Source: a virus
Strand: one strand, 5' to 3'
Virus record (IMG/VR): IMGVR_UViG_3300008952_000030
Coordinates: 12,426 to 76,425 of that record
DNA: 64,000 nt
Position numbers and translations under genes: made by a program. The notes beneath the pieces were generated by a model, which saw nothing but the letters and a program-made list of their open reading frames with translations, searched no databases and was not told the origin of the DNA. Shown here piece by piece: positions 1 to 64,000 of this stretch (position 1 is the stretch's first letter; the number at the start of each line of letters is the position of its first letter).

Positions 1-156
1 GAGTAAAACTCTTGAGCTATTTCCACCAGTCTTTCGCGAGCTTCTTCATTTAGCTGCCCCCTATTCCAGAATTTGGAATTAAGTTTATCTTTTATGGTTA
101 ACTTTGAGCGATCGAAATCTTGTTCTGTAAGATACTTGCCCCATTTTCTGTTAAAA

Positions 157-1146
157 TCAGTCATTTTCAAATATTTCCTGCGCTATTTTTTCGTATTTGT
201 TGGGATTTTTAATATTCTTTACCTGTCTCATCTTGTGTTCTGAGTGTTCAGAGCTTAATTTTATCTTACCAATTGGCAATTCCGCCTTGTAGTACTTCTT
301 GCTACCGACATCCTTCACTTTTTCAACGTTGTTTATCGACAGTCCAGTCTCTTCTTTCACCTCTCTTCGAAGTCCGTCCAAGATGTCTTCCCCTTCGTGC
401 ACGTGGCCACCAGGCAAGTCCCACTCTCCGGCATGTTTTTTAACATACGCCGTTCGTTTAAGAAACAAAACCTTCTGATCTTCGCCGACAAGAATCACTT
501 TAGCCACTATTTTGCTGTCCTCTTTCGCTTCAGATAGAGTGCCTTTCCAGAACTGCCCATGAAAATGCCTGCCAGCTCTATCTAAATTCGCAAAGTATCC
601 TTGTCCTATCATACTATTGACAACGCTGAAATTTAACCCTAGCATGCTAGCAAGGATTATCCTACCAGATCTGCCATTGCCGTCGTCGAAGGGGTGTATT
701 AATTCGTATACAGTGTGAGCTTGGAACTCTCTACCGCTCCAATCTTGACTAATCCACCAATCAAGAGCCTCTGGGATATCTTCCGGATTAACGTATTTGG
801 TACCGTGTTCAGATTGTGCACCTCCAGTTCTTAGCATACCAGGCGCCCCAGCATCTAAAGCTCCTGCTCCCATCGCTCTATGTACATGGAGTATATCAGA
901 AATTTCCGATATTCCCCCTTTGGCTTGCTCTAAACCTGCTAGATGAGAGAATATATGAGGATTTTGTGTAACATACCTAAGAGGATATCCCTGTTCTTTA
1001 CCCTCTATCGCTTCAAGTACTTCTTCCGGAGAGACATCATACCCTTCTATTTTATTCGATTGTACGATAAAAGAGACAAGCTCGCTGTTGCTAGCTTCGG
1101 ACTCCTCTTTAACAAACTTTCGCCAACTTTCTAATATGAGTTTCAT
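157..1146 (-). CDS. Fic (AMPylase-family) domain fused to a Nudix hydrolase domain, with N-terminal leader
   Basis: Fic motif HPFDDGNGRSGR; Nudix box GGHVHEGEDILDGLRREVKEETGL (GX5EX7REUXEEXGU); leader MKLILESWRKFVKEE. Confidence 0.9.
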   Translation of the reverse strand: MKLILESWRKFVKEESEASNSELVSFIVQSNKIEGYDVSPEEVLEAIEGKEQGYPLRYVTQNPHIFSHLAGLEQAKGGISEISDILHVHRAMGAGALDAGAPGMLRTGGAQSEHGTKYVNPEDIPEALDWWISQDWSGREFQAHTVYELIHPFDDGNGRSGRIILASMLGLNFSVVNSMIGQGYFANLDRAGRHFHGQFWKGTLSEAKEDSKIVAKVILVGEDQKVLFLKRTAYVKKHAGEWDLPGGHVHEGEDILDGLRREVKEETGLSINNVEKVKDVGSKKYYKAELPIGKIKLSSEHSEHKMRQVKNIKNPNKYEKIAQEIFEND

Positions 1147-1150
1147 ACAA

Positions 1151-1158
1151 TAAATAGT
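1151..1158 (-). promoter_or_regulatory. ACTANTTA putative late promoter (one of 10 exact copies)
   Basis: ACTATTTA lies 4 nt upstream of the ATG. The same motif precedes starts at 3056, 4272, 5460, 6716, 27449, 32501, 35302, 37992 and 40133. Confidence 0.65.
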
Positions 1159-1160
1159 AT

Positions 1161-1334
1161 TTAAATATCTATTATAATAACTCTTTTCTCTGGCTTCTTT
1201 TCAGTTTTCGGTTTCGGCACTGGAGGCGCCGGAGGCGGAGGACGAACACGTGGCTGCTTTCGTGGTGTTTCAGCTTCTTTCTTCTTTATCTTTTGCTTGA
1301 TGCTGCGTATTAAAATATCAATGATGTCTATCAT
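1161..1334 (-). CDS. 57-aa Pro/Lys-rich hypothetical protein (not in ORF track)
   Basis: Hand translation MIDIIDILIRS...PPPPAPPVPKPKTEKKPEKRVIIIDI*; GGAG SD; fills the gap between genes. Confidence 0.6.
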   Translation of the reverse strand: MIDIIDILIRSIKQKIKKKEAETPRKQPRVRPPPPAPPVPKPKTEKKPEKRVIIIDI

Positions 1335-1347
1335 GACTCCACCCCCC

Positions 1348-1761
1348 TTAGCAATCTATATTGTCTGTTATATATCTACCATTTATCCAAGCTTGACAGT
1401 ATGGGCCCACGTCATGTTTGACATTCTTAATTATCCACAAAACCTCATCAATCGCAGAAACTTGGATTACCAGTATCTTGCTTTCCCACATTTCTTCTTC
1501 TGGTAAGACAAATCCCATTTTAGTCAACATTTCAACGTGCTTACCTGGATCGTGCATAACAACAATGTTTTCTCCTGGATGCATCATGTCTAACCAAGTT
1601 TGCACCAAATCATGCTGACTGACAGTGTAAGACATGTGCATTATATTATTTGATAGATCTATCATGATATCCTTATTTAGAGTGTTTGTCTGCAACAGAT
1701 TGAGCTGCCCAACTATCAGGTTTAACCTTACATTCAAAGCCTGCGCCGGTAACATACCCAC
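1348..1761 (-). CDS. hypothetical protein (true start probably internal, near 1664)
   Basis: ORF in the co-directional gene string. Confidence 0.55.
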   Translation of the reverse strand: MGMLPAQALNVRLNLIVGQLNLLQTNTLNKDIMIDLSNNIMHMSYTVSQHDLVQTWLDMMHPGENIVVMHDPGKHVEMLTKMGFVLPEEEMWESKILVIQVSAIDEVLWIIKNVKHDVGPYCQAWINGRYITDNIDC

Positions 1762-2161
1762 TCAACATATCGGCAAAACTGGAAGTTGCAGCCTTTGCAT
1801 GAAAAGGAGAGACGTCGATGTGAAGCTCTATGCTAGATGGCTCGAGCTTATGCGTATTCATAAAATATTCACCAATCTCGACTGAGCGTCTCACTTCTTC
1901 GGTTATCCGATACACCAACACGTTAAACTTCTTTTTTGGAAGATACTCCTTGTGAAAGAAGTAGCGGCCGCCATTACCATCTCCATAAAGACATATCGCT
2001 GTTGCAAAATTAACTTTGTTTTTAGATATAAAAGAGTCGGATCCAACAAAAAGTTTCCCACCGTCGGAAATACAAGACTTTACCTTCTTAACTATCTCTT
2101 CGAAAGTAATGCTGCGATCGGATCCGGTGTGCCATTTGAACTGTTCGAGGGCATGTAACAT
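1673..2161 (-). CDS. RNase H-like YkuK/DUF458 family protein
   Basis: VGSDS...EEVRRS...IELHIDV...KPDSWAAQSVADKHSK pattern. Confidence 0.8.
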   Translation of the reverse strand: MLHALEQFKWHTGSDRSITFEEIVKKVKSCISDGGKLFVGSDSFISKNKVNFATAICLYGDGNGGRYFFHKEYLPKKKFNVLVYRITEEVRRSVEIGEYFMNTHKLEPSSIELHIDVSPFHAKAATSSFADMLSGYVTGAGFECKVKPDSWAAQSVADKHSK

Positions 2162-2182
2162 ATGTGTTATATTACATTAATT

Positions 2183-2515
2183 TTAATCATTTTTAAATAT
2201 CTTTTCGATATGAATCATGAGTATGTTTCGAACCTCAGAATCGTCTGTGATATCTTCCATCATATCTAGCAAGAATTCTGAATTTTCTGCAGCTGCCAGA
2301 GTCATAGCTCTGAGCACAATATTGCGAAAATGTTCACTGTTTTCTTCTCGCTGGGGATTCAAGGAGTCCAAGACTTTTCCCCATGATATTTCACGTTCTG
2401 CTTCTTTTTCCACTGCATCATCAATATAAGAAGCAGAATCTGGAGTTTTAGCATTAGCCATATCATACATGGCTTCTTTTATAAGATATTTTAGCGTGTC
2501 CTTCGTTATGTTCAC
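2183..2515 (-). CDS. putative virion/internal protein with leader
   Basis: N-terminus MNITKDTLKYLIKEA. Confidence 0.6.
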   Translation of the reverse strand: MNITKDTLKYLIKEAMYDMANAKTPDSASYIDDAVEKEAEREISWGKVLDSLNPQREENSEHFRNIVLRAMTLAAAENSEFLLDMMEDITDDSEVRNILMIHIEKIFKND

Positions 2516-2530
2516 GATAATTGCTCCTGA

Positions 2531-3022
2531 CTACTTACGCTTGATTGTTTTAAGCTCTTGTTGCACCATCTTTTTAAGAATAGACGTGAAATCATTATTT
2601 TCAGCTAGAGCAGCTGGATCGATATCCTCTGGTGATGGCAAATCAGGTGCACCAACGGGCTCTTCCGGAACATCTACTGCCGGCTCTTCAGCAGGGCCAG
2701 CGTCCTTTTCAGCTTTAGCTAGTCGGCTCTGGATAAGGGTGCGGAACGCCTGCAGCTCGTCTACAGTATCCAATCCGATGGCTTGCAATATGAGAGTGTA
2801 TACATTTGCCTTTATTTGCGGAGACTTTTGACTCTCAATAGCGTCAGCGAGTGAATTGAGTATCTCACTTGCTCTGGGTATATTAAGAACTCTCTTGACT
2901 TCTCCTGGAAGTGAAGTAGACGCCATACCAACCACGTCAGGTGCTTCTTCCTCGCTCATATTAAAGCGATTTTCCAGCGTCTCTCTTATCATATTCTCAA
3001 GTGTTTTCTTGGTAATTTTCAT
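2531..3022 (-). CDS. putative virion/internal or scaffold-like acidic protein with leader
   Basis: MKITKKTLENMIRET, C-terminal LKKMVQQEL; ACTAGTTA at 3056-3063. Confidence 0.65.
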   Translation of the reverse strand: MKITKKTLENMIRETLENRFNMSEEEAPDVVGMASTSLPGEVKRVLNIPRASEILNSLADAIESQKSPQIKANVYTLILQAIGLDTVDELQAFRTLIQSRLAKAEKDAGPAEEPAVDVPEEPVGAPDLPSPEDIDPAALAENNDFTSILKKMVQQELKTIKRK

Positions 3023-3093
3023 AGTACTATGAACTCCTTTTCAATATTGATATAATAACTAGTTTGTTTTTTTGTAATATTGAAGAAAATTGA

Positions 3094-3348
3094 TTATCGA
3101 AGGGACATGTCCTTTTTGGTGTCGCGAAGCTTGGGCATAAAATCTTTCTTTAATTTCAAAAGCCTTTGAAACTTAACTTTCTGTCGAGCATCTACCCACA
3201 ACACTTTTGGTTTTCGGACTTTGCCGTCGATAAGTAAATCATCGAAGTTGTAGAATTTTGTTTTGGTGCCTTCGTTTTGTGCAGACACAGGGATAGGCAC
3301 GAAGGTGAGGATAAGTATAAGCGTTAATATATTAACGCCCCACTTCAT
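3094..3348 (-). CDS. secreted CglF/GltF-like (myxobacterial gliding-motility family) small protein
   Basis: Signal peptide, then KTKFYNFDDLLIDGKVRKP...KFQRLLKLKKDFMPKL; resembles the CglF pattern F.D..I.G...KP...F..L...R..F.P.L from memory. Confidence 0.6.
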   Translation of the reverse strand: MKWGVNILTLILILTFVPIPVSAQNEGTKTKFYNFDDLLIDGKVRKPKVLWVDARQKVKFQRLLKLKKDFMPKLRDTKKDMSLR

Positions 3349-3656
3349 ATCCTCGCTTTGCCTGACACAATGTCATTAATAGATCCGCGACGAACATCAG
3401 CCAAAGCTGCATATAAATCAGATTCGAGCCTGTCGAGAGCTTCTTGACTAGGATCGAACTGATACAAGGCTTCCAAGATAGCATTAACCCCCAATTGAAT
3501 TGCTTCAGCGGCGTCGTGGTGTGTTGAAAAGTCCTCTTCTGGCTCCCAACTAGTAGCCTCTTCGCCTTCCAAGTCTGAAAAGTCATCAGGTGTATACTCT
3601 TCCAATATTCGAGCTACTTCCTCCTGAATCATTTGAAATATTTTTTCTTTTTTCAT
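3345..3656 (-). CDS. acidic putative virion protein with leader
   Basis: MKKEKIFQMIQEEV. Confidence 0.6.
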   Translation of the reverse strand: MKKEKIFQMIQEEVARILEEYTPDDFSDLEGEEATSWEPEEDFSTHHDAAEAIQLGVNAILEALYQFDPSQEALDRLESDLYAALADVRRGSINDIVSGKARI

Positions 3657-3814
3657 TTTTCTTCTCCAAGCTCTTCATGAAATGCAGCAAGTATCGCTGC
3701 GGTGATATCATCGATATGTTCTTCTTCAATTGATTCTTTCATTTCCCAAAAGTTTCGCAATGCTTCTGATGCTGTTAATTTATCTTTTTCAAGCTCAATA
3801 CATATGATGCACAT
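3653..3814 (-). CDS. 53-aa hypothetical protein (not in ORF track)
   Basis: Hand translation MCIICIELEKDKLTASEALRNFWEM...; ATGA overlap with the next gene. Confidence 0.65.
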   Translation of the reverse strand: MCIICIELEKDKLTASEALRNFWEMKESIEEEHIDDITAAILAAFHEELGEEK

Positions 3815-3815
3815 A

Positions 3816-4247
3816 TTATTCTCCTAGCCAGTCATGAAAGAAGTCCGTTTGCGCCCACTGTACAGCAGATCTGCCTTGCCCCCACGATGGCAATCCCCAA
3901 TCTTTGTAATTCTCGAGGAAAGCAGAAGAACGCGGAGGCATGTTTGACGTCAAGATTCCAGTACTACCAAACCACTTGCCGTGCACGAATTCACGCATGC
4001 GAAAGAACGCGGCGTTATCGGGACCCGAACCCCACTCCCCCTTTCGGACAACTTCATCAGCATGCTGCAGCATTTTCCGCATATCTGCGACAAACAGCTC
4101 AGCAATCTTTCGGGTAGTTTTATCAGCTAGCGCGAATTGATTACTGGGTCCGTTGAACCAGAAGTCCCGCCACATGTCAGCAGCAGGAACATCAACACCA
4201 AGTTCTTCGCGGATAATTTTTTTAATATAGGAGGTTTTGAGTTTCAT
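3816..4247 (-). CDS. putative virion protein with leader
   Basis: MKLKTSYIKKIIREEL; ACTATTTA at 4272-4279. Confidence 0.65.
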   Translation of the reverse strand: MKLKTSYIKKIIREELGVDVPAADMWRDFWFNGPSNQFALADKTTRKIAELFVADMRKMLQHADEVVRKGEWGSGPDNAAFFRMREFVHGKWFGSTGILTSNMPPRSSAFLENYKDWGLPSWGQGRSAVQWAQTDFFHDWLGE

Positions 4248-4289
4248 ACATGGGTTCCTTAAGTTATGTTATAAATAGTCACGAAAATC

Positions 4290-4466
4290 TCATTTTTTTC
4301 GCGGGGAAATTTTTTTATGTCCACATCTGCACTTTTTGACTCTTTTTTCCAAAATAGTGACTTTTGCCTCGAGATCGGAGATGCTATCGGACATTGAATA
4401 GTACGTACCGCCCATTGCAATGCTTAAAGTAACAATTGTTATAAGGGTGCCAATTTCAATCTTCAT
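4290..4466 (-). CDS. 58-aa protein with one TM helix and a coiled coil (not in ORF track)
   Basis: Hand translation MKIEIGTLITIVTLSIAMGGTYYSMSDSISDLEAKVTILEKRV...; ATGA overlap. Confidence 0.6.
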   Translation of the reverse strand: MKIEIGTLITIVTLSIAMGGTYYSMSDSISDLEAKVTILEKRVKKCRCGHKKISPRKK

Positions 4467-4696
4467 GATGAATTTCCTCGATAATAAAATTCTTTACCAT
4501 CCGATGCAGCGATAGTTGTGTTGTGCATGTTGAATGATTTTGTTTTTCTTTGCTTTTCAAGCTCTTTGAGAAGTGCCCCGTTTTGCTCTTCGAATTGCTT
4601 AATGGCGTTATTGATTAGCTTAACATGTGCATATACCAAGCACGCTGTCCACAACACCATTATAACACAATGCGATATAATCAAGAACGTTGACAT
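4463..4696 (-). CDS. protein with one TM helix and a coiled coil
   Basis: Hydrophobic N-terminus followed by a charged helix. Confidence 0.55.
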   Translation of the reverse strand: MSTFLIISHCVIMVLWTACLVYAHVKLINNAIKQFEEQNGALLKELEKQRKTKSFNMHNTTIAASDGKEFYYRGNSS

Positions 4697-4724
4697 GGAA
4701 ATAACTATAAGTCAATTAAATTAA

Positions 4725-5084
4725 TTAAGCCATTTTCGTTGCACGCCGCAGACGAAGCGGCAGCGCTTTTGCGTCAGGATCAGCTCCAGGACGCAGAGGG
4801 CGAGGAACAGGAGTCTTGGCAGCCTCCTTTTTGTCAATTATGGTTTTAACAAGAGAGATGGCTTCAGACAATATATTGCTTACTTGAGAATATTCAGGTT
4901 CACTAAACTGCCACCCGCTGCGTCTATCGACATACTTCTTAATAACTTCGAAAGCATATATGCATTCTTTATCTTCAGTGATGACGTCGATGTTGTAGGC
5001 ACCAATAAGTTGAGAGGCACCGGCTTCATTGAGATACTTGCCGATTTCTTCAGAAATTATAATTTGAAGTTGCTTAGGTGTCAT
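4725..5084 (-). CDS. putative virion protein with leader
   Basis: Start re-assigned to MTPKQLQIIISEEI, immediately after the upstream stop. Confidence 0.6.
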   Translation of the reverse strand: MTPKQLQIIISEEIGKYLNEAGASQLIGAYNIDVITEDKECIYAFEVIKKYVDRRSGWQFSEPEYSQVSNILSEAISLVKTIIDKKEAAKTPVPRPLRPGADPDAKALPLRLRRATKMA

Positions 5085-5085
5085 C

Positions 5086-5430
5086 TTAACCGAGCCTGTC
5101 TCTAATAACGCCGGCGATATCACTCAATAAACCGGAAACATCATCTTTGAGGCGTTGACGTGATTCAGGAGATGAAACTTGGTTCATTGCAGCTTCAATC
5201 TCGTCGCTGCCGTCCTTAACAACTTTTTGAAGCTCAGGATCCTCTCGTACTTGCTTGGCAATGCTTTTGCCCAGAAAAGCCTTAACAAGCCAGTAAGCCA
5301 GGCCAAGTCCGAAAACAGTACTAAAGAAGCCTTCTTCGAGGTTTTCGTTCTCTTCGACGTGGTTGTTAATCTCTTCAGCAATAATTTCTTCATTGATGAT
5401 ATCGCGCAATTTTGATTCTGTGAGTTTCAT
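5086..5430 (-). CDS. putative virion protein with leader and hydrophobic segment
   Basis: MKLTESKLRDIINEEI...LEEGFFSTVFGLGLAYWLV; ACTACTTA at 5460-5467. Confidence 0.65.
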   Translation of the reverse strand: MKLTESKLRDIINEEIIAEEINNHVEENENLEEGFFSTVFGLGLAYWLVKAFLGKSIAKQVREDPELQKVVKDGSDEIEAAMNQVSSPESRQRLKDDVSGLLSDIAGVIRDRLG

Positions 5431-5466
5431 AATGCTATAGCTCCCTTTTGCGTATAGTGTAAGTAG

Positions 5467-5907
5467 TTATTTAATTTTGATATTCAGCAAAAGATAGACA
5501 GTTATTGCTCCGGGCCCAGATCTGACGTCAATGATTGTATTATCTGAACCCAATATCAGCATTGTTGGTACTGCATTAATGCCATAAAAGCTAGCTACTG
5601 AATTAACCCAGGGTTCATCGATGTTGACGTTTTCAACTGCATTGTGGAGTTCACCCTCGCGCAGAGCGCGGCGCAAAAACTTGCAAGCTTCACACCACTC
5701 AGCGCCAAAAACCAAATATTTTTTGCCGGGTTTTTTAAGCGCTTCCCTTAATCTAGCTTCGTTTGTCCATCTAGGTTTTTCTTTTTTGATTTCTTTGCCG
5801 AAGTACGTAACAGTAAGCTCGGCGTTTCTAGGTGTTGGTGGGGTGCTGCCGCAGCTAGCTATAGCCATAGCCATTATTGCAATCATTGCTGCAATAGCTA
5901 TTCTCAT
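5467..5907 (-). CDS. thioredoxin-family lipoprotein
   Basis: Lipobox IASC; FGAEWCEAC active site; cis-Pro motif AVPT. Confidence 0.8.
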   Translation of the reverse strand: MRIAIAAMIAIMAMAIASCGSTPPTPRNAELTVTYFGKEIKKEKPRWTNEARLREALKKPGKKYLVFGAEWCEACKFLRRALREGELHNAVENVNIDEPWVNSVASFYGINAVPTMLILGSDNTIIDVRSGPGAITVYLLLNIKIK

Positions 5908-6692
5908 GCATCATCCTCGCCAATATGTGCAGTTATCTCTTCCTGTATCATTGCAATAATATTTTTCTCTGTTATCTTCATACGCCCTTCGAAACGTTGT
6001 CCGCGCGCTGCCATACCTAATCGTAATACCCTACCGGCAGCCTGATTAGCGTTCCATGCTGAATTAATTTCGAAATCTCTTTTTGCTTTCTTTCTAGCTG
6101 CAGCAGCTGCTTTAATTCCCTCTGGCGAGTGTTTGTACAAGTACGGCACTACTATTCTATGTCTATACGCTAGTTCGTATGTTTTAAGGCTTAGCTTTAT
6201 AAAGAAGTACTCGTCGCGCAGCTTGCTGTGTGGCATTGCCTCCTGATAAGCCCTATTAGCTGCAGCTCGATCTCCGGTGGCTTCAAGCACTGTGTCATGT
6301 ATGGCAGAGTGTATAGCGTCTATTCCTGCAACCATACCGGCTAGCTCCGATATCTTTGTATCTATCTCTTGCACGACATCATGTCCGCGTCCCGAAAAGG
6401 CGCCTCTACCGGTAGCTTTGGTGATAGCGTCGAATCCGGCTCTGCCGCCCATCGCCATGGCGCCACTCTCCGGTGCGTTCCTGCCACCAAGCGGCTCTAG
6501 AGGCTGCGCAGCATCAATAACGTCCTGCATAAGCTCTTCTAAGCTCTTGCCCTTTTCCGGCTCTTTTTCTCCAAACCCTAACATGCTCTTAATTGAATCC
6601 ATCCACCCTTCGGTTGTTAGATTCTTCTCTTTAAGCTCTTTTGTGAATTCTTCAAGTATTATGCTTTGCAGCTGCTTTTTATTAATTTTCAT
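5904..6692 (-). CDS. putative virion protein with leader motif at both ends
   Basis: MKINKKQLQSIILEEF and C-terminal MKITEKNIIAMIQEEI; ACTAGTTA at 6716-6723. Confidence 0.65.
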   Translation of the reverse strand: MKINKKQLQSIILEEFTKELKEKNLTTEGWMDSIKSMLGFGEKEPEKGKSLEELMQDVIDAAQPLEPLGGRNAPESGAMAMGGRAGFDAITKATGRGAFSGRGHDVVQEIDTKISELAGMVAGIDAIHSAIHDTVLEATGDRAAANRAYQEAMPHSKLRDEYFFIKLSLKTYELAYRHRIVVPYLYKHSPEGIKAAAAARKKAKRDFEINSAWNANQAAGRVLRLGMAARGQRFEGRMKITEKNIIAMIQEEITAHIGEDDA

Positions 6693-6800
6693 GGCGCCTC
6701 CCAATAATCGTAATATAACTAGTTTACCTATCCCTTAAATCTCGAAATTTCTCAGCGCTATTGAACGTGTCCTTAGCGCGCTCAGATGCGCTATAGGCGC

Positions 6801-6839
6801 GGGTGGGACTTATATTCCGGGTACGGGGGGGGAGGGGGG
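6801..6839. other. G-tract cluster (GGG-GGG-GGG-G8-G6) in a non-coding module boundary
   Basis: gggtgggacttatattccgggtacggggggggagggggg. Confidence 0.7.
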
Positions 6840-6870
6840 TGTGCCGTTTAAAGGCTCACAGAAAAATGAT

Positions 6871-7110
6871 TTAAAGCCCTAGCGCTAGGAGAAGCGCAGC
6901 GTGTGGATCGCTTGGCTTGCTGGTAGGTGCTGGCTTGCTCTCCTCTACTATAGGGAAAGCTAACCCTTCATCAACTGGGTTGATGTCTTCGCTGTCATCG
7001 TCTAACATGGATAGAAAGAAATCATTGCGTTCTGAATATTTATCTTTTATTTTTTCTTCCTTGTCTCGGATTCTTTGCATTGCTTCGCGCATCTTATGTA
7101 CCCCTATCAA
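6871..7110 (-). CDS. hypothetical protein
   Basis: ORF in the gene string. Confidence 0.5.
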   Translation of the reverse strand: MIGVHKMREAMQRIRDKEEKIKDKYSERNDFFLSMLDDDSEDINPVDEGLAFPIVEESKPAPTSKPSDPHAALLLALGL

Positions 7111-7229
7111 TTAAACCAAGCGTAATACACGATAGCGATTAAGCTACCAACGAGCGCGCCATCGATTAGCAAGTTGAGAGGCGCGCGGGCTGCCTGACGT
7201 CTGAAATACGTTTTAACACTGTCGAACAT
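7107..7229 (-). CDS. 40-aa single-TM protein (not in ORF track)
   Basis: Hand translation MFDSVKTYFRRQAARAPLNLLIDGALVGSLIAIVYYAWFN*. Confidence 0.5.
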   Translation of the reverse strand: MFDSVKTYFRRQAARAPLNLLIDGALVGSLIAIVYYAWFN

Positions 7230-7239
7230 GTTATATCCA

Positions 7240-7386
7240 TTAATACGCGTAATACGCAACGATCCAGTAGAATAGAATCAAAGGTATCGTACCGATGATA
7301 ACGGACAGGCTCAACAATTTGATAGCTTGCGCGATGTCTTCGGCGAGCTGCTCAACCTTATCGCTGTCATAGCTTTGACGCTTCAT
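7240..7386 (-). CDS. small single-TM protein
   Basis: MKRQSYDS... with GGGGA SD; hydrophobic C-terminus. Confidence 0.5.
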   Translation of the reverse strand: MKRQSYDSDKVEQLAEDIAQAIKLLSLSVIIGTIPLILFYWIVAYYAY

Positions 7387-7495
7387 GATATCCCCCGTTA
7401 GAAAGTTAACGCTTAAATTAAGTGTTGTCAAGTGTTATGCGGTGGTGTATAAGGACATTCAGTGACAATCACCACAACACTCAACCTTTAAAAAC

Positions 7496-7524
7496 ATTCT
7501 ACCAATTAAACGGTATAAAGTCAA
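7496..7524 (-). promoter_or_regulatory. sigma70-type promoter
   Basis: TTGACT-17-TAGAAT. Confidence 0.65.
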
Positions 7525-7617
7525 GAATATAATACAACCATAAGCACAAATGCAAAAAAAACATTTAAAGCCTATTACGGACTACCACGAATCGATACCA
7601 TAGGGTTAACCATCACT

Positions 7618-7824
7618 TTAAAGAGAAGCTAGTGTGAGAACCGCAGCACGCTGAAAGGTGTCATCGTCCTTACAGGGCTTAAGCGCGTCCTTGATACGTG
7701 CTACCGCTGCATAGTCGCGCATGCTGTATGCCATCGTAAGGGAACGCTTGGCGTACTTCCTTTGCTCCCTTGTAATAGCGTGAGGTGTAGCGCATCCACA
7801 TTTAACAGTATAGGGGTTGTTCAT
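7618..7824 (-). CDS. hypothetical early protein
   Basis: ORF downstream of TTGACA-18-TATAGT (7873-7902). Confidence 0.55.
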   Translation of the reverse strand: MNNPYTVKCGCATPHAITREQRKYAKRSLTMAYSMRDYAAVARIKDALKPCKDDDTFQRAAVLTLASL

Positions 7825-8105
7825 GCTGAACCTTTCTTATTTATTGTTCCTGTTCTCTCAACCTCTATACACACTATATCAGAGGCGAACTGCCCTTGTC
7901 AAGCGGTTTCTTTCACGATTAATATAAAGTCTCATTCTCTCGCGCTTCCTTGTTCGCGCTGCCCTGCTCATATAAGCATTAGGCATTGCGTTGAGAGGAT
8001 TCAACGAAGGTTCGCCGGTTGTTCGTTCGCCAGTGTCTCGCATGTTTTAACCCTTCTTTGTTTTCTTCCATACCTTCGATAAACTCGTTCGCTTCTTGCG
8101 TCGAC

Positions 8106-8327
8106 TCATTGCGCGCCCCCTGCATAATATGCGTCGATATCGTTCAACTCGTGTTGAACCTGGCGCAACGTGTTCTCGACTGCAATCATGGCATCGATTG
8201 AGCGCCCGGCGTGTCGGTTGCTGTCGATTAGATAGTCGATGAACTGAGTCAGCTCGAAAGCGGCGTGCATGCGGCTCGCGGCGTCGTTCGCCGGCGTGTC
8301 AATGGTTGTAGCATGCTGGTTAATCAT
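8106..8327 (-). CDS. hypothetical protein
   Basis: Start re-assigned to MINQHATT. Confidence 0.55.
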   Translation of the reverse strand: MINQHATTIDTPANDAASRMHAAFELTQFIDYLIDSNRHAGRSIDAMIAVENTLRQVQHELNDIDAYYAGGAQ

Positions 8328-8460
8328 CTTTGATGTCCTTCGTGTCGAGTTCTTCAAGTTGCGTGATGTCCAGCTCTTCACTGTCATCGACGTCGATCGC
8401 GGGGCTCTCATCGTCGTCACCATAGGAACGAATACGACTATAATCATCCTCGCTGAACAT
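8320..8460 (-). CDS. 46-aa very acidic peptide (not in ORF track)
   Basis: Hand translation MFSEDDYSRIRSYGDDDESPAIDVDDSEELDITQLEELDTKDIKDD*. Confidence 0.5.
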   Translation of the reverse strand: MFSEDDYSRIRSYGDDDESPAIDVDDSEELDITQLEELDTKDIKDD

Positions 8461-8501
8461 GTCAAATAAATCCTTCAAAAGCTCTCTCTCCTCTTGTTAT
8501 T

Positions 8502-8533
8502 AAAAATGATGTCTGCCCTACCTCTCAGACATC
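8502..8533 (-). terminator. intrinsic terminator
   Basis: GATGTCTG-N10-CAGACATC followed by ATTTTT. Confidence 0.65.
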
Positions 8534-8597
8534 TTGACGCTGTGCGTCTCCACTTGCGACGGGCGGGACAGTTTGCCGCAAGAACATCGCGAGCGGT

Positions 8598-8885
8598 TTA
8601 GGCTCGCGTTAACTTTGAACCGTTCGCGGCGACGAACTCGGCAACCTTGCCAGAGGTGAACATCTCGGAGACGGTGGGCAGCTCCTCAGTCTTGAAGGTG
8701 ATAGGGAACTTCCGAACGCCATAAATCGCGAGGTGCCCGTTCTTGGTGATGCCCAGTCGCACCATGTTCTTCGCTTGAGCGCGGAGAGCCTTCAGCTCTT
8801 CCTGGTGTGCCTCAAGCTCAGCTAGTCGCGAAAGAATAGCATCGTTGTTATTGGTTGCGGTTGCTGCGGTGTTCTTCTTGGACAT
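8598..8885 (-). CDS. small protein with a coiled coil and a 'G.L.IYG.RKFPIT' domain, probably highly expressed early
   Basis: Own promoter TTGACA-17-TATTAT (8940-8968), own terminator, GC-ending codon bias. Confidence 0.7.
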   Translation of the reverse strand: MSKKNTAATATNNNDAILSRLAELEAHQEELKALRAQAKNMVRLGITKNGHLAIYGVRKFPITFKTEELPTVSEMFTSGKVAEFVAANGSKLTRA

Positions 8886-9027
8886 GATGTCCCCTTCGTG
8901 TTGTGGTGCGTTGTCTGCACCGTTCTTGATTGTGCCTCTATAATATCAAGGCGAAATGCGTTTGTCAAGAAAAAAAATTCGGTTGAAAAAAATCGCGCCG
9001 AACTCGCTCCCCTCAACTTGTGAACCC

Positions 9028-9056
9028 ATTATATAAAATAGAATTCAACAAGTCAA
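9028..9056 (-). promoter_or_regulatory. sigma70-type promoter
   Basis: TTGACT-17-TATAAT. Confidence 0.75.
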
Positions 9057-9085
9057 GAGGTTTTTAAAAAAAAGTTAAAAAAGTT

Positions 9086-9274
9086 TTAAACCTTCGTCAT
9101 TCTAGCCACGATGTACCCCTTGTAAACGTAGCCGGCGGGACTCTCAACCTCTGCCATCGCGCCGCCATAGTAAAGACGACGAATCGTGTATACCGGCTGA
9201 GTGTCTCGTTTCCTGTCTACGATACGAGGTGCCCTGTAAAGAACCTTGTCACCGACTCTGATTCGCTCTGTCAT
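9086..9274 (-). CDS. small SH3/KOW-like protein
   Basis: IRVGDKV start motif; promoter TTGACA-17-TACATT at 9311-9339. Confidence 0.6.
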   Translation of the reverse strand: MTERIRVGDKVLYRAPRIVDRKRDTQPVYTIRRLYYGGAMAEVESPAGYVYKGYIVARMTKV

Positions 9275-9346
9275 CGCGTCCCCCCTTTCGTTGGGTTTGT
9301 TTGTATATATAATGTAACAAACGGGAGACGGGATGTCAAGCGCTTT

Positions 9347-9604
9347 TTAACCGTCGACGATGTCCGCCCACTGCCGCGCCTGTCCTACGTGACAAGAGGT
9401 TGTCTGTGAATAATAGCTGTACTTGTCCGATCCAGCGGTATAGTCTCGAAGAACCTTACCGAGCTTGCCTGATGTATCACCGATACAAAGGTTGTACGAA
9501 TACAGCTTCTCGCCGTCCGTCCAAAAATTGCCGGTGTGCGAATTCGCTGCAACGCCATGAGCCCAACACCGGGGCACTTCTCTGTTTGATACTCTCATTT
9601 TCAC
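9347..9604 (-). CDS. hypothetical phage early protein
   Basis: TDGEKLYSYNLCIG...YSQTTSCHV pattern. Confidence 0.65.
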   Translation of the reverse strand: MKMRVSNREVPRCWAHGVAANSHTGNFWTDGEKLYSYNLCIGDTSGKLGKVLRDYTAGSDKYSYYSQTTSCHVGQARQWADIVDG

Positions 9605-9840
9605 TTACTCCTCTTGATTACTGCGCAGTCCTTAAGGTAGACTGAGCAACTGTATAGGGTGCGGACTGTGCCGCCGTCAATCACTGCCAACTCTATCGGG
9701 TAATTTTCGCGCTCCAGCTCGGTGTCTCGTGGCTCACCAACCGAGGCGACGATACCCATCTTGTCGCGCCACCAGGACGCAGGACAATCAATTTTCAAAT
9801 GCACCATGTCACCAGGCGAAAGATTACAACTGCTCATCAT
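9601..9840 (-). CDS. small SH3/KOW-like protein
   Basis: LSPGDMV...GIV. Confidence 0.6.
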   Translation of the reverse strand: MMSSCNLSPGDMVHLKIDCPASWWRDKMGIVASVGEPRDTELERENYPIELAVIDGGTVRTLYSCSVYLKDCAVIKRSK

Positions 9841-9999
9841 TTTTCCCCCTGTGCTTTACTTTGCGTGTGTAGCGCTTTTTATCCCTGTGTACCTTGACGC
9901 CTCCACCGTGTCGTTTTTGCAGAGCGGTTGCGTACGGGTTACGCACAGGAATCTTTTTTCTAGTGCGACTCACTTGCTTTCTCCTCATCTTGTGTAACC

Positions 10000-10028
10000 A
10001 TTATATGATATGATTTTCAAGAAGTCAA
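10000..10028 (-). promoter_or_regulatory. sigma70-type promoter
   Basis: TTGACT-17-TATAAT. Confidence 0.75.
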
Positions 10029-10123
10029 GAAAAAATTAAATTTAGTTCTTTTTTTCTCTCACGATGTATGGGAGAGCCCACACCAGAGCAACCAAGCCGA
10101 GTCCAGCACCGAGGCATGCGCCT

Positions 10124-10333
10124 CTAATCAATATGCTCTTCATCATCGCCAAAAATCTCCTCGTGTGGCGTCTTCACCCATCCGTACTCAATAAGAGCCT
10201 TCGCGGTTCTACCGTAAGAGCCTTGCAGCCTCCATGCCATGCCGGTATCAACCAAACCCTGAAAGAACTCTATCACTTCATCCTCTCTCATCTCTCCGTT
10301 CTCATAACGGATGATGTCATCAATATCAGGCAT
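10124..10333 (-). CDS. conserved hypothetical phage protein
   Basis: YENGEM...FFQGLVDTGMAWRLQGSYGRTAKALIE. Confidence 0.7.
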   Translation of the reverse strand: MPDIDDIIRYENGEMREDEVIEFFQGLVDTGMAWRLQGSYGRTAKALIEYGWVKTPHEEIFGDDEEHID

Positions 10334-10508
10334 CGTCTTGCTTGCTCCTCTTGTTGTTTCTTTCGTCTCTAATCTCATTCATTCTCTCAATCACTGCGTC
10401 TCGCGATGGAGCGTCAAGCGCTTCTAGAAGCTCATTGCACCTCTTAGTCGACAAATCAACCCAGAGGTTAGCCAACCTTCTAACACTCGCTATGCTTGAC
10501 AATCTCAT
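10326..10508 (-). CDS. hypothetical protein
   Basis: ORF in the gene string. Confidence 0.5.
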   Translation of the reverse strand: MRLSSIASVRRLANLWVDLSTKRCNELLEALDAPSRDAVIERMNEIRDERNNKRSKQDDA

Positions 10509-10544
10509 CCCTTTTCTCCCCTATTCTATTCTACCATTCGTTCA

Positions 10545-10652
10545 CAGGCGACTGGGTGCGTTGTCGCCCCACCCACACGCGCCGAGAGACACTTAACTCG
10601 ATGCATGGGGCCGTGCGCGATCGACGTGAGATTCCCTACACCCAGTCGCCTA
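10545..10652 (-). ncRNA. candidate structured ncRNA next to tRNA-Lys
   Basis: Perfect 13-bp terminal inverted repeat (10546-10558 / 10639-10651) plus internal GCCCCAT/GTGGGGC and CGAG/CTCG stems; GC-rich and intergenic. Confidence 0.5.
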
Positions 10653-10668
10653 CAGGAACATTTTTTCC

Positions 10669-10741
10669 TGGAGCATCCGAGACTCGAACTCGGAACCAGC
10701 GGATTAAAAGTCCGATGCGCTGCCAATTGCGCCAATGCTCC
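10669..10741 (-). tRNA. tRNA-Lys(UUU)
   Basis: GGAGCAT/ATGCTCC acceptor stem, anticodon loop CTTTTAA, T-loop GTTCGAGTC; CCA not encoded. Confidence 0.9.
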
Positions 10742-10790
10742 GCAAGCTGGCCTTTTATCGTGACATGCCAAGGTCACTTGTTATTTGTAC

Positions 10791-10821
10791 CTACTTCTTA
10801 GAAGGGCTACTTCTTAGAAGG
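10791..10821. repeat. 15-bp direct repeat (period 16)
   Basis: ctacttcttagaagg at 10791 and 10807. Confidence 0.8.
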
Positions 10822-10893
10822 AGGGTTGTTATCTCGACCACCACCACTGGGGTTGCCAGTGGTAGAGGGCCATCCACCGTTATTGTTACTCAT
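10807..10893 (-). CDS. 28-aa Gly/Asn/Pro-rich peptide (not in ORF track)
   Basis: MSNNNGGWPSTTGNPSGGGRDNNPPSKK*; GGAG SD; ATGA-coupled to an upstream 32-aa ORF (10890-10988). Confidence 0.6.
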   Translation of the reverse strand: MSNNNGGWPSTTGNPSGGGRDNNPPSKK

Positions 10894-10999
10894 GGGAACT
10901 CCGGGTAGTCATCATTGTAGTAATGTGTTCCATCGTCCCAGTCTTCCTGCTTTCCAGGCTGGGTGTATACTTTGTAGTAAAAATTCATATTTTACATTC

Positions 11000-11225
11000 T
11001 CCTGTCGGGCTTACCGACTGTTAAAGTGTGGCTTATTTAAAGACAATCTCCACAAAATGTCTTGCCTTTCTGCATCTGGCCAAGACCAGAAAGATGACGA
11101 CAACAGCGAACGACTATACAAAAGACTCTGCCCTTCGTATATCGCTATCAGTTACACCGCTCGCAAGGACTTTGCCCTTGTAGGCATACGACGTTTTCCG
11201 TTTTCTGACGGCTCCCCTTACTGTT
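11000..11225 (-). ncRNA. candidate multi-hairpin ncRNA or long leader
   Basis: Downstream of TTGACA-17-TAGTAT (11245-11273); no credible ORF; at least 5 hairpins. Confidence 0.4.
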
Positions 11226-11438
11226 TTCGATTTTGTATATTATAATACTATCATGAATCGATGGCTTTGTCAAGCTCTTTCTAGCCTAGAAAACTTGATT
11301 TTTTCACCGTGCTCTTTCAAAAGTTTCTTTTTCTTCTTTTCACAAATCGCTTTAATCGCATAAATGTGCTTTTTCTCTCCATTGGAGATTCTATACGTCA
11401 AGTGGTATATCATTTCGTCTTTTCTCACTTCTTCACAT

Positions 11439-11467
11439 ATTATAAGTAATTAAATTTTAGAAGTCAA
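11439..11467 (-). promoter_or_regulatory. sigma70-type promoter
   Basis: TTGACT-17-TATAAT. Confidence 0.75.
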
Positions 11468-11689
11468 GAAGTTTTTTTCTTTTTTTCATTTTCTCGCTGG
11501 ATCCAGCTTCGGAACGCCTTCACGCATGAGAGCACCAGTGAGTCTTTTTTCTCTGGTGGGCTACCAATGCCCCAAGTCTCGTTGAATACTTCTAATTCTT
11601 TCTTTGTCAAGGCTTGTTCCACCAATCAGTTAATTTTTGCCCCAGAAACAAGCCTAGTGCTATCGCAAACACAGTACCAATAAATTCCA

Positions 11690-11968
11690 TTACTCTACCC
11701 TCTTCGTTAGTGGAAACGGTACCAGATTGTCATGGTTCCGCTCCTTATTTTCTGCCATCACCCACTTAATCTCTCCATCTTCGGTGTGCTCTCCCTTAAT
11801 CTTTCCCTCGCACGCCAGAACCATAAGCCCCATGAAGATGTCGTTGTGCTCTGGCACCTCAATAGCGCCTGAGCTATAGTGGCTCATGAGAGCATGAAGT
11901 ATCTTTACACCTTGCCCAAGCACATTGCGGCGTAACTGCTTCTCTGTAGGCACCTGTATATCGTACAT
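11690..11968 (-). CDS. hypothetical protein
   Basis: Start re-assigned to MYDIQ, after the upstream stop. Confidence 0.6.
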   Translation of the reverse strand: MYDIQVPTEKQLRRNVLGQGVKILHALMSHYSSGAIEVPEHNDIFMGLMVLACEGKIKGEHTEDGEIKWVMAENKERNHDNLVPFPLTKRVE

Positions 11969-11969
11969 A

Positions 11970-12179
11970 TCAATTCTCCCATTCGAAGTCTGATTCTGAA
12001 TTTCCAACCACCCAAGTCTCGACGGCGCTCTCAAGTGCCTCACTTAGGGCAAACTGCGCATCGGGTGGGAAACAACCTGATTTAATCTCGGGGTAGCTTT
12101 TAGCGATAACCTCCCAAAAGGCAAACTCAGCGTTCTCCGTAATTTTCTGAAGCTTGTCATAATCTAAATTCTTATACAT
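11970..12179 (-). CDS. hypothetical protein
   Basis: GGAGG SD; promoter directly upstream. Confidence 0.65.
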   Translation of the reverse strand: MYKNLDYDKLQKITENAEFAFWEVIAKSYPEIKSGCFPPDAQFALSEALESAVETWVVGNSESDFEWEN

Positions 12180-12197
12180 TGTTTTCCTCCAACTCTT

Positions 12198-12234
12198 AAA
12201 CCATTATAAGATATTAAATTTCAAAAGTCAAGAA
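12198..12234 (-). promoter_or_regulatory. sigma70 promoter, 37-bp identical repeat copy 1
   Basis: TTCTTGACTTTTGAAATTTAATATCTTATAATGGTTT, identical at 12808-12844. Confidence 0.85.
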
Positions 12235-12415
12235 GTTTTTTTCGATTCTTTACCACTTCTAGGTGTTGCGGGCACTGTTCGCTATAGCCGCAATTACAGT
12301 ATATCGTGACTAAGCGCACAGCAGGTAACCCGGTTACGACTGCTGTGTCACAACGCTTGTCGCCGGGATCGCCGGAGCAACTCACCATTGGTTTAACCAA
12401 ATCACCGACTTTCAC
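12221..12415 (-). CDS. KVGDLV SH3/KOW-like cassette protein
   Basis: GTG start inside the junction repeat. Confidence 0.75.
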   Translation of the reverse strand: MKVGDLVKPMVSCSGDPGDKRCDTAVVTGLPAVRLVTIYCNCGYSEQCPQHLEVVKNRKKLLDF

Positions 12416-12596
12416 TGACTCTCCTTAGATATTGCGAGTGGACTGCATTTGAACTAGGCGCTCTTCCATCAAAGAATCGGACGACATAACAGTTTTTCTG
12501 CGCTGCATTGGCGCTAACAATGCCGATGCGATATTCCTGTCGTAGCGGGTGCGATCGCGGCAGAGTAGGACACCTTACCAAATCACCGACTTTCAC
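12402..12596 (-). CDS. KVGDLV SH3/KOW-like cassette protein (...VSESR*)
   Basis: Start and stop both inside junction repeats. Confidence 0.8.
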   Translation of the reverse strand: MKVGDLVRCPTLPRSHPLRQEYRIGIVSANAAQKNCYVVRFFDGRAPSSNAVHSQYLRRVSESR

Positions 12597-12783
12597 TGAT
12601 AGTCTCCAATTCATCGAGATACTCCCACAAGGTATTCCCCTGTGGTCTGGGTAGATTCCACTTAACTAACACTTTCTCCAAATAAAGAAAAGTGTCTCTC
12701 TCTATCACCAGTCCTACCAAGGGTGATTCACTCAACTCTTTGTGAGGGAATATCGTATACTTCACCAAGTCACCGACTTTCAT
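12583..12783 (-). CDS. KVGDLV SH3/KOW-like cassette protein (...ISESR*)
   Basis: Start and stop both inside junction repeats. Confidence 0.8.
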   Translation of the reverse strand: MKVGDLVKYTIFPHKELSESPLVGLVIERDTFLYLEKVLVKWNLPRPQGNTLWEYLDELETISESR

Positions 12784-12807
12784 CTTCTCTTGCTCCCTCA
12801 ATCATTA

Positions 12808-12844
12808 AAACCATTATAAGATATTAAATTTCAAAAGTCAAGAA
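12808..12844 (-). promoter_or_regulatory. sigma70 promoter, 37-bp identical repeat copy 2
   Basis: Identical to 12198-12234. Confidence 0.85.
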
Positions 12845-12941
12845 AAAATGAAATTTAGTGGTTTTAAGCCTCTCTTCATCCTATTGCATACTTAGAGACA
12901 CATCACCCCTCAAACTCCCGTTAGAAGAAGAGCCTGACACG

Positions 12942-13178
12942 TTAGGGGACATCCCTGTCTATGATAATTAGCCATTCCTCTCGTGGTTCGCAGTATGCAT
13001 CGATTTCCTCTACGTACACCAGATGCTTAACTACCCTCGATGGCTTGTGTTTGTTTTTCTCTACCCTGTCGACACTGTAGGGGCGTAGAACCTCTCCTCT
13101 CATACCCCTGACGTTGTGTCCAAATACGTCGTAGTCTGCTGTGATTTCCACAATCATACCCTTAACGTATTTAATCAT
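12942..13178 (-). CDS. small SH3/KOW-like protein
   Basis: YVKGMIVEI...GEVL. Confidence 0.55.
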   Translation of the reverse strand: MIKYVKGMIVEITADYDVFGHNVRGMRGEVLRPYSVDRVEKNKHKPSRVVKHLVYVEEIDAYCEPREEWLIIIDRDVP

Positions 13179-13359
13179 CGAACCTCTCCGAACGGAAGCC
13201 TATCGGCTGGTTTTTCTGTACTGGCTGGTACGTCAACTTTCCCCCTGCCAAGAAGGTACTACCAACAATAATAAGAGGCATTGCTATCATATTATGGAGC
13301 ACTATCCTCTTGTTATCCGGCAACCTAGCTACCATCTCTCTCACTTTTGCAATAAGCAC
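13171..13359 (-). CDS. small membrane-associated hypothetical protein
   Basis: Hydrophobic segment; C-terminal PIGF. Confidence 0.5.
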   Translation of the reverse strand: MLIAKVREMVARLPDNKRIVLHNMIAMPLIIVGSTFLAGGKLTYQPVQKNQPIGFRSERFDD

Positions 13360-13384
13360 AATACACCATCCTCTATTTTAAAAA

Positions 13385-13537
13385 GTATGTCAGAAAGCCG
13401 GCATCCCTGTCCTCATCGGGAAGCCACCACCAGCCTAATCTAGTTTACTTCGCCCACCCAAGAGCCTTGTGTGGTTCATTTTGGCGCGGTATAGGCATAC
13501 GCTCCACTTTTATATAATATTAGACTTTCTGACATAC
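13385..13537 (-). ncRNA. candidate structured ncRNA or inverted-repeat-bounded element
   Basis: Perfect 13-bp inverted repeat gtatgtcagaaag (13385-13397) / ctttctgacatac (13525-13537) spanning almost the whole intergenic gap. Confidence 0.45.
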
Positions 13538-13548
13538 GTGAGTCATTA

Positions 13549-14781
13549 TCACATATCTTTTTCTGGAATAGCGATAACCCTCTCACTAGTTGTAAAATAC
13601 GGGCGTTGAGCATAGTATTCCGTTGTAATCCACATCCTTTGAGATTTAGACGGCACCGGCTTGGGTGCCATCAAGTCAGTCAAAATGATATGTCCGTCAT
13701 AACTTCTCTCGTTAACCCATCGGGTGGGAGCGTTAAAGCACGTTCCACCGCACGACACACGCTCCCATTTACGATTCTCTCCCTTCTTCCAATCAAAGAC
13801 TTTATCCTCGACGACGACTGTATCAAAGGGAACCACCGTAAACTCTGCAATCTCAGACAACTTATTCAACTCTGCAAAGAACGCAGACAGCATCTTGTTC
13901 GACACCGAACCCGATTGATCGATAGAGATTGCCACTCTAGCAACCCTATCTGACTTTTTTCCAGCATGGATATACGGATAACGACGGTTAATGCGTCGGA
14001 TGCTCGACTTCCTGCTTGACTTCTGAGAAGTCTTGATGAAGTACCTTAGCACCTTTCGCCAGTCTAGGGTACTCTTAATCCCCTTAAGAATCTCCTCTCT
14101 ACAAGAGGCAGGGACAGAGCCCCAATTGTTAGACTTTGATGCTTCGTCGGCAGCCTTCTTGATGATATCCTTAAGACGCTCTTTAGCAATCTCTCGCGAC
14201 TCTTCCGATACCTCTCCCCAACCGCTGTGATCGTCGAAAGAGTCATACTCAGTGTCTCCCGGCTCTCCCGAACCTTCTCCAGAGCCTTCGCCGTCAGTAG
14301 GCTCGCCATCTGGATTGGACTTCTTTTTTGGCATCGGTGGCATATTCTTAAGATACCACTCTGCACTTTTGCCGGAAGGCAAATCAGCAAAAGGGGTATC
14401 AGGTACGCCTGGCTTGCAGCATCCCTCTGGCAAATTATGTAAATTGCTGTTAATAGCTAAGTCGGTGGCGATGTTCCAAAGCTTTGTCATCTTTTTATCG
14501 CCATCGACTTCGGGCATCCTATCAGTGACATGCAAAAATACAATGTGATAGAACTCATGCTTAAGTACATCTCTGCGTTCGTCATCGGTGAGCTTCGCGA
14601 AAAACTCAGGACTATACAGCATCTCGAACTGAGATGATTCGGGATTGACGCGGACTCCAGCAGTCGGGACACCACTATGGGGACGCTTATCGACTCGACG
14701 CGAAATAGCCGCGAAGAAAGGCTCATCCATAAGGAGACGAGCCATGTGTAAATTCAAATCGAAGTGCTTTTTAGTTTCCAT
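13549..14781 (-). CDS. DUF2201-type metallopeptidase plus VWA protein
   Basis: HEFYH zinc motif; MIDAS DQSGS; GGT motif; promoter TTGACA-17-TATTCT at 14819-14847. Confidence 0.85.
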   Translation of the reverse strand: METKKHFDLNLHMARLLMDEPFFAAISRRVDKRPHSGVPTAGVRVNPESSQFEMLYSPEFFAKLTDDERRDVLKHEFYHIVFLHVTDRMPEVDGDKKMTKLWNIATDLAINSNLHNLPEGCCKPGVPDTPFADLPSGKSAEWYLKNMPPMPKKKSNPDGEPTDGEGSGEGSGEPGDTEYDSFDDHSGWGEVSEESREIAKERLKDIIKKAADEASKSNNWGSVPASCREEILKGIKSTLDWRKVLRYFIKTSQKSSRKSSIRRINRRYPYIHAGKKSDRVARVAISIDQSGSVSNKMLSAFFAELNKLSEIAEFTVVPFDTVVVEDKVFDWKKGENRKWERVSCGGTCFNAPTRWVNERSYDGHIILTDLMAPKPVPSKSQRMWITTEYYAQRPYFTTSERVIAIPEKDM

Positions 14782-14857
14782 CTCGATTTCTCTCTCAGTT
14801 ATTGTTTGATATATAAAAAGAATATCAGACTTTTTTTTAAATGTCAAGCAATTCTTT

Positions 14858-15079
14858 TTATCGTAGGGAAATTACTCTATTGCCATCCTGCACATAGAAG
14901 CAACTAACGCCACTCTTTTTCTTTTTAGAGGTGACGCAGAGAATATCGTCTTTGAACGCCTGCTTCACTAGGAAGTCTCCACAACCCCCCTTGTCATTCA
15001 ATTTGACATACGAGGGGTTAGTTCCTAAAGAACAACCCGTTGCGAACATCACGGCAAGTGCCAACGAAAGAACCTTCAT
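14858..15079 (-). CDS. small Cys-containing lipoprotein
   Basis: MKVLSLALAVMFATGC lipobox. Confidence 0.6.
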   Translation of the reverse strand: MKVLSLALAVMFATGCSLGTNPSYVKLNDKGGCGDFLVKQAFKDDILCVTSKKKKSGVSCFYVQDGNRVISLR

Positions 15080-15080
15080 C

Positions 15081-16157
15081 TTAATTCCCCTTCTTTTCTT
15101 CCTGCTCTCCAGCAAGAATGGTAACAATGTAGTCACTAACAGACTTGCCATCAACCATTGCCTGGTGAAGCTTAATCGTGTTATTAATCTCTCCTGAACC
15201 CAGAACAGTCCACAACTTCATCGCAACCTCAGAGGGGAGGTTCAAGAAATAGCGAGCGAGGTTGTCAACCTGTGCTTGTGGAAGCTCTTCGACAAAAGAC
15301 TCTGCTGCATCAAACTTATCAATAAGCGCGGTGTGCTCATTGATTCCAAAGTCCTTTGTTCTGTCAATCTTTCCATGCACGAGGATGTCCTCTACGGATA
15401 CCTGCTTCTCGTAATTTGCAACAAAGTCATTAAACGCGACGGCAGCTTCGAATCCCACGAAAGCACTTGTGAGAGTGTACATCGCGGGAGAAGTTTCATC
15501 CGAATCGAGAATACCAGCCTCAGTGAGACAATCACTCAATCGCTCCCATGAGCGACGTGACGGGTAAACCTTATTAGGCTCATAGTCATCCTGGTGCTCA
15601 AGGTGGTTCCGATTGTGGTTAATAAAATCCCACACCATCCCATGTACCTTGCCCGTTGCCCACGTCAACCAGTCCTCTAACGTTGGCTCAATGTCAAACA
15701 CTGTCCACCTGTCAAGCTCGGCTGGATCCATCTCGCCAACCTGATATTGCTCGCCATGCTCGCCGCCATTAACAGCAGCGAACACAAGAGTGTCAGGATG
15801 AAGAACGTGCCCGTTCAGCTTTCGGCTATCAGTCAGCTCAAAGATTCCTTGACGAACCTCAAGCGTTGCCCTGTCAACCTCATCGAGGAACAGGACTACA
15901 GGCTCATCACATGCCTGCTTGAACCAGTCTGGCGGATTGAACTGAGTACTGCTGTCCTCAATAGAGGGAAGCCCCACCAAGTCGCCCTCTGTCATTTGTG
16001 ACGCTCGTCGCTCGACGATGGGCATATTGATGCTGTCAGCGTACTGGTAGACGACGGTGGACTTGCCAATGCCGTGGCGTCCACGCAGAAGCACGGGCTT
16101 TCTTACAGCCGTTACGTGCTTGACAACCTCCGAAAAAGTCTTAAAATCAACTGCCAT
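15081..16157 (-). CDS. MoxR-like AAA+ ATPase
   Basis: Walker A GRHGIGKS, Walker B LFLDE, MDPAELDR, PSRRSW. Confidence 0.9.
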   Translation of the reverse strand: MAVDFKTFSEVVKHVTAVRKPVLLRGRHGIGKSTVVYQYADSINMPIVERRASQMTEGDLVGLPSIEDSSTQFNPPDWFKQACDEPVVLFLDEVDRATLEVRQGIFELTDSRKLNGHVLHPDTLVFAAVNGGEHGEQYQVGEMDPAELDRWTVFDIEPTLEDWLTWATGKVHGMVWDFINHNRNHLEHQDDYEPNKVYPSRRSWERLSDCLTEAGILDSDETSPAMYTLTSAFVGFEAAVAFNDFVANYEKQVSVEDILVHGKIDRTKDFGINEHTALIDKFDAAESFVEELPQAQVDNLARYFLNLPSEVAMKLWTVLGSGEINNTIKLHQAMVDGKSVSDYIVTILAGEQEEKKGN

Positions 16158-16258
16158 GATATTGTCTCCTAAAGTAATTAGCAGTTATTGGATTCGTTCG
16201 ATGTGTTTATATCATCTCATAAAAAAAATAATTTGTCAAATTTAAATTTTATTTTTGT

Positions 16259-16825
16259 CTATTCTTGCTCTCTGCTTACTCGTACCAGGGCTTCCCTACC
16301 TCTTTTAGAGACGGCAGCGTCGGAATGTTGGCTTAATTGAATTGCCAACTTTAAATTGCAGTTAGGATGGTTCGCGATGTTCATGGGTAAAGCGGTACTG
16401 TAATAACTGTATAGCCCCCCGCTGGTATTAGCTAGTCTAGCCTTGTATCTAGAATATATATCTTCCAACACATCCGATGGAGTATTCTTGACAATTCCGC
16501 GACCCCATGTGCGAATAAAAAAGTGACTAATCCTCCAAGCTTCAAGCCTGGACTTACACGAGTTATAGATGTCTCGTATCGCCTCTTCGTTCTCGATAAG
16601 GAGAGCACTAACCATAGTGGCTTTCACTATGTTGGATCTACCTTCCAAGAGAATATCAATAGCCTCTTGACATAAAGATTCATTCTCTGCCAGATAGTAT
16701 CTGGCTTGAATGTGTCCGTTCTCTGCTATCCACACTTGAATCTCATCATCTGAAAACTTATTCTTTGCTAAGTTGTTCACTTCGACGCGAGACATGCGCG
16801 GTAGATTCTGTATAAGTCGAGACAT
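16259..16825 (-). CDS. alpha-helical repeat-like hypothetical protein
   Basis: LAENESL and IANHPN segments. Confidence 0.6.
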   Translation of the reverse strand: MSRLIQNLPRMSRVEVNNLAKNKFSDDEIQVWIAENGHIQARYYLAENESLCQEAIDILLEGRSNIVKATMVSALLIENEEAIRDIYNSCKSRLEAWRISHFFIRTWGRGIVKNTPSDVLEDIYSRYKARLANTSGGLYSYYSTALPMNIANHPNCNLKLAIQLSQHSDAAVSKRGREALVRVSREQE

Positions 16826-16826
16826 T

Positions 16827-17048
16827 TTAAATCTCCTCTATCTTCTCTTTAATACTCTCTATTGCTTCAACAATATCTTCGCGAGTAAGCCCCCAAACCG
16901 ATGCAGCTCGGGACTCAGCTTTTTTGATTTCTTCTTCCAGGATAAGAAAAATTTCCCCCTTTGTCAAGGGTTCTTTTTCTTTTTCTTTTTCTATTGCCGG
17001 GGTATCCGGGTGATTTTCAAAAGGATTGATTTTCACTTTTTCTCCCAA
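16827..17048 (-). CDS. hypothetical protein
   Basis: ORF in the gene string. Confidence 0.55.
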   Translation of the reverse strand: MGEKVKINPFENHPDTPAIEKEKEKEPLTKGEIFLILEEEIKKAESRAASVWGLTREDIVEAIESIKEKIEEI

Positions 17049-17890
17049 TTATGCTTTAATTCATCTCGCGCCGTCCACTGGGGCGCTTTTCGCATCTTGT
17101 CCCACTCGGCGGCACCCCTGTCTGGAAAACGAAAATGCCAATGCAAAGTCTGATACCCCGTCAGGCTCAGGGGCTCAAGCCATCCATCGGGTGGGCATAC
17201 AGACTGAGCCCAGCATTCAACACTGGCAATCAAAGGGGTGTCTTCAAGCTTCAATCCATGTACGTACTCTTCTCCAGAAAAATTTCCCGAGTAACCCCTA
17301 AGCAAAGGCGACACTGCTGACGGAATAATAGACGCCAAGTGTGTCATATTCAAAGAACTCCTGCCGCCGACTTTAGGCGGACGATGCCAAGCATTTGATT
17401 CATAGTCCTTCAAGGACGCCACACTAGCTATGCGAGTGTGGATAACATCCCGTGCATAGCTTCGCCTAACATTATGTTGATTGTACAACACCCCATCGTC
17501 GATGCGATCCCAGCGGATATCCTCAATGACGTGAAGAATCGGATACCTTTTATCACAGTTATAATACGCACGTACAAGGGCACCTATTCCAATACCGTTT
17601 TCCATCATAGAGTTGAGAACTCTTTTGCGAGCGAAAGCAGTGTCGGCAAGAACTGTCCTTTTATCGTCCTGCATATCGCTACACTTGCGACGATTGTGTC
17701 CGGGTTGTTTGCAGTAGGAACACACTCTTTTTGAGACTGCGGCTTCTCTGCGTTGCTTCTCCCGTTGTATTTCCCGTGCGAGATATCCACCTTCTTCTGC
17801 TTTCTTCTTACGCGATGGGCAGCCAAGCCTGTTATGTCCTAGGACACCGCAATATCCACAATAAACCGTACCGCTGTATGACATTTTCAT
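17033..17890 (-). CDS. protein with two CCHC zinc knuckles
   Basis: CGYCGVLGHNRLGC and CSYCKQPGHNRRKC. Confidence 0.75.
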   Translation of the reverse strand: MKMSYSGTVYCGYCGVLGHNRLGCPSRKKKAEEGGYLAREIQREKQRREAAVSKRVCSYCKQPGHNRRKCSDMQDDKRTVLADTAFARKRVLNSMMENGIGIGALVRAYYNCDKRYPILHVIEDIRWDRIDDGVLYNQHNVRRSYARDVIHTRIASVASLKDYESNAWHRPPKVGGRSSLNMTHLASIIPSAVSPLLRGYSGNFSGEEYVHGLKLEDTPLIASVECWAQSVCPPDGWLEPLSLTGYQTLHWHFRFPDRGAAEWDKMRKAPQWTARDELKHNWEKK

Positions 17891-17954
17891 TTCCCTGTCG
17901 TTATTGTTCTTACATATTAAATGATTTTTAAAAAAAGTCAAGTATTTTTTTATA

Positions 17955-18299
17955 TTACCAGTCCAAATAATCACTGAAATCGTCGGGTGGTATGAGAATT
18001 TTCCCTAACTTTTTTCCTTCTTTTTCATCGTACGACTCAATTATGCAAATCGTTTCGATAACCTCATCATGAGGACTTCCACCTCGATAGACGCGCATCT
18101 TCGTACCGTCTTCCAGCGTAACATAGGGATCGCGCTTTTTCATGTACTCAACAAATTCTTTAGCGGTAAAGGTTTTTGAAGTGCTTCCCCTGGTAGAGTA
18201 CCGATTTGCTTTTTTTCTTACTAAATGGAACTTTCCATTTTTTGCTCTCACATGCTGACGCTCGTTTTCGGATACCAAATATGATATAGATATTATCAT
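17955..18299 (-). CDS. hypothetical protein
   Basis: ATGA-coupled ORF. Confidence 0.55.
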   Translation of the reverse strand: MIISISYLVSENERQHVRAKNGKFHLVRKKANRYSTRGSTSKTFTAKEFVEYMKKRDPYVTLEDGTKMRVYRGGSPHDEVIETICIIESYDEKEGKKLGKILIPPDDFSDYLDW

Positions 18300-18958
18300 T
18301 TTTTGACGCCTCTCGCTCTCTTGATATCTGATTCATGCACGTAATATGACTTAGGAACTCCGACAGGCAATATTCTATATATCTTTGAGCCTTTAGCAGC
18401 ACGATGGATTGGTTGTGCGTCACTCTCCAAGACTATTGCGTAATCAACCGAACTGCTCATATACCCACCGTTGTGAATGTTAGCCAGTACAGCATCAGAA
18501 TTTACCTTATTGCCCTTCCTCACCTGAATGGCGGAACCTTCAGGATAAAGAGGTTCTGAAAAATGAGACTCTAAAACCTTTTTCGCATACTTGTTTTCAC
18601 AAATCTTCTTGTAAGTTTTTTCCGGCGGAATGTAATCTTTGGTTGTACAATAATCCGCCACGATAGAAGAGAAATAACCTGTCGAAGAATAATACTGAAC
18701 ACAAACCTTAAACGCTTCCTGTAAATACTCGCTGCCCAAGTAAGAGACTTTCCACTCCTGTATCGAGTGCAATCGCTCTGGAGTGTTTTGCGCACACACC
18801 TCGCTTAAAACTCTTTCCTGGTTAGGAGTCAGAGAGTACTTCGATGTCTCAAGTTGGTTTAAGATGCTTTTCAGAAACCCTCGTTGCCAAGACGAAATGT
18901 TACACTCTGCCGTGTTCAACTCTAAGAGCGATTTAATTATCTCTTTTTGTTTTTTCAT
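18296..18958 (-). CDS. hypothetical protein with C-terminal SH3-like domain
   Basis: YPEGSAIQVR...AIVLE...YRIL...ESDIK; promoter at 18990-19018. Confidence 0.65.
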   Translation of the reverse strand: MKKQKEIIKSLLELNTAECNISSWQRGFLKSILNQLETSKYSLTPNQERVLSEVCAQNTPERLHSIQEWKVSYLGSEYLQEAFKVCVQYYSSTGYFSSIVADYCTTKDYIPPEKTYKKICENKYAKKVLESHFSEPLYPEGSAIQVRKGNKVNSDAVLANIHNGGYMSSSVDYAIVLESDAQPIHRAAKGSKIYRILPVGVPKSYYVHESDIKRARGVKK

Positions 18959-19031
18959 ACGAAAGTCTCTTCTTATTGGAGGTGATATAATTATCACATA
19001 AATCTTAAGTTAAGTCAAGAAAAAAATAAAT

Positions 19032-19253
19032 TTATCGTGATGATATCAATACTAAGTCTTCCTCTCTCTGCCAATATGTGCGTTGGCTTGAGCCGACGGA
19101 CAGATCACTGAAGAACACCAGGCACCTATCCTGTGGCTCGCCTGGGTATGCTGCTTCTTTTTTTAACACTATTCCACGATGATACGCTTCTGGTAAGCCA
19201 TGGTACCTTCTAGCTACCATGTCGCCGACTTTGAATTTATAGCTATCCGTCAT
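19032..19253 (-). CDS. SH3/KOW-like protein (FKVGDMV...LISSR*)
   Basis: Family motifs; degenerate junction sequence at 19221. Confidence 0.7.
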   Translation of the reverse strand: MTDSYKFKVGDMVARRYHGLPEAYHRGIVLKKEAAYPGEPQDRCLVFFSDLSVGSSQRTYWQREEDLVLISSR

Positions 19254-19386
19254 CCTCATCCCTCTGTCTTGCAAGCCAGTATTTCTCTTCTCTTAGCTTG
19301 CTAATCTTTTTGAGTCTTAAAGACTCAAAAATTTTGAGTCTTTTAATAATCTTTTGTTGTATTTTGGCTCTTTCCTGGTACTTCAT
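19243..19386 (-). CDS. 47-aa basic protein (not in ORF track)
   Basis: Hand translation MKYQERAKIQQKIIKRLKIFESLRLKKISKLREEKYWLARQRDEDDG*. Confidence 0.5.
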   Translation of the reverse strand: MKYQERAKIQQKIIKRLKIFESLRLKKISKLREEKYWLARQRDEDDG

Positions 19387-19390
19387 TTAG

Positions 19391-19582
19391 TCACCGACTC
19401 TCACTGATTAACTCCAAATCGCTTTTCTTAGTAGTAGTTCTTGCGTTGTTGTCCTTACTCCACATAACAACCTTTCTTTCATCTGTGCCAGGGATGCATC
19501 GAATAACAATGCCATACCAATCCTTCCAGCAACTTGAAATAATCCCGTCTGGAGTGTATCGCACCAAATCACCGACTTTCAC
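19391..19582 (-). CDS. KVGDLV cassette protein (...ELISESR*)
   Basis: Start and stop inside repeats. Confidence 0.8.
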   Translation of the reverse strand: MKVGDLVRYTPDGIISSCWKDWYGIVIRCIPGTDERKVVMWSKDNNARTTTKKSDLELISESR

Positions 19583-19757
19583 TGATAACCTCGTACTCTC
19601 TGATCCTATGGACCTCCACCTTCCTACCGGGGTATGCAACCCGGATGAACTCTTCAAAGCTGCCATAGTCAGGGATACCAAGACACACAGCCACAGTTTC
19701 CTGATGGTGTGGATCGAGGCGACCCCAACGCTTCTGAACCAAATCACCGACTTTCAC
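19569..19757 (-). CDS. KVGDLV cassette protein (...EVISESR*)
   Basis: Start and stop inside repeats. Confidence 0.85.
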   Translation of the reverse strand: MKVGDLVQKRWGRLDPHHQETVAVCLGIPDYGSFEEFIRVAYPGRKVEVHRIREYEVISESR

Positions 19758-19944
19758 TGATAACCTCTGCGCTCATTTCTATCTGTCTACCTAATGCAAT
19801 GTACCTACCATCTGTCATAACAAGCCAGTCATACTCATAAGAATCATCTCTTGGTAGTTTCTTAACTAAGGTGGCAACATAACTTTTCAAGTTAAAATGA
19901 TTGTATGTGCCACGAGATAACCTTACCAAATCACCGACTTTCAC
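19744..19944 (-). CDS. KVGDLV cassette protein (...EVISESR*)
   Basis: Start and stop inside repeats. Confidence 0.85.
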   Translation of the reverse strand: MKVGDLVRLSRGTYNHFNLKSYVATLVKKLPRDDSYEYDWLVMTDGRYIALGRQIEMSAEVISESR

Positions 19945-20086
19945 TGATAACCTCCGTATCATCTCTATGAACTCGATACTCTCCATCAGGAAAGAGAACA
20001 TAAAACCCGAAAGGAATAACCTTAGTGATAATACCAAGTGTTAGCTGGGGTTGACTTACCTGTTTCACTAAATCACCGACTTTCAT
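19931..20086 (-). CDS. 51-aa KVGDLV cassette protein (not in ORF track)
   Basis: Hand translation MKVGDLVKQVSQPQLTLGIITKVIPFGFYVLFPDGEYRVHRDDTEVISESR*. Confidence 0.85.
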   Translation of the reverse strand: MKVGDLVKQVSQPQLTLGIITKVIPFGFYVLFPDGEYRVHRDDTEVISESR

Positions 20087-20267
20087 TGAGAACCTCCAAA
20101 AACCTAATTCCGAACCTTGTATCTGTACCGTCTACTAGTACCTTCACCACTATAGAGGGGTGATGTGGATTTCTCGATGGCTCAACAAAACCAACCACCA
20201 GTCCACACTTCGATCCCCACCAAAAACAATCATCATCTGGCAGTTTTACTAAGTCGCCGACTTTCAC
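20073..20267 (-). CDS. KVGDLV cassette protein (...EVLNESR*)
   Basis: Start and stop inside repeats. Confidence 0.85.
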   Translation of the reverse strand: MKVGDLVKLPDDDCFWWGSKCGLVVGFVEPSRNPHHPSIVVKVLVDGTDTRFGIRFLEVLNESR

Positions 20268-20433
20268 TTAACACCTCGCAGCGATTTTCGACATAACCTC
20301 GATCGAGATAGTCTAACACGCCATTGTTTGCTAGAACACGATAGGCGTTGACGTCGCCATATTCGTCCTTATACACAATGATGCCAAAGGCATCGTTGAA
20401 CTCCTTGTCCACAATCAAATCACCGACTTTCAT
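20233..20433 (-). CDS. KVGDLI cassette protein with extended tail (junction TGA changed to CGA)
   Basis: EVLSESR followed by RLSKTAR*. Confidence 0.8.
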   Translation of the reverse strand: MKVGDLIVDKEFNDAFGIIVYKDEYGDVNAYRVLANNGVLDYLDRGYVENRCEVLSESRRLSKTAR

Positions 20434-20632
20434 CTTTGCACTCCTCCCAGCAATTTTCTATCACGTAATAATGGCAATTTTTGCCGCATCCATTTGGATT
20501 TTTATTACAAAACATTTCGCTCTCCTGCTCGCAAGTCATAATTTTCTCATGACAAAGAGAGGCGCTTTCTTCCACCGGGCAGCCGGCGAGAACGACACTG
20601 ACAAGAACCAAAACAACAATCTTAAGCTTCAC
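20420..20632 (-). CDS. Cys-rich lipoprotein inside the cassette array
   Basis: Lipobox LAGC; ends KDESR* in the junction repeat. Confidence 0.75.
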   Translation of the reverse strand: MKLKIVVLVLVSVVLAGCPVEESASLCHEKIMTCEQESEMFCNKNPNGCGKNCHYYVIENCWEECKDESR

Positions 20633-20792
20633 TTACAACCTCCATAACCTGTATCTGTATTGGCACCTCGACTCCGTACACGAACACCCAATCGTTTTCG
20701 AGTTCAACTCTTCTCACGATATAAATGCTATCCCCCAAATCGAAAAGCCGATTGACGGATTTAATGTACATAACCAAGTCGCCTGGTTTCAC
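20622..20792 (-). CDS. 56-aa KPGDLV SH3/KOW-like protein (not in ORF track)
   Basis: Hand translation MKPGDLVMYIKS...MEVVSEA*. Confidence 0.75.
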   Translation of the reverse strand: MKPGDLVMYIKSVNRLFDLGDSIYIVRRVELENDWVFVYGVEVPIQIQVMEVVSEA

Positions 20793-20983
20793 TATCTCAG
20801 CTCCCCACTGAGTACGCTCTGGCGCGTTATATAAAGAGAGTTTATTAAAGCAGTCGTTCCATCGTGCCTCAGTACAGTCACGAACCCGGCATACATGCTT
20901 TGCCTTTTAATCACCAACACAGGCTTGTAATCATGCATAAAAAGCATGCCCGTGCGAATTTCACTCTCCGACACATAACGCAT
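20792..20983 (-). CDS. small SH3-like protein
   Basis: IRTGMLF...VLVIK...VTVL. Confidence 0.55.
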   Translation of the reverse strand: MRYVSESEIRTGMLFMHDYKPVLVIKRQSMYAGFVTVLRHDGTTALINSLYITRQSVLSGELR

Positions 20984-20984
20984 G

Positions 20985-21209
20985 TCACTGAACCTCCAGC
21001 TTCCTAACCGTGTTGAGTCTTACCAACTTCTTAAACCCTACATACCTTGAGTCTGCGTCGTTCCTAGCGTGAACTATGACAACAGGCACCATACCAACGA
21101 ACTCCCCACCGTATCCGAACTCATCAAACGTCTCCACCGTGCGTGGTGAACCAGTAACGATAGCTCGAAATGCGCTACCGAGCGAAACGAAATCACCTTT
21201 TTTAATCAT
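20985..21209 (-). CDS. SH3/KOW-like protein
   Basis: MIKKGDFV; promoter TTGACA-17-TAGACT at 21240-21268. Confidence 0.65.
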   Translation of the reverse strand: MIKKGDFVSLGSAFRAIVTGSPRTVETFDEFGYGGEFVGMVPVVIVHARNDADSRYVGFKKLVRLNTVRKLEVQ

Positions 21210-21264
21210 TTTCTTTCCCGCAATTTTGATTTGTTCCTAAGTCTAACAAAGTTTTTTCGAGTTG

Positions 21265-21531
21265 TCAAATATTTTTGACTGGAGAAACAAGCTTTAACCA
21301 TTTCGATCGAACCATTACTTGCTCCGAAGTACCTAGCAGAAGCACACAACAACTATATTCCTCGTTGTGTAGCATGTCCTCTGATAAATGTCCGTGAGCC
21401 GGCATTTCCAAATAGTGCGTTTCTTGAATGTAGTGTATTTTGTCGACAACTATGCCCGTTGACTCATTGTGAGGAAGCATAGGCGAGTCGAAACGAACCA
21501 AATCACCTACTTGAAAATGTCTTCTTTGCAT
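21265..21531 (-). CDS. SH3/KOW-like protein
   Basis: FQVGDLV...GIVV...LKLVS. Confidence 0.7.
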   Translation of the reverse strand: MQRRHFQVGDLVRFDSPMLPHNESTGIVVDKIHYIQETHYLEMPAHGHLSEDMLHNEEYSCCVLLLGTSEQVMVRSKWLKLVSPVKNI

Positions 21532-21709
21532 GCTTGATATCAGATCTGACTAGTCTTGTTTTGTTTGCCTTATGTCCCGATTTACACCAAGTCACTCGGA
21601 AAAAAGCCGATGATTCATATACCAACCCTGTATCGTCTCTCTGTATATGAGAGAGCATCTTAAGCTTTTTGCCAGAAGCAGAGAGTGTCACCAAGTCGCC
21701 CACCTTCAT
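21503..21709 (-). CDS. KVGDLV SH3/KOW-like protein
   Basis: Ends SSR* overlapping the VGD codons of the next gene. Confidence 0.7.
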   Translation of the reverse strand: MKVGDLVTLSASGKKLKMLSHIQRDDTGLVYESSAFFRVTWCKSGHKANKTRLVRSDIKHAKKTFSSR

Positions 21710-21894
21710 GTGTTAACTCTTTTCAAGTTTGACAATAAGACTGGTTCTGGGCTTGTTCCCCCGGTATAGAGTACCCTACACACGCAGTCAGATCCTTCAA
21801 AGATAGCCTGAGCATCAACGCTGATGAGGATACCGTGTTTTCTGTTGCGGTGGAGAACTAAATCTCCAGCCTTTAAACTAATTAATTTTAACAT
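21706..21894 (-). CDS. SH3/KOW-like protein
   Basis: LKAGDLV...GILI. Confidence 0.65.
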   Translation of the reverse strand: MLKLISLKAGDLVLHRNRKHGILISVDAQAIFEGSDCVCRVLYTGGTSPEPVLLSNLKRVNT

Positions 21895-22067
21895 TTTACT
21901 AATCTCCAAAATCTCTCATCTAAAACAAGTATCTGTCCCTTGTGTTCAAGCTTATAAGCTTTGCTACTCCTTCTAGTCAATACTCTTATTATTTCACCCT
22001 CGCCATAACAACAATCTGTATGACTATTAGTATCATATATTTTTACTTTATCGCCTTTTTTCAGCAT
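21888..22067 (-). CDS. 59-aa SH3/KOW-like protein (not in ORF track)
   Basis: Hand translation MLKKGDKVKIYDT...GEIIRV...FWRLVKC*. Confidence 0.7.
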   Translation of the reverse strand: MLKKGDKVKIYDTNSHTDCCYGEGEIIRVLTRRSSKAYKLEHKGQILVLDERFWRLVKC

Positions 22068-22242
22068 GTATCAGCTCCGAATAAAATTCTAATGATTTTT
22101 TGCCAGTCGACGCCCACAAGACAGTGACATATGGCTGCTCAAAGCTGGTTCCCGACGACAAATGAACCTCGACAATCAAACCAACCCTTGTTTTGTTGTG
22201 CCTGTATTGGACTAAGTCCCCTATTTCAAACTCATACAACAT
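22048..22242 (-). CDS. SH3/KOW-like protein
   Basis: FEIGDLV...GLIVEV...VTVLW. Confidence 0.7.
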   Translation of the reverse strand: MLYEFEIGDLVQYRHNKTRVGLIVEVHLSSGTSFEQPYVTVLWASTGKKSLEFYSELIHAEKRR

Positions 22243-22256
22243 AGCGAACACCATTG

Positions 22257-22329
22257 AGCTGACGGAGAGACTCGAACTCTCAACCTGCTGATTACAAATC
22301 AGCTGCTCTGCCAATTGAGCTACGTCAGC
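22257..22329 (-). tRNA. tRNA-Thr(UGU)
   Basis: Cloverleaf; anticodon arm GCTGA-TTTGTAA-TCAGC. Confidence 0.95.
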
Positions 22330-22332
22330 ATG

Positions 22333-22409
<77 letters not shown>

Positions 22410-22418
22410 TTAACTGTA

Positions 22419-22640
22419 TCATACCATCCCTTGCACCATAGTTAAAGTATCTTTCATGAAAGTACACACTTGCCCTGTTTCATTAATGAGAACAAGTGCG
22501 CGGCTATCCTTTCTCCCGTATGCATTTTCAAGCCTCAAGAGGACACCCACCTTCCCTTCCCATCCATAGTACCCATCCTCCAGCGGATAGTCTCTCCAGC
22601 TATTGGGAATGGGGGCCCTGACTAGATCACCAACCTGCAT
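22419..22640 (-). CDS. QVGDLV SH3/KOW-like protein
   Basis: Family motif; promoter TTGACA-17-TAGAAT at 22664-22692. Confidence 0.7.
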   Translation of the reverse strand: MQVGDLVRAPIPNSWRDYPLEDGYYGWEGKVGVLLRLENAYGRKDSRALVLINETGQVCTFMKDTLTMVQGMV

Positions 22641-22774
22641 TGACTTGCTCCATCTTTTTTAACATTCTATATTAGTTTTTTTAAATTGTCAAGATTATTT
22701 TTGCGAACCACGTAATAATTCACTAACCAACATCAAGGCTACTAGTGTCAAAAGATAGGATGTAAGGAACTCTG

Positions 22775-22969
22775 TCACGTCTTCTTCCTCAGTATGCGCC
22801 AGCGGCGGCATGGATACCACCGTCTATATCCACAATTATCTACTACGAGAATATCTTTAAGACTCATGTTGACATCCACAATTATCCCGTACTGCAACAA
22901 TTCTGGTTCCGCCATCGAAGAATCCAAAATATATGTAACCACTAGATCACCGACTTCATACTCTTCCAT
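22775..22969 (-). CDS. EVGDLV SH3/KOW-like protein
   Basis: MEEYEVGDLV...YGIIVDV. Confidence 0.7.
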   Translation of the reverse strand: MEEYEVGDLVVTYILDSSMAEPELLQYGIIVDVNMSLKDILVVDNCGYRRWYPCRRWRILRKKT

Positions 22970-22973
22970 ATAC

Positions 22974-23534
22974 CTACATAGTGCCGAGAATATGCATAAG
23001 TGACGCAAACAGTACAAAAATATGCCACACAGTATGATAATACGGCACATAATCATGTATATAAAAATACAAGCCCACAAGATATACGGCACAACCAACG
23101 ATGAACATCGAAGATAGGGGAGCAGATGAAAATAAAACAATTGATAAACACAATAGGCCGTTGGCTACAAAAGTTTTAACAGCTGCCCTCTCCAGAAGTT
23201 TAGTACCATAGTGAGACACAATGTACTGGCACCCTACTGCTCCTGCGAACAAGCAAAGCACACACCAATACAGCAGGTTGTGCGGAAACAAGTAGGCTAT
23301 CGAGGTACACGCTATCGTTGCGTGAATTGACGCCATGTCGAGCATCCTATATAAACTCTTTCTTGAACCCCTCTCTGTGCCGTGGTACAACACCGAGCAG
23401 AAAAAAGTACAGCACAACATTGCAGAAATTATCTTCGTTGCTGGTGTGCCCGTGACAAAAAAAGAAAAACACATGCCCACCCCAAAGGCATGTGTTACTG
23501 CATTCCACGTCTCCTCTTGCCTGTGTCTTCTCAT
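22974..23534 (-). CDS. hemolysin III / PAQR (YqfA/TrhA-like) membrane protein
   Basis: EETWNAVTH, SVLYH, LDMASI, HTVWHIFV. Confidence 0.85.
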   Translation of the reverse strand: MRRHRQEETWNAVTHAFGVGMCFSFFVTGTPATKIISAMLCCTFFCSVLYHGTERGSRKSLYRMLDMASIHATIACTSIAYLFPHNLLYWCVLCLFAGAVGCQYIVSHYGTKLLERAAVKTFVANGLLCLSIVLFSSAPLSSMFIVGCAVYLVGLYFYIHDYVPYYHTVWHIFVLFASLMHILGTM

Positions 23535-23620
23535 TTCACTTTACGTTCTCCCACCAAAAAACCCGTATAAGACAGCCACAAAGCAAAAGAGTATCATGAC
23601 ATGTAGACAGTTCTCTAAGC

Positions 23621-24880
23621 TCACTTTTTCTTTAACTTTGCCAGTTCGTCCTGCCACTTAAGCATTGTTTCCACCATGCTCTTCTTGTTCATCGAACTGA
23701 TTTCCTTATGAGAAAGCTTGCCATCACTGGTGATGGTTTCTTGACTGCTCGTAACAATCTCTCTCTTGTATCCCTCTTGCTTAAGCTTTTCTGCAATCTT
23801 CATCCTATCCTTCGCCAGCTCAGCATATTTTTGAGAGATATCAATACCAATCCATTTTCTGTCGTTGAGGTGCGCCATCTTTGTAGTTGTGCCAGAACCC
23901 ACAAAAGGATCGAGGACAACATCTCCCGGCTCAGTCCAAGTCAAAACGTGATCTTCTACCAGTTTTTCAGGATAAATTGCTGGATGTTCAAACGCAATCT
24001 TATCCTTTGTTGAAAAGTTCTTTCCTGTGTTGTACTTCCAGATATTGTTTCGCGGGGAGAACTCTGGTACAGGCTTTTGCACCCGGCTCTTGAGCTTTCC
24101 GTCCTTGCCACGCATCGATGAAACACCGAGCCCCAACTTAGAATAGTTAACCTTCCGAAAGTCAAAACCCTCATCATCAATAGTCAAGCCATTTTGCGCC
24201 TCTTTGTATCCCATCGACTTAAGCGCCTTCCTGATAAGCCCGAACAACTCTTGCTTTTCTGATTCAGTGTGACTCTCCTCAATTGAGTCAAAGTTGAACT
24301 TATCGTTAAAACTGCCCCAACCAGTCCACTTATTTGGCTTGTCACACACAAGCTTGTGAGTCTTTGGCTTGCCCTTCGAGAACACAAACATATACTCAAA
24401 TATTTGCGAGTAGCGATTGCCGTCTCTGCGAGCAGGAAACGATGTACCATTCTTCTCGTAAATCATGGTATCGTGAATATTAAATCCGATATCTTTAAAG
24501 TACAAAGCCTGGCGGAAAGAACTTCCAGACTCGCTTCCTTTGTCAACCGCATCTCCAACAACCCACACAACAACCCCACCTGGCTTAGTTACTCTATAGA
24601 GTTCGTCTGCAATGTCCTCAAAAGGAAATGAATATCCATTATTTTCTGTGAGCTTTTCAGCTATCTTCTTTTTCTTAAATGCTGATAGTTCTCTCTTAAA
24701 CTCTTTCTCGTCTGAGAAGTCGTCGACTGTCTTGTTGAACGAAGCAGTAAACTCGTCAGAATAAAACCTAATGTCATCGTACGGAGGAGAAGTCACCGTC
24801 AAATCAACACTACTATCAGACATAAGTTTAAGCTTTTCAACTGAATTTCCACACAGAATTTTATTAAGCGGCAATGACAT
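23621..24880 (-). CDS. beta-class amino DNA methyltransferase (SPPY, probably N4-cytosine)
   Basis: TSPPY precedes HPAIYP and DPFVGSGTT. Confidence 0.9.
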   Translation of the reverse strand: MSLPLNKILCGNSVEKLKLMSDSSVDLTVTSPPYDDIRFYSDEFTASFNKTVDDFSDEKEFKRELSAFKKKKIAEKLTENNGYSFPFEDIADELYRVTKPGGVVVWVVGDAVDKGSESGSSFRQALYFKDIGFNIHDTMIYEKNGTSFPARRDGNRYSQIFEYMFVFSKGKPKTHKLVCDKPNKWTGWGSFNDKFNFDSIEESHTESEKQELFGLIRKALKSMGYKEAQNGLTIDDEGFDFRKVNYSKLGLGVSSMRGKDGKLKSRVQKPVPEFSPRNNIWKYNTGKNFSTKDKIAFEHPAIYPEKLVEDHVLTWTEPGDVVLDPFVGSGTTTKMAHLNDRKWIGIDISQKYAELAKDRMKIAEKLKQEGYKREIVTSSQETITSDGKLSHKEISSMNKKSMVETMLKWQDELAKLKKK

Positions 24881-25619
24881 TGATTTTCTCCTTGTTTGTG
24901 TTGTTGACTTTCATTAGCTTATTGTTGTTGTCGCGATACTTGTCAAGAGACTCTTTGACAATCTTACACCACTTCTTCTTAGGTTCGACGGATCCGAGCG
25001 AAATATAGCTGGAGTAAGCTGCAATCCGTGACTTGTGGATCCTTGCTGTGGTAAAGCTACTCTTATCTGTAGCCTCTCCCTTCCACCCCATGTCAAAGCC
25101 ATCTACCACCGAAAAGTGCGCAGACTTAAACATGCCATGAATAGCTGAAGTTGAAAGCGGAGGTAGCTCCATCTCTTTGTCCAACTCATAGTTAACAAGA
25201 ACATAGTTATCAATCTTGCCGCTGCCCTCAGAGTGTGTTGCTCCAGTCCATCCGTTGCTACTCTGAGTTGTCTTCACCTCGAAGTAAACGATGTTTGCCC
25301 TGTCCTCCACTCGGACGCCAAAGTCATTTTTTTGTTCCTTTGCGTTATGAAGCTTAGAAACCGTATCAAAACCATTATCTGATAATACCCTCTTGATGGC
25401 ATACTCAAATTCGTACGCAGAACGCACAGTTAAAAAAACAGTTTGCTGTCCCACGTTCTCTTCTACATGCTGAACATAATCGTTGAGAGTCCTTATAGAT
25501 GGCTCAAGCCTTCGGAGGGACTTGAAGTTATCCCCTACGACGCTCTCCACCAGAGCCATCACATCGATGGCAAACTGCTTCGTCCGCATGAACGAAACAA
25601 GCTGATTGTAAGTTTTCAT
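24864..25619 (-). CDS. putative PD-(D/E)xK restriction endonuclease
   Basis: ND...FEVKTT motif; overlaps the MTase start. Confidence 0.55.
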   Translation of the reverse strand: MKTYNQLVSFMRTKQFAIDVMALVESVVGDNFKSLRRLEPSIRTLNDYVQHVEENVGQQTVFLTVRSAYEFEYAIKRVLSDNGFDTVSKLHNAKEQKNDFGVRVEDRANIVYFEVKTTQSSNGWTGATHSEGSGKIDNYVLVNYELDKEMELPPLSTSAIHGMFKSAHFSVVDGFDMGWKGEATDKSSFTTARIHKSRIAAYSSYISLGSVEPKKKWCKIVKESLDKYRDNNNKLMKVNNTNKEKINVIAA

Positions 25620-25637
25620 TTTAAAGCCTTTCTTGCT

Positions 25638-25835
25638 TTATTCGAATAGGTTTGCAATTTCTCTTGCTATTGTAATTATATCTGAACTCTTCTCCAAAGT
25701 CAAGTCTTTGTTGTCTTCTAATAGACTCTTGACTCTCTTAAAGATTTCTTCTTGTGTTATATTCTCTATCTTTTCTGTCGGGAAGTGAACCACTCGTTCC
25801 ATACCCTTGGGCCCAGAGAGATATATTCTAGACAT
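25638..25835 (-). CDS. hypothetical protein
   Basis: ORF in the gene string. Confidence 0.55.
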   Translation of the reverse strand: MSRIYLSGPKGMERVVHFPTEKIENITQEEIFKRVKSLLEDNKDLTLEKSSDIITIAREIANLFE

Positions 25836-26037
25836 CCCATCCACCTCCAACATGCGATCGCAAACCGTTAGCAACCAATGTCAGGGCGTCAGCAATATCA
25901 AAAGCGTCGTTTGCATGGATTGCCATGCGAAACTTTTCTCCGATTTCCACCACTATCTTACCGTGATGTTCATAAATTTCCACAGCCTCTACGTCTCCAC
26001 CATGCTCGATGAAGAGGCTTTTTGAATTTTCAAACAA
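25828..26037 (-). CDS. hypothetical protein
   Basis: GGAG SD; TTG start. Confidence 0.55.
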   Translation of the reverse strand: MFENSKSLFIEHGGDVEAVEIYEHHGKIVVEIGEKFRMAIHANDAFDIADALTLVANGLRSHVGGGWDV

Positions 26038-26047
26038 TTATTTTCTC

Positions 26048-26605
26048 CTACAAGTGCTCATGTAAGCCCTTCCTCTTTATAGTGCCAAGAGGCAAATAAA
26101 CGTATTCCACTTCAATGTAAAGTTCGTTTTCATCTGAAAATAGATAAGCATTTATTTCAAACTTCTTGTCTTTAGTTCTCCACCTTGTCTCAATTTCGGC
26201 GAGTCCAACCCTCATCGCATAACACTCACTAACGAAAACCAACTCATCAAGGAGGGACTCCTTCGTAACATTTCTTCTGTAATATTTTCCGTATTTCGTA
26301 TTAAGTCCCTCAACAATCTTGTTGTACTGCTTAAAACAATTACTTTCTGTGATTCCTTCTGGGCCCAGTAAAAGATATGCTTTTCCTATTCTCTTGCCTG
26401 CGAATTCCAGTAGAATTTCTGAGCGGAAATCGTCTCCCAGCCAGCCTAAGAACCTCATGTATCCCCAGTCTGTGTCTCCCCACAAATACTTATAATCTTT
26501 GTATTCCCGATAGGAGTCTGGCACTTCTTCACCCCATGGCAAACCCAGAGGGCTTCCAAAGGCTGCTGTTTGCAACATCAACACTGTTAACAGAACTCTT
26601 AACAC
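26048..26605 (-). CDS. secreted hypothetical protein
   Basis: Signal peptide; GLPWG...LNTKYG pattern. Confidence 0.65.
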   Translation of the reverse strand: MLRVLLTVLMLQTAAFGSPLGLPWGEEVPDSYREYKDYKYLWGDTDWGYMRFLGWLGDDFRSEILLEFAGKRIGKAYLLLGPEGITESNCFKQYNKIVEGLNTKYGKYYRRNVTKESLLDELVFVSECYAMRVGLAEIETRWRTKDKKFEINAYLFSDENELYIEVEYVYLPLGTIKRKGLHEHL

Positions 26606-26670
26606 TTCACTAATAACTATCCCTTGAATTATATATTTTATGATATCATATCATTTTAAATTTTGCAAGT

Positions 26671-26710
26671 TCTTTTTTCCTGTTTCTTGTCTTTTTTCCT
26701 GTTTCTTGTC
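26671..26710. repeat. 19-bp tandem duplication
   Basis: tcttttttcctgtttcttg x2. Confidence 0.8.
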
Positions 26711-26775
26711 TGATGTCCTTCCTATCTTCTCAACTCGACGAGGAGGAAGAGGGAAGAGAATGTATTTGCGAATGT

Positions 26776-27006
26776 TCACTCTAAACCTACGCTGTGTAAC
26801 ATACTAACAAACTCGGACTGAGTATACGGCACTTTACGTATGGCGGGCCCAACTGTCTTAAACCAGTATACACTCACACGCCAATCTGCCTCGTAAGGTT
26901 CAGCAAAAATATGCCCCAGCACAATACCGTATAAATACACATCTCTCAAGTTAGTGTACATGTTCTTCTTTACCAAGGCACCTATTGCTATCGGTTGGCG
27001 GAACAC
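26776..27006 (-). CDS. SH3/KOW-like protein
   Basis: IAIGALV...YGIVL...VSVYW. Confidence 0.6.
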   Translation of the reverse strand: MFRQPIAIGALVKKNMYTNLRDVYLYGIVLGHIFAEPYEADWRVSVYWFKTVGPAIRKVPYTQSEFVSMLHSVGLE

Positions 27007-27015
27007 AGCGCAAGC

Positions 27016-27240
27016 CTAATCCTTGTCATAGCTTTTTTGATATGTTTTCAGAGCCATAACCAGGCGAGCGTGAAGATCCGCGATATGCTTCTCTTGGTGT
27101 TCCACGGGCTCAGTAAAATCAATAAAAGACTGTAGAACATTTTCAATGCCGTACCTGCCTATCATTTTTACTAAGTCCTTGCGTGGGCCGAGTGGCTCTT
27201 CCGTAGCTTGAGGATGGCTTTCTTCTAATTCTTCTGCCAT
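27016..27240 (-). CDS. hypothetical protein
   Basis: ORF in the gene string. Confidence 0.55.
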   Translation of the reverse strand: MAEELEESHPQATEEPLGPRKDLVKMIGRYGIENVLQSFIDFTEPVEHQEKHIADLHARLVMALKTYQKSYDKD

Positions 27241-27443
27241 AATGATTTGCCCCCATTGTATCTCTTATCTATAGAGCTTATGAGTTCTATGTCTGATTTA
27301 AATAAAAAGTGCCGAGTGCCCCTTATCAACACACAGAGTATTCCTACTTCGTTTGCTTCGGAACAAACAAGTCCCAAATTGTTGAAAAGCCCGTAAGTGT
27401 GAAGGGACACCCCTGGCACTTTAACCAGATCTCCTACTTTCAT
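27225..27443 (-). CDS. KVGDLV SH3/KOW-like protein
   Basis: MKVGDLV...IELISS; ACTACTTA at 27449. Confidence 0.7.
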   Translation of the reverse strand: MKVGDLVKVPGVSLHTYGLFNNLGLVCSEANEVGILCVLIRGTRHFLFKSDIELISSIDKRYNGGKSLWQKN

Positions 27444-27469
27444 AATAATAAGTAGTATTTAAAGGTATA

Positions 27470-27907
27470 TTACTCGATGTCAACCACTTCGATGTCGAAG
27501 TTTAAAACCTTTCCAGCCATCGGATGATTGAAGTCCACCACAACTGCTTCGCCCTTATCTTCTTGCAGCGTACCAACCAGTGGGAAGCCGGCTTCGTTTG
27601 TTCCCTGAATTACTTCTCCTTGTGTGAAGACGAAATTTTCCGGGAAGTTCTCTTTCGAAACTTCTACGATTGCTTCGAGGTTCCTCTCTCCATATGCCTG
27701 ATCAGGCGATAGATTGATAGTCTTGGTATCTCCCGTCTTCATGCCTGTCAAGGCAGCGTCGAAACCAGCAATAACCTGTCCGGCGCCGACTTCAACATCG
27801 ATAGGGGTTCCACGATCGTACGAACTGTCAAATACAGTGCCGTCGTCGAAAGTTCCCTTATAATGTACCTTAACCTTGTTTCCTGTCTCTACTGTTTTAT
27901 TACTCAC
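27470..27907 (-). CDS. FKBP-type peptidyl-prolyl isomerase (SlyD/SlpA-like)
   Basis: VKVHYKGTFDDGTVFDSS...AYGE...VDFNHPMAGKVLNF. Confidence 0.95.
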   Translation of the reverse strand: MSNKTVETGNKVKVHYKGTFDDGTVFDSSYDRGTPIDVEVGAGQVIAGFDAALTGMKTGDTKTINLSPDQAYGERNLEAIVEVSKENFPENFVFTQGEVIQGTNEAGFPLVGTLQEDKGEAVVVDFNHPMAGKVLNFDIEVVDIE

Positions 27908-27988
27908 TTTTGCTCCTTTAAGTGTTCGACAGCCTTACGTCGAATTTTGTTTGTATATAGTATCACATTATTTTAAAAAAATCAATTA

Positions 27989-28255
27989 TTATTTTTTGTT
28001 TTTTTCTATCTTGTCTCTTATCTCTGAAATATCCTTTTGGAGATTTTTCATTTGTAGAGTCATCAGTCTCATCTCTTGTACAACTTTTGACTCCTTCTTG
28101 CTTCTTATGTTTGTTACGTCGATAGACAGGGAATTAGACTCCGCAGTCGTTCTCATTATCATAAAACTGACACCCACCAAGCCCAATAGGAGGACTATTG
28201 TAACCGTATTCATCAGAAATTCAAGTTTTCTCTTTTTCTGTCGACTTAACGCCAT
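27989..28255 (-). CDS. protein with one TM helix and a coiled coil
   Basis: Hydropathy pattern. Confidence 0.6.
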   Translation of the reverse strand: MALSRQKKRKLEFLMNTVTIVLLLGLVGVSFMIMRTTAESNSLSIDVTNIRSKKESKVVQEMRLMTLQMKNLQKDISEIRDKIEKNKK

Positions 28256-28256
28256 C

Positions 28257-28454
28257 TCAAACCTTCTCGATATAACTATCGCGTGGCCGAAACACTTGTT
28301 TCACACGAAAAATCATCTTTTGCGGCATCGTTAGTGAACTATATGCATTGAAGCACACCTCCGTCATAAGTGCGTCTGCTGGACTTTTAGTCCTCTTATA
28401 GTCCAGTTTGTCTTCTGGTGGTATACTCTCACTCTCATGTTTATTATTGCTCAA
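28257..28454 (-). CDS. hypothetical protein
   Basis: Probable TTG start after GGAG. Confidence 0.5.
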   Translation of the reverse strand: MSNNKHESESIPPEDKLDYKRTKSPADALMTEVCFNAYSSLTMPQKMIFRVKQVFRPRDSYIEKV

Positions 28455-28455
28455 T

Positions 28456-28755
28456 TTATTTTCTCCTTTCTGGCGTACATTCCATAAGCCAACAATATGT
28501 TCTACTATCTCCAGGCACCATGCACTCCGACGTGCATACCTGATTGTGCATTTTGGTACTAGGACTATGGCATATCCACCTGTCCTCACAGGGAACACTA
28601 ACATCCCCCGACATCTCAAACGTGGCGCAGTCAGTGTCGACATGGCTTATAATTTCAGAAGGAACATGGGTTGCCCCAACGTCAGCTTCTTCCTGTCCGC
28701 ATGCCAAAACAAACATGAACAGCAGCACACAACAAAGTATTTTATTCAAAATCAT
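28456..28755 (-). CDS. Cys-rich lipoprotein
   Basis: Lipobox VLAC; several Cys in the mature part. Confidence 0.65.
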   Translation of the reverse strand: MILNKILCCVLLFMFVLACGQEEADVGATHVPSEIISHVDTDCATFEMSGDVSVPCEDRWICHSPSTKMHNQVCTSECMVPGDSRTYCWLMECTPERRK

Positions 28756-28978
28756 AGATAGACTCCTCTACAACAATCAAGCTTCCATGATTGTACATGC
28801 TTTCATTATAACAGGAGTACTTATAGTTTTTAACAACTTCTTTAACAATCTCTTTCATTTTTTCAGAATTGCCAGTAATAATCCTGCACGGTGGCTCAGC
28901 CCAGTTTAAAAAATTACAAACCAGGTTCTCAACGTCTCCGTGCTTTGTCTTGTGCAAATCCAATGTCTTGAGCTTCAT
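28742..28978 (-). CDS. Smr/MutS2 C-terminal-like domain protein
   Basis: TLDLH...RIITGNS...NHGSLIV. Confidence 0.75.
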   Translation of the reverse strand: MKLKTLDLHKTKHGDVENLVCNFLNWAEPPCRIITGNSEKMKEIVKEVVKNYKYSCYNESMYNHGSLIVVEESIYDFE

Positions 28979-28984
28979 CCTCTC

Positions 28985-30865
28985 TTAGACTTCCTCAAAT
29001 TCAGCATCTACGACGTCGTCATCCTGATCCGCAGGCTCTTCACTTGATGGCTCTTGCTTTGCTGCCGACTCATACATTTCTTTGCCTGCAGCCTGCATTG
29101 CCTGTGTCAACAGCTCAAGCTCTTTCTTGATTAACTCCGGTGTACTTTCCTGAGTTAAGCACATTCTTGCCGACTCTATTGCTCTTTGCACGTCGCCGCT
29201 GGTAGCTTCTGAAATCTTATCCGGGTTTTCTTTGAGAAGTTTTTCTGCTTGAAATACCGTTGATTCAAGCTTGTTCTTGTCCTCTACCTGTTGGCGGCGT
29301 TCCTTATCTTTCGATTCGTTAGCCTTTGCTTCTGCCACCATCCTATCCACCTCGCCCTTAGACAAGGATCCTCCAGACTTCTCGATAACAATCTTTTGTT
29401 CCTTGTTTGTAGCTTTATCAGTCGCAATTACGCTTACAATTCCGTTGGCGTCGATATCGAACTTAACATCGATTTGAGGAACTCCGCGAGGAAGAGGCGG
29501 GATGCCATCAAGCTTGAACACTCCCAAAACCTTATTATCTGCTGCGAACTCCCTTTCCCCTTGCAAAACTTTGATATCAACGGCAGGCTGACTATCAGCA
29601 GCAGTTGTAAAAACCTGTGATTTAGAACAAGGTATCGTTGTGTTCCTGTCGATAAGCCTTGTCATAACACCTCCCATTGTCTCGATACCTAGCGATAATG
29701 GAGTCACGTCAAGAAGAAGCAAATCCCTTACTTCTCCCGTAAACACTCCACCCTGCACTCCGGCGCCGAGCGCTACAACCTCGTCTGGATTGACGGAAGA
29801 GTTTGCCTGCTTACCGAAGAAATCTTCCACTGCCTTACGGACACAGGGGATCCTTGTAGAGCCTCCAACCAAAATCACTTCGTCTATCTCCGACGATGAC
29901 ATGCTAGCGTCCTCAAGCGCATTCTTGACTGGTTCAATAGTCTTTTTGACTAACTCATCTATCATCTGCTCAAACTTGGAGCGGTTCAAGGTGAGCTGCA
30001 AGTGCTTTGGGCCGGAGGCATCGGCAGTGATAAATGGAAGATTCACATCCGTCTGCTGAGTGCTTGACAATTCTATTTTAGCTTTTTCTGCTGCTTCTCT
30101 CAACCTCTGCATTACCATGGAATCTTTCGATACGTCGATGCCAGAATCTTTCTTAAACTCTTCGACTATCCACTGGATTAGAACCCTGTCAACATCGTCA
30201 CCACCAAGATGCGTGTCCCCATTCGTACTTAGAACCTCGACTACGCCATCAGCTATCTCAAGCACAGAGACATCAAAGGTGCCGCCGCCCAAATCGTATA
30301 CAACAATCTTCTTTTCATCCTGCTTGTCAAGCCCATAAGCAAGAGCTGCAGCAGTTGGCTCGTTGATTATTCTCTTAACCACAAGTCCAGCAATCTGTCC
30401 AGCGTCGCGGGTTGCTTGTCGCTGAGCGTCGTTAAAGTAAGCTGGGACAGTAATGACTGCCTCCTTCACTTCCTCCCCTAGATAAGATTCAGCTGCTGAC
30501 TTCAGCTTAATAAGAACCTGAGCGCTGATTTCTTGAGGAGCTAATCCTTTTCCGTTTAACACAATCTCGCAGGATCCGGATGCTGACTTCTTTACTTCGT
30601 AGGGCATCTCAGATGCCTCTTTCGTCACCTCTTCATAGTTCATCCCCATAAATCTCTTGGCGGAGTAGACGGTGTTCTTGGCATTCGTAACAGCCTGCCT
30701 TCGAGCTGGATTGCCGACAACTCTTTCTCCGCTTTGCAGATACCCCACTACCGATGGAGTAGTTCTGGCTCCCTCTTCGTTTGTGATTATCTTTGGGCTG
30801 TCGCCCTCCATGACAGCGACGGCGCTATTGGTTGTTCCTAAATCAATTCCGATAACTTTTGACAT
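28985..30865 (-). CDS. dnaK: Hsp70 chaperone DnaK
   Basis: [32 protein letters not shown]. Confidence 0.98.
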
Positions 30866-30961
30866 TTTTCAAGTTTCTCCTTTTTGTGTTCCCGGACTTC
30901 ATATACTATAAGCACGCATTTCCTGTGTGCAAGCTTTTTTTAAACTATATCAGATTTTATG

Positions 30962-31246
30962 TTATTTTTCAAGACTTTTGTCAATTGTTTTGTGACGGAT
31001 CAGCCAGTTTGTTGTAACCCATCCCCTTCTTGTGCCTTCTTTTTTCGAAAATGCTTTTTCGAAGTAATGCTCATATTCAGAGCCAGGAACCATGCACACC
31101 AACGCTCGCTTTCTATTTTTTTGAAAGCCGCCGTCGATATTGTCGATTCTTACTACTATGCCTATCCACTCTCTTCCATAAAGAACGTGATTCACTATGT
31201 CTCCCACTTCGATGTCTACGCCGTTCTTCTTCCATATATGAGGCAT
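30962..31246 (-). CDS. SH3/KOW-like protein
   Basis: IEVGDIV...IGIVVRI. Confidence 0.65.
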   Translation of the reverse strand: MPHIWKKNGVDIEVGDIVNHVLYGREWIGIVVRIDNIDGGFQKNRKRALVCMVPGSEYEHYFEKAFSKKEGTRRGWVTTNWLIRHKTIDKSLEK

Positions 31247-31501
31247 TTTTTTCTTGCACCTGTGTTATCTCGGATTTACTATCGTTAACTAAAACTAAAA
31301 TACCTAGACACGCCCAAGCGATGATCCACAAGACAAGAACCAAATTCATAAACTTGCTGTCCACTTATTAATTATCTTCCTTACATGTCGTTTGGCAAAC
31401 TTTTGTCATATCATTTCGCGGTACACATATATTTGATTGCAAATATTGCGGCAGTCAACAGTGCAGCTAGCACATGGAGGAGAAAATTTCTCTTAAACCT
31501 C

Positions 31502-32101
31502 TCAATCATCCGTTTCATACGTCATAACACCAATAATATCTACCAACTTACCTACGTACATTGATGCCACATCATGCCTACCCCTGGCTTTTGCGTCCTC
31601 TACTAAGGAGACAAGCTTTTTAAAGCAAAGTTCACAGTTTATATAGAATTCAACTGCCTCAAAAACTGCCCTTGTGGCAGAAAAGTTTACAGACTTCCCT
31701 ACCTGGCGGAATATCATTTTCTGATTCCTTTCATTTATAGTCTCCAAAAGAACCAGTGCCTCAGAATCAGAGCCAGATTGAGTTTTTTTAGTATCAAAGT
31801 CCGCTTTTACTACAAAATTACTGAACCGTATCCTGTTCAAAGATTTATATTTCTTTGAATTCGCGGCGCATAAACCCGAAAAGAGAGCGTCGACGACGCC
31901 GTCTCCGGCACACTTAAGCTTCTTGTTCGTTCCGCTATGCGAGTAAGAACAAGTAACTTCTGACACGCTTTTGTCGACAGACTCCTTTATAACAATAGAG
32001 TCTGGTGTCATGTCACAAATATCTGACAACAATATCTCTTTAAATATTTTCTTTATGCTTTCTTTTTTTACTTCTTCAGGACGTGTCCGTGTTGGCATCA
32101 C
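31502..32101 (-). CDS. protein resembling the LeuA allosteric (dimerisation) domain
   Basis: GDGVVDALF...FVVKA...GSDSEALVLLE. Confidence 0.5.
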   Translation of the reverse strand: MMPTRTRPEEVKKESIKKIFKEILLSDICDMTPDSIVIKESVDKSVSEVTCSYSHSGTNKKLKCAGDGVVDALFSGLCAANSKKYKSLNRIRFSNFVVKADFDTKKTQSGSDSEALVLLETINERNQKMIFRQVGKSVNFSATRAVFEAVEFYINCELCFKKLVSLVEDAKARGRHDVASMYVGKLVDIIGVMTYETDD

Positions 32102-32472
32102 TCCACACGTTCCAGCGAAGGCGAAACCTTGAATATTCTCTGAACATTTTTTGTCTTTTTCATTGATCTGAGGATGTCAATTTTCACATTTTCTGGAGTT
32201 TGAAACTCTCCTTGCAAACTGGGGATGAATTTAACGCTCAATCCTGCTACGTATCTCTTTTCTGCTATCGGCTCGTTGCCCACAACAACCGTAACGATAG
32301 TGACGTGAGGAAGCGCTCGAATATCGACTAGAATGTCATCCAAGCCTCGCTGCTTGTCCCCGCCATCGATAGTATAGCCTATCATGCAATAAAATTTGTA
32401 TATGCCGCGTTGACGGCTTCTTCCCTTTTCTTCTGAAATTTCTTTAAAGTATTTCTTTAATTCTCTTTCCAT
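32098..32472 (-). CDS. putative late/virion protein
   Basis: ACTATTTA at 32501; leader MERELKKYFKE. Confidence 0.6.
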   Translation of the reverse strand: MERELKKYFKEISEEKGRSRQRGIYKFYCMIGYTIDGGDKQRGLDDILVDIRALPHVTIVTVVVGNEPIAEKRYVAGLSVKFIPSLQGEFQTPENVKIDILRSMKKTKNVQRIFKVSPSLERVE

Positions 32473-32525
32473 GATTTGTGTCCCTATTCAGATTCTGTAA
32501 TAAATAGTAAATTATTTCTTCTTTA

Positions 32526-32873
32526 TCATGCATAAATTTGCACAAACATTATAACAAACGATAAAAATACACATATCATTGTTTTCGGAGTGAACATGCT
32601 TTCTCCGAAAAAGTAGTGAGTCATGATTGGGAATGTCAAGTACGACAAGCCAAAGCTTAAAAAGCGCGCGCCCCACAAGGACTTATCAAGAGAGTTGGTG
32701 GCTTGCCCCCAAGCGTACCAAAATAGAAGGCCGCAGGGGATTCCAAAAACAATCACGGATAACAGTCCTTTGCCTGCCCACCACTCACTCAAAAATTGCA
32801 TATTAAGTTGCAGCCAGCTGAGTATGTGTGCAGATACAAACAAGAGCGCTGCTATAACTATGCCTTTACTCAC
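32526..32873 (-). CDS. small 4-TM membrane protein (DMT/SMR-like)
   Basis: Four hydrophobic helices; FFGE...K motif. Confidence 0.65.
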   Translation of the reverse strand: MSKGIVIAALLFVSAHILSWLQLNMQFLSEWWAGKGLLSVIVFGIPCGLLFWYAWGQATNSLDKSLWGARFLSFGLSYLTFPIMTHYFFGESMFTPKTMICVFLSFVIMFVQIYA

Positions 32874-33214
32874 TAATGTACATCCAGCGACAAGTTTGAT
32901 AATTTCAAATCTATCTTAATTTCATGTATCAACATTGCTACCTTTGTTAATTTAAGTACGAACTCTGCGTCGATCTGATATTTTTCTTGTGATAAATCTG
33001 GAAATACTTTGTCTAAGTATTCCTCTAGTACATGAGCATTTAAGAAAAGTTCGCAAAGACACCTTATAGTGTATGCAGAGTACACATTCCTCTTGGAATA
33101 GTTGTCTTCCAACAGGCATTCTGCGCGGTGAAACACATTGTCGACATCCTTATAGAAAGCTAGCACATCTTGCCTGCTTAAAGTCACTTTTCCAGGCGCT
33201 GGTGGCTTACTCAT
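32873..33214 (-). CDS. hypothetical protein
   Basis: TAATG-coupled ORF. Confidence 0.6.
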   Translation of the reverse strand: MSKPPAPGKVTLSRQDVLAFYKDVDNVFHRAECLLEDNYSKRNVYSAYTIRCLCELFLNAHVLEEYLDKVFPDLSQEKYQIDAEFVLKLTKVAMLIHEIKIDLKLSNLSLDVH

Positions 33215-33624
33215 TATAGCAACCTTCCCTTCCCCCAGAAATGCCGTTCTTTTCTATTTTGCACAATCAAGAACGCATCAATGTACTTATCACCCCTTCT
33301 TTCTACGATTCTTGCCTGGTAAAGCTCCAAGATTCCGTATTTTGGCTTTGGTTGTCGCTTTGCATACTTCTTTCTAGGGGGAGGCTTGTTGAGAAAATTT
33401 ACACAAGCCTGAGCCAACTCTTCGGCGGTTGCTTCAATCCCCTTGTACGCCTCAAAATCCATGTCGATTCTAGCCGCGATCACCCAGCGCTTGGAGCCAA
33501 ACTTGGGAATGTCCCAAAAATTGGAACCATGATACTTTCCCCTCTTTAGTTTCAAAGCATTGGTTTCAAAAAAATATTCCGGTATCTCTCTCAAATCACA
33601 TTCGATTTCATTTAAATTAGACAT
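33214..33624 (-). CDS. hypothetical basic protein
   Basis: ORF in the gene string. Confidence 0.6.
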   Translation of the reverse strand: MSNLNEIECDLREIPEYFFETNALKLKRGKYHGSNFWDIPKFGSKRWVIAARIDMDFEAYKGIEATAEELAQACVNFLNKPPPRKKYAKRQPKPKYGILELYQARIVERRGDKYIDAFLIVQNRKERHFWGKGRLL

Positions 33625-33865
33625 CGAGCATGCCTGAAAGATCATCGTAGCCGCCAATAAAGCTTGTTTTGCCGGTAAGCTTGTTGTTTTCTAAAATGAT
33701 GGGGATGGTAGCATGATTGTAATACCTCTTTGCTTCCTCCATGCCTTCGACGTCTTCTTCCATATTCAAAAAAACATATTCAAGACTTGCTTCCTTCAGA
33801 AGACGAATGGAGTTGATACAAAACGGACACCTAGATGTTCCATAAATTATATATCTGTTATCCAT
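33617..33865 (-). CDS. glutaredoxin
   Basis: CPFC, TIP, FIGGYDDL. Confidence 0.9.
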   Translation of the reverse strand: MDNRYIIYGTSRCPFCINSIRLLKEASLEYVFLNMEEDVEGMEEAKRYYNHATIPIILENNKLTGKTSFIGGYDDLSGMLDV

Positions 33866-34154
33866 GCAACAATGCCTTTCCCGCCAGTGTATCGTTAATG
33901 TCCTCAACATTCCCGACAACCACGATATCAGTACCAGACTGCCCCCTAGACAAAGAAATTGTACAAAACTCCTCTATAGTGCTAATGCCGTCTATCATCC
34001 CTTCGGCGAGTCTCTTCGACATCGAAGGGTTCTGCCTGATATAAATAACGTGTTCTGGGTTTATGAAGATATCTCTTAGAGTATACTTCATCTTATTCAC
34101 TGGTGATGCAGTAGGAGAAACGTTCCTGTACACCTCTTTAAGTTTAACAATCAT
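33858..34154 (-). CDS. FlbD-like hypothetical protein
   Basis: IFINPEHVIYI...IVVVGNVEDI. Confidence 0.5.
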   Translation of the reverse strand: MIVKLKEVYRNVSPTASPVNKMKYTLRDIFINPEHVIYIRQNPSMSKRLAEGMIDGISTIEEFCTISLSRGQSGTDIVVVGNVEDINDTLAGKALLHG

Positions 34155-34366
34155 AATCTCATTCCTTCTTCCACTATGTACGCTTGTCTCTTGTTAACCA
34201 ACCATTGTGATCCTTCATATATGATGTTATAAGCGGAGTCAGTGTCGGACACTATCAAAAATACTCCAGGCTCTTTAAGCTTCTTTACATCCGTCGGATT
34301 GTCCCCGTTAAGAAGGACGGTGGCGGAGGGGATGTATATTAAATTGCTCTTATGTCGGTTCTTCAT
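34151..34366 (-). CDS. small SH3-like hypothetical protein
   Basis: Beta-rich pattern. Confidence 0.5.
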   Translation of the reverse strand: MKNRHKSNLIYIPSATVLLNGDNPTDVKKLKEPGVFLIVSDTDSAYNIIYEGSQWLVNKRQAYIVEEGMRL

Positions 34367-34634
34367 TTTCCTCCCCCTCGCTTGCTGTATGAATCGCCGC
34401 AGCATAATCTGAAATTATCTTAGAGCAATCGTCTAAAAGCATGTCTGCTTTCAGTGCTTGACTTCTGGCGCTCTCTACCATCTCTAAAAACTTAGAAAAA
34501 TTTCCACCTGCATCCAGGTTATTGACAGTATCAGATGCGTCTGCCAACTGACAGAGTGCCTTCTTTACTAAGTCATCAACCTCTTGAGGTATGTCCTCTA
34601 TCTCCACAGTATATTGTATTCTCACCTTCATCAC
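34350..34634 (-). CDS. hypothetical protein
   Basis: MKVRIQYTVEIEDIP. Confidence 0.65.
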   Translation of the reverse strand: MMKVRIQYTVEIEDIPQEVDDLVKKALCQLADASDTVNNLDAGGNFSKFLEMVESARSQALKADMLLDDCSKIISDYAAAIHTASEGEENEEPT

Positions 34635-34954
34635 TGATCCTTATATTGCCTTAGACATTCATTTCTTAATTTGAAAAACCTTTCGTTTAGAGGCGTAAGA
34701 GACAAAGACACCACCATGTCTTCCGCCATGTTCCAAGCAGCTGTTTCGCTTGTATCAGGATACAAAACGACATGCGATGCTTCATGCAATAGCGTATGAT
34801 ATTGCTCCTCTTCAGGAGAGGATGAGTTAATCTCTACTATACCAGCGTCGCTAAAAAAGGCGTTATCGCCCACTCTGTCGTAGTATATCTCTACATCGTA
34901 CTCGTTATAGAGAAAGCTCTCCAAGATTCTAATACTCTGTTGAATCGTTTTCAT
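34631..34954 (-). CDS. HExxH metallopeptidase-like (ImmA/IrrE-like)
   Basis: TLLHEASH...ETAAW; promoter TTGACT-17-TATACT at 34961-34989. Confidence 0.7.
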   Translation of the reverse strand: MKTIQQSIRILESFLYNEYDVEIYYDRVGDNAFFSDAGIVEINSSSPEEEQYHTLLHEASHVVLYPDTSETAAWNMAEDMVVSLSLTPLNERFFKLRNECLRQYKDQ

Positions 34955-34994
34955 ATTAAAAGTATACCACCAGGGCTTAAAAAAGTCAAGTATT

Positions 34995-35270
34995 TTATCC
35001 AAATTTGGATAGTATAACAGCACCGATAGTGCCGGCGAAGCTTGTAAACATTATCCACATCATTCTTGCAGAAGTAGACTTCCAAGCCTCTAGTTCTCTC
35101 AAACGGGCATACAACCCTTCGTCTGGATGGTACACCGCGTTCTTAATTTCCGCTATGTCTACATGCATTTCGTTCTGCTTCTCACGTGAGGCGCCTATAT
35201 CATTCACCAACTGATTCAGCTTTAGATCTAGTCGGGCTTCAAATTCTTTGCTGCAATTCTCTATTGACAT
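34995..35270 (-). CDS. coiled-coil protein with C-terminal TM helix (holin/XhlA-like)
   Basis: GLYARLRELEAW followed by a TM helix; ACTAATTA at 35302. Confidence 0.55.
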   Translation of the reverse strand: MSIENCSKEFEARLDLKLNQLVNDIGASREKQNEMHVDIAEIKNAVYHPDEGLYARLRELEAWKSTSARMMWIMFTSFAGTIGAVILSKFG

Positions 35271-35304
35271 GGAATATCCTCCTACCAGGAATGAGACAGA
35301 ATAA

Positions 35305-36882
35305 TTAGTCTCCCATTTCTATAATAGCGTGGTTAGTTGTCAAAAGAGTGCCTGCTACTGACGCTGCATTGCGCAGAGCGCTCCTTGTCACCTTAACAGG
35401 ATCGATGATTCCTACTTCAAACATGTCAACCAATTCGCCGGTTGCAAAGTTGATGCCCGTTCCGGCTGAAGCCTCTGTGATTGCGCTTAGTGTCTCTTCT
35501 ACATCCATCCCACAGTTAGTAGCCATTTGGCGGATGGGCTCCTCCAGAGCGCGGCGTATAATAGAAACGCCCGCTTCTTGATGCTCATTGTCGGTATTTA
35601 CTTTAAGCTCTGTCGAAGTTCTCAACAAGGCAGTGCCTCCACCTGAAATAACTCCCTCAAGCTGAGCTGAGCGCACTGCCTCTAGAGCATCCTCAATACG
35701 GTGCTTCTTTTCTATCATTTCAATCTCGGTTGCTGCTCCAACACGAATAACTGCGACGCCGGAAGCCAAACGAGTAACTCTATCCTGCACTCTCTCCGCT
35801 TGATGCAGAGAGTCAGTTTGCTCAACCTCCGCCTTAAGGGCGTCGATTCTATTCTCAACCTCGTCCAAGTCTCCTGCTCCGCCGACAACGGTTGTCAGCC
35901 CCTTCTCAATCTCGATTGTCTTCGAAGAGCCGAAGTCAGTCAACTTAGCCTCCTTAAGCTTGTCTCCGGCTGAGCGTCGAAAATACTTAGCACCAACTGA
36001 TATCGCCAAGTCACTCATGATACCTCTTCTTTCTTCTCCGTATCTAGGTGCCTTAACTGCCGCCACCTTCATCGTCCCTCTCATGGAGTTCATAATCAAT
36101 GCCGCAAGAGCTTGCCCCTCAATGTCATCGGCTACAATAACAAACGGACGACTCTCGCGGGCAGCAATCTCTAGCGCTGGTAAAATCTGATCAACAGTTT
36201 CAATCTTTTCATCAGTAACTAAGAAAACAGGATCCTCATAGCGCACAACTCCACGCCTGTCATCGGTGATAAAAGCTGTAGCTGCATAGCCAGAGTCAAA
36301 CCTGAAGCCCTCCATCAAGTCAAGACTTGTATCTACCGAGCGCGCTTCCTCAATAGTGATGGAGCCGTCCTTCCCAACCTTGTCGACAGCCAAAGCAACC
36401 AAGTTTCCAATGTCTTCGTCTCCATTAGCAGAAATAGTAGCAATGTGAGCAACGTCATCAGCGCTCTGAATCGGGCGCGCAGCATTAAGAAGCAACTTAT
36501 TTACTTCCACAACTGCTTTGTCGATGCCTCTCTTTACTTCGATGGGAGCTGAAGAGTCTGCGTTCATCCTGTCGGAGGCTGCGTTGAAGATGGCGCGAGC
36601 TAACACTGTAGAGGTGGTTGTACCATCCCCAGCGTCGACATTAGTCTTTGCTGCTGCCTGCTTAACAACCTGTGCACCAGCATTCATGAACTCATCTTCA
36701 AATTCAATGAACTTGGCTACAGTGACTCCATCCTTGGTGATGATGGGGCGCTTACCCTTTTCATGAATAATTACATTTCTACCCCTAGGGCCCAATGTTG
36801 AAGCAACGTTGTCGGCTAAGACATTAACTCCATCAAGTATTTTTTGTCGGAGGCAAGCTCCAGATGCGAATTTTTTAGACAT
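35305..36882 (-). CDS. groEL: chaperonin GroEL
   Basis: TLGPRGRNV, TKDGVTVA, GDGTTT, GIIDPVKV. Confidence 0.97.
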   Translation of the reverse strand: MSKKFASGACLRQKILDGVNVLADNVASTLGPRGRNVIIHEKGKRPIITKDGVTVAKFIEFEDEFMNAGAQVVKQAAAKTNVDAGDGTTTSTVLARAIFNAASDRMNADSSAPIEVKRGIDKAVVEVNKLLLNAARPIQSADDVAHIATISANGDEDIGNLVALAVDKVGKDGSITIEEARSVDTSLDLMEGFRFDSGYAATAFITDDRRGVVRYEDPVFLVTDEKIETVDQILPALEIAARESRPFVIVADDIEGQALAALIMNSMRGTMKVAAVKAPRYGEERRGIMSDLAISVGAKYFRRSAGDKLKEAKLTDFGSSKTIEIEKGLTTVVGGAGDLDEVENRIDALKAEVEQTDSLHQAERVQDRVTRLASGVAVIRVGAATEIEMIEKKHRIEDALEAVRSAQLEGVISGGGTALLRTSTELKVNTDNEHQEAGVSIIRRALEEPIRQMATNCGMDVEETLSAITEASAGTGINFATGELVDMFEVGIIDPVKVTRSALRNAASVAGTLLTTNHAIIEMGD

Positions 36883-36957
36883 GTTTTCCTCTCGTTAGTT
36901 GTTTAAAACGATATATTATATTATAAACACATTTTAGTGTATTGTAAAGGGGATTCG

Positions 36958-37980
36958 TTATTTATTTTGAACTTTTTCTGCAGACTTCTTTGTCTTTTCT
37001 GCTTTCTTTGCTGTTTTGCCGGCAAGCTTCTTAGTCTTTTTCGGTTCTGTCGTAACATACAATAGATCAGTCACCTGCGAGTTTAAATCACTCAAAGTTG
37101 TCAGTAAATTTTCAAACTTCGCGTTTAGGGCATCAAGTATTGCTTGGGTTTTCCTCTCTATTCCTGAAAACCTAAGAGTTGTAAGCTTCCTTACTTCCCT
37201 TTCTGTTTTCAACTTTTTAAGGGAGACACTGAACTGTGTCTTATAAACTGGTAGCAAGCCCCAATAGTTGGGGGACGCTTCATCATTATCGATATCGAAT
37301 TCGTAAAACTCGATTGCGTCTCCAAGCTTGTCGGCAACAATGTACCGTATGCCCGAAGGGTATGTTTGAAGGGCTAATTGCAGCTTGTCTAAAGAGCCCT
37401 TTATGTTTGTCCTCCTGCTCTTTATCAACTTTAAAGAAACCGGAGTGCCGGGGAAAGCGACGTCTACCACACCATTCTCTCTATCATCCGTTGGAATTCT
37501 CACGCCTCCGAACACCATTGCCATGAGAGACTCGAACAAGAAGCCGGATATAGACTCGTCTGGAGCTACCGAAAGATTATAAAATATCCTTAACAACTGA
37601 ATTCTAGATATTGCTGCAGCGTGATCTGATACATCCACTCTCCTTTCAGAGAGTATGCTGTTAATTCCTGTTATGAAGCCTTCTAGGTTCGTTATGTCTC
37701 GCGGAAGGCGGGCGCCCTCTATGGCTTTCACCAGCTTTTCGCGCTCAGCGTCGTAGTTGCCTTCGTTAACAGACATCCAACTAGGATCAATACGAAAGTC
37801 AGGTATTAGTAGGCAAACCTCGTTTTGTGAATCGGAGGCGGGGGTATCCTCAGAGGACTCAGACACCGCAGGAGCAGCAGTTAGGGTCCGTTCGACAAGC
37901 TCCAGCAGGCTTTCCATATCAAAAGCCTGCTTTTGCTTTTTTGCTTTATTAATTATCTCATCCACTCTAGACATGTGCAC
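36958..37980 (-). CDS. putative late protein with a PD-(D/E)xK-like nuclease core
   Basis: GFLFESLMA...VVDV...VSLKL; ACTAATTA at 37992. Confidence 0.55.
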   Translation of the reverse strand: MHMSRVDEIINKAKKQKQAFDMESLLELVERTLTAAPAVSESSEDTPASDSQNEVCLLIPDFRIDPSWMSVNEGNYDAEREKLVKAIEGARLPRDITNLEGFITGINSILSERRVDVSDHAAAISRIQLLRIFYNLSVAPDESISGFLFESLMAMVFGGVRIPTDDRENGVVDVAFPGTPVSLKLIKSRRTNIKGSLDKLQLALQTYPSGIRYIVADKLGDAIEFYEFDIDNDEASPNYWGLLPVYKTQFSVSLKKLKTEREVRKLTTLRFSGIERKTQAILDALNAKFENLLTTLSDLNSQVTDLLYVTTEPKKTKKLAGKTAKKAEKTKKSAEKVQNK

Positions 37981-38004
37981 ACCTCAATACATAATTAGTT
38001 CCAT

Positions 38005-38703
38005 TTAAACAATAATGTCAGCAATTCCCAGCTCGACAGCTTGCTCTGCAGACAAATAAACATCAATGTGTTTTTTGAGGTACTTCTTAATTTCTCTCTC
38101 TGTCATATTTGATTCGGCAGCAAGACACTCAACGTATCTCTCTTGGATCCACCTAACTTCTTCAATTTCATTTTCCATGTTTGTGAGATTGCCATGGTAT
38201 CCACCATTGACACTATGTATCATAACTCTGCAATTTGCACCTATCTTTCTTTTCCCCTTCGTCCCTGCAGCTAGCAGCACAACACCGGCAGACATTACCT
38301 TCCCCATTCCAATCGTGCTGATATCACAAGATTGTTTCACCATTCCCATAGTGTCATAGATGGCGAACATTTCCGCCGCGACGCCACCATGAGATGAAAT
38401 AAGAAATTCAATAGGTTTGCACTCTTGCTCTTCACCGTCGGCATGAAGGCGTCGGGACAATTCCTTAAGGAACATAAACGACTGCACAATGTCAGAAGCA
38501 TTATCCTCAGTCAAATCTCCATACAAAGAGATGCTCCTAATCAAGCTCGAGCCATCGCTTTGCGGCTGCTCAATATTGTTGATAATGATAAATCTCTCTT
38601 CGGCGTCAAGAAGTCCCTCGTTCGGATTTTCGAGGATAACTTCCTGCTCTTCTACCAGCTCTTCCTCTACTTTCTTCTTACCCTTGTTTTTTTCTTTTGG
38701 CAT
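38005..38703 (-). CDS. clpP: ClpP protease subunit
   Basis: ISSHGG, MSAG (Ser), MIHS (His), DVYLSAEQAVELGIAD. Confidence 0.9.
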   Translation of the reverse strand: MPKEKNKGKKKVEEELVEEQEVILENPNEGLLDAEERFIIINNIEQPQSDGSSLIRSISLYGDLTEDNASDIVQSFMFLKELSRRLHADGEEQECKPIEFLISSHGGVAAEMFAIYDTMGMVKQSCDISTIGMGKVMSAGVVLLAAGTKGKRKIGANCRVMIHSVNGGYHGNLTNMENEIEEVRWIQERYVECLAAESNMTEREIKKYLKKHIDVYLSAEQAVELGIADIIV

Positions 38704-38974
38704 TGATAATCCTTTCCTTGCCAGTTTTTGATATTTCTGATAAACTAAATGATAATCCGTTCGCGAATTCCTTCAGAGATTCCTTGTCCTTGAAGTCCCT
38801 CTGCAAAAGCACGATTTTTTTATTGTGTGTAGGATCATAGCCACTACCTGATTCCTTGCCACCGACTTCTTTGATTGCTCGCTTGAGGAGCCTCTGACTA
38901 TCGGAAACCAACTGGAACACATAAGTGTCGCTTTCTTTGCTAACCTTCCACGTGACTGCTTTAATTTCTGGCAT
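38678..38974 (-). CDS. hypothetical protein
   Basis: GGAGG SD. Confidence 0.6.
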   Translation of the reverse strand: MPEIKAVTWKVSKESDTYVFQLVSDSQRLLKRAIKEVGGKESGSGYDPTHNKKIVLLQRDFKDKESLKEFANGLSFSLSEISKTGKERIINAKRKKQG

Positions 38975-38987
38975 CTTCTGTCCTCCT

Positions 38988-39368
38988 TTATTTTCTTTTC
39001 CTATCTCTCTTTCTTCCATACTGTACCGCTTCGTCCCACGTCGTATAATTTACATACCTATAGAACGTCTCCGGTAGAGAGACTATCACATTTGCAATGA
39101 CTGCGTCTCTCCACTTAACAATTATCTCTGAGTCGAGTAATTTACGCTTTTTTATTTCTTCTGGCGATACTCCTGACTCTTCCAAATATTTGTATTTTTT
39201 CTCTAGCGCTACTCGCATGTCGGTGTCCAGTGCCATCAGCATGTCTAGCATTCCGTCCTCTAGTTTCCTGTAGGCGCTGGAAGCATAGCCCAGGTTTAAA
39301 CAATAAGATATAAATTTGTGCGATAAAACGCCCGCAAAAAAAAGCCCAGCTGCAATCCATAAATCCAT
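38988..39368 (-). CDS. hypothetical protein with N-terminal TM helix
   Basis: Promoter TTGACA-16-TATAAT at 39375-39402. Confidence 0.6.
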   Translation of the reverse strand: MDLWIAAGLFFAGVLSHKFISYCLNLGYASSAYRKLEDGMLDMLMALDTDMRVALEKKYKYLEESGVSPEEIKKRKLLDSEIIVKWRDAVIANVIVSLPETFYRYVNYTTWDEAVQYGRKRDRKRK

Positions 39369-39403
39369 AACTAAATTATACCAGTTTTAAAACATTTGTC
39401 AAT

Positions 39404-39444
39404 AAAAAAACCCCCTTTTCTGTTTTTAAAGAAAAGAGGGGTTT
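39404..39444 (-). terminator. intrinsic terminator
   Basis: CCCCTCTTTTCT.../...AGAAAAGGGGG stem followed by T7. Confidence 0.75.
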
Positions 39445-39464
39445 GTAAGAAGCTGCCACAAGTA

Positions 39465-40070
39465 CTACTTTTTTGAAGTATTTATACTCTCTCGTAGTAT
39501 TCTTTTGGTAACACGCTTCAAAATCTCATTCACCATGTTGTCGAAATCTTCGTTAGTCACAACGTCGAGATCCTCTAGAAGCTCATCGTCGTCGGCAAGC
39601 TCGTCACCGGGCATTTCTGCCTCTGGTGGGACTTCGCCCATCTCCATCTCAGCTTCGAGTGGCTCATCCTCCGCTCCAAGCTCCTCCTCTCCAGCACCGG
39701 CAGCGCGGAGTCTATCCCCTAGAGCTACGAGGATTTCTGCTTCCTCTTCGCTAAGAGACATCTCGCCCTCTTCCTCTGGTGCGTCAAGAGCAGGCTCATC
39801 ATCAAGAGCAGGCTCATCATCAAGAGCAGGCTCATCATCAAGAGCAGGTTCACCGTCAAGCTCATCTTCTCCGGCTGGTTCCAACTCCTCCTCGTCTCGG
39901 GCGTACGCAGGTGCGCCCATCTCGTTGATCTCTTCCTCTTCAGTGACTGTCTCGTCGATATCGGTGTCTTCTTCTGACTCCTTTATAAACTTGCTACCAC
40001 CAATGGTATCGAGGGAAGCCAACTTCATAAATCTACGAATAGTTGCCTCCGAGAGTAGTTTCTTGCTCAT
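39465..40070 (-). CDS. very acidic scaffold/prohead-core-like late protein
   Basis: LLSEATIRRFMKLA...MVNEILKRVTKRILRE; ACTATTTA at 40133; own terminator. Confidence 0.65.
   Translation of the reverse strand: MSKKLLSEATIRRFMKLASLDTIGGSKFIKESEEDTDIDETVTEEEEINEMGAPAYARDEEELEPAGEDELDGEPALDDEPALDDEPALDDEPALDAPEEEGEMSLSEEEAEILVALGDRLRAAGAGEEELGAEDEPLEAEMEMGEVPPEAEMPGDELADDDELLEDLDVVTNEDFDNMVNEILKRVTKRILRESINTSKK
39784..39848. repeat. 18-bp tandem repeat (3.6 units) encoding DDEPAL
   Basis: tcaagagcaggctcatca x3 plus 11 bp. Confidence 0.9.
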
Positions 40071-40157
40071 AATGACTTTCTCCTTTGTTTAGTTCTTTTT
40101 AATTGCAATTAAAGAAACAAATTTTCTTACAGTAAATAGTTTTCACATTGACAAAAG

Positions 40158-40406
40158 TCAGGTTTTTTTAATACACAATTCTCTTCCTCTCTTTCGCACC
40201 TTTTCTAACGCCTGTTGTTCTATTTGCCTGATTCTCACAAAACTAACTCCCAGTCTTTCCCCTACTTGCTCTAGTGTCATTTCGCCGTGCTTATAGACAG
40301 CTATTAAAGAACAATTAAAATCCTCTTCGAAGTCCATCCACATCCTGCACTCAGTCTGATCACACGCATAATTTCTTTCCATACACTCTCGAGAACATTG
40401 CTTCAT
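40158..40406 (-). CDS. sigma70 region-4 HTH protein with Cys-rich N-terminus
   Basis: MTLEQVGERLGVSFVRIRQIEQQALEKVR; 5 N-terminal Cys. Confidence 0.8.
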   Translation of the reverse strand: MKQCSRECMERNYACDQTECRMWMDFEEDFNCSLIAVYKHGEMTLEQVGERLGVSFVRIRQIEQQALEKVRKRGRELCIKKT

Positions 40407-40744
40407 TTAATTAACTCCTTCGCTATCATGTCAAACAACTCATCCTTTTCTTCGCTTGAGAGGGAGTAGTCTTCAAGAAGCTCCCTCCCTTTGTCTAATA
40501 ACTTTTTTGTCTTCATAATTCTTCTCTTGCCTTGTTTCGCCAATTCAAATTTAATAGAAGTTATATACTCTAGTATTCTTTCATCGTTGTTCAGATAGCC
40601 AGACACCATGCTCTGAAAGAACTCTGTCTGCGTCAACCCATCGTGACGGAGGCGTATTCTCAAATCAGCATGTCTCTTGTCATCGTCGATAAAAACTATC
40701 GTCTTACCCTCTTTGCCATATTTATATGCTTTCTTATCTGACAT
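40403..40744 (-). CDS. ribbon-helix-helix-like DNA-binding protein
   Basis: IVFIDDDKRHADLRIRL...TQTEFF. Confidence 0.5.
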   Translation of the reverse strand: MSDKKAYKYGKEGKTIVFIDDDKRHADLRIRLRHDGLTQTEFFQSMVSGYLNNDERILEYITSIKFELAKQGKRRIMKTKKLLDKGRELLEDYSLSSEEKDELFDMIAKELIK

Positions 40745-41798
40745 TAAGAATATGAGTTCCGCTTTCTCTTTGAGAGCCCGATGTCTGCAATACAAACCTT
40801 CCGTTGTCTCTCAGCTCTTGTGCGTTACGGGCGCCACTATATGAAAAGCCGCTTCGAATATTCTGATGAATATCCTCGAGAATCGGCTTCACACTGCCTT
40901 TGTACGGTATAGTGGTAGCTACCCCCTCAAGCGAGCTAGCAGTGCCTCTCCAAGCCTCCTGAGCCTCTCTAGACGCCATTCCTCTGTACGCTTTATATGA
41001 CTTGCCTGCTCCGTTGGTGAACACAGTCCCTGGTGCTTCGGCTGTGCCTGCCAGCATCGAACCCAATATAACAAAATCTGCGCCAGCGGCTATAGCCTTC
41101 ACAATATCTCCAGAGGATCGAATTCCCCCATCTGCGATGATGGGCTTTGGATCAAAGTTATACCTTTCGGATGAATGAAACGGAGAAATTGCAGCAGTAC
41201 GTGCCATGTTGCATGCCATGATTGACTGAAATGTACTTAGTCCGTGCCCAGTCTGTATTCTCGTAGAACAGATGCTACCTCCTCCAATACCGACGCGGAC
41301 GGCGTCAGCACCCCAACGGCACAAATCAGCATACCCATCGTCTGTCGCAATATTACCTGCGATGATAGTTACCGTGTCGCCGAAAGCATCCTTAAGAGTT
41401 TTTAGGGCTCTCTCTACGTTCGTATGGTGCCCATGAGCAACATCGATGCATATAATATTTGCACCTGCACTGATAAGTTCTCTCGCTCTGATTTCGAAAT
41501 CAACAGTGACACCAACCGCTGCGGCGATGCTCGTTGCCCCAAACTGCCTGGCAGCCTTCACAATCTTAGCTTGCTCCGCAACATAATTATATCTATGCAA
41601 AATACCGAAGCCTCCTGCAGTTGCAAGAGCCGACATCATATCCAGCTCAGTCACGGTGTCCATCGGACTTGAAATAACTGGTAAACTAAAACTTGTACCG
41701 TTCAACTCCGCACTTGTATCTATCTCTTTTCTACTCTCGATGTCACTCTTTTGAGGCACCAAGAGAACGTCGTCGAACGACAAAGTCTCACTAAACAT
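40734..41798 (-). CDS. IMP dehydrogenase / GMP reductase family protein (no CBS domains)
   Basis: [48 protein letters not shown]. Confidence 0.92.
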
Positions 41799-42066
41799 CT
41801 TTGTTCTTCAAATCCTTTTCTATGTCTTTAACCATCTCTACCGCGCCGTCCCAGCAGGGAGGACAATAAAGATTAACTTTCTTTTGCTTCTTTCGAACTA
41901 CTATCCGCCAGGTTGATAGTTGATCCGGGTTCGTCCTATCGAACGGTGACAGACAAGCATTACATTCTTCTGGTATCTTGTCTACCATCATGTCTATGCC
42001 GTCTTCAAACGCCTTTTGCTCTTCGCGCTTTTGCTTTCGTTTAAATTTCCTCTCGAACGAGCCCAT
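41791..42066 (-). CDS. zinc-finger hypothetical protein
   Basis: CNAC...CPPC. Confidence 0.65.
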   Translation of the reverse strand: MGSFERKFKRKQKREEQKAFEDGIDMMVDKIPEECNACLSPFDRTNPDQLSTWRIVVRKKQKKVNLYCPPCWDGAVEMVKDIEKDLKNKDV

Positions 42067-42515
42067 CAGAAATCACCCGTCGAACCAAGAGCGCCTGAGC
42101 CTCTTGTTGTCGTTGCGCCGTAAACATCATCATTCTGAATCTCTTCGAACTCTGGGGTTACGACTGGCACTAGCACTGCTTGTGCCACCTTCTCGCCTGG
42201 TAGAATGGTTTGTGGTGCTCCTCCAATGTTGTGAAGGTTCACAAACACTTCCCCATCGTATCCGCTGTCGACAACACATGCTCCCACTACCAGCGAGCGC
42301 TTAAATGCCACCCCTGATTTGTTCTTAATCTCCAGCATGTATCCCTCTGGTACCCCAACCTTTAATCCAGTCGAAATAAGCCTACTCTCATTCTGTTCGA
42401 TTGTGAGCGGCTCCTCTACTTCTGGACAGTAAAACACGTCTGCCCCTGCGTCTGTCGTGTGCGCTCTCGCTGGGAGCTTTGCATTCTCTCTAACTTTGTA
42501 AACTTTAAGTTTCAT
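42066..42515 (-). CDS. dut: trimeric dUTPase
   Basis: DAGAD, KSG, VDSGYDGE, AQAV, RGSGALGSTG. Confidence 0.95.
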   Translation of the reverse strand: MKLKVYKVRENAKLPARAHTTDAGADVFYCPEVEEPLTIEQNESRLISTGLKVGVPEGYMLEIKNKSGVAFKRSLVVGACVVDSGYDGEVFVNLHNIGGAPQTILPGEKVAQAVLVPVVTPEFEEIQNDDVYGATTTRGSGALGSTGDF

Positions 42516-43707
42516 TTAAAATCCTCTCCCTGTCTGAAATTTCTCTTACTGTATATGGAGTTCCAATCTCCTCCTTGATACCTTCAGCTAAGCATTGCCC
42601 CACGAATAAGAGATTGTATTTTACTGGCTTTGATTTATCCACGTTTCGGTAATCCATGATGTAGATTAATTTGTCAGCGAGTTTTTTCCTCATATCGAAA
42701 AGCTTCTTAAGAGTTCCAGCGTCTTTAATGGCTATTAATACATCGTATTCGTCTGCGTCAAAGTGGTATTTATTATAATGATCTGCCAGATCCTTATCGA
42801 TCTCGGTGAGGGGCTGCCGATAGGCGGATTCGTACTTGATGTTAATCCACTTAACTAGGTGGTGAGCCCCTAGAGACTTTTTATGATTTTCTGCAATCTC
42901 TTTGAGTGCCTCTTCTTCGTATGTGTGAATCTTCGTTTTCACATGCACAACATTCAAATCACTCAACGCTCTAGTGATGTTCTGTTTTGCTCGTTTTTCA
43001 TTCCACCTACCTCCAGTCCAGGCTTGAAGGCTGGGGAGTGCCTGTTCCGTGAGGAGTGCCTTAAGCCTCCTTTCCTCCGACTTTAACCTCGAGCGATCTG
43101 CAGCTGGCGTTGCCGGATTATCTAATTTAACCCCAATAGCTATTAGCTTTTTCGCAACGGGGTGATTCCGGATGTAAGTTTTCAAGTTATCTTTTATGTC
43201 GTCATCACTGCTCGGCATTCCATTTTCAGGATGTGCGTTGTCCTTCATCATGCGGCTTGTTTGCTCATGCTTAGGCAGACTACGGTACTCCGTGTCCAAT
43301 TCAGCCACAATATATTTACACTCTGCAGCGATCGCAGCTTTCCACCTATGGTGGCCACATATTCCAACAAAAGAAGTCTTGTGTATTTCTGGGCTAATTA
43401 CGACAATTGGCTTCCTGATTCCATACAACCTTTTTCCTTTGGTAGATACCCCATTTTTCGCTTGTTCAGCGTACCGAGTTACCGTGTCATGATTGAGGTT
43501 TTGGCCACGAGGCTGTGCTGTCATGTTCGTATAGTCAAACTCTACATCACCAATCGGCAAAGCCAGCAAGTTTTTATTGTCTTCAAATTCATCGGGGGTA
43601 AAGCTTGTGTGCTCTTCGCATGCCGCCTCAATAAATTCTGGTGTGCGGTATTTGTCGTAATATTCACCTAATTGTTCAAAGGCTTTTATGTTTTGTGTTT
43701 TACTCAT
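42505..43707 (-). CDS. ParB/Srx N-terminal domain protein
   Basis: AQPR...KPIVV...ICGHHRWKAA...DNAH. Confidence 0.65.
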   Translation of the reverse strand: MSKTQNIKAFEQLGEYYDKYRTPEFIEAACEEHTSFTPDEFEDNKNLLALPIGDVEFDYTNMTAQPRGQNLNHDTVTRYAEQAKNGVSTKGKRLYGIRKPIVVISPEIHKTSFVGICGHHRWKAAIAAECKYIVAELDTEYRSLPKHEQTSRMMKDNAHPENGMPSSDDDIKDNLKTYIRNHPVAKKLIAIGVKLDNPATPAADRSRLKSEERRLKALLTEQALPSLQAWTGGRWNEKRAKQNITRALSDLNVVHVKTKIHTYEEEALKEIAENHKKSLGAHHLVKWINIKYESAYRQPLTEIDKDLADHYNKYHFDADEYDVLIAIKDAGTLKKLFDMRKKLADKLIYIMDYRNVDKSKPVKYNLLFVGQCLAEGIKEEIGTPYTVREISDRERILNET

Positions 43708-43757
43708 TGTTTTTCTCTTTTCAAATATTTGTTTAGTTTTTCTGTTTTGTGTTTTAT

Positions 43758-46700
43758 TTACGCCAACATCCTGAAGGTTCTTCCGATGCTTCTTGTCGAG
43801 AAGCCCCACTGAGCGTCCCATTGAAGCTTTGCCAAATAAGGGCGATTAACCCTAACCACGTCCTTGCCTGGGCGAACGCCCCAACACTTGATGGTGTTCG
43901 TCTCGCTGTTGCTATCAATGACGCGAATCAGATAATAGTCCTTACCGTTGCGCGTCTTCTTCTTGATAACTTCACGGGGCACGAACCACACAACACCAGC
44001 AGACAACTGAGGATCGTACTCTGAGATAGGTGGAATATAGTTCTTTTCCAAGCTACTCACAATGTGATCAGACAACACCAAGTTAAACGGGAACACTCCA
44101 GTTAAGTCAACAAGATATTGAATCTCCTCTTCCTCAGTGAAGTCACCCTCTGGTGCATACTTCGTGATGTTCTCTACCAGATGTTTTTCCTTGCGCGGGC
44201 GATCAACAGCCACTGCACTCCAAAAGTGCTTCGTACCTTCAAAACGATCGTCGACGAGAGGCTTAAGCGCACCTGAACGTGCTAGCACGTCAAGAGCCTT
44301 CTTGTTTAACTTAGAGTAAACGATGTTCTCGTTGAACAGAAACTCCTCCACCTTGTTGAATGGGCGATTGTTGATTATTTGCTCAATAGCCTTTTCGCCC
44401 AAACCTTTAATAGATGTCAAAGGCTGAATCAATGTCTTGCCGTCTTCTGATATTTCCCAAACAGAACCAGACGTGTTAATATTCAACGGCTCGACACTGA
44501 ACCCGTGTGCCTTCGCCACATTAATAGCCTTCTCCTTTCTTGTTTCAGGCTCCTTGTCGAGGAAAGCTGCTACCCACTCAGCAGGATAGTAATTCATAAG
44601 CCACGCGCACTGAAAAGACAGCACACAATACGATACGGCATGGGACTTGTTAAAGCCATACCCCGAAAAGTACTCAAAAGTGTCCCAAAGCTCTTTCGCT
44701 TGCCACTTCTCAAGTCCCTTCTCCAAGCAGCCATCCAGAAACTTAGAATATATCTTATCCTTCTGCTCTTGCACTTCGCCTGTGCCCTTCTTTGTCAAAA
44801 GCTTACGAAGCTTGTTGCCCTCGTCAAGAGACAAGTCCTTGCCAAGACGGTGAGCCAGCATAGCAATCTGCTCCTGAAAGATGAGGAAGCCAAATGTCTC
44901 CTCTGTCACCTCTCTCACGATGTCATTGACATACTCGACTTCATCGGGAGCGTTCTTTGCTGCAATGAACTTCTTGTCCACGCCAGCGCCCAAAGGGCCC
45001 GGGCGATAAATTGAAGTGATAGCTGCAAGCTCAATGATGTTGTTGGGTGTTGCCCTCTTACAAAAAGACTGTGCTCCGTTTTCAGTAAACTGAAAAATGC
45101 CAACCCACTTGCCATCATGAAAGATGTTGTCCCACACCTGCTTATCATCTAAGTCGATGACTTCCGGGTGCAGACGCCTATCGTAGAAAGCTCTTACGTC
45201 TTCAAACGTAGGATTCTCAATTCCCTCATGCCTTTGCAGTATGTGCCGCACGGCACCCTCTATCATCCTGAGAGAAGCAAGTCCCAAAATATCAAATTTA
45301 ATAAAACCCATTGGTTCCAGATGTCGTACATTTTGTCCTTCACTCCATGGTGTCTGTCGAACACCTCCACTGTTAATCATTGGCATCCACTCGTCTAGGT
45401 TCTCACCTATCACGACGCCTCCGGCGTGGCGGCTTGCTGAGCGTACTTGTCCATATAGCGCCTCCACGTGAGTCTTAATTCTCGGATATTTTACTAAGAA
45501 TTTTTTCAGCGTATCCGAGAATTCCATGACTTCCTCAAACGTGGGAACATACACTCCTGCCGTGATGCCATGCTTCTTCTTTGCTAAGGGGGTTGCCTCA
45601 AAAAGCATCTTACCTGTAACATTGTTTACCTCGGTGAATGGCACTTCATAGAACTTAGAGATGTCCTTTATCAATGAGCGCAGCTGCAGGGTGTTCCAGT
45701 TTGTAATTGGAACAACCGTGTCATCACCCCACTCATCAATAAGCTCTTCCTTCAAGCTCATTGGAGAACTTACATCGTAATCGATATCAGGATAGCCGGA
45801 ACCACCCTTAGTTAAAAACCTCTCAAACTGTAGTCCATACTTGATTGGATCTACCTGAGTAATACCTAGAGCATATGAGACTAGTGCACCAGCTGCTGAG
45901 CCTCTGCCTGCGCCGACAAGCTGATTCTTTGTTGCCCTATCTGCGATAGCCTTCATGGTGAGAAAGTATTTACTGAACCCTCTGCTATCAATAACCTCTA
46001 TCTCTCTATCGAGTCTGTCAATGTATTCCTGATTGTCTCCGAATCCTAGTATCCTTGCCCCCTCCATACAGAGCTTTGCTAAAGCGTCGGTTGCAGTGAG
46101 CCCATCTGGTACCACAAAGTCTGGTAAACGCACGGTGTTATCCGGAAAGAAAGACTCAATTCTATCGTGAGCAATATGGTACGACTCAGTGATGGACTTC
46201 ATCACCAAGTCATCGTCATACTCGACTCCGCTCTCTTTTGAATACTTCTTATAAGACTCCCACATCTCATCTCCGTTTTTCGGATAAAGCTCGTAACCAA
46301 TCTCTTCAACTTCAATCGGGAGTTCCATACTGAGCCACTCTGGTGAGCCCTTGCCCAGCCAGCCGAGCCTCTTGTATAACTCTCTATCCTTCCATGCTTC
46401 AGAGTTTGGATAGTGACTGTCAGCAGTAGACAGCAGTGGGATACCGAACTCATGGTGCATCTGAATGATGTATTGATTCAAGTCATGTTGCTCTGGTACG
46501 TTATTCCACTGCAACTCTCCATACCATTTATCACCAAAAATGGACTGCATCTTTTGCGTTGTAGTCCTCATCGCATCTAAAACAGCGTCTGCTCCGTCCT
46601 CTCTGTTCTCCCAGTAATTACCGGCATAAATGCCCCCTAAACAAGCTGATGCAGCGATGACACCTTCACTGTGACGTTTAAGCATTGCGTAATCCACTCT

Positions 46701-47204
46701 AGGGTATCGATAAAAATGATCACCATCGTAGGATGTCGATATCATCTTAAAAATGTTCTTAAGCCCCTCCTGGTTTTGAGCTAGCAAAATCAAGTGGCGA
46801 CGTCTATTCAAGATAGATTTTATTTTCTTTTTAGATTCTTCGTTCTCAACCGTTGTGCCGCTTTGCACATCTTCCTTCTTCTTTCTGGACTTCTTTTCCA
46901 GCTTTGACTTTTCATACTCCTCCTTCCAGTTCGCGATTGATGGAATAAAGTACGCCTCACAGCCATAAATCGGCTTAAAGCTCTTGCCTTCTGCATGCAT
47001 CTTTTTAGCATGCAGAACTTGATGCGCCAAGCCGTTTGCATTTCCGTGATCAGTGAGAGCAAGGGCGTCCATGCCATTCTCATAAGCAAAGTCCATATGT
47101 TCTTGAGGGTACCCAAGAGCATCAAAGATGCTGCCTGCCACTGAATGGGCATGTAGCCCAACGAATGGGATTTCGGGCTTGTTTCTAGTCTCTGATGTCG
47201 GCAA
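43758..47204 (-). CDS. dnaE: DNA polymerase III alpha subunit (PHP plus catalytic core)
   Basis: LHAHS, ALTDHG, GRGSAAG, PDIDYD, RHAGGV, KFDILGL, YGFNKSHA. Confidence 0.97.
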   Translation of the reverse strand: MPTSETRNKPEIPFVGLHAHSVAGSIFDALGYPQEHMDFAYENGMDALALTDHGNANGLAHQVLHAKKMHAEGKSFKPIYGCEAYFIPSIANWKEEYEKSKLEKKSRKKKEDVQSGTTVENEESKKKIKSILNRRRHLILLAQNQEGLKNIFKMISTSYDGDHFYRYPRVDYAMLKRHSEGVIAASACLGGIYAGNYWENREDGADAVLDAMRTTTQKMQSIFGDKWYGELQWNNVPEQHDLNQYIIQMHHEFGIPLLSTADSHYPNSEAWKDRELYKRLGWLGKGSPEWLSMELPIEVEEIGYELYPKNGDEMWESYKKYSKESGVEYDDDLVMKSITESYHIAHDRIESFFPDNTVRLPDFVVPDGLTATDALAKLCMEGARILGFGDNQEYIDRLDREIEVIDSRGFSKYFLTMKAIADRATKNQLVGAGRGSAAGALVSYALGITQVDPIKYGLQFERFLTKGGSGYPDIDYDVSSPMSLKEELIDEWGDDTVVPITNWNTLQLRSLIKDISKFYEVPFTEVNNVTGKMLFEATPLAKKKHGITAGVYVPTFEEVMEFSDTLKKFLVKYPRIKTHVEALYGQVRSASRHAGGVVIGENLDEWMPMINSGGVRQTPWSEGQNVRHLEPMGFIKFDILGLASLRMIEGAVRHILQRHEGIENPTFEDVRAFYDRRLHPEVIDLDDKQVWDNIFHDGKWVGIFQFTENGAQSFCKRATPNNIIELAAITSIYRPGPLGAGVDKKFIAAKNAPDEVEYVNDIVREVTEETFGFLIFQEQIAMLAHRLGKDLSLDEGNKLRKLLTKKGTGEVQEQKDKIYSKFLDGCLEKGLEKWQAKELWDTFEYFSGYGFNKSHAVSYCVLSFQCAWLMNYYPAEWVAAFLDKEPETRKEKAINVAKAHGFSVEPLNINTSGSVWEISEDGKTLIQPLTSIKGLGEKAIEQIINNRPFNKVEEFLFNENIVYSKLNKKALDVLARSGALKPLVDDRFEGTKHFWSAVAVDRPRKEKHLVENITKYAPEGDFTEEEEIQYLVDLTGVFPFNLVLSDHIVSSLEKNYIPPISEYDPQLSAGVVWFVPREVIKKKTRNGKDYYLIRVIDSNSETNTIKCWGVRPGKDVVRVNRPYLAKLQWDAQWGFSTRSIGRTFRMLA

Positions 47205-47412
47205 TTACATTCTCCAGTTCAGCCATAATAGCGGTTAATTCTTCTACCAGATCCACCCCGTTTGAGAGAGGATCCGGTAATCTTGCCATGTTGTAAATTT
47301 CTTGAAAAAGAAACTGTCTATCATGAGAAAGACTTTCAAAGGTGTAAGCCACACCTGCAGAGTCCTTAATATGATACGGAATTTCGTCGTATAAATCTCT
47401 AATCTCTTTCAT
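47185..47412 (-). CDS. hypothetical protein
   Basis: ORF in the gene string. Confidence 0.55.
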   Translation of the reverse strand: MKEIRDLYDEIPYHIKDSAGVAYTFESLSHDRQFLFQEIYNMARLPDPLSNGVDLVEELTAIMAELENVIADIRD

Positions 47413-48286
47413 CTCGTTCTCCCTTGAATAAAATTTTACTGTACTCATGATGTTTAAACATCTTCTCTCCAGGGTGCCTCAACTCTCGAAACTCTTCTGA
47501 TGCTACATAAGCCGCATACTTTTGCCACGTTTCGATGTCGTAGTGCCAATCCAGTTCGATGACATTTGATTCTTCTATTCTAGCACAATTATAAATTTCG
47601 TCAAGTAAAAAATGCTTCGAACTCCATCTTTTTTCATGATTGATGGTAGTGTCCCCTCCACTACATTTATTCTTCATGTTCCACAAGTATTCGTTATATT
47701 CTTTAGCATTCATCGTAAACGACAAATGCAAGCCCTCTCGAACTGTCTTACCCTCATACGATAGAAAGAAAGGCTTTGTGGAGGATATCTCTCTCCTGTA
47801 TCCCGCAACCACTGAAGGATCATGTATGCCATACGGGAAAGAGACAAAGTACCTACTGGGGCGGAGCCATTTGCTAATTTTGTCAGACACAATAAAAGCT
47901 GTTAGTGCACCATGAAGCGCACTAAACCCGTAACTATCCCTTCGGTTTCTGTCTTTTGGGTGGATTGGCGTATAGAATATCGGTATCTGTCTCCTGTGTT
48001 CCGAGGGGTATTTCACATACGTGTGCTTGTTGAGCCAATACGGATCTTCTATATAGTCCCCCAGCCTTTTCTTGAGCAGCGGCTGAATGTCGTCATTACA
48101 AACCAACCATATCGTTTCACAGCCGGCGTACGCACATTCAACTATAGCCCTCTCAACCGCTAAGTACCGCTCACCCACCACTTGCATTGAACTGTGCCAC
48201 GGTAGCCCATAATCAACTCTCGAATTTGCAATAGGCACAACGCCGGCAAGATGAAAGTTGTTTTTAAGATTGCTTCCCGTCTCCAA
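47399..48286 (-). CDS. divergent sugar-nucleotidyltransferase (GT-A fold)-like protein
   Basis: LAGVVPIA...AVERAIVECAYAGCETIWLV...WHYDIETWQKY. Confidence 0.55.
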   Translation of the reverse strand: METGSNLKNNFHLAGVVPIANSRVDYGLPWHSSMQVVGERYLAVERAIVECAYAGCETIWLVCNDDIQPLLKKRLGDYIEDPYWLNKHTYVKYPSEHRRQIPIFYTPIHPKDRNRRDSYGFSALHGALTAFIVSDKISKWLRPSRYFVSFPYGIHDPSVVAGYRREISSTKPFFLSYEGKTVREGLHLSFTMNAKEYNEYLWNMKNKCSGGDTTINHEKRWSSKHFLLDEIYNCARIEESNVIELDWHYDIETWQKYAAYVASEEFRELRHPGEKMFKHHEYSKILFKGERDERD

Positions 48287-48599
48287 CGTCTACCTCTTCC
48301 AAAAACACTCTTGCAGTGTATCCCCCCGCATACTTTCTCTTCCTCACCGCAAGCTCAAACAAATCTCTCAGTGGAATCTCAGAGTATGCTAACAGCGCCA
48401 CAATAACTTCGTATACATCTACCAGCTCTTCAATACTGGGATCCTCTACGAACTCTTGCGCCTCTTCAAGCAGCTTTTCCTTTAAAAGCTCCAAATATTT
48501 TTCATCCTCTTCAATAATCTTGAATTTACAAAATCTTCCGTCCCTATCTATAAGCCCTGGTACCTTATCTCTTACCAACTTGTTACATGTCTCCATCAT
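48264..48599 (-). CDS. MazG/HisE-like all-alpha NTP pyrophosphatase
   Basis: NKLVRDKVP...KLLEEAQEF...EELVDVYEV...KRKYAGGY. Confidence 0.85.
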   Translation of the reverse strand: MMETCNKLVRDKVPGLIDRDGRFCKFKIIEEDEKYLELLKEKLLEEAQEFVEDPSIEELVDVYEVIVALLAYSEIPLRDLFELAVRKRKYAGGYTARVFLEEVDVGDGKQS

Positions 48600-49381
48600 G
48601 CCCCTCTTTCTGATGATGTCATAATCTCAATATATTTATTCCCTTTAAATTGCAGCTTACTTATGGAAAATTTCTCTCTCCGTGTCGGCTCGAGCTTTAT
48701 CGATAAAAACTTTTGTTTTCCAGCTATCGTCGTGCCATCTTTTGCTCCCCTTATCCCACTATTCTTCATGAGTTTCTCAACTTTAAATCTAGCGATAGTA
48801 GGAGAAGCATCAAAATCGTTCATTTCTTCGCTAGTCATGAAAGATTCAGAAACACAATCTTTAATATTCTTGTTTCCGTCCACCCTTTCAGATTTATAAA
48901 AATACACTTTGTTAACAAAAGGCTCTGAAGTTTTCAGCACATCAATTTCGTGTTTTGCTCCACTTCTTACGTTGAACCAATCAAATACCCTGTACTTCTC
49001 TCCCTCTTCACCAGAGGACTCCTCCATGGTTACATTCTCGTTGTCGAACATAAAACACTTTTTGAAACTAGCATGAACACTGAACGCTCCGCCCAAAGAG
49101 ACAAACATCTTATCCTTTTCGAACCTTATGCTGTCTATTGATGTACCAAACGGCACCAAGCCTGCCATGGCATGCTCCAGAACCATAAACGACCAAGCAG
49201 TCTCGGCATTAGTCGTCTTAAGCTGCAGCTCGGGAATCTCAATCTCCTCTACCTCGTCAAACGGGAAAGGCTTCTTTCTCGTATTTAATATTAATGGAAT
49301 TTTGTTTTCATAAGCATGCTTCACAGCTGAGAGGCTGTGTCCAACTACAACTTCTTGAAAATCATATTTATGATTTCTCAC
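48596..49381 (-). CDS. hypothetical protein with degenerate Rossmann-like N-terminus
   Basis: VVVGHSLSAVKHA. Confidence 0.55.
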   Translation of the reverse strand: MRNHKYDFQEVVVGHSLSAVKHAYENKIPLILNTRKKPFPFDEVEEIEIPELQLKTTNAETAWSFMVLEHAMAGLVPFGTSIDSIRFEKDKMFVSLGGAFSVHASFKKCFMFDNENVTMEESSGEEGEKYRVFDWFNVRSGAKHEIDVLKTSEPFVNKVYFYKSERVDGNKNIKDCVSESFMTSEEMNDFDASPTIARFKVEKLMKNSGIRGAKDGTTIAGKQKFLSIKLEPTRREKFSISKLQFKGNKYIEIMTSSERGA

Positions 49382-50634
49382 CTACATGCTCCTGAAACTA
49401 TTGTCATAAGATTTTCATACATGCTGTCCGAGTCGCTTGTTAAATCAAAGTTTCTCCCGCCAGTGCTTACTGCCAATTCATCCCAGCCATAAAAAGCAAG
49501 AGCAAAAGTGTACATCTTCAACCCCTCTGTAGAAACTAGTGCGGGGCCGACGGCGTGTATCGTATTTGGGGGATTCATATATGTCCTCTCGGGCTCATCC
49601 GAGAATACTACTATAATCTTATCAGCACCCTCTCTCCAATTTATAAAGAACTCAGATAATACTGGGGAAGATACCGCACCAGATGTCCACCTAGACATAT
49701 TCAAATCGTTTGTCAACATAGGACTAATATTTCTCAATGCAATATATACTGCATCGAGAAGCATCTCCAGTCCTCCAACGTGAAGCCTATCAACTTCAAG
49801 AAACCTATTCAAAAAATCATTAAAAGGAGAAATGTCAGAAACCAAGCGAAGCATTTCGTAATTATCTCTTGGATTCTCTTGATCAAGCACCCTTATTGGG
49901 CCGACTATTAAACCCCACTGGATAACCTCTTCATCTGCAAACTCGCGAGAAAACCTTTGCAAGGCTTCTATCGTCGCACCTACTCTCACTCCCATAGAGC
50001 TAGACCAGTCGACTACGAATAGAATGTCAGTATTCCGTATGCCTTCGCCAAAGTCCACAACACCATCACAGTCATTGTCGACGCCGTCACACACCTCAAT
50101 AGAAGGAATCACCTCGCCTGGGCACAAGTCCTCTACCCAAATATCATTCTCAAAGTTACCCCACGTGCCATGCATGCAAATTTGTTCTCCAGCCAGGCAG
50201 TTTCCAACACCAGCGGTTTTAACTGGGCCCGAATAGCAATTGCGGGCAATAGTTTCGTCAACGATCCCGTCGCAGTCGTCGTCGATATTGTTGCATGCTT
50301 CCTCAAAAACCTGCGGAGCAGAACACTCCACAAGGCTGCCCGAGATGCACCGTGAGACACCGGGGCCACAAGCGGTGTCGCAGTTATATGCTCCTTCGTC
50401 AATATTCCCATCACAGTCATTATCAATGCCGTCGCACTGCTCTGTAGTGCATAGCTGTGTTGCTGCATCAATGATTTCGGCAATGGCGTCAATGGTAGGC
50501 ACCGGTATGATAATTGAATCCACAGGCGGCAGAGCGACGTCGCGCACTTTGCCATCGATATCGTGGAGCGCTGGTGGCGCCGCATCATCAACGCAGGAAA
50601 CAAGCAATATTAACAATAAAAGTAACTTTCTCAT
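49378..50634 (-). CDS. lipoprotein with CDG.DNDCDG (MopE-like) repeats and a VWA domain
   Basis: Lipobox LVSC; 3 repeats; MIDAS DILFVVDWSSS...FSDE. Confidence 0.85.
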   Translation of the reverse strand: MRKLLLLLILLVSCVDDAAPPALHDIDGKVRDVALPPVDSIIIPVPTIDAIAEIIDAATQLCTTEQCDGIDNDCDGNIDEGAYNCDTACGPGVSRCISGSLVECSAPQVFEEACNNIDDDCDGIVDETIARNCYSGPVKTAGVGNCLAGEQICMHGTWGNFENDIWVEDLCPGEVIPSIEVCDGVDNDCDGVVDFGEGIRNTDILFVVDWSSSMGVRVGATIEALQRFSREFADEEVIQWGLIVGPIRVLDQENPRDNYEMLRLVSDISPFNDFLNRFLEVDRLHVGGLEMLLDAVYIALRNISPMLTNDLNMSRWTSGAVSSPVLSEFFINWREGADKIIVVFSDEPERTYMNPPNTIHAVGPALVSTEGLKMYTFALAFYGWDELAVSTGGRNFDLTSDSDSMYENLMTIVSGACR

Positions 50635-50635
50635 T

Positions 50636-52888
50636 TTAAAAACACATCCGGGAAAGACGCCAGCTCATAGCCACCGTATAAAACTTCTCGCCACATGATG
50701 GAGCTTCTTTTTTTTTTGATTCGAAACATGCCATGCCCGAATCAGCGCCACCAGCATCGGGCTCTGCGTCGGGAGGCATAGCGTCAGGTACGCCGGCATC
50801 TCGGACTCCTGCGTCTTGGACGCCAGCATCCGCATCGGGCTGCCTCTCACGGCCCTGAATACAGGCAGCTTCTTCTATAGCTTCCGCGACGGCATCTTCA
50901 ACTTCTTGTTCGTTTTGCCCTGGTGGGCCGCCGACGTTGGCATTCCTATACGCTCCACCGGCGTCAAACAACGGCTCATAACTTTGGCGTACAAAAATGT
51001 TGTCGGGCCCGATGATGAATGCCATACCACCAGTCATGAACATTGCATGCTGAACCGCGAAGGCATCAAAGTTATCGCCTTGCGCTCTCTCATCACCTAG
51101 CACGACGACGATACGATGGTTATACCTGCTCAAGTCAACCTGCCAGGCATCTTCGATTCCTTGAAGCTGGGCTTGTGGGCGGTTTGTATTCCAAAGCACT
51201 TCATCTGGATTCCCGTCGTTATCCCAATCGATGAGATCGTCGGTGAGAAACATGCCTATTGCGTCAAGAGTATTCTCTGTGCCGCCGCCGCGATTAATGA
51301 TTCCGGCATTAATTGATCCTCGAAGTCCGCTGATTGCAGCCCGCATGTCTTCCACTGGAACGACTGGAGGATCCTCAACACCTGGTACGCAGTTATCTGC
51401 TGGATAATATAGGTACGGGTCGAACATGTCGTCATTCCCCACCACAGCTAGCATGTAACATACATCGATGATGCCGTCGTTAAAGAGTCTTTCGACGGTA
51501 TTTCTAGTCGCGTCAAAAGCTGCCCACAACTCATCTTGTTGCATTGAGCCGGAAACGTCAATAACCATCATGACTGCCACCATGCCCTGCTCGAAGTCTT
51601 CATCGATATCGCCATCACAGTCATCGTCTTCTTCGTTGCATCTTTCGACACCAGGGCGGATTTCTTGTAAACACTCAAGGTATCCATACTCAAGCTCGCC
51701 CTGGGCGTCGCGGCGCGACTCACAGAACGCAGCGCCCAGGCGACAATCTCCTGCTACGTAATTTGGGCCGTCCTCCCTTCTTTCATAAAGAATTACTTCT
51801 CCATTAGGCATGTCTGTTGAGCAGAGCTTTGTCAAAGGCCCACCGTCGGGCCCTTCGTCAATAAAGCCATCACAATCTTCGTCGATGCCATTGCAGATTT
51901 CAGACTGGGGTACATAATCCGGATGATCGCAATCGCATGCGCCTGGTTCGAAGTCTTCATCAATCGCACCGTCACAGTCGTTGTCTTCGAAGTCACACAA
52001 CTCCCTCGGCAGCTCGCCGCAATCGCCGCATGCGTTCAAAAGAAGCTCATCAATAGAGCCGTCGCAGTCGTTGTCGAGCCCGTCACACTCCTCAACAGGA
52101 TCATCGCCGCACTCGCCGCAAACGTTTAATAGGTTTTCGTCAACACTCTCGTCACAATCATTGTCAATGCCGTCGCACACCTCAATTGGGTCCTCTCCGC
52201 ACTGGTTGCAAATATTTAGAACACCTTCGTCAACACCGTTGTCACAGTCATTATCCAACGAATCACACTCCTCTGCAGACGGCACTACCTGGTTTTCACA
52301 CTCTCCGTAACCATAATGCATTTCGACACCAGCATCAGTTGTAATGGAAAGTTCTTTACAGATAGATATGCCAGGGCGGCATACGCCGTTCTTTGAAGAT
52401 CCTGGACGTCCCTCGTAACAGCTCCTAAACAAAGTAGGAGATTGAGCACCAGCACCCAATTGCTGGGGAGACTCGTTCAAAGCCCCGTCGCAGTCGTTGT
52501 CCAGCTCATCGCAGACTTCCATTCTAGGAAAGTTTACTTGAGTACACTGTGTCCAAATAGTTGACTGACAAATCCTTTCCCCTTCCCCACATGGCCCAGT
52601 GAGGTTGGGTAGCGCACAAGCCTCGCGGGCTCCGAACCTTTCGCATACTATTGGTGGCGGAGCAGCGTCGATGACAGCATCCACAACTGGACGGGCATCG
52701 ATGATTCTCACATACATATCCAGTTCAGGCTCAGGCTCAGCATCCACTATTCTTAAACGCGCGTCGGAAACATTACCGCTACCGAACGTATTTCCGCTAT
52801 CTCCAATCCTGCCCTTTTCAGGCTCGCTTACAGCGTCTTCACACGCTAGCAAAGACATAGCCATCAATAAAAATAAAAAGTTCTTCAT
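50636..52888 (-). CDS. large lipoprotein with about 7 CDG.DNDCDG repeats and a VWA domain
   Basis: Start re-assigned to MKNFLFLLMAMSLLAC; MIDAS IDVSGS...GGTENT...LGDE; DAG repeats. Confidence 0.85.
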   Translation of the reverse strand: MKNFLFLLMAMSLLACEDAVSEPEKGRIGDSGNTFGSGNVSDARLRIVDAEPEPELDMYVRIIDARPVVDAVIDAAPPPIVCERFGAREACALPNLTGPCGEGERICQSTIWTQCTQVNFPRMEVCDELDNDCDGALNESPQQLGAGAQSPTLFRSCYEGRPGSSKNGVCRPGISICKELSITTDAGVEMHYGYGECENQVVPSAEECDSLDNDCDNGVDEGVLNICNQCGEDPIEVCDGIDNDCDESVDENLLNVCGECGDDPVEECDGLDNDCDGSIDELLLNACGDCGELPRELCDFEDNDCDGAIDEDFEPGACDCDHPDYVPQSEICNGIDEDCDGFIDEGPDGGPLTKLCSTDMPNGEVILYERREDGPNYVAGDCRLGAAFCESRRDAQGELEYGYLECLQEIRPGVERCNEEDDDCDGDIDEDFEQGMVAVMMVIDVSGSMQQDELWAAFDATRNTVERLFNDGIIDVCYMLAVVGNDDMFDPYLYYPADNCVPGVEDPPVVPVEDMRAAISGLRGSINAGIINRGGGTENTLDAIGMFLTDDLIDWDNDGNPDEVLWNTNRPQAQLQGIEDAWQVDLSRYNHRIVVVLGDERAQGDNFDAFAVQHAMFMTGGMAFIIGPDNIFVRQSYEPLFDAGGAYRNANVGGPPGQNEQEVEDAVAEAIEEAACIQGRERQPDADAGVQDAGVRDAGVPDAMPPDAEPDAGGADSGMACFESKKKEAPSCGEKFYTVAMSWRLSRMCF

Positions 52889-53601
52889 TACTTCTCCGTA
52901 TGTGTTTCCTTGTATGCCTTTACAGACTCTGGGAAAAATTTTCCCGCGATGTCTAGGCAAGCGCTTGCGACTCTCTGTATCTCCCACTGGGCACCGGAGT
53001 GTGATCGTAAACTAATAAATTTCAATAAATTGTGGAGATTTACTGTCCCATAATACTGAGTATACAAGTTCTGAGGCAATACACCCCTTGCTTGTTCTCT
53101 GCAAACTCCCGCGTTCAAGAGTTCCTCATAAAGCTTTAGGCTGCTAGTGTGATGATCCAATATTGCATCAGATGCCAAATATACACTAGGCGGGTATAAA
53201 CCATTCCCGCCAGAAGTGCTAATGTTGGGATTGATTAGTTCATCGTTGCTAGCCTGTCTATTTGACTCGTGCTGAGTTCTGAACTCCTTTGGTTCATAAA
53301 AGTCCATATCAATAGAAGTATATCTTCTGCTAATTTCATTGTACGCCCAAGTTCGATGTCTGTGATGTTGACTCCTTATGAACAGGGGCACTGTAAACCT
53401 CATCGTTACAGCGCAATGCTCAAAAGGACTAGTGTGGTTGTGCTTCATCAAATAATTGATGAGCTTCACGTCCTTGCCATCTAGTTCTTCCTTGTTTGTA
53501 CCAAAAGATACTCTTGCGGCGTTTACCACCGATAAGTCACTGCCCATGTGGGATATATACTCTACGGCGCCGATGGCGTCGTCAAACAGTTCAATTCTCA
53601 T
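52888..53601 (-). CDS. thyX: flavin-dependent thymidylate synthase
   Basis: VVNAARVSF, HTSPFEH, RHR...NEISRRY, EQARGVLP, AQWEI. Confidence 0.97.
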   Translation of the reverse strand: MRIELFDDAIGAVEYISHMGSDLSVVNAARVSFGTNKEELDGKDVKLINYLMKHNHTSPFEHCAVTMRFTVPLFIRSQHHRHRTWAYNEISRRYTSIDMDFYEPKEFRTQHESNRQASNDELINPNISTSGGNGLYPPSVYLASDAILDHHTSSLKLYEELLNAGVCREQARGVLPQNLYTQYYGTVNLHNLLKFISLRSHSGAQWEIQRVASACLDIAGKFFPESVKAYKETHTEK

Positions 53602-53912
53602 TCAATCCCTCGCAGTAAGCCTACAACATAATTTTCCAAAATAAGATGATTAGTCTTATCTTGCACACTCACCTCTTCTATCATCGACATGTCGACGACG
53701 ATAGTCTTTTCAGCGAAAGTCCCCCTCCGAAGCTTTTGAAAAGGCTCAGCACAATCTTGTGCGACATCCACAACAGTCGCAGTGATGTATCTATCTTCTC
53801 GCGGCTTATAATCTTCTGGTAAAAGAATTCCGCTTTCGTTTGGCTCCTCTCTCTTAAAGTGAGGAACAATCAGCAGATGCCGGTTAACTGGCTTAAGAGA
53901 GGGAGAAATCAT
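53598..53912 (-). CDS. GroES-like co-chaperonin
   Basis: LKPVNRHLLI...ESGILLPE...ILENYVVG. Confidence 0.7.
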   Translation of the reverse strand: MISPSLKPVNRHLLIVPHFKREEPNESGILLPEDYKPREDRYITATVVDVAQDCAEPFQKLRRGTFAEKTIVVDMSMIEEVSVQDKTNHLILENYVVGLLRGIE

Positions 53913-54205
53913 TAGTTTACCTCTACAGTCTTCTTGACGTGCTGGTAGAAATCCAGCAATTGCTCAATATCCGTATTATTCTTCATCATTCGATAAGCTT
54001 TCACAGCCATCGAAATCTCCTCTTTGCTAAGCCATCCATTTTCGATAAAGTTAGTCTTGAGATCTCGCTTAGACTCCTTATATGGCTCCATTGCGTCTTC
54101 AATCGCCGCCATGTTTTTAATGTAGCTTGTGATATGGACTTCTTTTTGTTCCACACTCATCGTAGTTGTTTCGTCGTTACTCACAATAGACAAATTCGCA
54201 CCCAT
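53912..54205 (-). CDS. small coiled-coil DNA-binding-like protein (GapR/DUF2312 or T4 DsbA-like)
   Basis: YIKNMAAIEDAM...KRDLK...LSKEEISMAVKAYR. Confidence 0.5.
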   Translation of the reverse strand: MGANLSIVSNDETTTMSVEQKEVHITSYIKNMAAIEDAMEPYKESKRDLKTNFIENGWLSKEEISMAVKAYRMMKNNTDIEQLLDFYQHVKKTVEVN

Positions 54206-54266
54206 GTTAAAACTCCTTTAACTGTTTTATTTTGTAATATTATATTAACACTAATTTAGATAAAAA

Positions 54267-54893
54267 TCAAGTGTTTTTTAAAACTTTCTTAGCAATTGCC
54301 TTAACTGCCATTCTTTCGTTTCTAGAAAGCTTCTTATATGTTTCGAGCCCTTCGCCGAACGTGAAGGGACGGTTTCTAACCTTTGTCATAAATTCTTTTT
54401 CTCTTCCGAAGTCGCGCTCTCCGACTTCTATCTTGTTTCCATAACCAGGAAACTCCGAATTGTTGGTGCCTATCAGGTAAGCTCCCTTTGCTCCTTTCGG
54501 AATTATCAAAACAGAATCCTGGCAGTATTTTTCTCCCAAAGTTGTTATAGAGTTTGCAAAGCTAGGATCCTCTTCAAGGTTTACCACAAACATGCTGTCC
54601 TCGCTAACCTCAAAAGCCTCCGGAGTGTTAAAATTCTCAATGTATGATCCTTTTGCTTTTGTAACTCCGTAACCCAAAGACAACAGTGCTGCCTTTAAAT
54701 CACGATTGCGTGAAAGATTTGTGTCCTCTTCCCCTGGCGTGTCTGAACGCTCTGTGCACTTAGAAAAGTCCTTTATATCGCCTCGAAAAGCCGTTATAAC
54801 TGCTGTTTCTCGCTCTTCCATGTGCTTGTGAACCCTAGATAGAGAAGATTCAGAAATGAACTTTCTCCATATGCCTATAACCTCTTCCATCAT
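54267..54893 (-). CDS. conserved hypothetical phage protein with leader
   Basis: WRKFISESSLSRV...ITAFRG...LGEKYCQDSVL. Confidence 0.7.
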   Translation of the reverse strand: MMEEVIGIWRKFISESSLSRVHKHMEERETAVITAFRGDIKDFSKCTERSDTPGEEDTNLSRNRDLKAALLSLGYGVTKAKGSYIENFNTPEAFEVSEDSMFVVNLEEDPSFANSITTLGEKYCQDSVLIIPKGAKGAYLIGTNNSEFPGYGNKIEVGERDFGREKEFMTKVRNRPFTFGEGLETYKKLSRNERMAVKAIAKKVLKNT

Positions 54894-54894
54894 A

Positions 54895-55194
54895 TCACTT
54901 AATTCCTTCTAATTCAAGATATTCCTTTATTTTTGATAACGTGTCTAATTCCCTCTCGATATCGATATGACGAATCTTGTCAATTCGATAATTCGTCTTG
55001 TAGATATCTGAGTTGTCGTTTCTTAACTTGTTTGTGTTCTCTGTTGCCATCTCATATGGTTTATCATTGAACCACTTAACCCTAGCGTAAGTCCACGGGA
55101 CAGTCAAGCCTTCGTCTCTTTCCTCGAGGGACGTTACTACACCGTATCTTCTAATTCCATGCCACTCGTTATACACCACTTCGCCAATATTCAT
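54895..55194 (-). CDS. SH3/KOW-like protein
   Basis: MNIGEVV...YGVV...ARVKW. Confidence 0.6.
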   Translation of the reverse strand: MNIGEVVYNEWHGIRRYGVVTSLEERDEGLTVPWTYARVKWFNDKPYEMATENTNKLRNDNSDIYKTNYRIDKIRHIDIERELDTLSKIKEYLELEGIK

Positions 55195-55742
55195 AAACTC
55201 TCTCTTTCTATTCTTGTTGCTTCTATATTATCAAACCAAACAACAATATCTTTTGTTCCTTGGTTTATTCGGTAATAGACACCCTTATATCTCTTCGCAT
55301 CTTCATCCCTTATCGGGGTAAAGTATTCTGGATAGAGTCCAGGCTTATCCTCTTTCGCAAGAGACTTCAAAACTTTGTCCAAATTGGGCACCACCATTCC
55401 TGATGCTTTTTTCGACTTATGTAGTAAATCTTCCGGATCTTCAACCAAATCATATATGTCAGAAGCTGGAACCTTAACAGAGTAAAGGTTGTTTTTCGAA
55501 CCTGCCACAACAGTTTCTAAATGTGATGGATCTAAATAAAAGAACACTCTTGGAAAAGAAGAAACATTATAGTCATTTTTACTATAAGACATTCTTGCGC
55601 TTCGAAACTTTTCCGGGTCTAATGGTATTACATCCATGTCTCTACCTGAAAAACGAAACAGCTCTATCTCCCCTGCTTCAATATACTTCTCTATCTCCTC
55701 TTTGAGTAAGAACTTTTGCCAGTTGTTGTGTATTGTATCCAT
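55191..55742 (-). CDS. putative virion protein with leader; possible ADP-ribosyltransferase-like fold
   Basis: NNWQKFLLKEE leader; LFRFS...RVFFYLD...LYSVKV...IYDL...YKGVYY...IVVWF. Confidence 0.5.
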   Translation of the reverse strand: MDTIHNNWQKFLLKEEIEKYIEAGEIELFRFSGRDMDVIPLDPEKFRSARMSYSKNDYNVSSFPRVFFYLDPSHLETVVAGSKNNLYSVKVPASDIYDLVEDPEDLLHKSKKASGMVVPNLDKVLKSLAKEDKPGLYPEYFTPIRDEDAKRYKGVYYRINQGTKDIVVWFDNIEATRIERESL

Positions 55743-55755
55743 ACTATAATTACCT

Positions 55756-57624
55756 CTAAAGAAACTTTATTTCGCAACTTCCGCCGGCGCATGCTGCTTC
55801 GCCAGCCAAATCCGTATTATCTTCTTCTTCTGTTATTTTTGTTAAGTCGACTCCACTGAGGGACGCCATCAGAGCGTCGTAACGTTCCACTGAGCAATCT
55901 TCGAACGGAGCCTGCTTATAGTTGCCCCCATCATAAGGAAGGACAGAAAGCCCAGTGTATGACTCTCTGTTTTCCCACATCCACTCTCCAACGTCTGTCC
56001 ATTCAGAATCCTTAAGAGAAATAGTCGCCGAAACATTGTGATTGTTCGGTCCTCTGCCGCCGCCGGGAAAAACCCAGTTTTCCGTAACACGCTTTACCCT
56101 CTTAAGCAATTGCAGAGCAGACTCTGCTCTAAGGATAGCCCCCTCTGGGGCTTTTTGCGGGACGGAGATGACTGCAGTATCGTGAGGACGAAAGTATTCG
56201 TCTTCCACCAGCTCTGGGTGACTTCTAGCCAAAAATGAATATATAGGCTCGTTCTTTCCCACGCGGATTCTCCTGATGTAATAATCGTTATGCCAGGCGT
56301 GAATACCGCTCGATGTTCCAAGCACTAACGATGTTGTACCTGCCGGTTTTACACACGTAGTTCTAGCAGCTGGAGATATTTCAATGAGCTTCGCCACTCT
56401 GACATTCTCCTTCTTTACCACAGCTGCCGCAGCCTTCATGTCAAGCTCCAAGACAGTTCCAGATGCGATGCCAGTCATGCTGACGCCCAATAAGGCGTCC
56501 TTATCTGTGTTAACCTGCCACACGGGGCGTAAATAGTGAAAGTCAGTATACCCAGCTTGCAATGTTCCGATGAAAGAGGCAACTCGAGCACGCTCTTCAA
56601 AATCTTTCTGATTTTCTATCTCGCTAACGTTAATTTCTGTCAAGTTACAAAACTGGCAAGATCTCAGAGATATCTCATGGCACGGATTAAATCCTCTTTC
56701 TTTGTCATTCGTAAAAGAGAATCCTGGTTCGCCAGCGCCGGAGGCTTGAATTCTCTCCCACAGGCTCATGAAGGTTTCTTTTGTTATTCTATGTCGCAGA
56801 ATAACCACCGAATTGTTAGCCCTGCCTCTTTGCGGATTCTTCTCCCACCAGTTTCCAGTCTTAGCAGCTATCATCTCACTATCGTCTGCTGAAAATAAGG
56901 ATATCATTGCTGCTCTGCGAATTCCACCTGCAAGAACTGCATCCGCCACATGACACATGATATCATGCGCCTCAATGGGCTCGAGCTTTTGTCCGTTTTC
57001 CTTGTTTTCTAAAATTCCCTTAATTTTCAGCAAACACTCCTTGAGAGGCTGTGGGCCGGGGGCTTTGCCTCCAGAAGTAACAAGCCTCTCCCCTTTCTGC
57101 CTGATATCCCCGTAGTCAAAGCGAACATGACTACTCCTATAACCATAGTAGGTTTCCATCAAAACCTTTACGGCGTCGGCCCAGCCTTCAATACTGTCTT
57201 GAATGAGATACCGGTACGTTCTACTTGAAGTTGGCTTTCTAATCTCTGGCAACTTCTCTATGTGATGCTTTTGTACAGAAAATCCGACTCCGGTGCCGCC
57301 GAGTAGCAAGAACATCGCCTCACTAAAAGCTCGATAATCGTCTAACGCGACAAAAGCACAGTTGAAAATTCTTGAAGGGTTAATCTCTATTGGCTTGCCA
57401 CCAAACTGCATTGAACGCATAGATGGAAGAACTTTCTTATCATAAACCAACTTGTATGCCTTGCGAATCTGAAGTTCTAAGCCCGGATACTTTTTAAGGT
57501 GCATATTCATATTCCTAGTCACCAATTCATTCCAAGTCTCTCTTCTGTTTTCTTTAGGCAAAAACCTTGCATATTTCATATGCACAGTAATGTCGGATAA
57601 AATTTCATTAGATAGCTCTTTCAT
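55756..57624 (-). CDS. nrdJ: class II (adenosylcobalamin) ribonucleotide reductase
   Basis: IFNC, GGTGVGFS, NPCHEISL, CNLTE, TTCVKPAGT, C-terminal ACAGGSCE. Confidence 0.92.
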   Translation of the reverse strand: MKELSNEILSDITVHMKYARFLPKENRRETWNELVTRNMNMHLKKYPGLELQIRKAYKLVYDKKVLPSMRSMQFGGKPIEINPSRIFNCAFVALDDYRAFSEAMFLLLGGTGVGFSVQKHHIEKLPEIRKPTSSRTYRYLIQDSIEGWADAVKVLMETYYGYRSSHVRFDYGDIRQKGERLVTSGGKAPGPQPLKECLLKIKGILENKENGQKLEPIEAHDIMCHVADAVLAGGIRRAAMISLFSADDSEMIAAKTGNWWEKNPQRGRANNSVVILRHRITKETFMSLWERIQASGAGEPGFSFTNDKERGFNPCHEISLRSCQFCNLTEINVSEIENQKDFEERARVASFIGTLQAGYTDFHYLRPVWQVNTDKDALLGVSMTGIASGTVLELDMKAAAAVVKKENVRVAKLIEISPAARTTCVKPAGTTSLVLGTSSGIHAWHNDYYIRRIRVGKNEPIYSFLARSHPELVEDEYFRPHDTAVISVPQKAPEGAILRAESALQLLKRVKRVTENWVFPGGGRGPNNHNVSATISLKDSEWTDVGEWMWENRESYTGLSVLPYDGGNYKQAPFEDCSVERYDALMASLSGVDLTKITEEEDNTDLAGEAACAGGSCEIKFL

Positions 57625-57627
57625 TTC

Positions 57628-59001
57628 TCACGTTCCCCCTTTTTTAAAGTCCTTATATTTCTCTTTCAACAATTCCATCTGGTGTTTCGCTGCTTTTTCC
57701 ACAATATCATTTACTGTCTCATCTGTAGGTGGTAAAACCTTGATTTTTACGTTACTAGTGTCCATAAATATTGGATGTATAATTCCATCTGGACCGTTCC
57801 TGTTTTTTGCTACAAAAATCCTACCACCGTTAGTGCCCTTATCTTTAATCGTTCTCGAAACAGTAAATATAAAATCAGCAACGAAGCATTTATTAAATGC
57901 TTCGGAGATTGACTCCATAGTTATAACTTCGGCGTTAAGTCCGGATCGATTGGTTTGGGAAGCTGTCCAAATGGGGCACTCATAAATCTGCGCTAAACCT
58001 CGTAACTCTTCATAAATAGTTTCCAGCTGATGTCTTTTCTCATCTTTTGATGAAGAAGCTGGTTTTATTAAATCTCCGTAATCTACGATTATTAAATCAG
58101 GCTCGAAGCCTCTAAGTTTCATCTTTTCTAAGTGATTTTTTATCGTTTGAATGGACGCTGAGCGGGTTGGATACTCCTTTACTATCAGTTTTCCTTCAAT
58201 TTCTTGAATCTCCTCGTACACCTTCTCTTTAAATGCTCTCAAGTCTGACAATCCAATGCCAGTGATAGCACTGTCGTATCTGTTTGCCACAACTGTGTCC
58301 GCCAACTCCAAAGTATAGTGGATAACGTTCTTTCCCTGTTTGAGAGCTTGGGCTCCGAGATGCACAAGAACCATACTCTTTCCGGCGCCGGTGGGAGCAA
58401 TGACGACTCCAAGTTCGCCTTTGCCCAGTCCACCCTTTGTGATTTCATCCAATTCTTTCCATCCGAAAGAGACTGGATTTCTTACCTTCAGCTCGAAACG
58501 CTTCTCGAAATCCAGAAAGTAATCATATCCAAAGTTATTATCGCTTCCAAGCTTAATAGCATCATTGATAACCTTGCTTATCTCTTCAAAGGACGAACGC
58601 TTAATCAGGCTTACCGACTTGATCATGGCTTCCTTCAACTTCTGCTTTCTACAAAAGTCAAGAGCCTGATCCTTAATATACTCTGAGCCCTCTACCTCAA
58701 GACGAGTTGAGATGACTCTAGTGTAGTAATCCCTAATGCGAATGCGAATAGGTTCGGACTCCTCTTTGAGTTCCGTACGCAAAAGAGACAACATAATTTT
58801 TTGTGTTGGCTGGACATTGTACTTGTCCCTGTAGTTTCGAATGAGCCCAACAAACGTTCGGAGGTATTTAAGCTCTAAAAAATTTGTGTCGAACACTTCG
58901 AACATCTGATCTGCAAAAGGACGATCCGTCAGCATTAGCTGACACAAGTCCTCTTGAAACGACTTCCCGAATTTGGAAAAGTCTTCCCGCTCATTTTTCA
59001 T
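57628..59001 (-). CDS. DnaB/gp41-like replicative helicase
   Basis: APTGAGKS, YTLEL, IIVDYGD, WTASQTNRSG, KNRNG. Confidence 0.93.
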   Translation of the reverse strand: MKNEREDFSKFGKSFQEDLCQLMLTDRPFADQMFEVFDTNFLELKYLRTFVGLIRNYRDKYNVQPTQKIMLSLLRTELKEESEPIRIRIRDYYTRVISTRLEVEGSEYIKDQALDFCRKQKLKEAMIKSVSLIKRSSFEEISKVINDAIKLGSDNNFGYDYFLDFEKRFELKVRNPVSFGWKELDEITKGGLGKGELGVVIAPTGAGKSMVLVHLGAQALKQGKNVIHYTLELADTVVANRYDSAITGIGLSDLRAFKEKVYEEIQEIEGKLIVKEYPTRSASIQTIKNHLEKMKLRGFEPDLIIVDYGDLIKPASSSKDEKRHQLETIYEELRGLAQIYECPIWTASQTNRSGLNAEVITMESISEAFNKCFVADFIFTVSRTIKDKGTNGGRIFVAKNRNGPDGIIHPIFMDTSNVKIKVLPPTDETVNDIVEKAAKHQMELLKEKYKDFKKGGT

Positions 59002-59050
59002 GATTTTTCCTTAATTGAATGTCTTATTCTAACTTATATCGCAGAAAAAA

Positions 59051-60016
59051 TCAAGCACTTTTTCTGTAATCTGACACAAACCTGTTAAACGCTACAAACA
59101 AGTCTGTTAAAGATACTTCCCCTATTCCATCCTTGTGCATCTCTGCTCTCAAGCCGCTCTTATTAAACTCTGGTTCAAAACCCTCCATCACCTCTCTAAT
59201 CCTGTTGTGCGTCTGCACAGGCAAAGAAGGGGAGTAAAGCTGCATTAGCTTGTAGTTCTGCTCAATGAGCTTCCGCTCTGCCACTACGGAGTGGTGCACC
59301 TTTAGGGGCGACTCTTGCTCTTGACAAGTCTCAACCAAATCATTCAAGTAGTAAGTCTTCCCTTCGGAAAGGAAGGGAAACCTCTTTGCAACAGTGCCTA
59401 AACCGACACCCTTAAGTCCAGCGAGGTTATCACTAGAATCCCCAACAATAGCTCTCGCAAGAGCGAAATTAGTTGGATGAATGCCATACTCTTCAATTAC
59501 CGCTTTCTTGTTCAACACTTGCTTTTGAGTGGGGCGATACAATATCGTCTTATCATCCAGTAGCTGAATAAAGTCTTTGTCAGACGACACGATTACCTTC
59601 TGGTGTTCCTGCATCGATGGATGTTGCACTATCGCTGCAATGACATCATCCGCTTCAACATGAGGTTCCAAAAACTGAATCACAGGCGTTTGATTCAGGT
59701 ACTCCAGTACTCTGACTTGCTGCCATGTTTTGTTTTCTTCCTCTTCCTGTTCCGTCATGTTACGGATATCACGGTTTAGGCGCAAAGGCTTCCTGCCTGC
59801 CTTGTAATTCTTATTAACTGTCTTTCTTCGCGCGGATCCACCTTCGCCGTCCCACACAACAAAAATCTTGTCTGGTTTAATCTCTCTTGTCAGTTTGTTG
59901 AGGATTTTAAGAAATCCCTTCGAGCCGCCGATGGGCTGTCCATTCGACGACATGCTTGGATCAACTATGTACGATCTCAAAAACTGGTTTAATGCATCTA
60001 CTACCATTATTCTCAT
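59051..60016 (-). CDS. 5'-3' flap exonuclease (PolI N-terminal / T4 RNase H-like)
   Basis: VVDALN, YKAGR, EADD, SSDKDF, GDSSDN..GLKGVG. Confidence 0.93.
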   Translation of the reverse strand: MRIMVVDALNQFLRSYIVDPSMSSNGQPIGGSKGFLKILNKLTREIKPDKIFVVWDGEGGSARRKTVNKNYKAGRKPLRLNRDIRNMTEQEEEENKTWQQVRVLEYLNQTPVIQFLEPHVEADDVIAAIVQHPSMQEHQKVIVSSDKDFIQLLDDKTILYRPTQKQVLNKKAVIEEYGIHPTNFALARAIVGDSSDNLAGLKGVGLGTVAKRFPFLSEGKTYYLNDLVETCQEQESPLKVHHSVVAERKLIEQNYKLMQLYSPSLPVQTHNRIREVMEGFEPEFNKSGLRAEMHKDGIGEVSLTDLFVAFNRFVSDYRKSA

Positions 60017-60035
60017 ATTTATACTCCTAAAATAA

Positions 60036-60077
60036 AACCACCTCTGGTAGAATACCAGAGGTGGTTGAAAAAGTCAA
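60036..60077 (-). promoter_or_regulatory. 14-bp perfect hairpin (recA terminator) overlapping a sigma70 promoter
   Basis: aaccacctctggta-gaa-taccagaggtggtt followed by a T-rich tract; TTGACT-17-TATTCT. Confidence 0.7.
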
Positions 60078-60095
60078 GAACTTTGAGCGGGATTA

Positions 60096-61223
60096 TTAGT
60101 CCTTGACTTCAGTCTCTTCAGCTTCGTAAAAGTCGGAAGCTTTTCCAGTTCTATCGGAAAATTTCTTAATAACGTCTTCATCAATAATCTGCAAGACTCT
60201 GTTCGAAAACTTTTCGTCTTCCAGCTTCTTTAACCAGCCTTTACGCTGAAATTTCTCCTCTGTCCCATCTTCATGAACGAGCGCAAACCAAGCGCCTGCT
60301 TGTTTAAGGTTTTCAGAAATTTGAATGGCGTCAAACCAGCTTTCTTTATCCTGAACGCCGATATCTCCATTATCTCCCCACAAAATCTTAAAATTACACG
60401 TTCTGCCAGCAGTGCCGAAACGAGATTTTTCAATCTTCGCCTTCACCTCTGAGCCAATGCGGAACCCGTTTTCGTCCTTCACGAATGACGCCTTTGCCTT
60501 TCTGCCCGTCAACCACACTCTCAAAGAGTAGGAGTACGGCAAAGACTTTCCTCCCGGCGTCATGTAAGGCGTTGTTAGTGCCTCAGATGGCGAACGAGTA
60601 ATATTTGTCTTCAGTTGATTGAGAACCAGCAAAGTTGCATCTGCATTGGCAATCGGAACAACCAACTTGGACATCCCCTTAGACAAGATTCTTGCCTTCT
60701 TACCAACTTCTGCGTTGGGATTAAAGTCTCCCGCAATATCTGACACCGATGGCGTTAACGCCAGCGAGTCCCAAATAAACAAAAGCTGATTACCAGTAGA
60801 CAACAAGTCCTCAATCGTCTCAAGTACAAACTCAACAGACTGAGCTTGTGTATACAAAAGCCTGTCTAAGTCGCAACCTGCGCGCTCTAGAAAGTCAGGA
60901 TCAATTGCAGATTCGGAATCAAAGTAAACAACGTCAATTCCCATCTTTTGGGCGTTCGCAGCTACTTGAGCCGCCATAAAACTCTTACCAGTTGACTCCA
61001 GTCCAGCAATCTCTGATATCTTGCCTACTGGAATGCCTGCAAGCTTGCCCTTGCATGTAATGGAATCTAGCCAGCGTGAGCCAGTTGGAATCCAGTCCTT
61101 TACAGCTGTCGGGTTGTCTTCCTTAAGACTGTATGCAACAGTGGAGCCCGCTCTCTTGTTGACAAGAGACTTCATCTGTTCAAACGAAACCTTGCCAGTC
61201 TTAATTTTGGTTATTTTTGCCAC
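60096..61223 (-). CDS. recA: RecA/UvsX-like recombinase
   Basis: IPTGS, GLESTGKS, FDSE, IWDSL, LNQLK, TPGGK. Confidence 0.92.
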   Translation of the reverse strand: MAKITKIKTGKVSFEQMKSLVNKRAGSTVAYSLKEDNPTAVKDWIPTGSRWLDSITCKGKLAGIPVGKISEIAGLESTGKSFMAAQVAANAQKMGIDVVYFDSESAIDPDFLERAGCDLDRLLYTQAQSVEFVLETIEDLLSTGNQLLFIWDSLALTPSVSDIAGDFNPNAEVGKKARILSKGMSKLVVPIANADATLLVLNQLKTNITRSPSEALTTPYMTPGGKSLPYSYSLRVWLTGRKAKASFVKDENGFRIGSEVKAKIEKSRFGTAGRTCNFKILWGDNGDIGVQDKESWFDAIQISENLKQAGAWFALVHEDGTEEKFQRKGWLKKLEDEKFSNRVLQIIDEDVIKKFSDRTGKASDFYEAEETEVKD

Positions 61224-61293
61224 CGTTTTCTCCTAGAGTTGTTCAACAATATGTGAGACACCTGTAACCCCGTGCCTCCCTGCGGACAGTACT

Positions 61294-62061
61294 TTAACTG
61301 TTGAGCAAATCGTTGAATGCTGCCTCAACAGCATCCGTTCCACCCGTTGTCGTAGTAGTCGTAGTGGTAGTGTTACCAAAACGCTCGACTTCTCCGGTGC
61401 CACCGTCAGTAGACAGGAAGGTATCCAAAAGCTGATTTACCTCATCTGTCGTCTTGCGCTCGAAGAGATTTTCGAAGTTCGGAACAGTCTCAAGCAACTC
61501 CGCACAACGCTCTTCGCCGCCAACGTTATCATCGCACAACACCGTCTTACGAGGACGTGGGCGAATGTCAGTCGTCGGGAAAGACGCGCCAGGAGCCTTA
61601 CCATACATAATCTTAAGATCGTTTCCATCATCTGGATCGGTGATATCACCATAGTCGGGATCCAAAACAATGTTCAGGAGCTTCTGGTAGGCTGTCTTGC
61701 CATATCCCCAAACTCGCACACCTTCGTTCTCTTCGCCGCGAACCAAGACAGGAGAAAAGAAGCGCTGCTTTGCAAACATATCCTTTGCAAGCCTCTTACT
61801 CTCTTCTGTGCCTTCATTCCACAACTTGTTACCAAAATCGCAAACAGGACATGCATCGCCGAAGTTACGCTTCGGACAAAGGAACCCTCCTTTTGCTACA
61901 TTGTAGTGGAACCAGCGCTCCTTAAAGGGATCGCCATCTGCTGTCGGAACGATACGAAGGTTGTTCTCTCCATCATTCGGACGCCAAAAAACTTTCTTGC
62001 CTCCATCCTTGCCTTGCAAAGTGTTCAGCTTCTGTTTCATCTTCTCAATATCAATAGCCAT
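61294..62061 (-). CDS. gp32-like single-stranded DNA-binding protein
   Basis: FWRP...LRIVP...FHY...CP...CPVC...YGDITDPDDGNDL; acidic/hydrophobic tail. Confidence 0.85.
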   Translation of the reverse strand: MAIDIEKMKQKLNTLQGKDGGKKVFWRPNDGENNLRIVPTADGDPFKERWFHYNVAKGGFLCPKRNFGDACPVCDFGNKLWNEGTEESKRLAKDMFAKQRFFSPVLVRGEENEGVRVWGYGKTAYQKLLNIVLDPDYGDITDPDDGNDLKIMYGKAPGASFPTTDIRPRPRKTVLCDDNVGGEERCAELLETVPNFENLFERKTTDEVNQLLDTFLSTDGGTGEVERFGNTTTTTTTTTGGTDAVEAAFNDLLNS

Positions 62062-62129
62062 TTTGTTCTCCTTATTTTTTTGCTCAATGGGCTAAAGCAA
62101 GTCGGCAAATTTCCCGACTAACTGCAACT

Positions 62130-62158
62130 ATTATATGACATCCACTTTCAGATGTCAA
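62130..62158 (-). promoter_or_regulatory. perfect consensus sigma70 promoter for the SSB gene
   Basis: TTGACA-17-TATAAT. Confidence 0.85.
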
Positions 62159-62166
62159 GGACTTTT

Positions 62167-63018
62167 TTAACTTTTTTCGATTTCTTGAATTCTGGAAGAA
62201 TGAGCCACCATATACACATATTCATCTTCATAATCTGTCGCGAATATGCCGTAACTCACTTTTATATTATCTGTTTTTCTAGATTTTACTTGATCTACGA
62301 TTTTTCTAAAGAGGTGCACCTCAGTCTCCAGCTTGCTCTTAGGTATACCATAATAGTACTTGATTTCTCTCATATTGTCAAGAGGAAAAAACAATTTTTC
62401 TTCTCCTGTGTGAAAATCGACAAAACCATAAGTAGAAATTTTCGCTGAAGGCACAGGGCGAGAAAAAGTGTCAGATACTGACTTTGTGTTATTGAAGACG
62501 TTAATCATGTGAACTGTCGATATCAACATCTCGTTTAAGCTATCGTGATAGTTCATTATCGTTATGTTTTCCACCATCTTCTCCAACTCCATGTTGGATA
62601 TCATATATATTCTGTTGAGAGCGCCAGATCTGGCATACTGCTGCAGAACATTTCTGGTAACCTTTTCTTGCAGGGTTTTAGACTCCCCCATCAAATCAAT
62701 TTCTGGGTATATGTACAAAACTTGAATATTACACCCCTTCTTCACTAGCCTCTCCATCAAAACCAGCGATATCCCAGATGTGGTGCTGGCGCCACAAAGG
62801 ATAATCAATACCTCTTCGTCTGAGACTCCTCTGAAGAAATTACCAGTCTTAACGTCGTAGTTTTCATACTCTTCGGGAGACTCATATACTGGAAGCTTTA
62901 AATACTTTTTCTCTTTTATGTCTTCAGAATCAACTTTGAGAACCTTGTATTGTGTGTAGTTTTCAAATTTTCTAGCTATATTGCACCCGACAGTGCCGAT
63001 GCCAATTATCGTTTGCAT
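62167..63018 (-). CDS. divergent tubulin/FtsZ (PhuZ-like) protein
   Basis: IIGIGTVGCNIA, degenerate signature CGASTTSG, IYP...E, MISN. Confidence 0.7.
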   Translation of the reverse strand: MQTIIGIGTVGCNIARKFENYTQYKVLKVDSEDIKEKKYLKLPVYESPEEYENYDVKTGNFFRGVSDEEVLIILCGASTTSGISLVLMERLVKKGCNIQVLYIYPEIDLMGESKTLQEKVTRNVLQQYARSGALNRIYMISNMELEKMVENITIMNYHDSLNEMLISTVHMINVFNNTKSVSDTFSRPVPSAKISTYGFVDFHTGEEKLFFPLDNMREIKYYYGIPKSKLETEVHLFRKIVDQVKSRKTDNIKVSYGIFATDYEDEYVYMVAHSSRIQEIEKS

Positions 63019-64000
63019 GACATCTCCTTAAGGTTCCCGTAATCTTTGCCTGCACTGATATTTGCTTTAAAGTTGCCGAATCTGGTGTTCTCAAACAGCT
63101 CAACAATAGGCAAAAGACTCTTAAATTCGCTAGCCTTAAAGTCCAGAACCACAGAGTCATGAACCGTAAAAGCGATGTTTGTTTCCTTGTCTGACAAGTA
63201 CTCAAATATCTTCAATGCATTTTCCAAAACCAAGTCGTTTGTCGTTGACTGAATCAAGTAATTTAGAGAATGGTGCTTATCTGCTGCCATGTCTCTTCCG
63301 TATGGAGTCGTAACAGTTTCTCCATCCCAAAAATCATCTGACACGTTTCTATCATAATATTTTTCTATCATTTCGTCTCGCGCAGTGGGATTGTAGAGCC
63401 ATGCAAAAAATCTCTCTTTCATTTCATTTCGCGAGATTGTTCCATTGGCTACGTTGCTCACATTCCACTGGTGTATATCCCCTTCTGGCTGCTCTTTGCC
63501 TGAAAGAGCCAACAATGTTCTGATTTCTGCACCGTTATAATCCAGCTCCACAAACAAGTCATTTTTAGGCTTGACAACGCAGCGATGTTCTTTATCCATC
63601 GTCAATATCGGAAAGTATCCCTTTACGTTTGTCAGGCGTCCCGTTTTAGAACCAAACATATTATATCGCACATAGGGGCTAATTTTTACCAGTTTTTGTG
63701 AAAAGCTCCTTGTTTTAATTTGATGTAACTTTTTGTTTAGAGCTTTTGCGTCTATACTGAGCTTTTGGTTTCCTATCGTTTCTATCATTTCATGCACAGA
63801 TGAAAGGAAATCATAATTTCTCTGCTTTTCACATACCTCGAGCGCATGTTTCGTTATTTCGTTCCTAATCCCATAATAATCAAGCAGAAACTTATCCGGC
63901 ACCATGTCAAAAAAACAGTTCTCTTCAAGAGAAACCTTCGCATGAGAAAAAGAGCGAAAAAAGGCACGCATCTTGTTTTCTGCCGAAGCCCATTCGTCCC
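63006..64000 (-). CDS. family A DNA polymerase-like protein (5' end outside the window)
   Basis: TGRL, motif A ELDYNGAE, motif B RNEMKERFFAWLY, NYLIQS, motif C VHDS; frame open to the window edge. Confidence 0.85.
   Translation of the reverse strand, partial: DEWASAENKMRAFFRSFSHAKVSLEENCFFDMVPDKFLLDYYGIRNEITKHALEVCEKQRNYDFLSSVHEMIETIGNQKLSIDAKALNKKLHQIKTRSFSQKLVKISPYVRYNMFGSKTGRLTNVKGYFPILTMDKEHRCVVKPKNDLFVELDYNGAEIRTLLALSGKEQPEGDIHQWNVSNVANGTISRNEMKERFFAWLYNPTARDEMIEKYYDRNVSDDFWDGETVTTPYGRDMAADKHHSLNYLIQSTTNDLVLENALKIFEYLSDKETNIAFTVHDSVVLDFKASEFKSLLPIVELFENTRFGNFKANISAGKDYGNLKEMSCKR

Follow-up and report, generated by a model that had tools for sequence, protein, structure and literature searches.

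Layout of the locus

The locus runs from gene A to genes B and C (Table 1). Between A and B stand a predicted promoter (P), an array of three tiny overlapping cassette genes and, directly ahead of the leader of B, a second predicted promoter (P') that repeats P exactly. It forms part of the window, by which we mean the whole stretch of 64,000 nucleotides that was analysed, and the window belongs to an IMG/VR record of 76 kb estimated to be 42% complete, which would place the full genome at ~180 kb. The source of the genome is an uncultured marine phage of a little-known clade, and a DNA search against the isolate phages of INPHARED gave zero matches to the window. All annotated genes of the examined part lie on the minus strand. 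The phage encodes a full-length DnaK (28985-30865; 55-61% amino acid identity to tblastn matches in phage-collection records, two of them annotated as DnaK), GroEL (35305-36882) and a DnaE-like replicative polymerase (43758-47204; phrog_405, ~30% identical to Bacillus phage DnaE), and likewise a ribonucleotide reductase and a DnaB helicase. Rfam, run over 8-23 kb, returned three tRNAs and nothing else, while Pfam gave nothing above threshold for any cassette, gene A or gene B.

Table 1. Features of the locus between genes A and C, in window coordinates and in order of transcription.
Feature	Position	Strand	Description
Gene A	12942..13178	-	78 aa ORF, conserved, upstream of the variable site
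A-P intergenic spacer	12845..12941 (97 nt)	-	AT-rich stretch adjoining the -35
Promoter P (predicted)	12808..12844	-	-35 TTGACT 12836-12841, -10 TATAAT 12813-12818; heads the cassette array
Cassette c1	12583..12783	-	66 aa ORF, MKVGDLV...ETISESR
Cassette c2	12402..12596	-	64 aa, GTG start, MKVGDLV...RRVSESR; 14-nt overlap with c1
Cassette c3z	12221..12415	-	64 aa, terminal, Cys-rich subtype (SCSG..RC..CxCG)
Promoter P' (predicted)	12198..12234	-	-35 12226-12231, -10 12203-12208; 37/37 identical to P
Gene B leader	12180..12197 (18 nt)	-	Shine-Dalgarno GGAGG 12186-12190
Gene B	11970..12179	-	69 aa, no family
Gene C	11690..11968	-	92 aa, conserved, downstream of B

Cassette genes and their dual-coding junction

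The initial annotation of this DNA had described three cassettes opening with KVGDLV at periods of 181 and 187 nt, and the open reading frames bear this out, the starts of c1, c2 and c3z being spaced by 187 and 181 nt. Both spacings are 1 mod 3, a consequence of the 14-nt overlap between successive genes, in which the ..SESR* end of the upstream gene is read over the downstream GTGAAAGTCGGTGA. The GGAGG that serves the next gene sits within the conserved C-terminal LEV codons of the one before it, and the junction is thus a single unit of stop, Shine-Dalgarno sequence and start that is read in two frames. An identity of this junction region with a site about 7 kb away had been put at 29 bp; the identity is real, and its length is 30 bp (12572-12601 = 19920-19949). 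An exact 22-mer from the junction is present in 63 IMG/VR stretches.

The same architecture explains the end of the array. As the SESR* tail is encoded by the start codon region of the following cassette, terminal cassettes are without it, in every relative as well as here. It had been remarked that the last cassette lacks the ISESR tail and runs into the promoter copy, and both are seen: c3z ends in ..VVKNRKKLLDF*, its TGA (12221-12223) falls within the spacer of P', and its last four codons and stop come from P'. The absence of the tail is, however, the normal state of a terminal cassette and not a truncation. No convincing decayed junction core was found at the 3' end of c3z.

The cassette proteins are 20-43% identical to c1, and what they have in common is confined to the two termini, MKVGDLV and EV[I/V]SESR, plus a core G[I/L]V. 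In its AlphaFold model (pLDDT 86.8) c1 has five strands arranged in a barrel, and the best Foldseek matches of the model are PetP, PsaE and Spt5/NusG KOW (TM 0.6-0.7, E ~0.05). As modelled, c1 is an SH3-like five-strand beta-barrel mini-protein of ~60 residues, on matches whose E-values are weak. In Pfam, c2 gave a weak match to the Tudor-like DUF4537 (E 0.006, below cut-off), and tblastn of c1 in INPHARED returned no match. Homologues of the c3z subtype in other phages (34-46% amino acid identity) can stand in the middle of an array with a normal LEVxxESR tail. The Cys-rich subtype motif, MKxGDLVxPLxSCxGxPGxxRC...CxCG, occurs in several phages of the clade at terminal or mid-array positions (window 12221-12415; L011 11537-11716; L058 1068-1262; L016 6463-6696; L070 5256-5453), and it may form a zinc-binding insert in the barrel.

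An exactly repeated promoter

As the initial annotation had reported, 12198-12234 and 12808-12844 are identical at 37 of 37 positions; the identity is not extendable by one base on either side. For a 37-bp repeat the chance expectation in 64 kb is ~1e-13, and this pair is the longest non-tandem exact direct repeat of the window. A 42-nt exact direct repeat at 39784-39843, with an 18-nt offset, is a tandem 18-nt repeat inside ORF 39465-40070. The TTGACT-17-TATAAT pattern ascribed to each copy was also found in both, on the minus strand. This pattern, a predicted promoter agreeing with the sigma-70-type consensus at 11 of 12 positions, occurs six times in the window, in all cases on the coding (minus) strand, and 0 times in 100 shuffles. 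Transcription is predicted to start near 12806-12807 from P and near 12196-12197 from P'; relative to this predicted start, P' extends from about -38 to -2. When the pair is set against other promoter pairs, a comparison that had been proposed as a check, it stands apart: P and P' agree at 17/17 spacer positions, against 9-13/17 in the others.

Beyond the 37 nt the two settings are not the same. Upstream of P lies the AT-rich aaatttcattttttc and downstream GAGGGAG followed by ATG; P' is preceded by an A-run, is directly abutted upstream by coding sequence, and is followed by GGAGG and ATG. The leaders of P and P' have no convincing homology beyond the 37 nt. A terminator scan of the minus strand found no stem-loop or terminator upstream of P or P', and the fold of 12835-12945 (z = -0.36 against shuffles) contains no convincing hairpin. 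Neither the exact promoter 34-mer nor the exact 23-mer spanning P' and the B leader had a match in IMG/VR, a collection in which the window's own record may be masked.

Several smaller observations concern the wider promoter family. P' and the region of the promoter at 11439 have a 19-nt stretch, GAAAAAAACTTCTTGACTT, in common (12226-12243 vs 11462-11479), and at both sites the upstream gene reads into the -35, in different frames. Unequal crossover with the 11439 promoter through this 19-mer was considered as a source of P' and rejected, because such a crossover would not yield the order seen here and because the terminal cassette of L070 has the A-run as well. The upstream part of P resembles the promoters at 10000 and 18990 (aaatttNattttttcTTGACT). 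The sixth perfect TTGACT-17-TATAAT (25675-25703) is isolated and lies upstream of gene 24864-25619, which adjoins a DNA methyltransferase gene.

State of the site in relatives

Three relatives carry B (L070/L074, L073 and L077), none of them closer than ~81% nt, and two of these reach A (L070/L074 and L077). In L070/L074, which are syntenic with the window at 72-91% nt, A is followed by one promoter, six cassettes and B, the last joined by an ATGA overlap and with no second promoter. L077, whose A and B are 65% and 46% identical in amino acids to those of the window, has A, one promoter, three cassettes, B (17-nt overlap) and C. L073 (81% nt over B-C) has a cassette, TAATTAATG and B, with no promoter between. 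Judged from these three junctions, B in the relatives is translationally coupled to the last cassette. Three more distant phages (L072, L075 and L076) pass from A directly to C, with P, array and B absent; in L072 4727-5270, as in L075 and L076, C starts 1 nt after A and a MKVGDLV cassette stands after C. Orthologues of gene A are 82% identical in amino acids in L070/L074 and 65% in both L072 and L077. A search for proteins homologous to B found one, 99% identical (P0001), and one contig was the only new viral relative that searches for related loci added, whether run with B alone or with an alignment of its orthologues.

How the window compares with these relatives differs along the locus. 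Both flanks of P are homologous to the flanks of the single promoter of L070, the A-P spacer matching at 68/98 positions and the c1 leader on the other side of P at 37/44, and P is for this reason taken to be the orthologous copy. Homology with L070, the closest relative, then breaks off within the first junction core, at 12764, beyond which L070 has six different cassettes and the window three. The content of the array differs again in L073, L077 and two metagenomic strains, X5 and X6; the cassette sets are wholly different, with the best cross-matches (34-53% amino acid identity) lying in other phages, and c3z is 34% identical to the terminal cassette of L070. On the other side of the array, L073 becomes homologous to the window from 12202, immediately after the -10 of P'. 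The BLAST homology of the B leader with L073 reaches this same position (17/22 positions match by eye), and up to 12202 the leader aligns with cassette coding sequence in L073. By this alignment the B leader is ancestral sequence, outside the promoter copy.

P' is absent from the equivalent position in L070/L074, L073 and L077. The initial annotation had proposed to look in relatives for an empty site, that is, a single promoter directly upstream of gene 11970-12179, and such a promoter directly before B without an array was not seen in any B-bearing relative. As far as these alignments reach, A-P-array-B is the shared layout, and P' is found in the window's lineage alone.

Metagenome contigs and strains

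The evidence from metagenome runs consists of k=31 contigs and unitigs, which break at a 37-bp repeat; among them no product of a deletion between the two copies was seen. The unitigs end at 12227, 12205, 12837 and 12815, the four borders expected of such a repeat, in three runs of two studies, and in one run the unitig of the 37-nt repeat has ~2x the depth of its flanks. Unit-to-flank depth ratios do not agree from run to run, X1 giving 0.8 and X4 no trend. The suspicion that the duplication is an assembly artefact, raised at the outset, is thus not borne out by the breaks at the four expected borders. A repeat-induced misjoin is something to consider in a metagenome assembly such as this record, the order of the segments on either side of a 37-bp repeat not being recoverable from k=31 unitigs, yet it deserves almost no credence here: sequencing reads are much longer than 37 bp, each of the four borders is found again in runs from two studies, the depths of flanks and unit are similar and that of the repeat unitig about twofold, and the relatives too have cassettes between A and B.

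Two strains bear on the history of the array. In a contig of X6, from an independent study, 12762 is joined to 12574, a clean loss of one unit of exactly 187 nt; short joints between junction cores (20-27 nt sides) were set aside as coming from other cassettes and organisms. Together with the break in L070 homology at 12764, this contig supports the exchange of genes at junction repeats that had been proposed from the window. The X5 strain, from another study and ~5.7% diverged in B, has both promoter copies and other cassettes in the middle of the array. The copy would thus predate some of the cassette turnover or have spread by recombination. Compared with the window, X5 differs at 1/139 nt on the array side of P' and at 26/461 on the B side (Fisher p = 0.0097).

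The second tier of modularity that had been proposed, the gain and loss of whole transcription units at promoter repeats, is seen less directly. The boundary of the X5 differences at P' and ~690 bp of extra DNA after the 11439 promoter are suggestive of exchange at promoters, and the claim stands at that strength. The extra DNA (window 10742-11428, minus strand) lies between the 11439 promoter and a tRNA-Lys gene when compared with L070 6165-6210 and L073 937-981, where the orthologue of this promoter directly precedes tRNA-Lys. It holds a 52-aa ORF and a promoter-like site (11245-11273), and a promoter bounds the indel on one side only.

Origin of the downstream promoter

The reading that we hold to be somewhat better than an even bet is that P' is a lineage-specific, secondary copy of P, comprising the promoter only and placed between a resident array and B. 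Its support comes from the comparison with relatives. P matches P' at 37/37 positions but its own orthologues at 26/37 (L070) and 25/37 (L077), which suggests that P' was copied from, or homogenised with, the P of its own lineage after the split. In all B-bearing relatives a cassette abuts B without a promoter, which suggests that the array was resident and that the downstream promoter is the novelty; by parsimony over these relatives, a single gain of P' stands against three losses. This reverses the direction of the event from that first drawn, since a promoter, and not a cassette unit, would have been gained.

The initial annotation had instead seen a recent insertion of the 610-bp unit of promoter and three cassettes. 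On such a model the unit, perhaps as a mini-circle, would have been integrated by homologous recombination at a promoter already standing before B, and would have ended up with a promoter copy on each side. Direct promoter repeats around a small block of genes are what integration of a mini-circle leaves in the promoter-early stem-loop (PeSL) systems discussed below, not one of the three cassettes is shared with a relative, and the contrast in X5 across P' suggests a recombination boundary at that point. We nevertheless regard this history as unlikely. The state that it requires beforehand, a promoter directly before B and no array, is found in 0/3 B-bearing relatives, all three of which have a cassette before B without a promoter; an earlier deletion of the resident array would be needed before the integration; and neither exact IMG/VR searches nor the relatives yielded a second copy of the unit. 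The leader of c1 is, moreover, orthologous to that of L070 (37/44), which makes the donor the same locus of a close relative. Nor does the perfect identity of the repeat, which had been read as a sign of a recent event, date it, the same repeat being present in the X5 strain with its ~5.7% divergence in B; P' need not be very recent, or else has spread by recombination. Against gain of the promoter alone it must be said that the cassettes adjoining B are non-orthologous and that what is conserved is the layout rather than the genes, so that wholesale replacement of the unit may have taken place.

A third history would make P' old: it would be the original promoter of B, lost independently in the relatives, and would owe its identity with P to gene conversion. 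Such homogenisation would account for the presence of two identical copies in a strain as diverged in B as X5, and it fits a promoter family that is abundant and partly mosaic, in which P' has 19 nt in common with the 11439 region and 37 nt with P. L016, a phage of the same clade, also has a promoter immediately behind a terminal Cys-type cassette. This history is decidedly unlikely, since it needs three independent losses where one gain suffices. The tight junctions between cassette and B, moreover, differ in all three relatives and hold no promoter remnants, and in L073 the counterpart of the B leader, as far as 12202, is cassette coding sequence.

The preferred reading, a lineage-specific copy of P, can be set out as a series of steps. 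The site would be a hyperplastic early-gene locus between the conserved A and B-C, where the near-consensus sigma-70-type P, whose activity is predicted, would drive a short array of tiny SH3-like genes linked through the 14-nt stop/start overlap, where the Shine-Dalgarno sequence lies as well. Recombination in this dual-coding junction of ~25-30 nt would replace, delete and add whole cassettes, leaving a different set in each relative. In the window's lineage only, the core promoter would have been copied exactly, from about -38 to -2, into the place between the last cassette and B. Through P', B-C would gain a transcription start of their own, and the promoter sequence would give the last cassette a different C-terminus and its stop codon. 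With 37-bp direct repeats now on both sides, the 573-bp segment separating the copies would become deletable or circularisable by homologous recombination. The route by which the 37 nt were copied is inferred, and every scenario requires at least one illegitimate joint.

A bolder proposal would treat the 37-nt block as a promoter-only mobile module, copied and inserted into the coding junction through a process that is either dedicated to the task or strongly favoured; template switching at the open complex and promoter-targeted recombination would be candidates. We consider this very unlikely. If true, transcription units would be re-wired independently of their genes, and the module together with the junction repeat would make up a genuine two-level shuffling system.

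Comparison with known systems

The closest precedent lies in the PeSLs of T4-type phages, described for RB49/phi1, PST/T4 and nt-1/KVP40 (Arbiol et al., 2010, PMC2839356; Comeau et al., 2014, PMC4122927). In RB49/phi1, deletion and circularisation of PeSL-flanked genes by homologous recombination have been shown experimentally, with mini-circles as products (PMC2839356, PMC4122927), and in T4, patches of <50 bp are enough for the phage to recombine (as cited in PMC2839356). The likeness to promoter-associated shuffling in T4-like phages to which the initial annotation had pointed is apt. Here too, predicted near-consensus sigma-70-type promoters combine an AT-rich upstream stretch with a Shine-Dalgarno sequence and a start codon, and recur in a hyperplastic region, ahead of small genes with no known function. 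As with PeSLs, indels between relatives abut promoters, in this case the P-array-B block that is absent from L072, and direct promoter repeats bracket a small gene block, which in PeSLs is the substrate that forms mini-circles. With respect to T4 itself, a perfect 37-bp direct repeat with its copies 610 bp apart would be a plausible substrate for deletion through short homology.

The differences are as clear. The stem-loop or terminator part is absent here; the downstream promoter copy lies within a coding end, with no spacer; and the phage, whose polymerase is of the DnaE type, is not evidently T4-type. In PeSLs the indel comprises the genes between two promoters, whereas in the relatives of the window it is the promoter itself. 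A second, gene-level recombination site, the dual-coding junction, is found within the unit. The stretch therefore resembles a PeSL-type system without qualifying as a member, the defining stem-loop being absent. Within the window, the nearest counterpart is the array at 19391-20433. It shares the junction (the 30 identical bp) and encodes SH3-like mini-proteins of the same kind, and its cassettes are likewise gained, lost and swapped at junction cores; the A-B array differs from it in standing at another site, with its own promoter ahead and, uniquely, an exact copy of that promoter after it.

The practical value of the case is modest, as the cassette proteins have no known function and all of the work is computational. 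Its interest lies in what it would say about the early regions of phages. At base resolution, a gene pair that was coupled to a cassette array appears to have acquired a copy of the promoter of that array, and this gain would have turned the array into a repeat-flanked, excisable unit. Read in this way, the locus would extend promoter-associated modular shuffling beyond the T4-type phages to a little-known marine clade, and would suggest that the stem-loop of the PeSLs is not needed for the promoter-shuffling pattern to arise.
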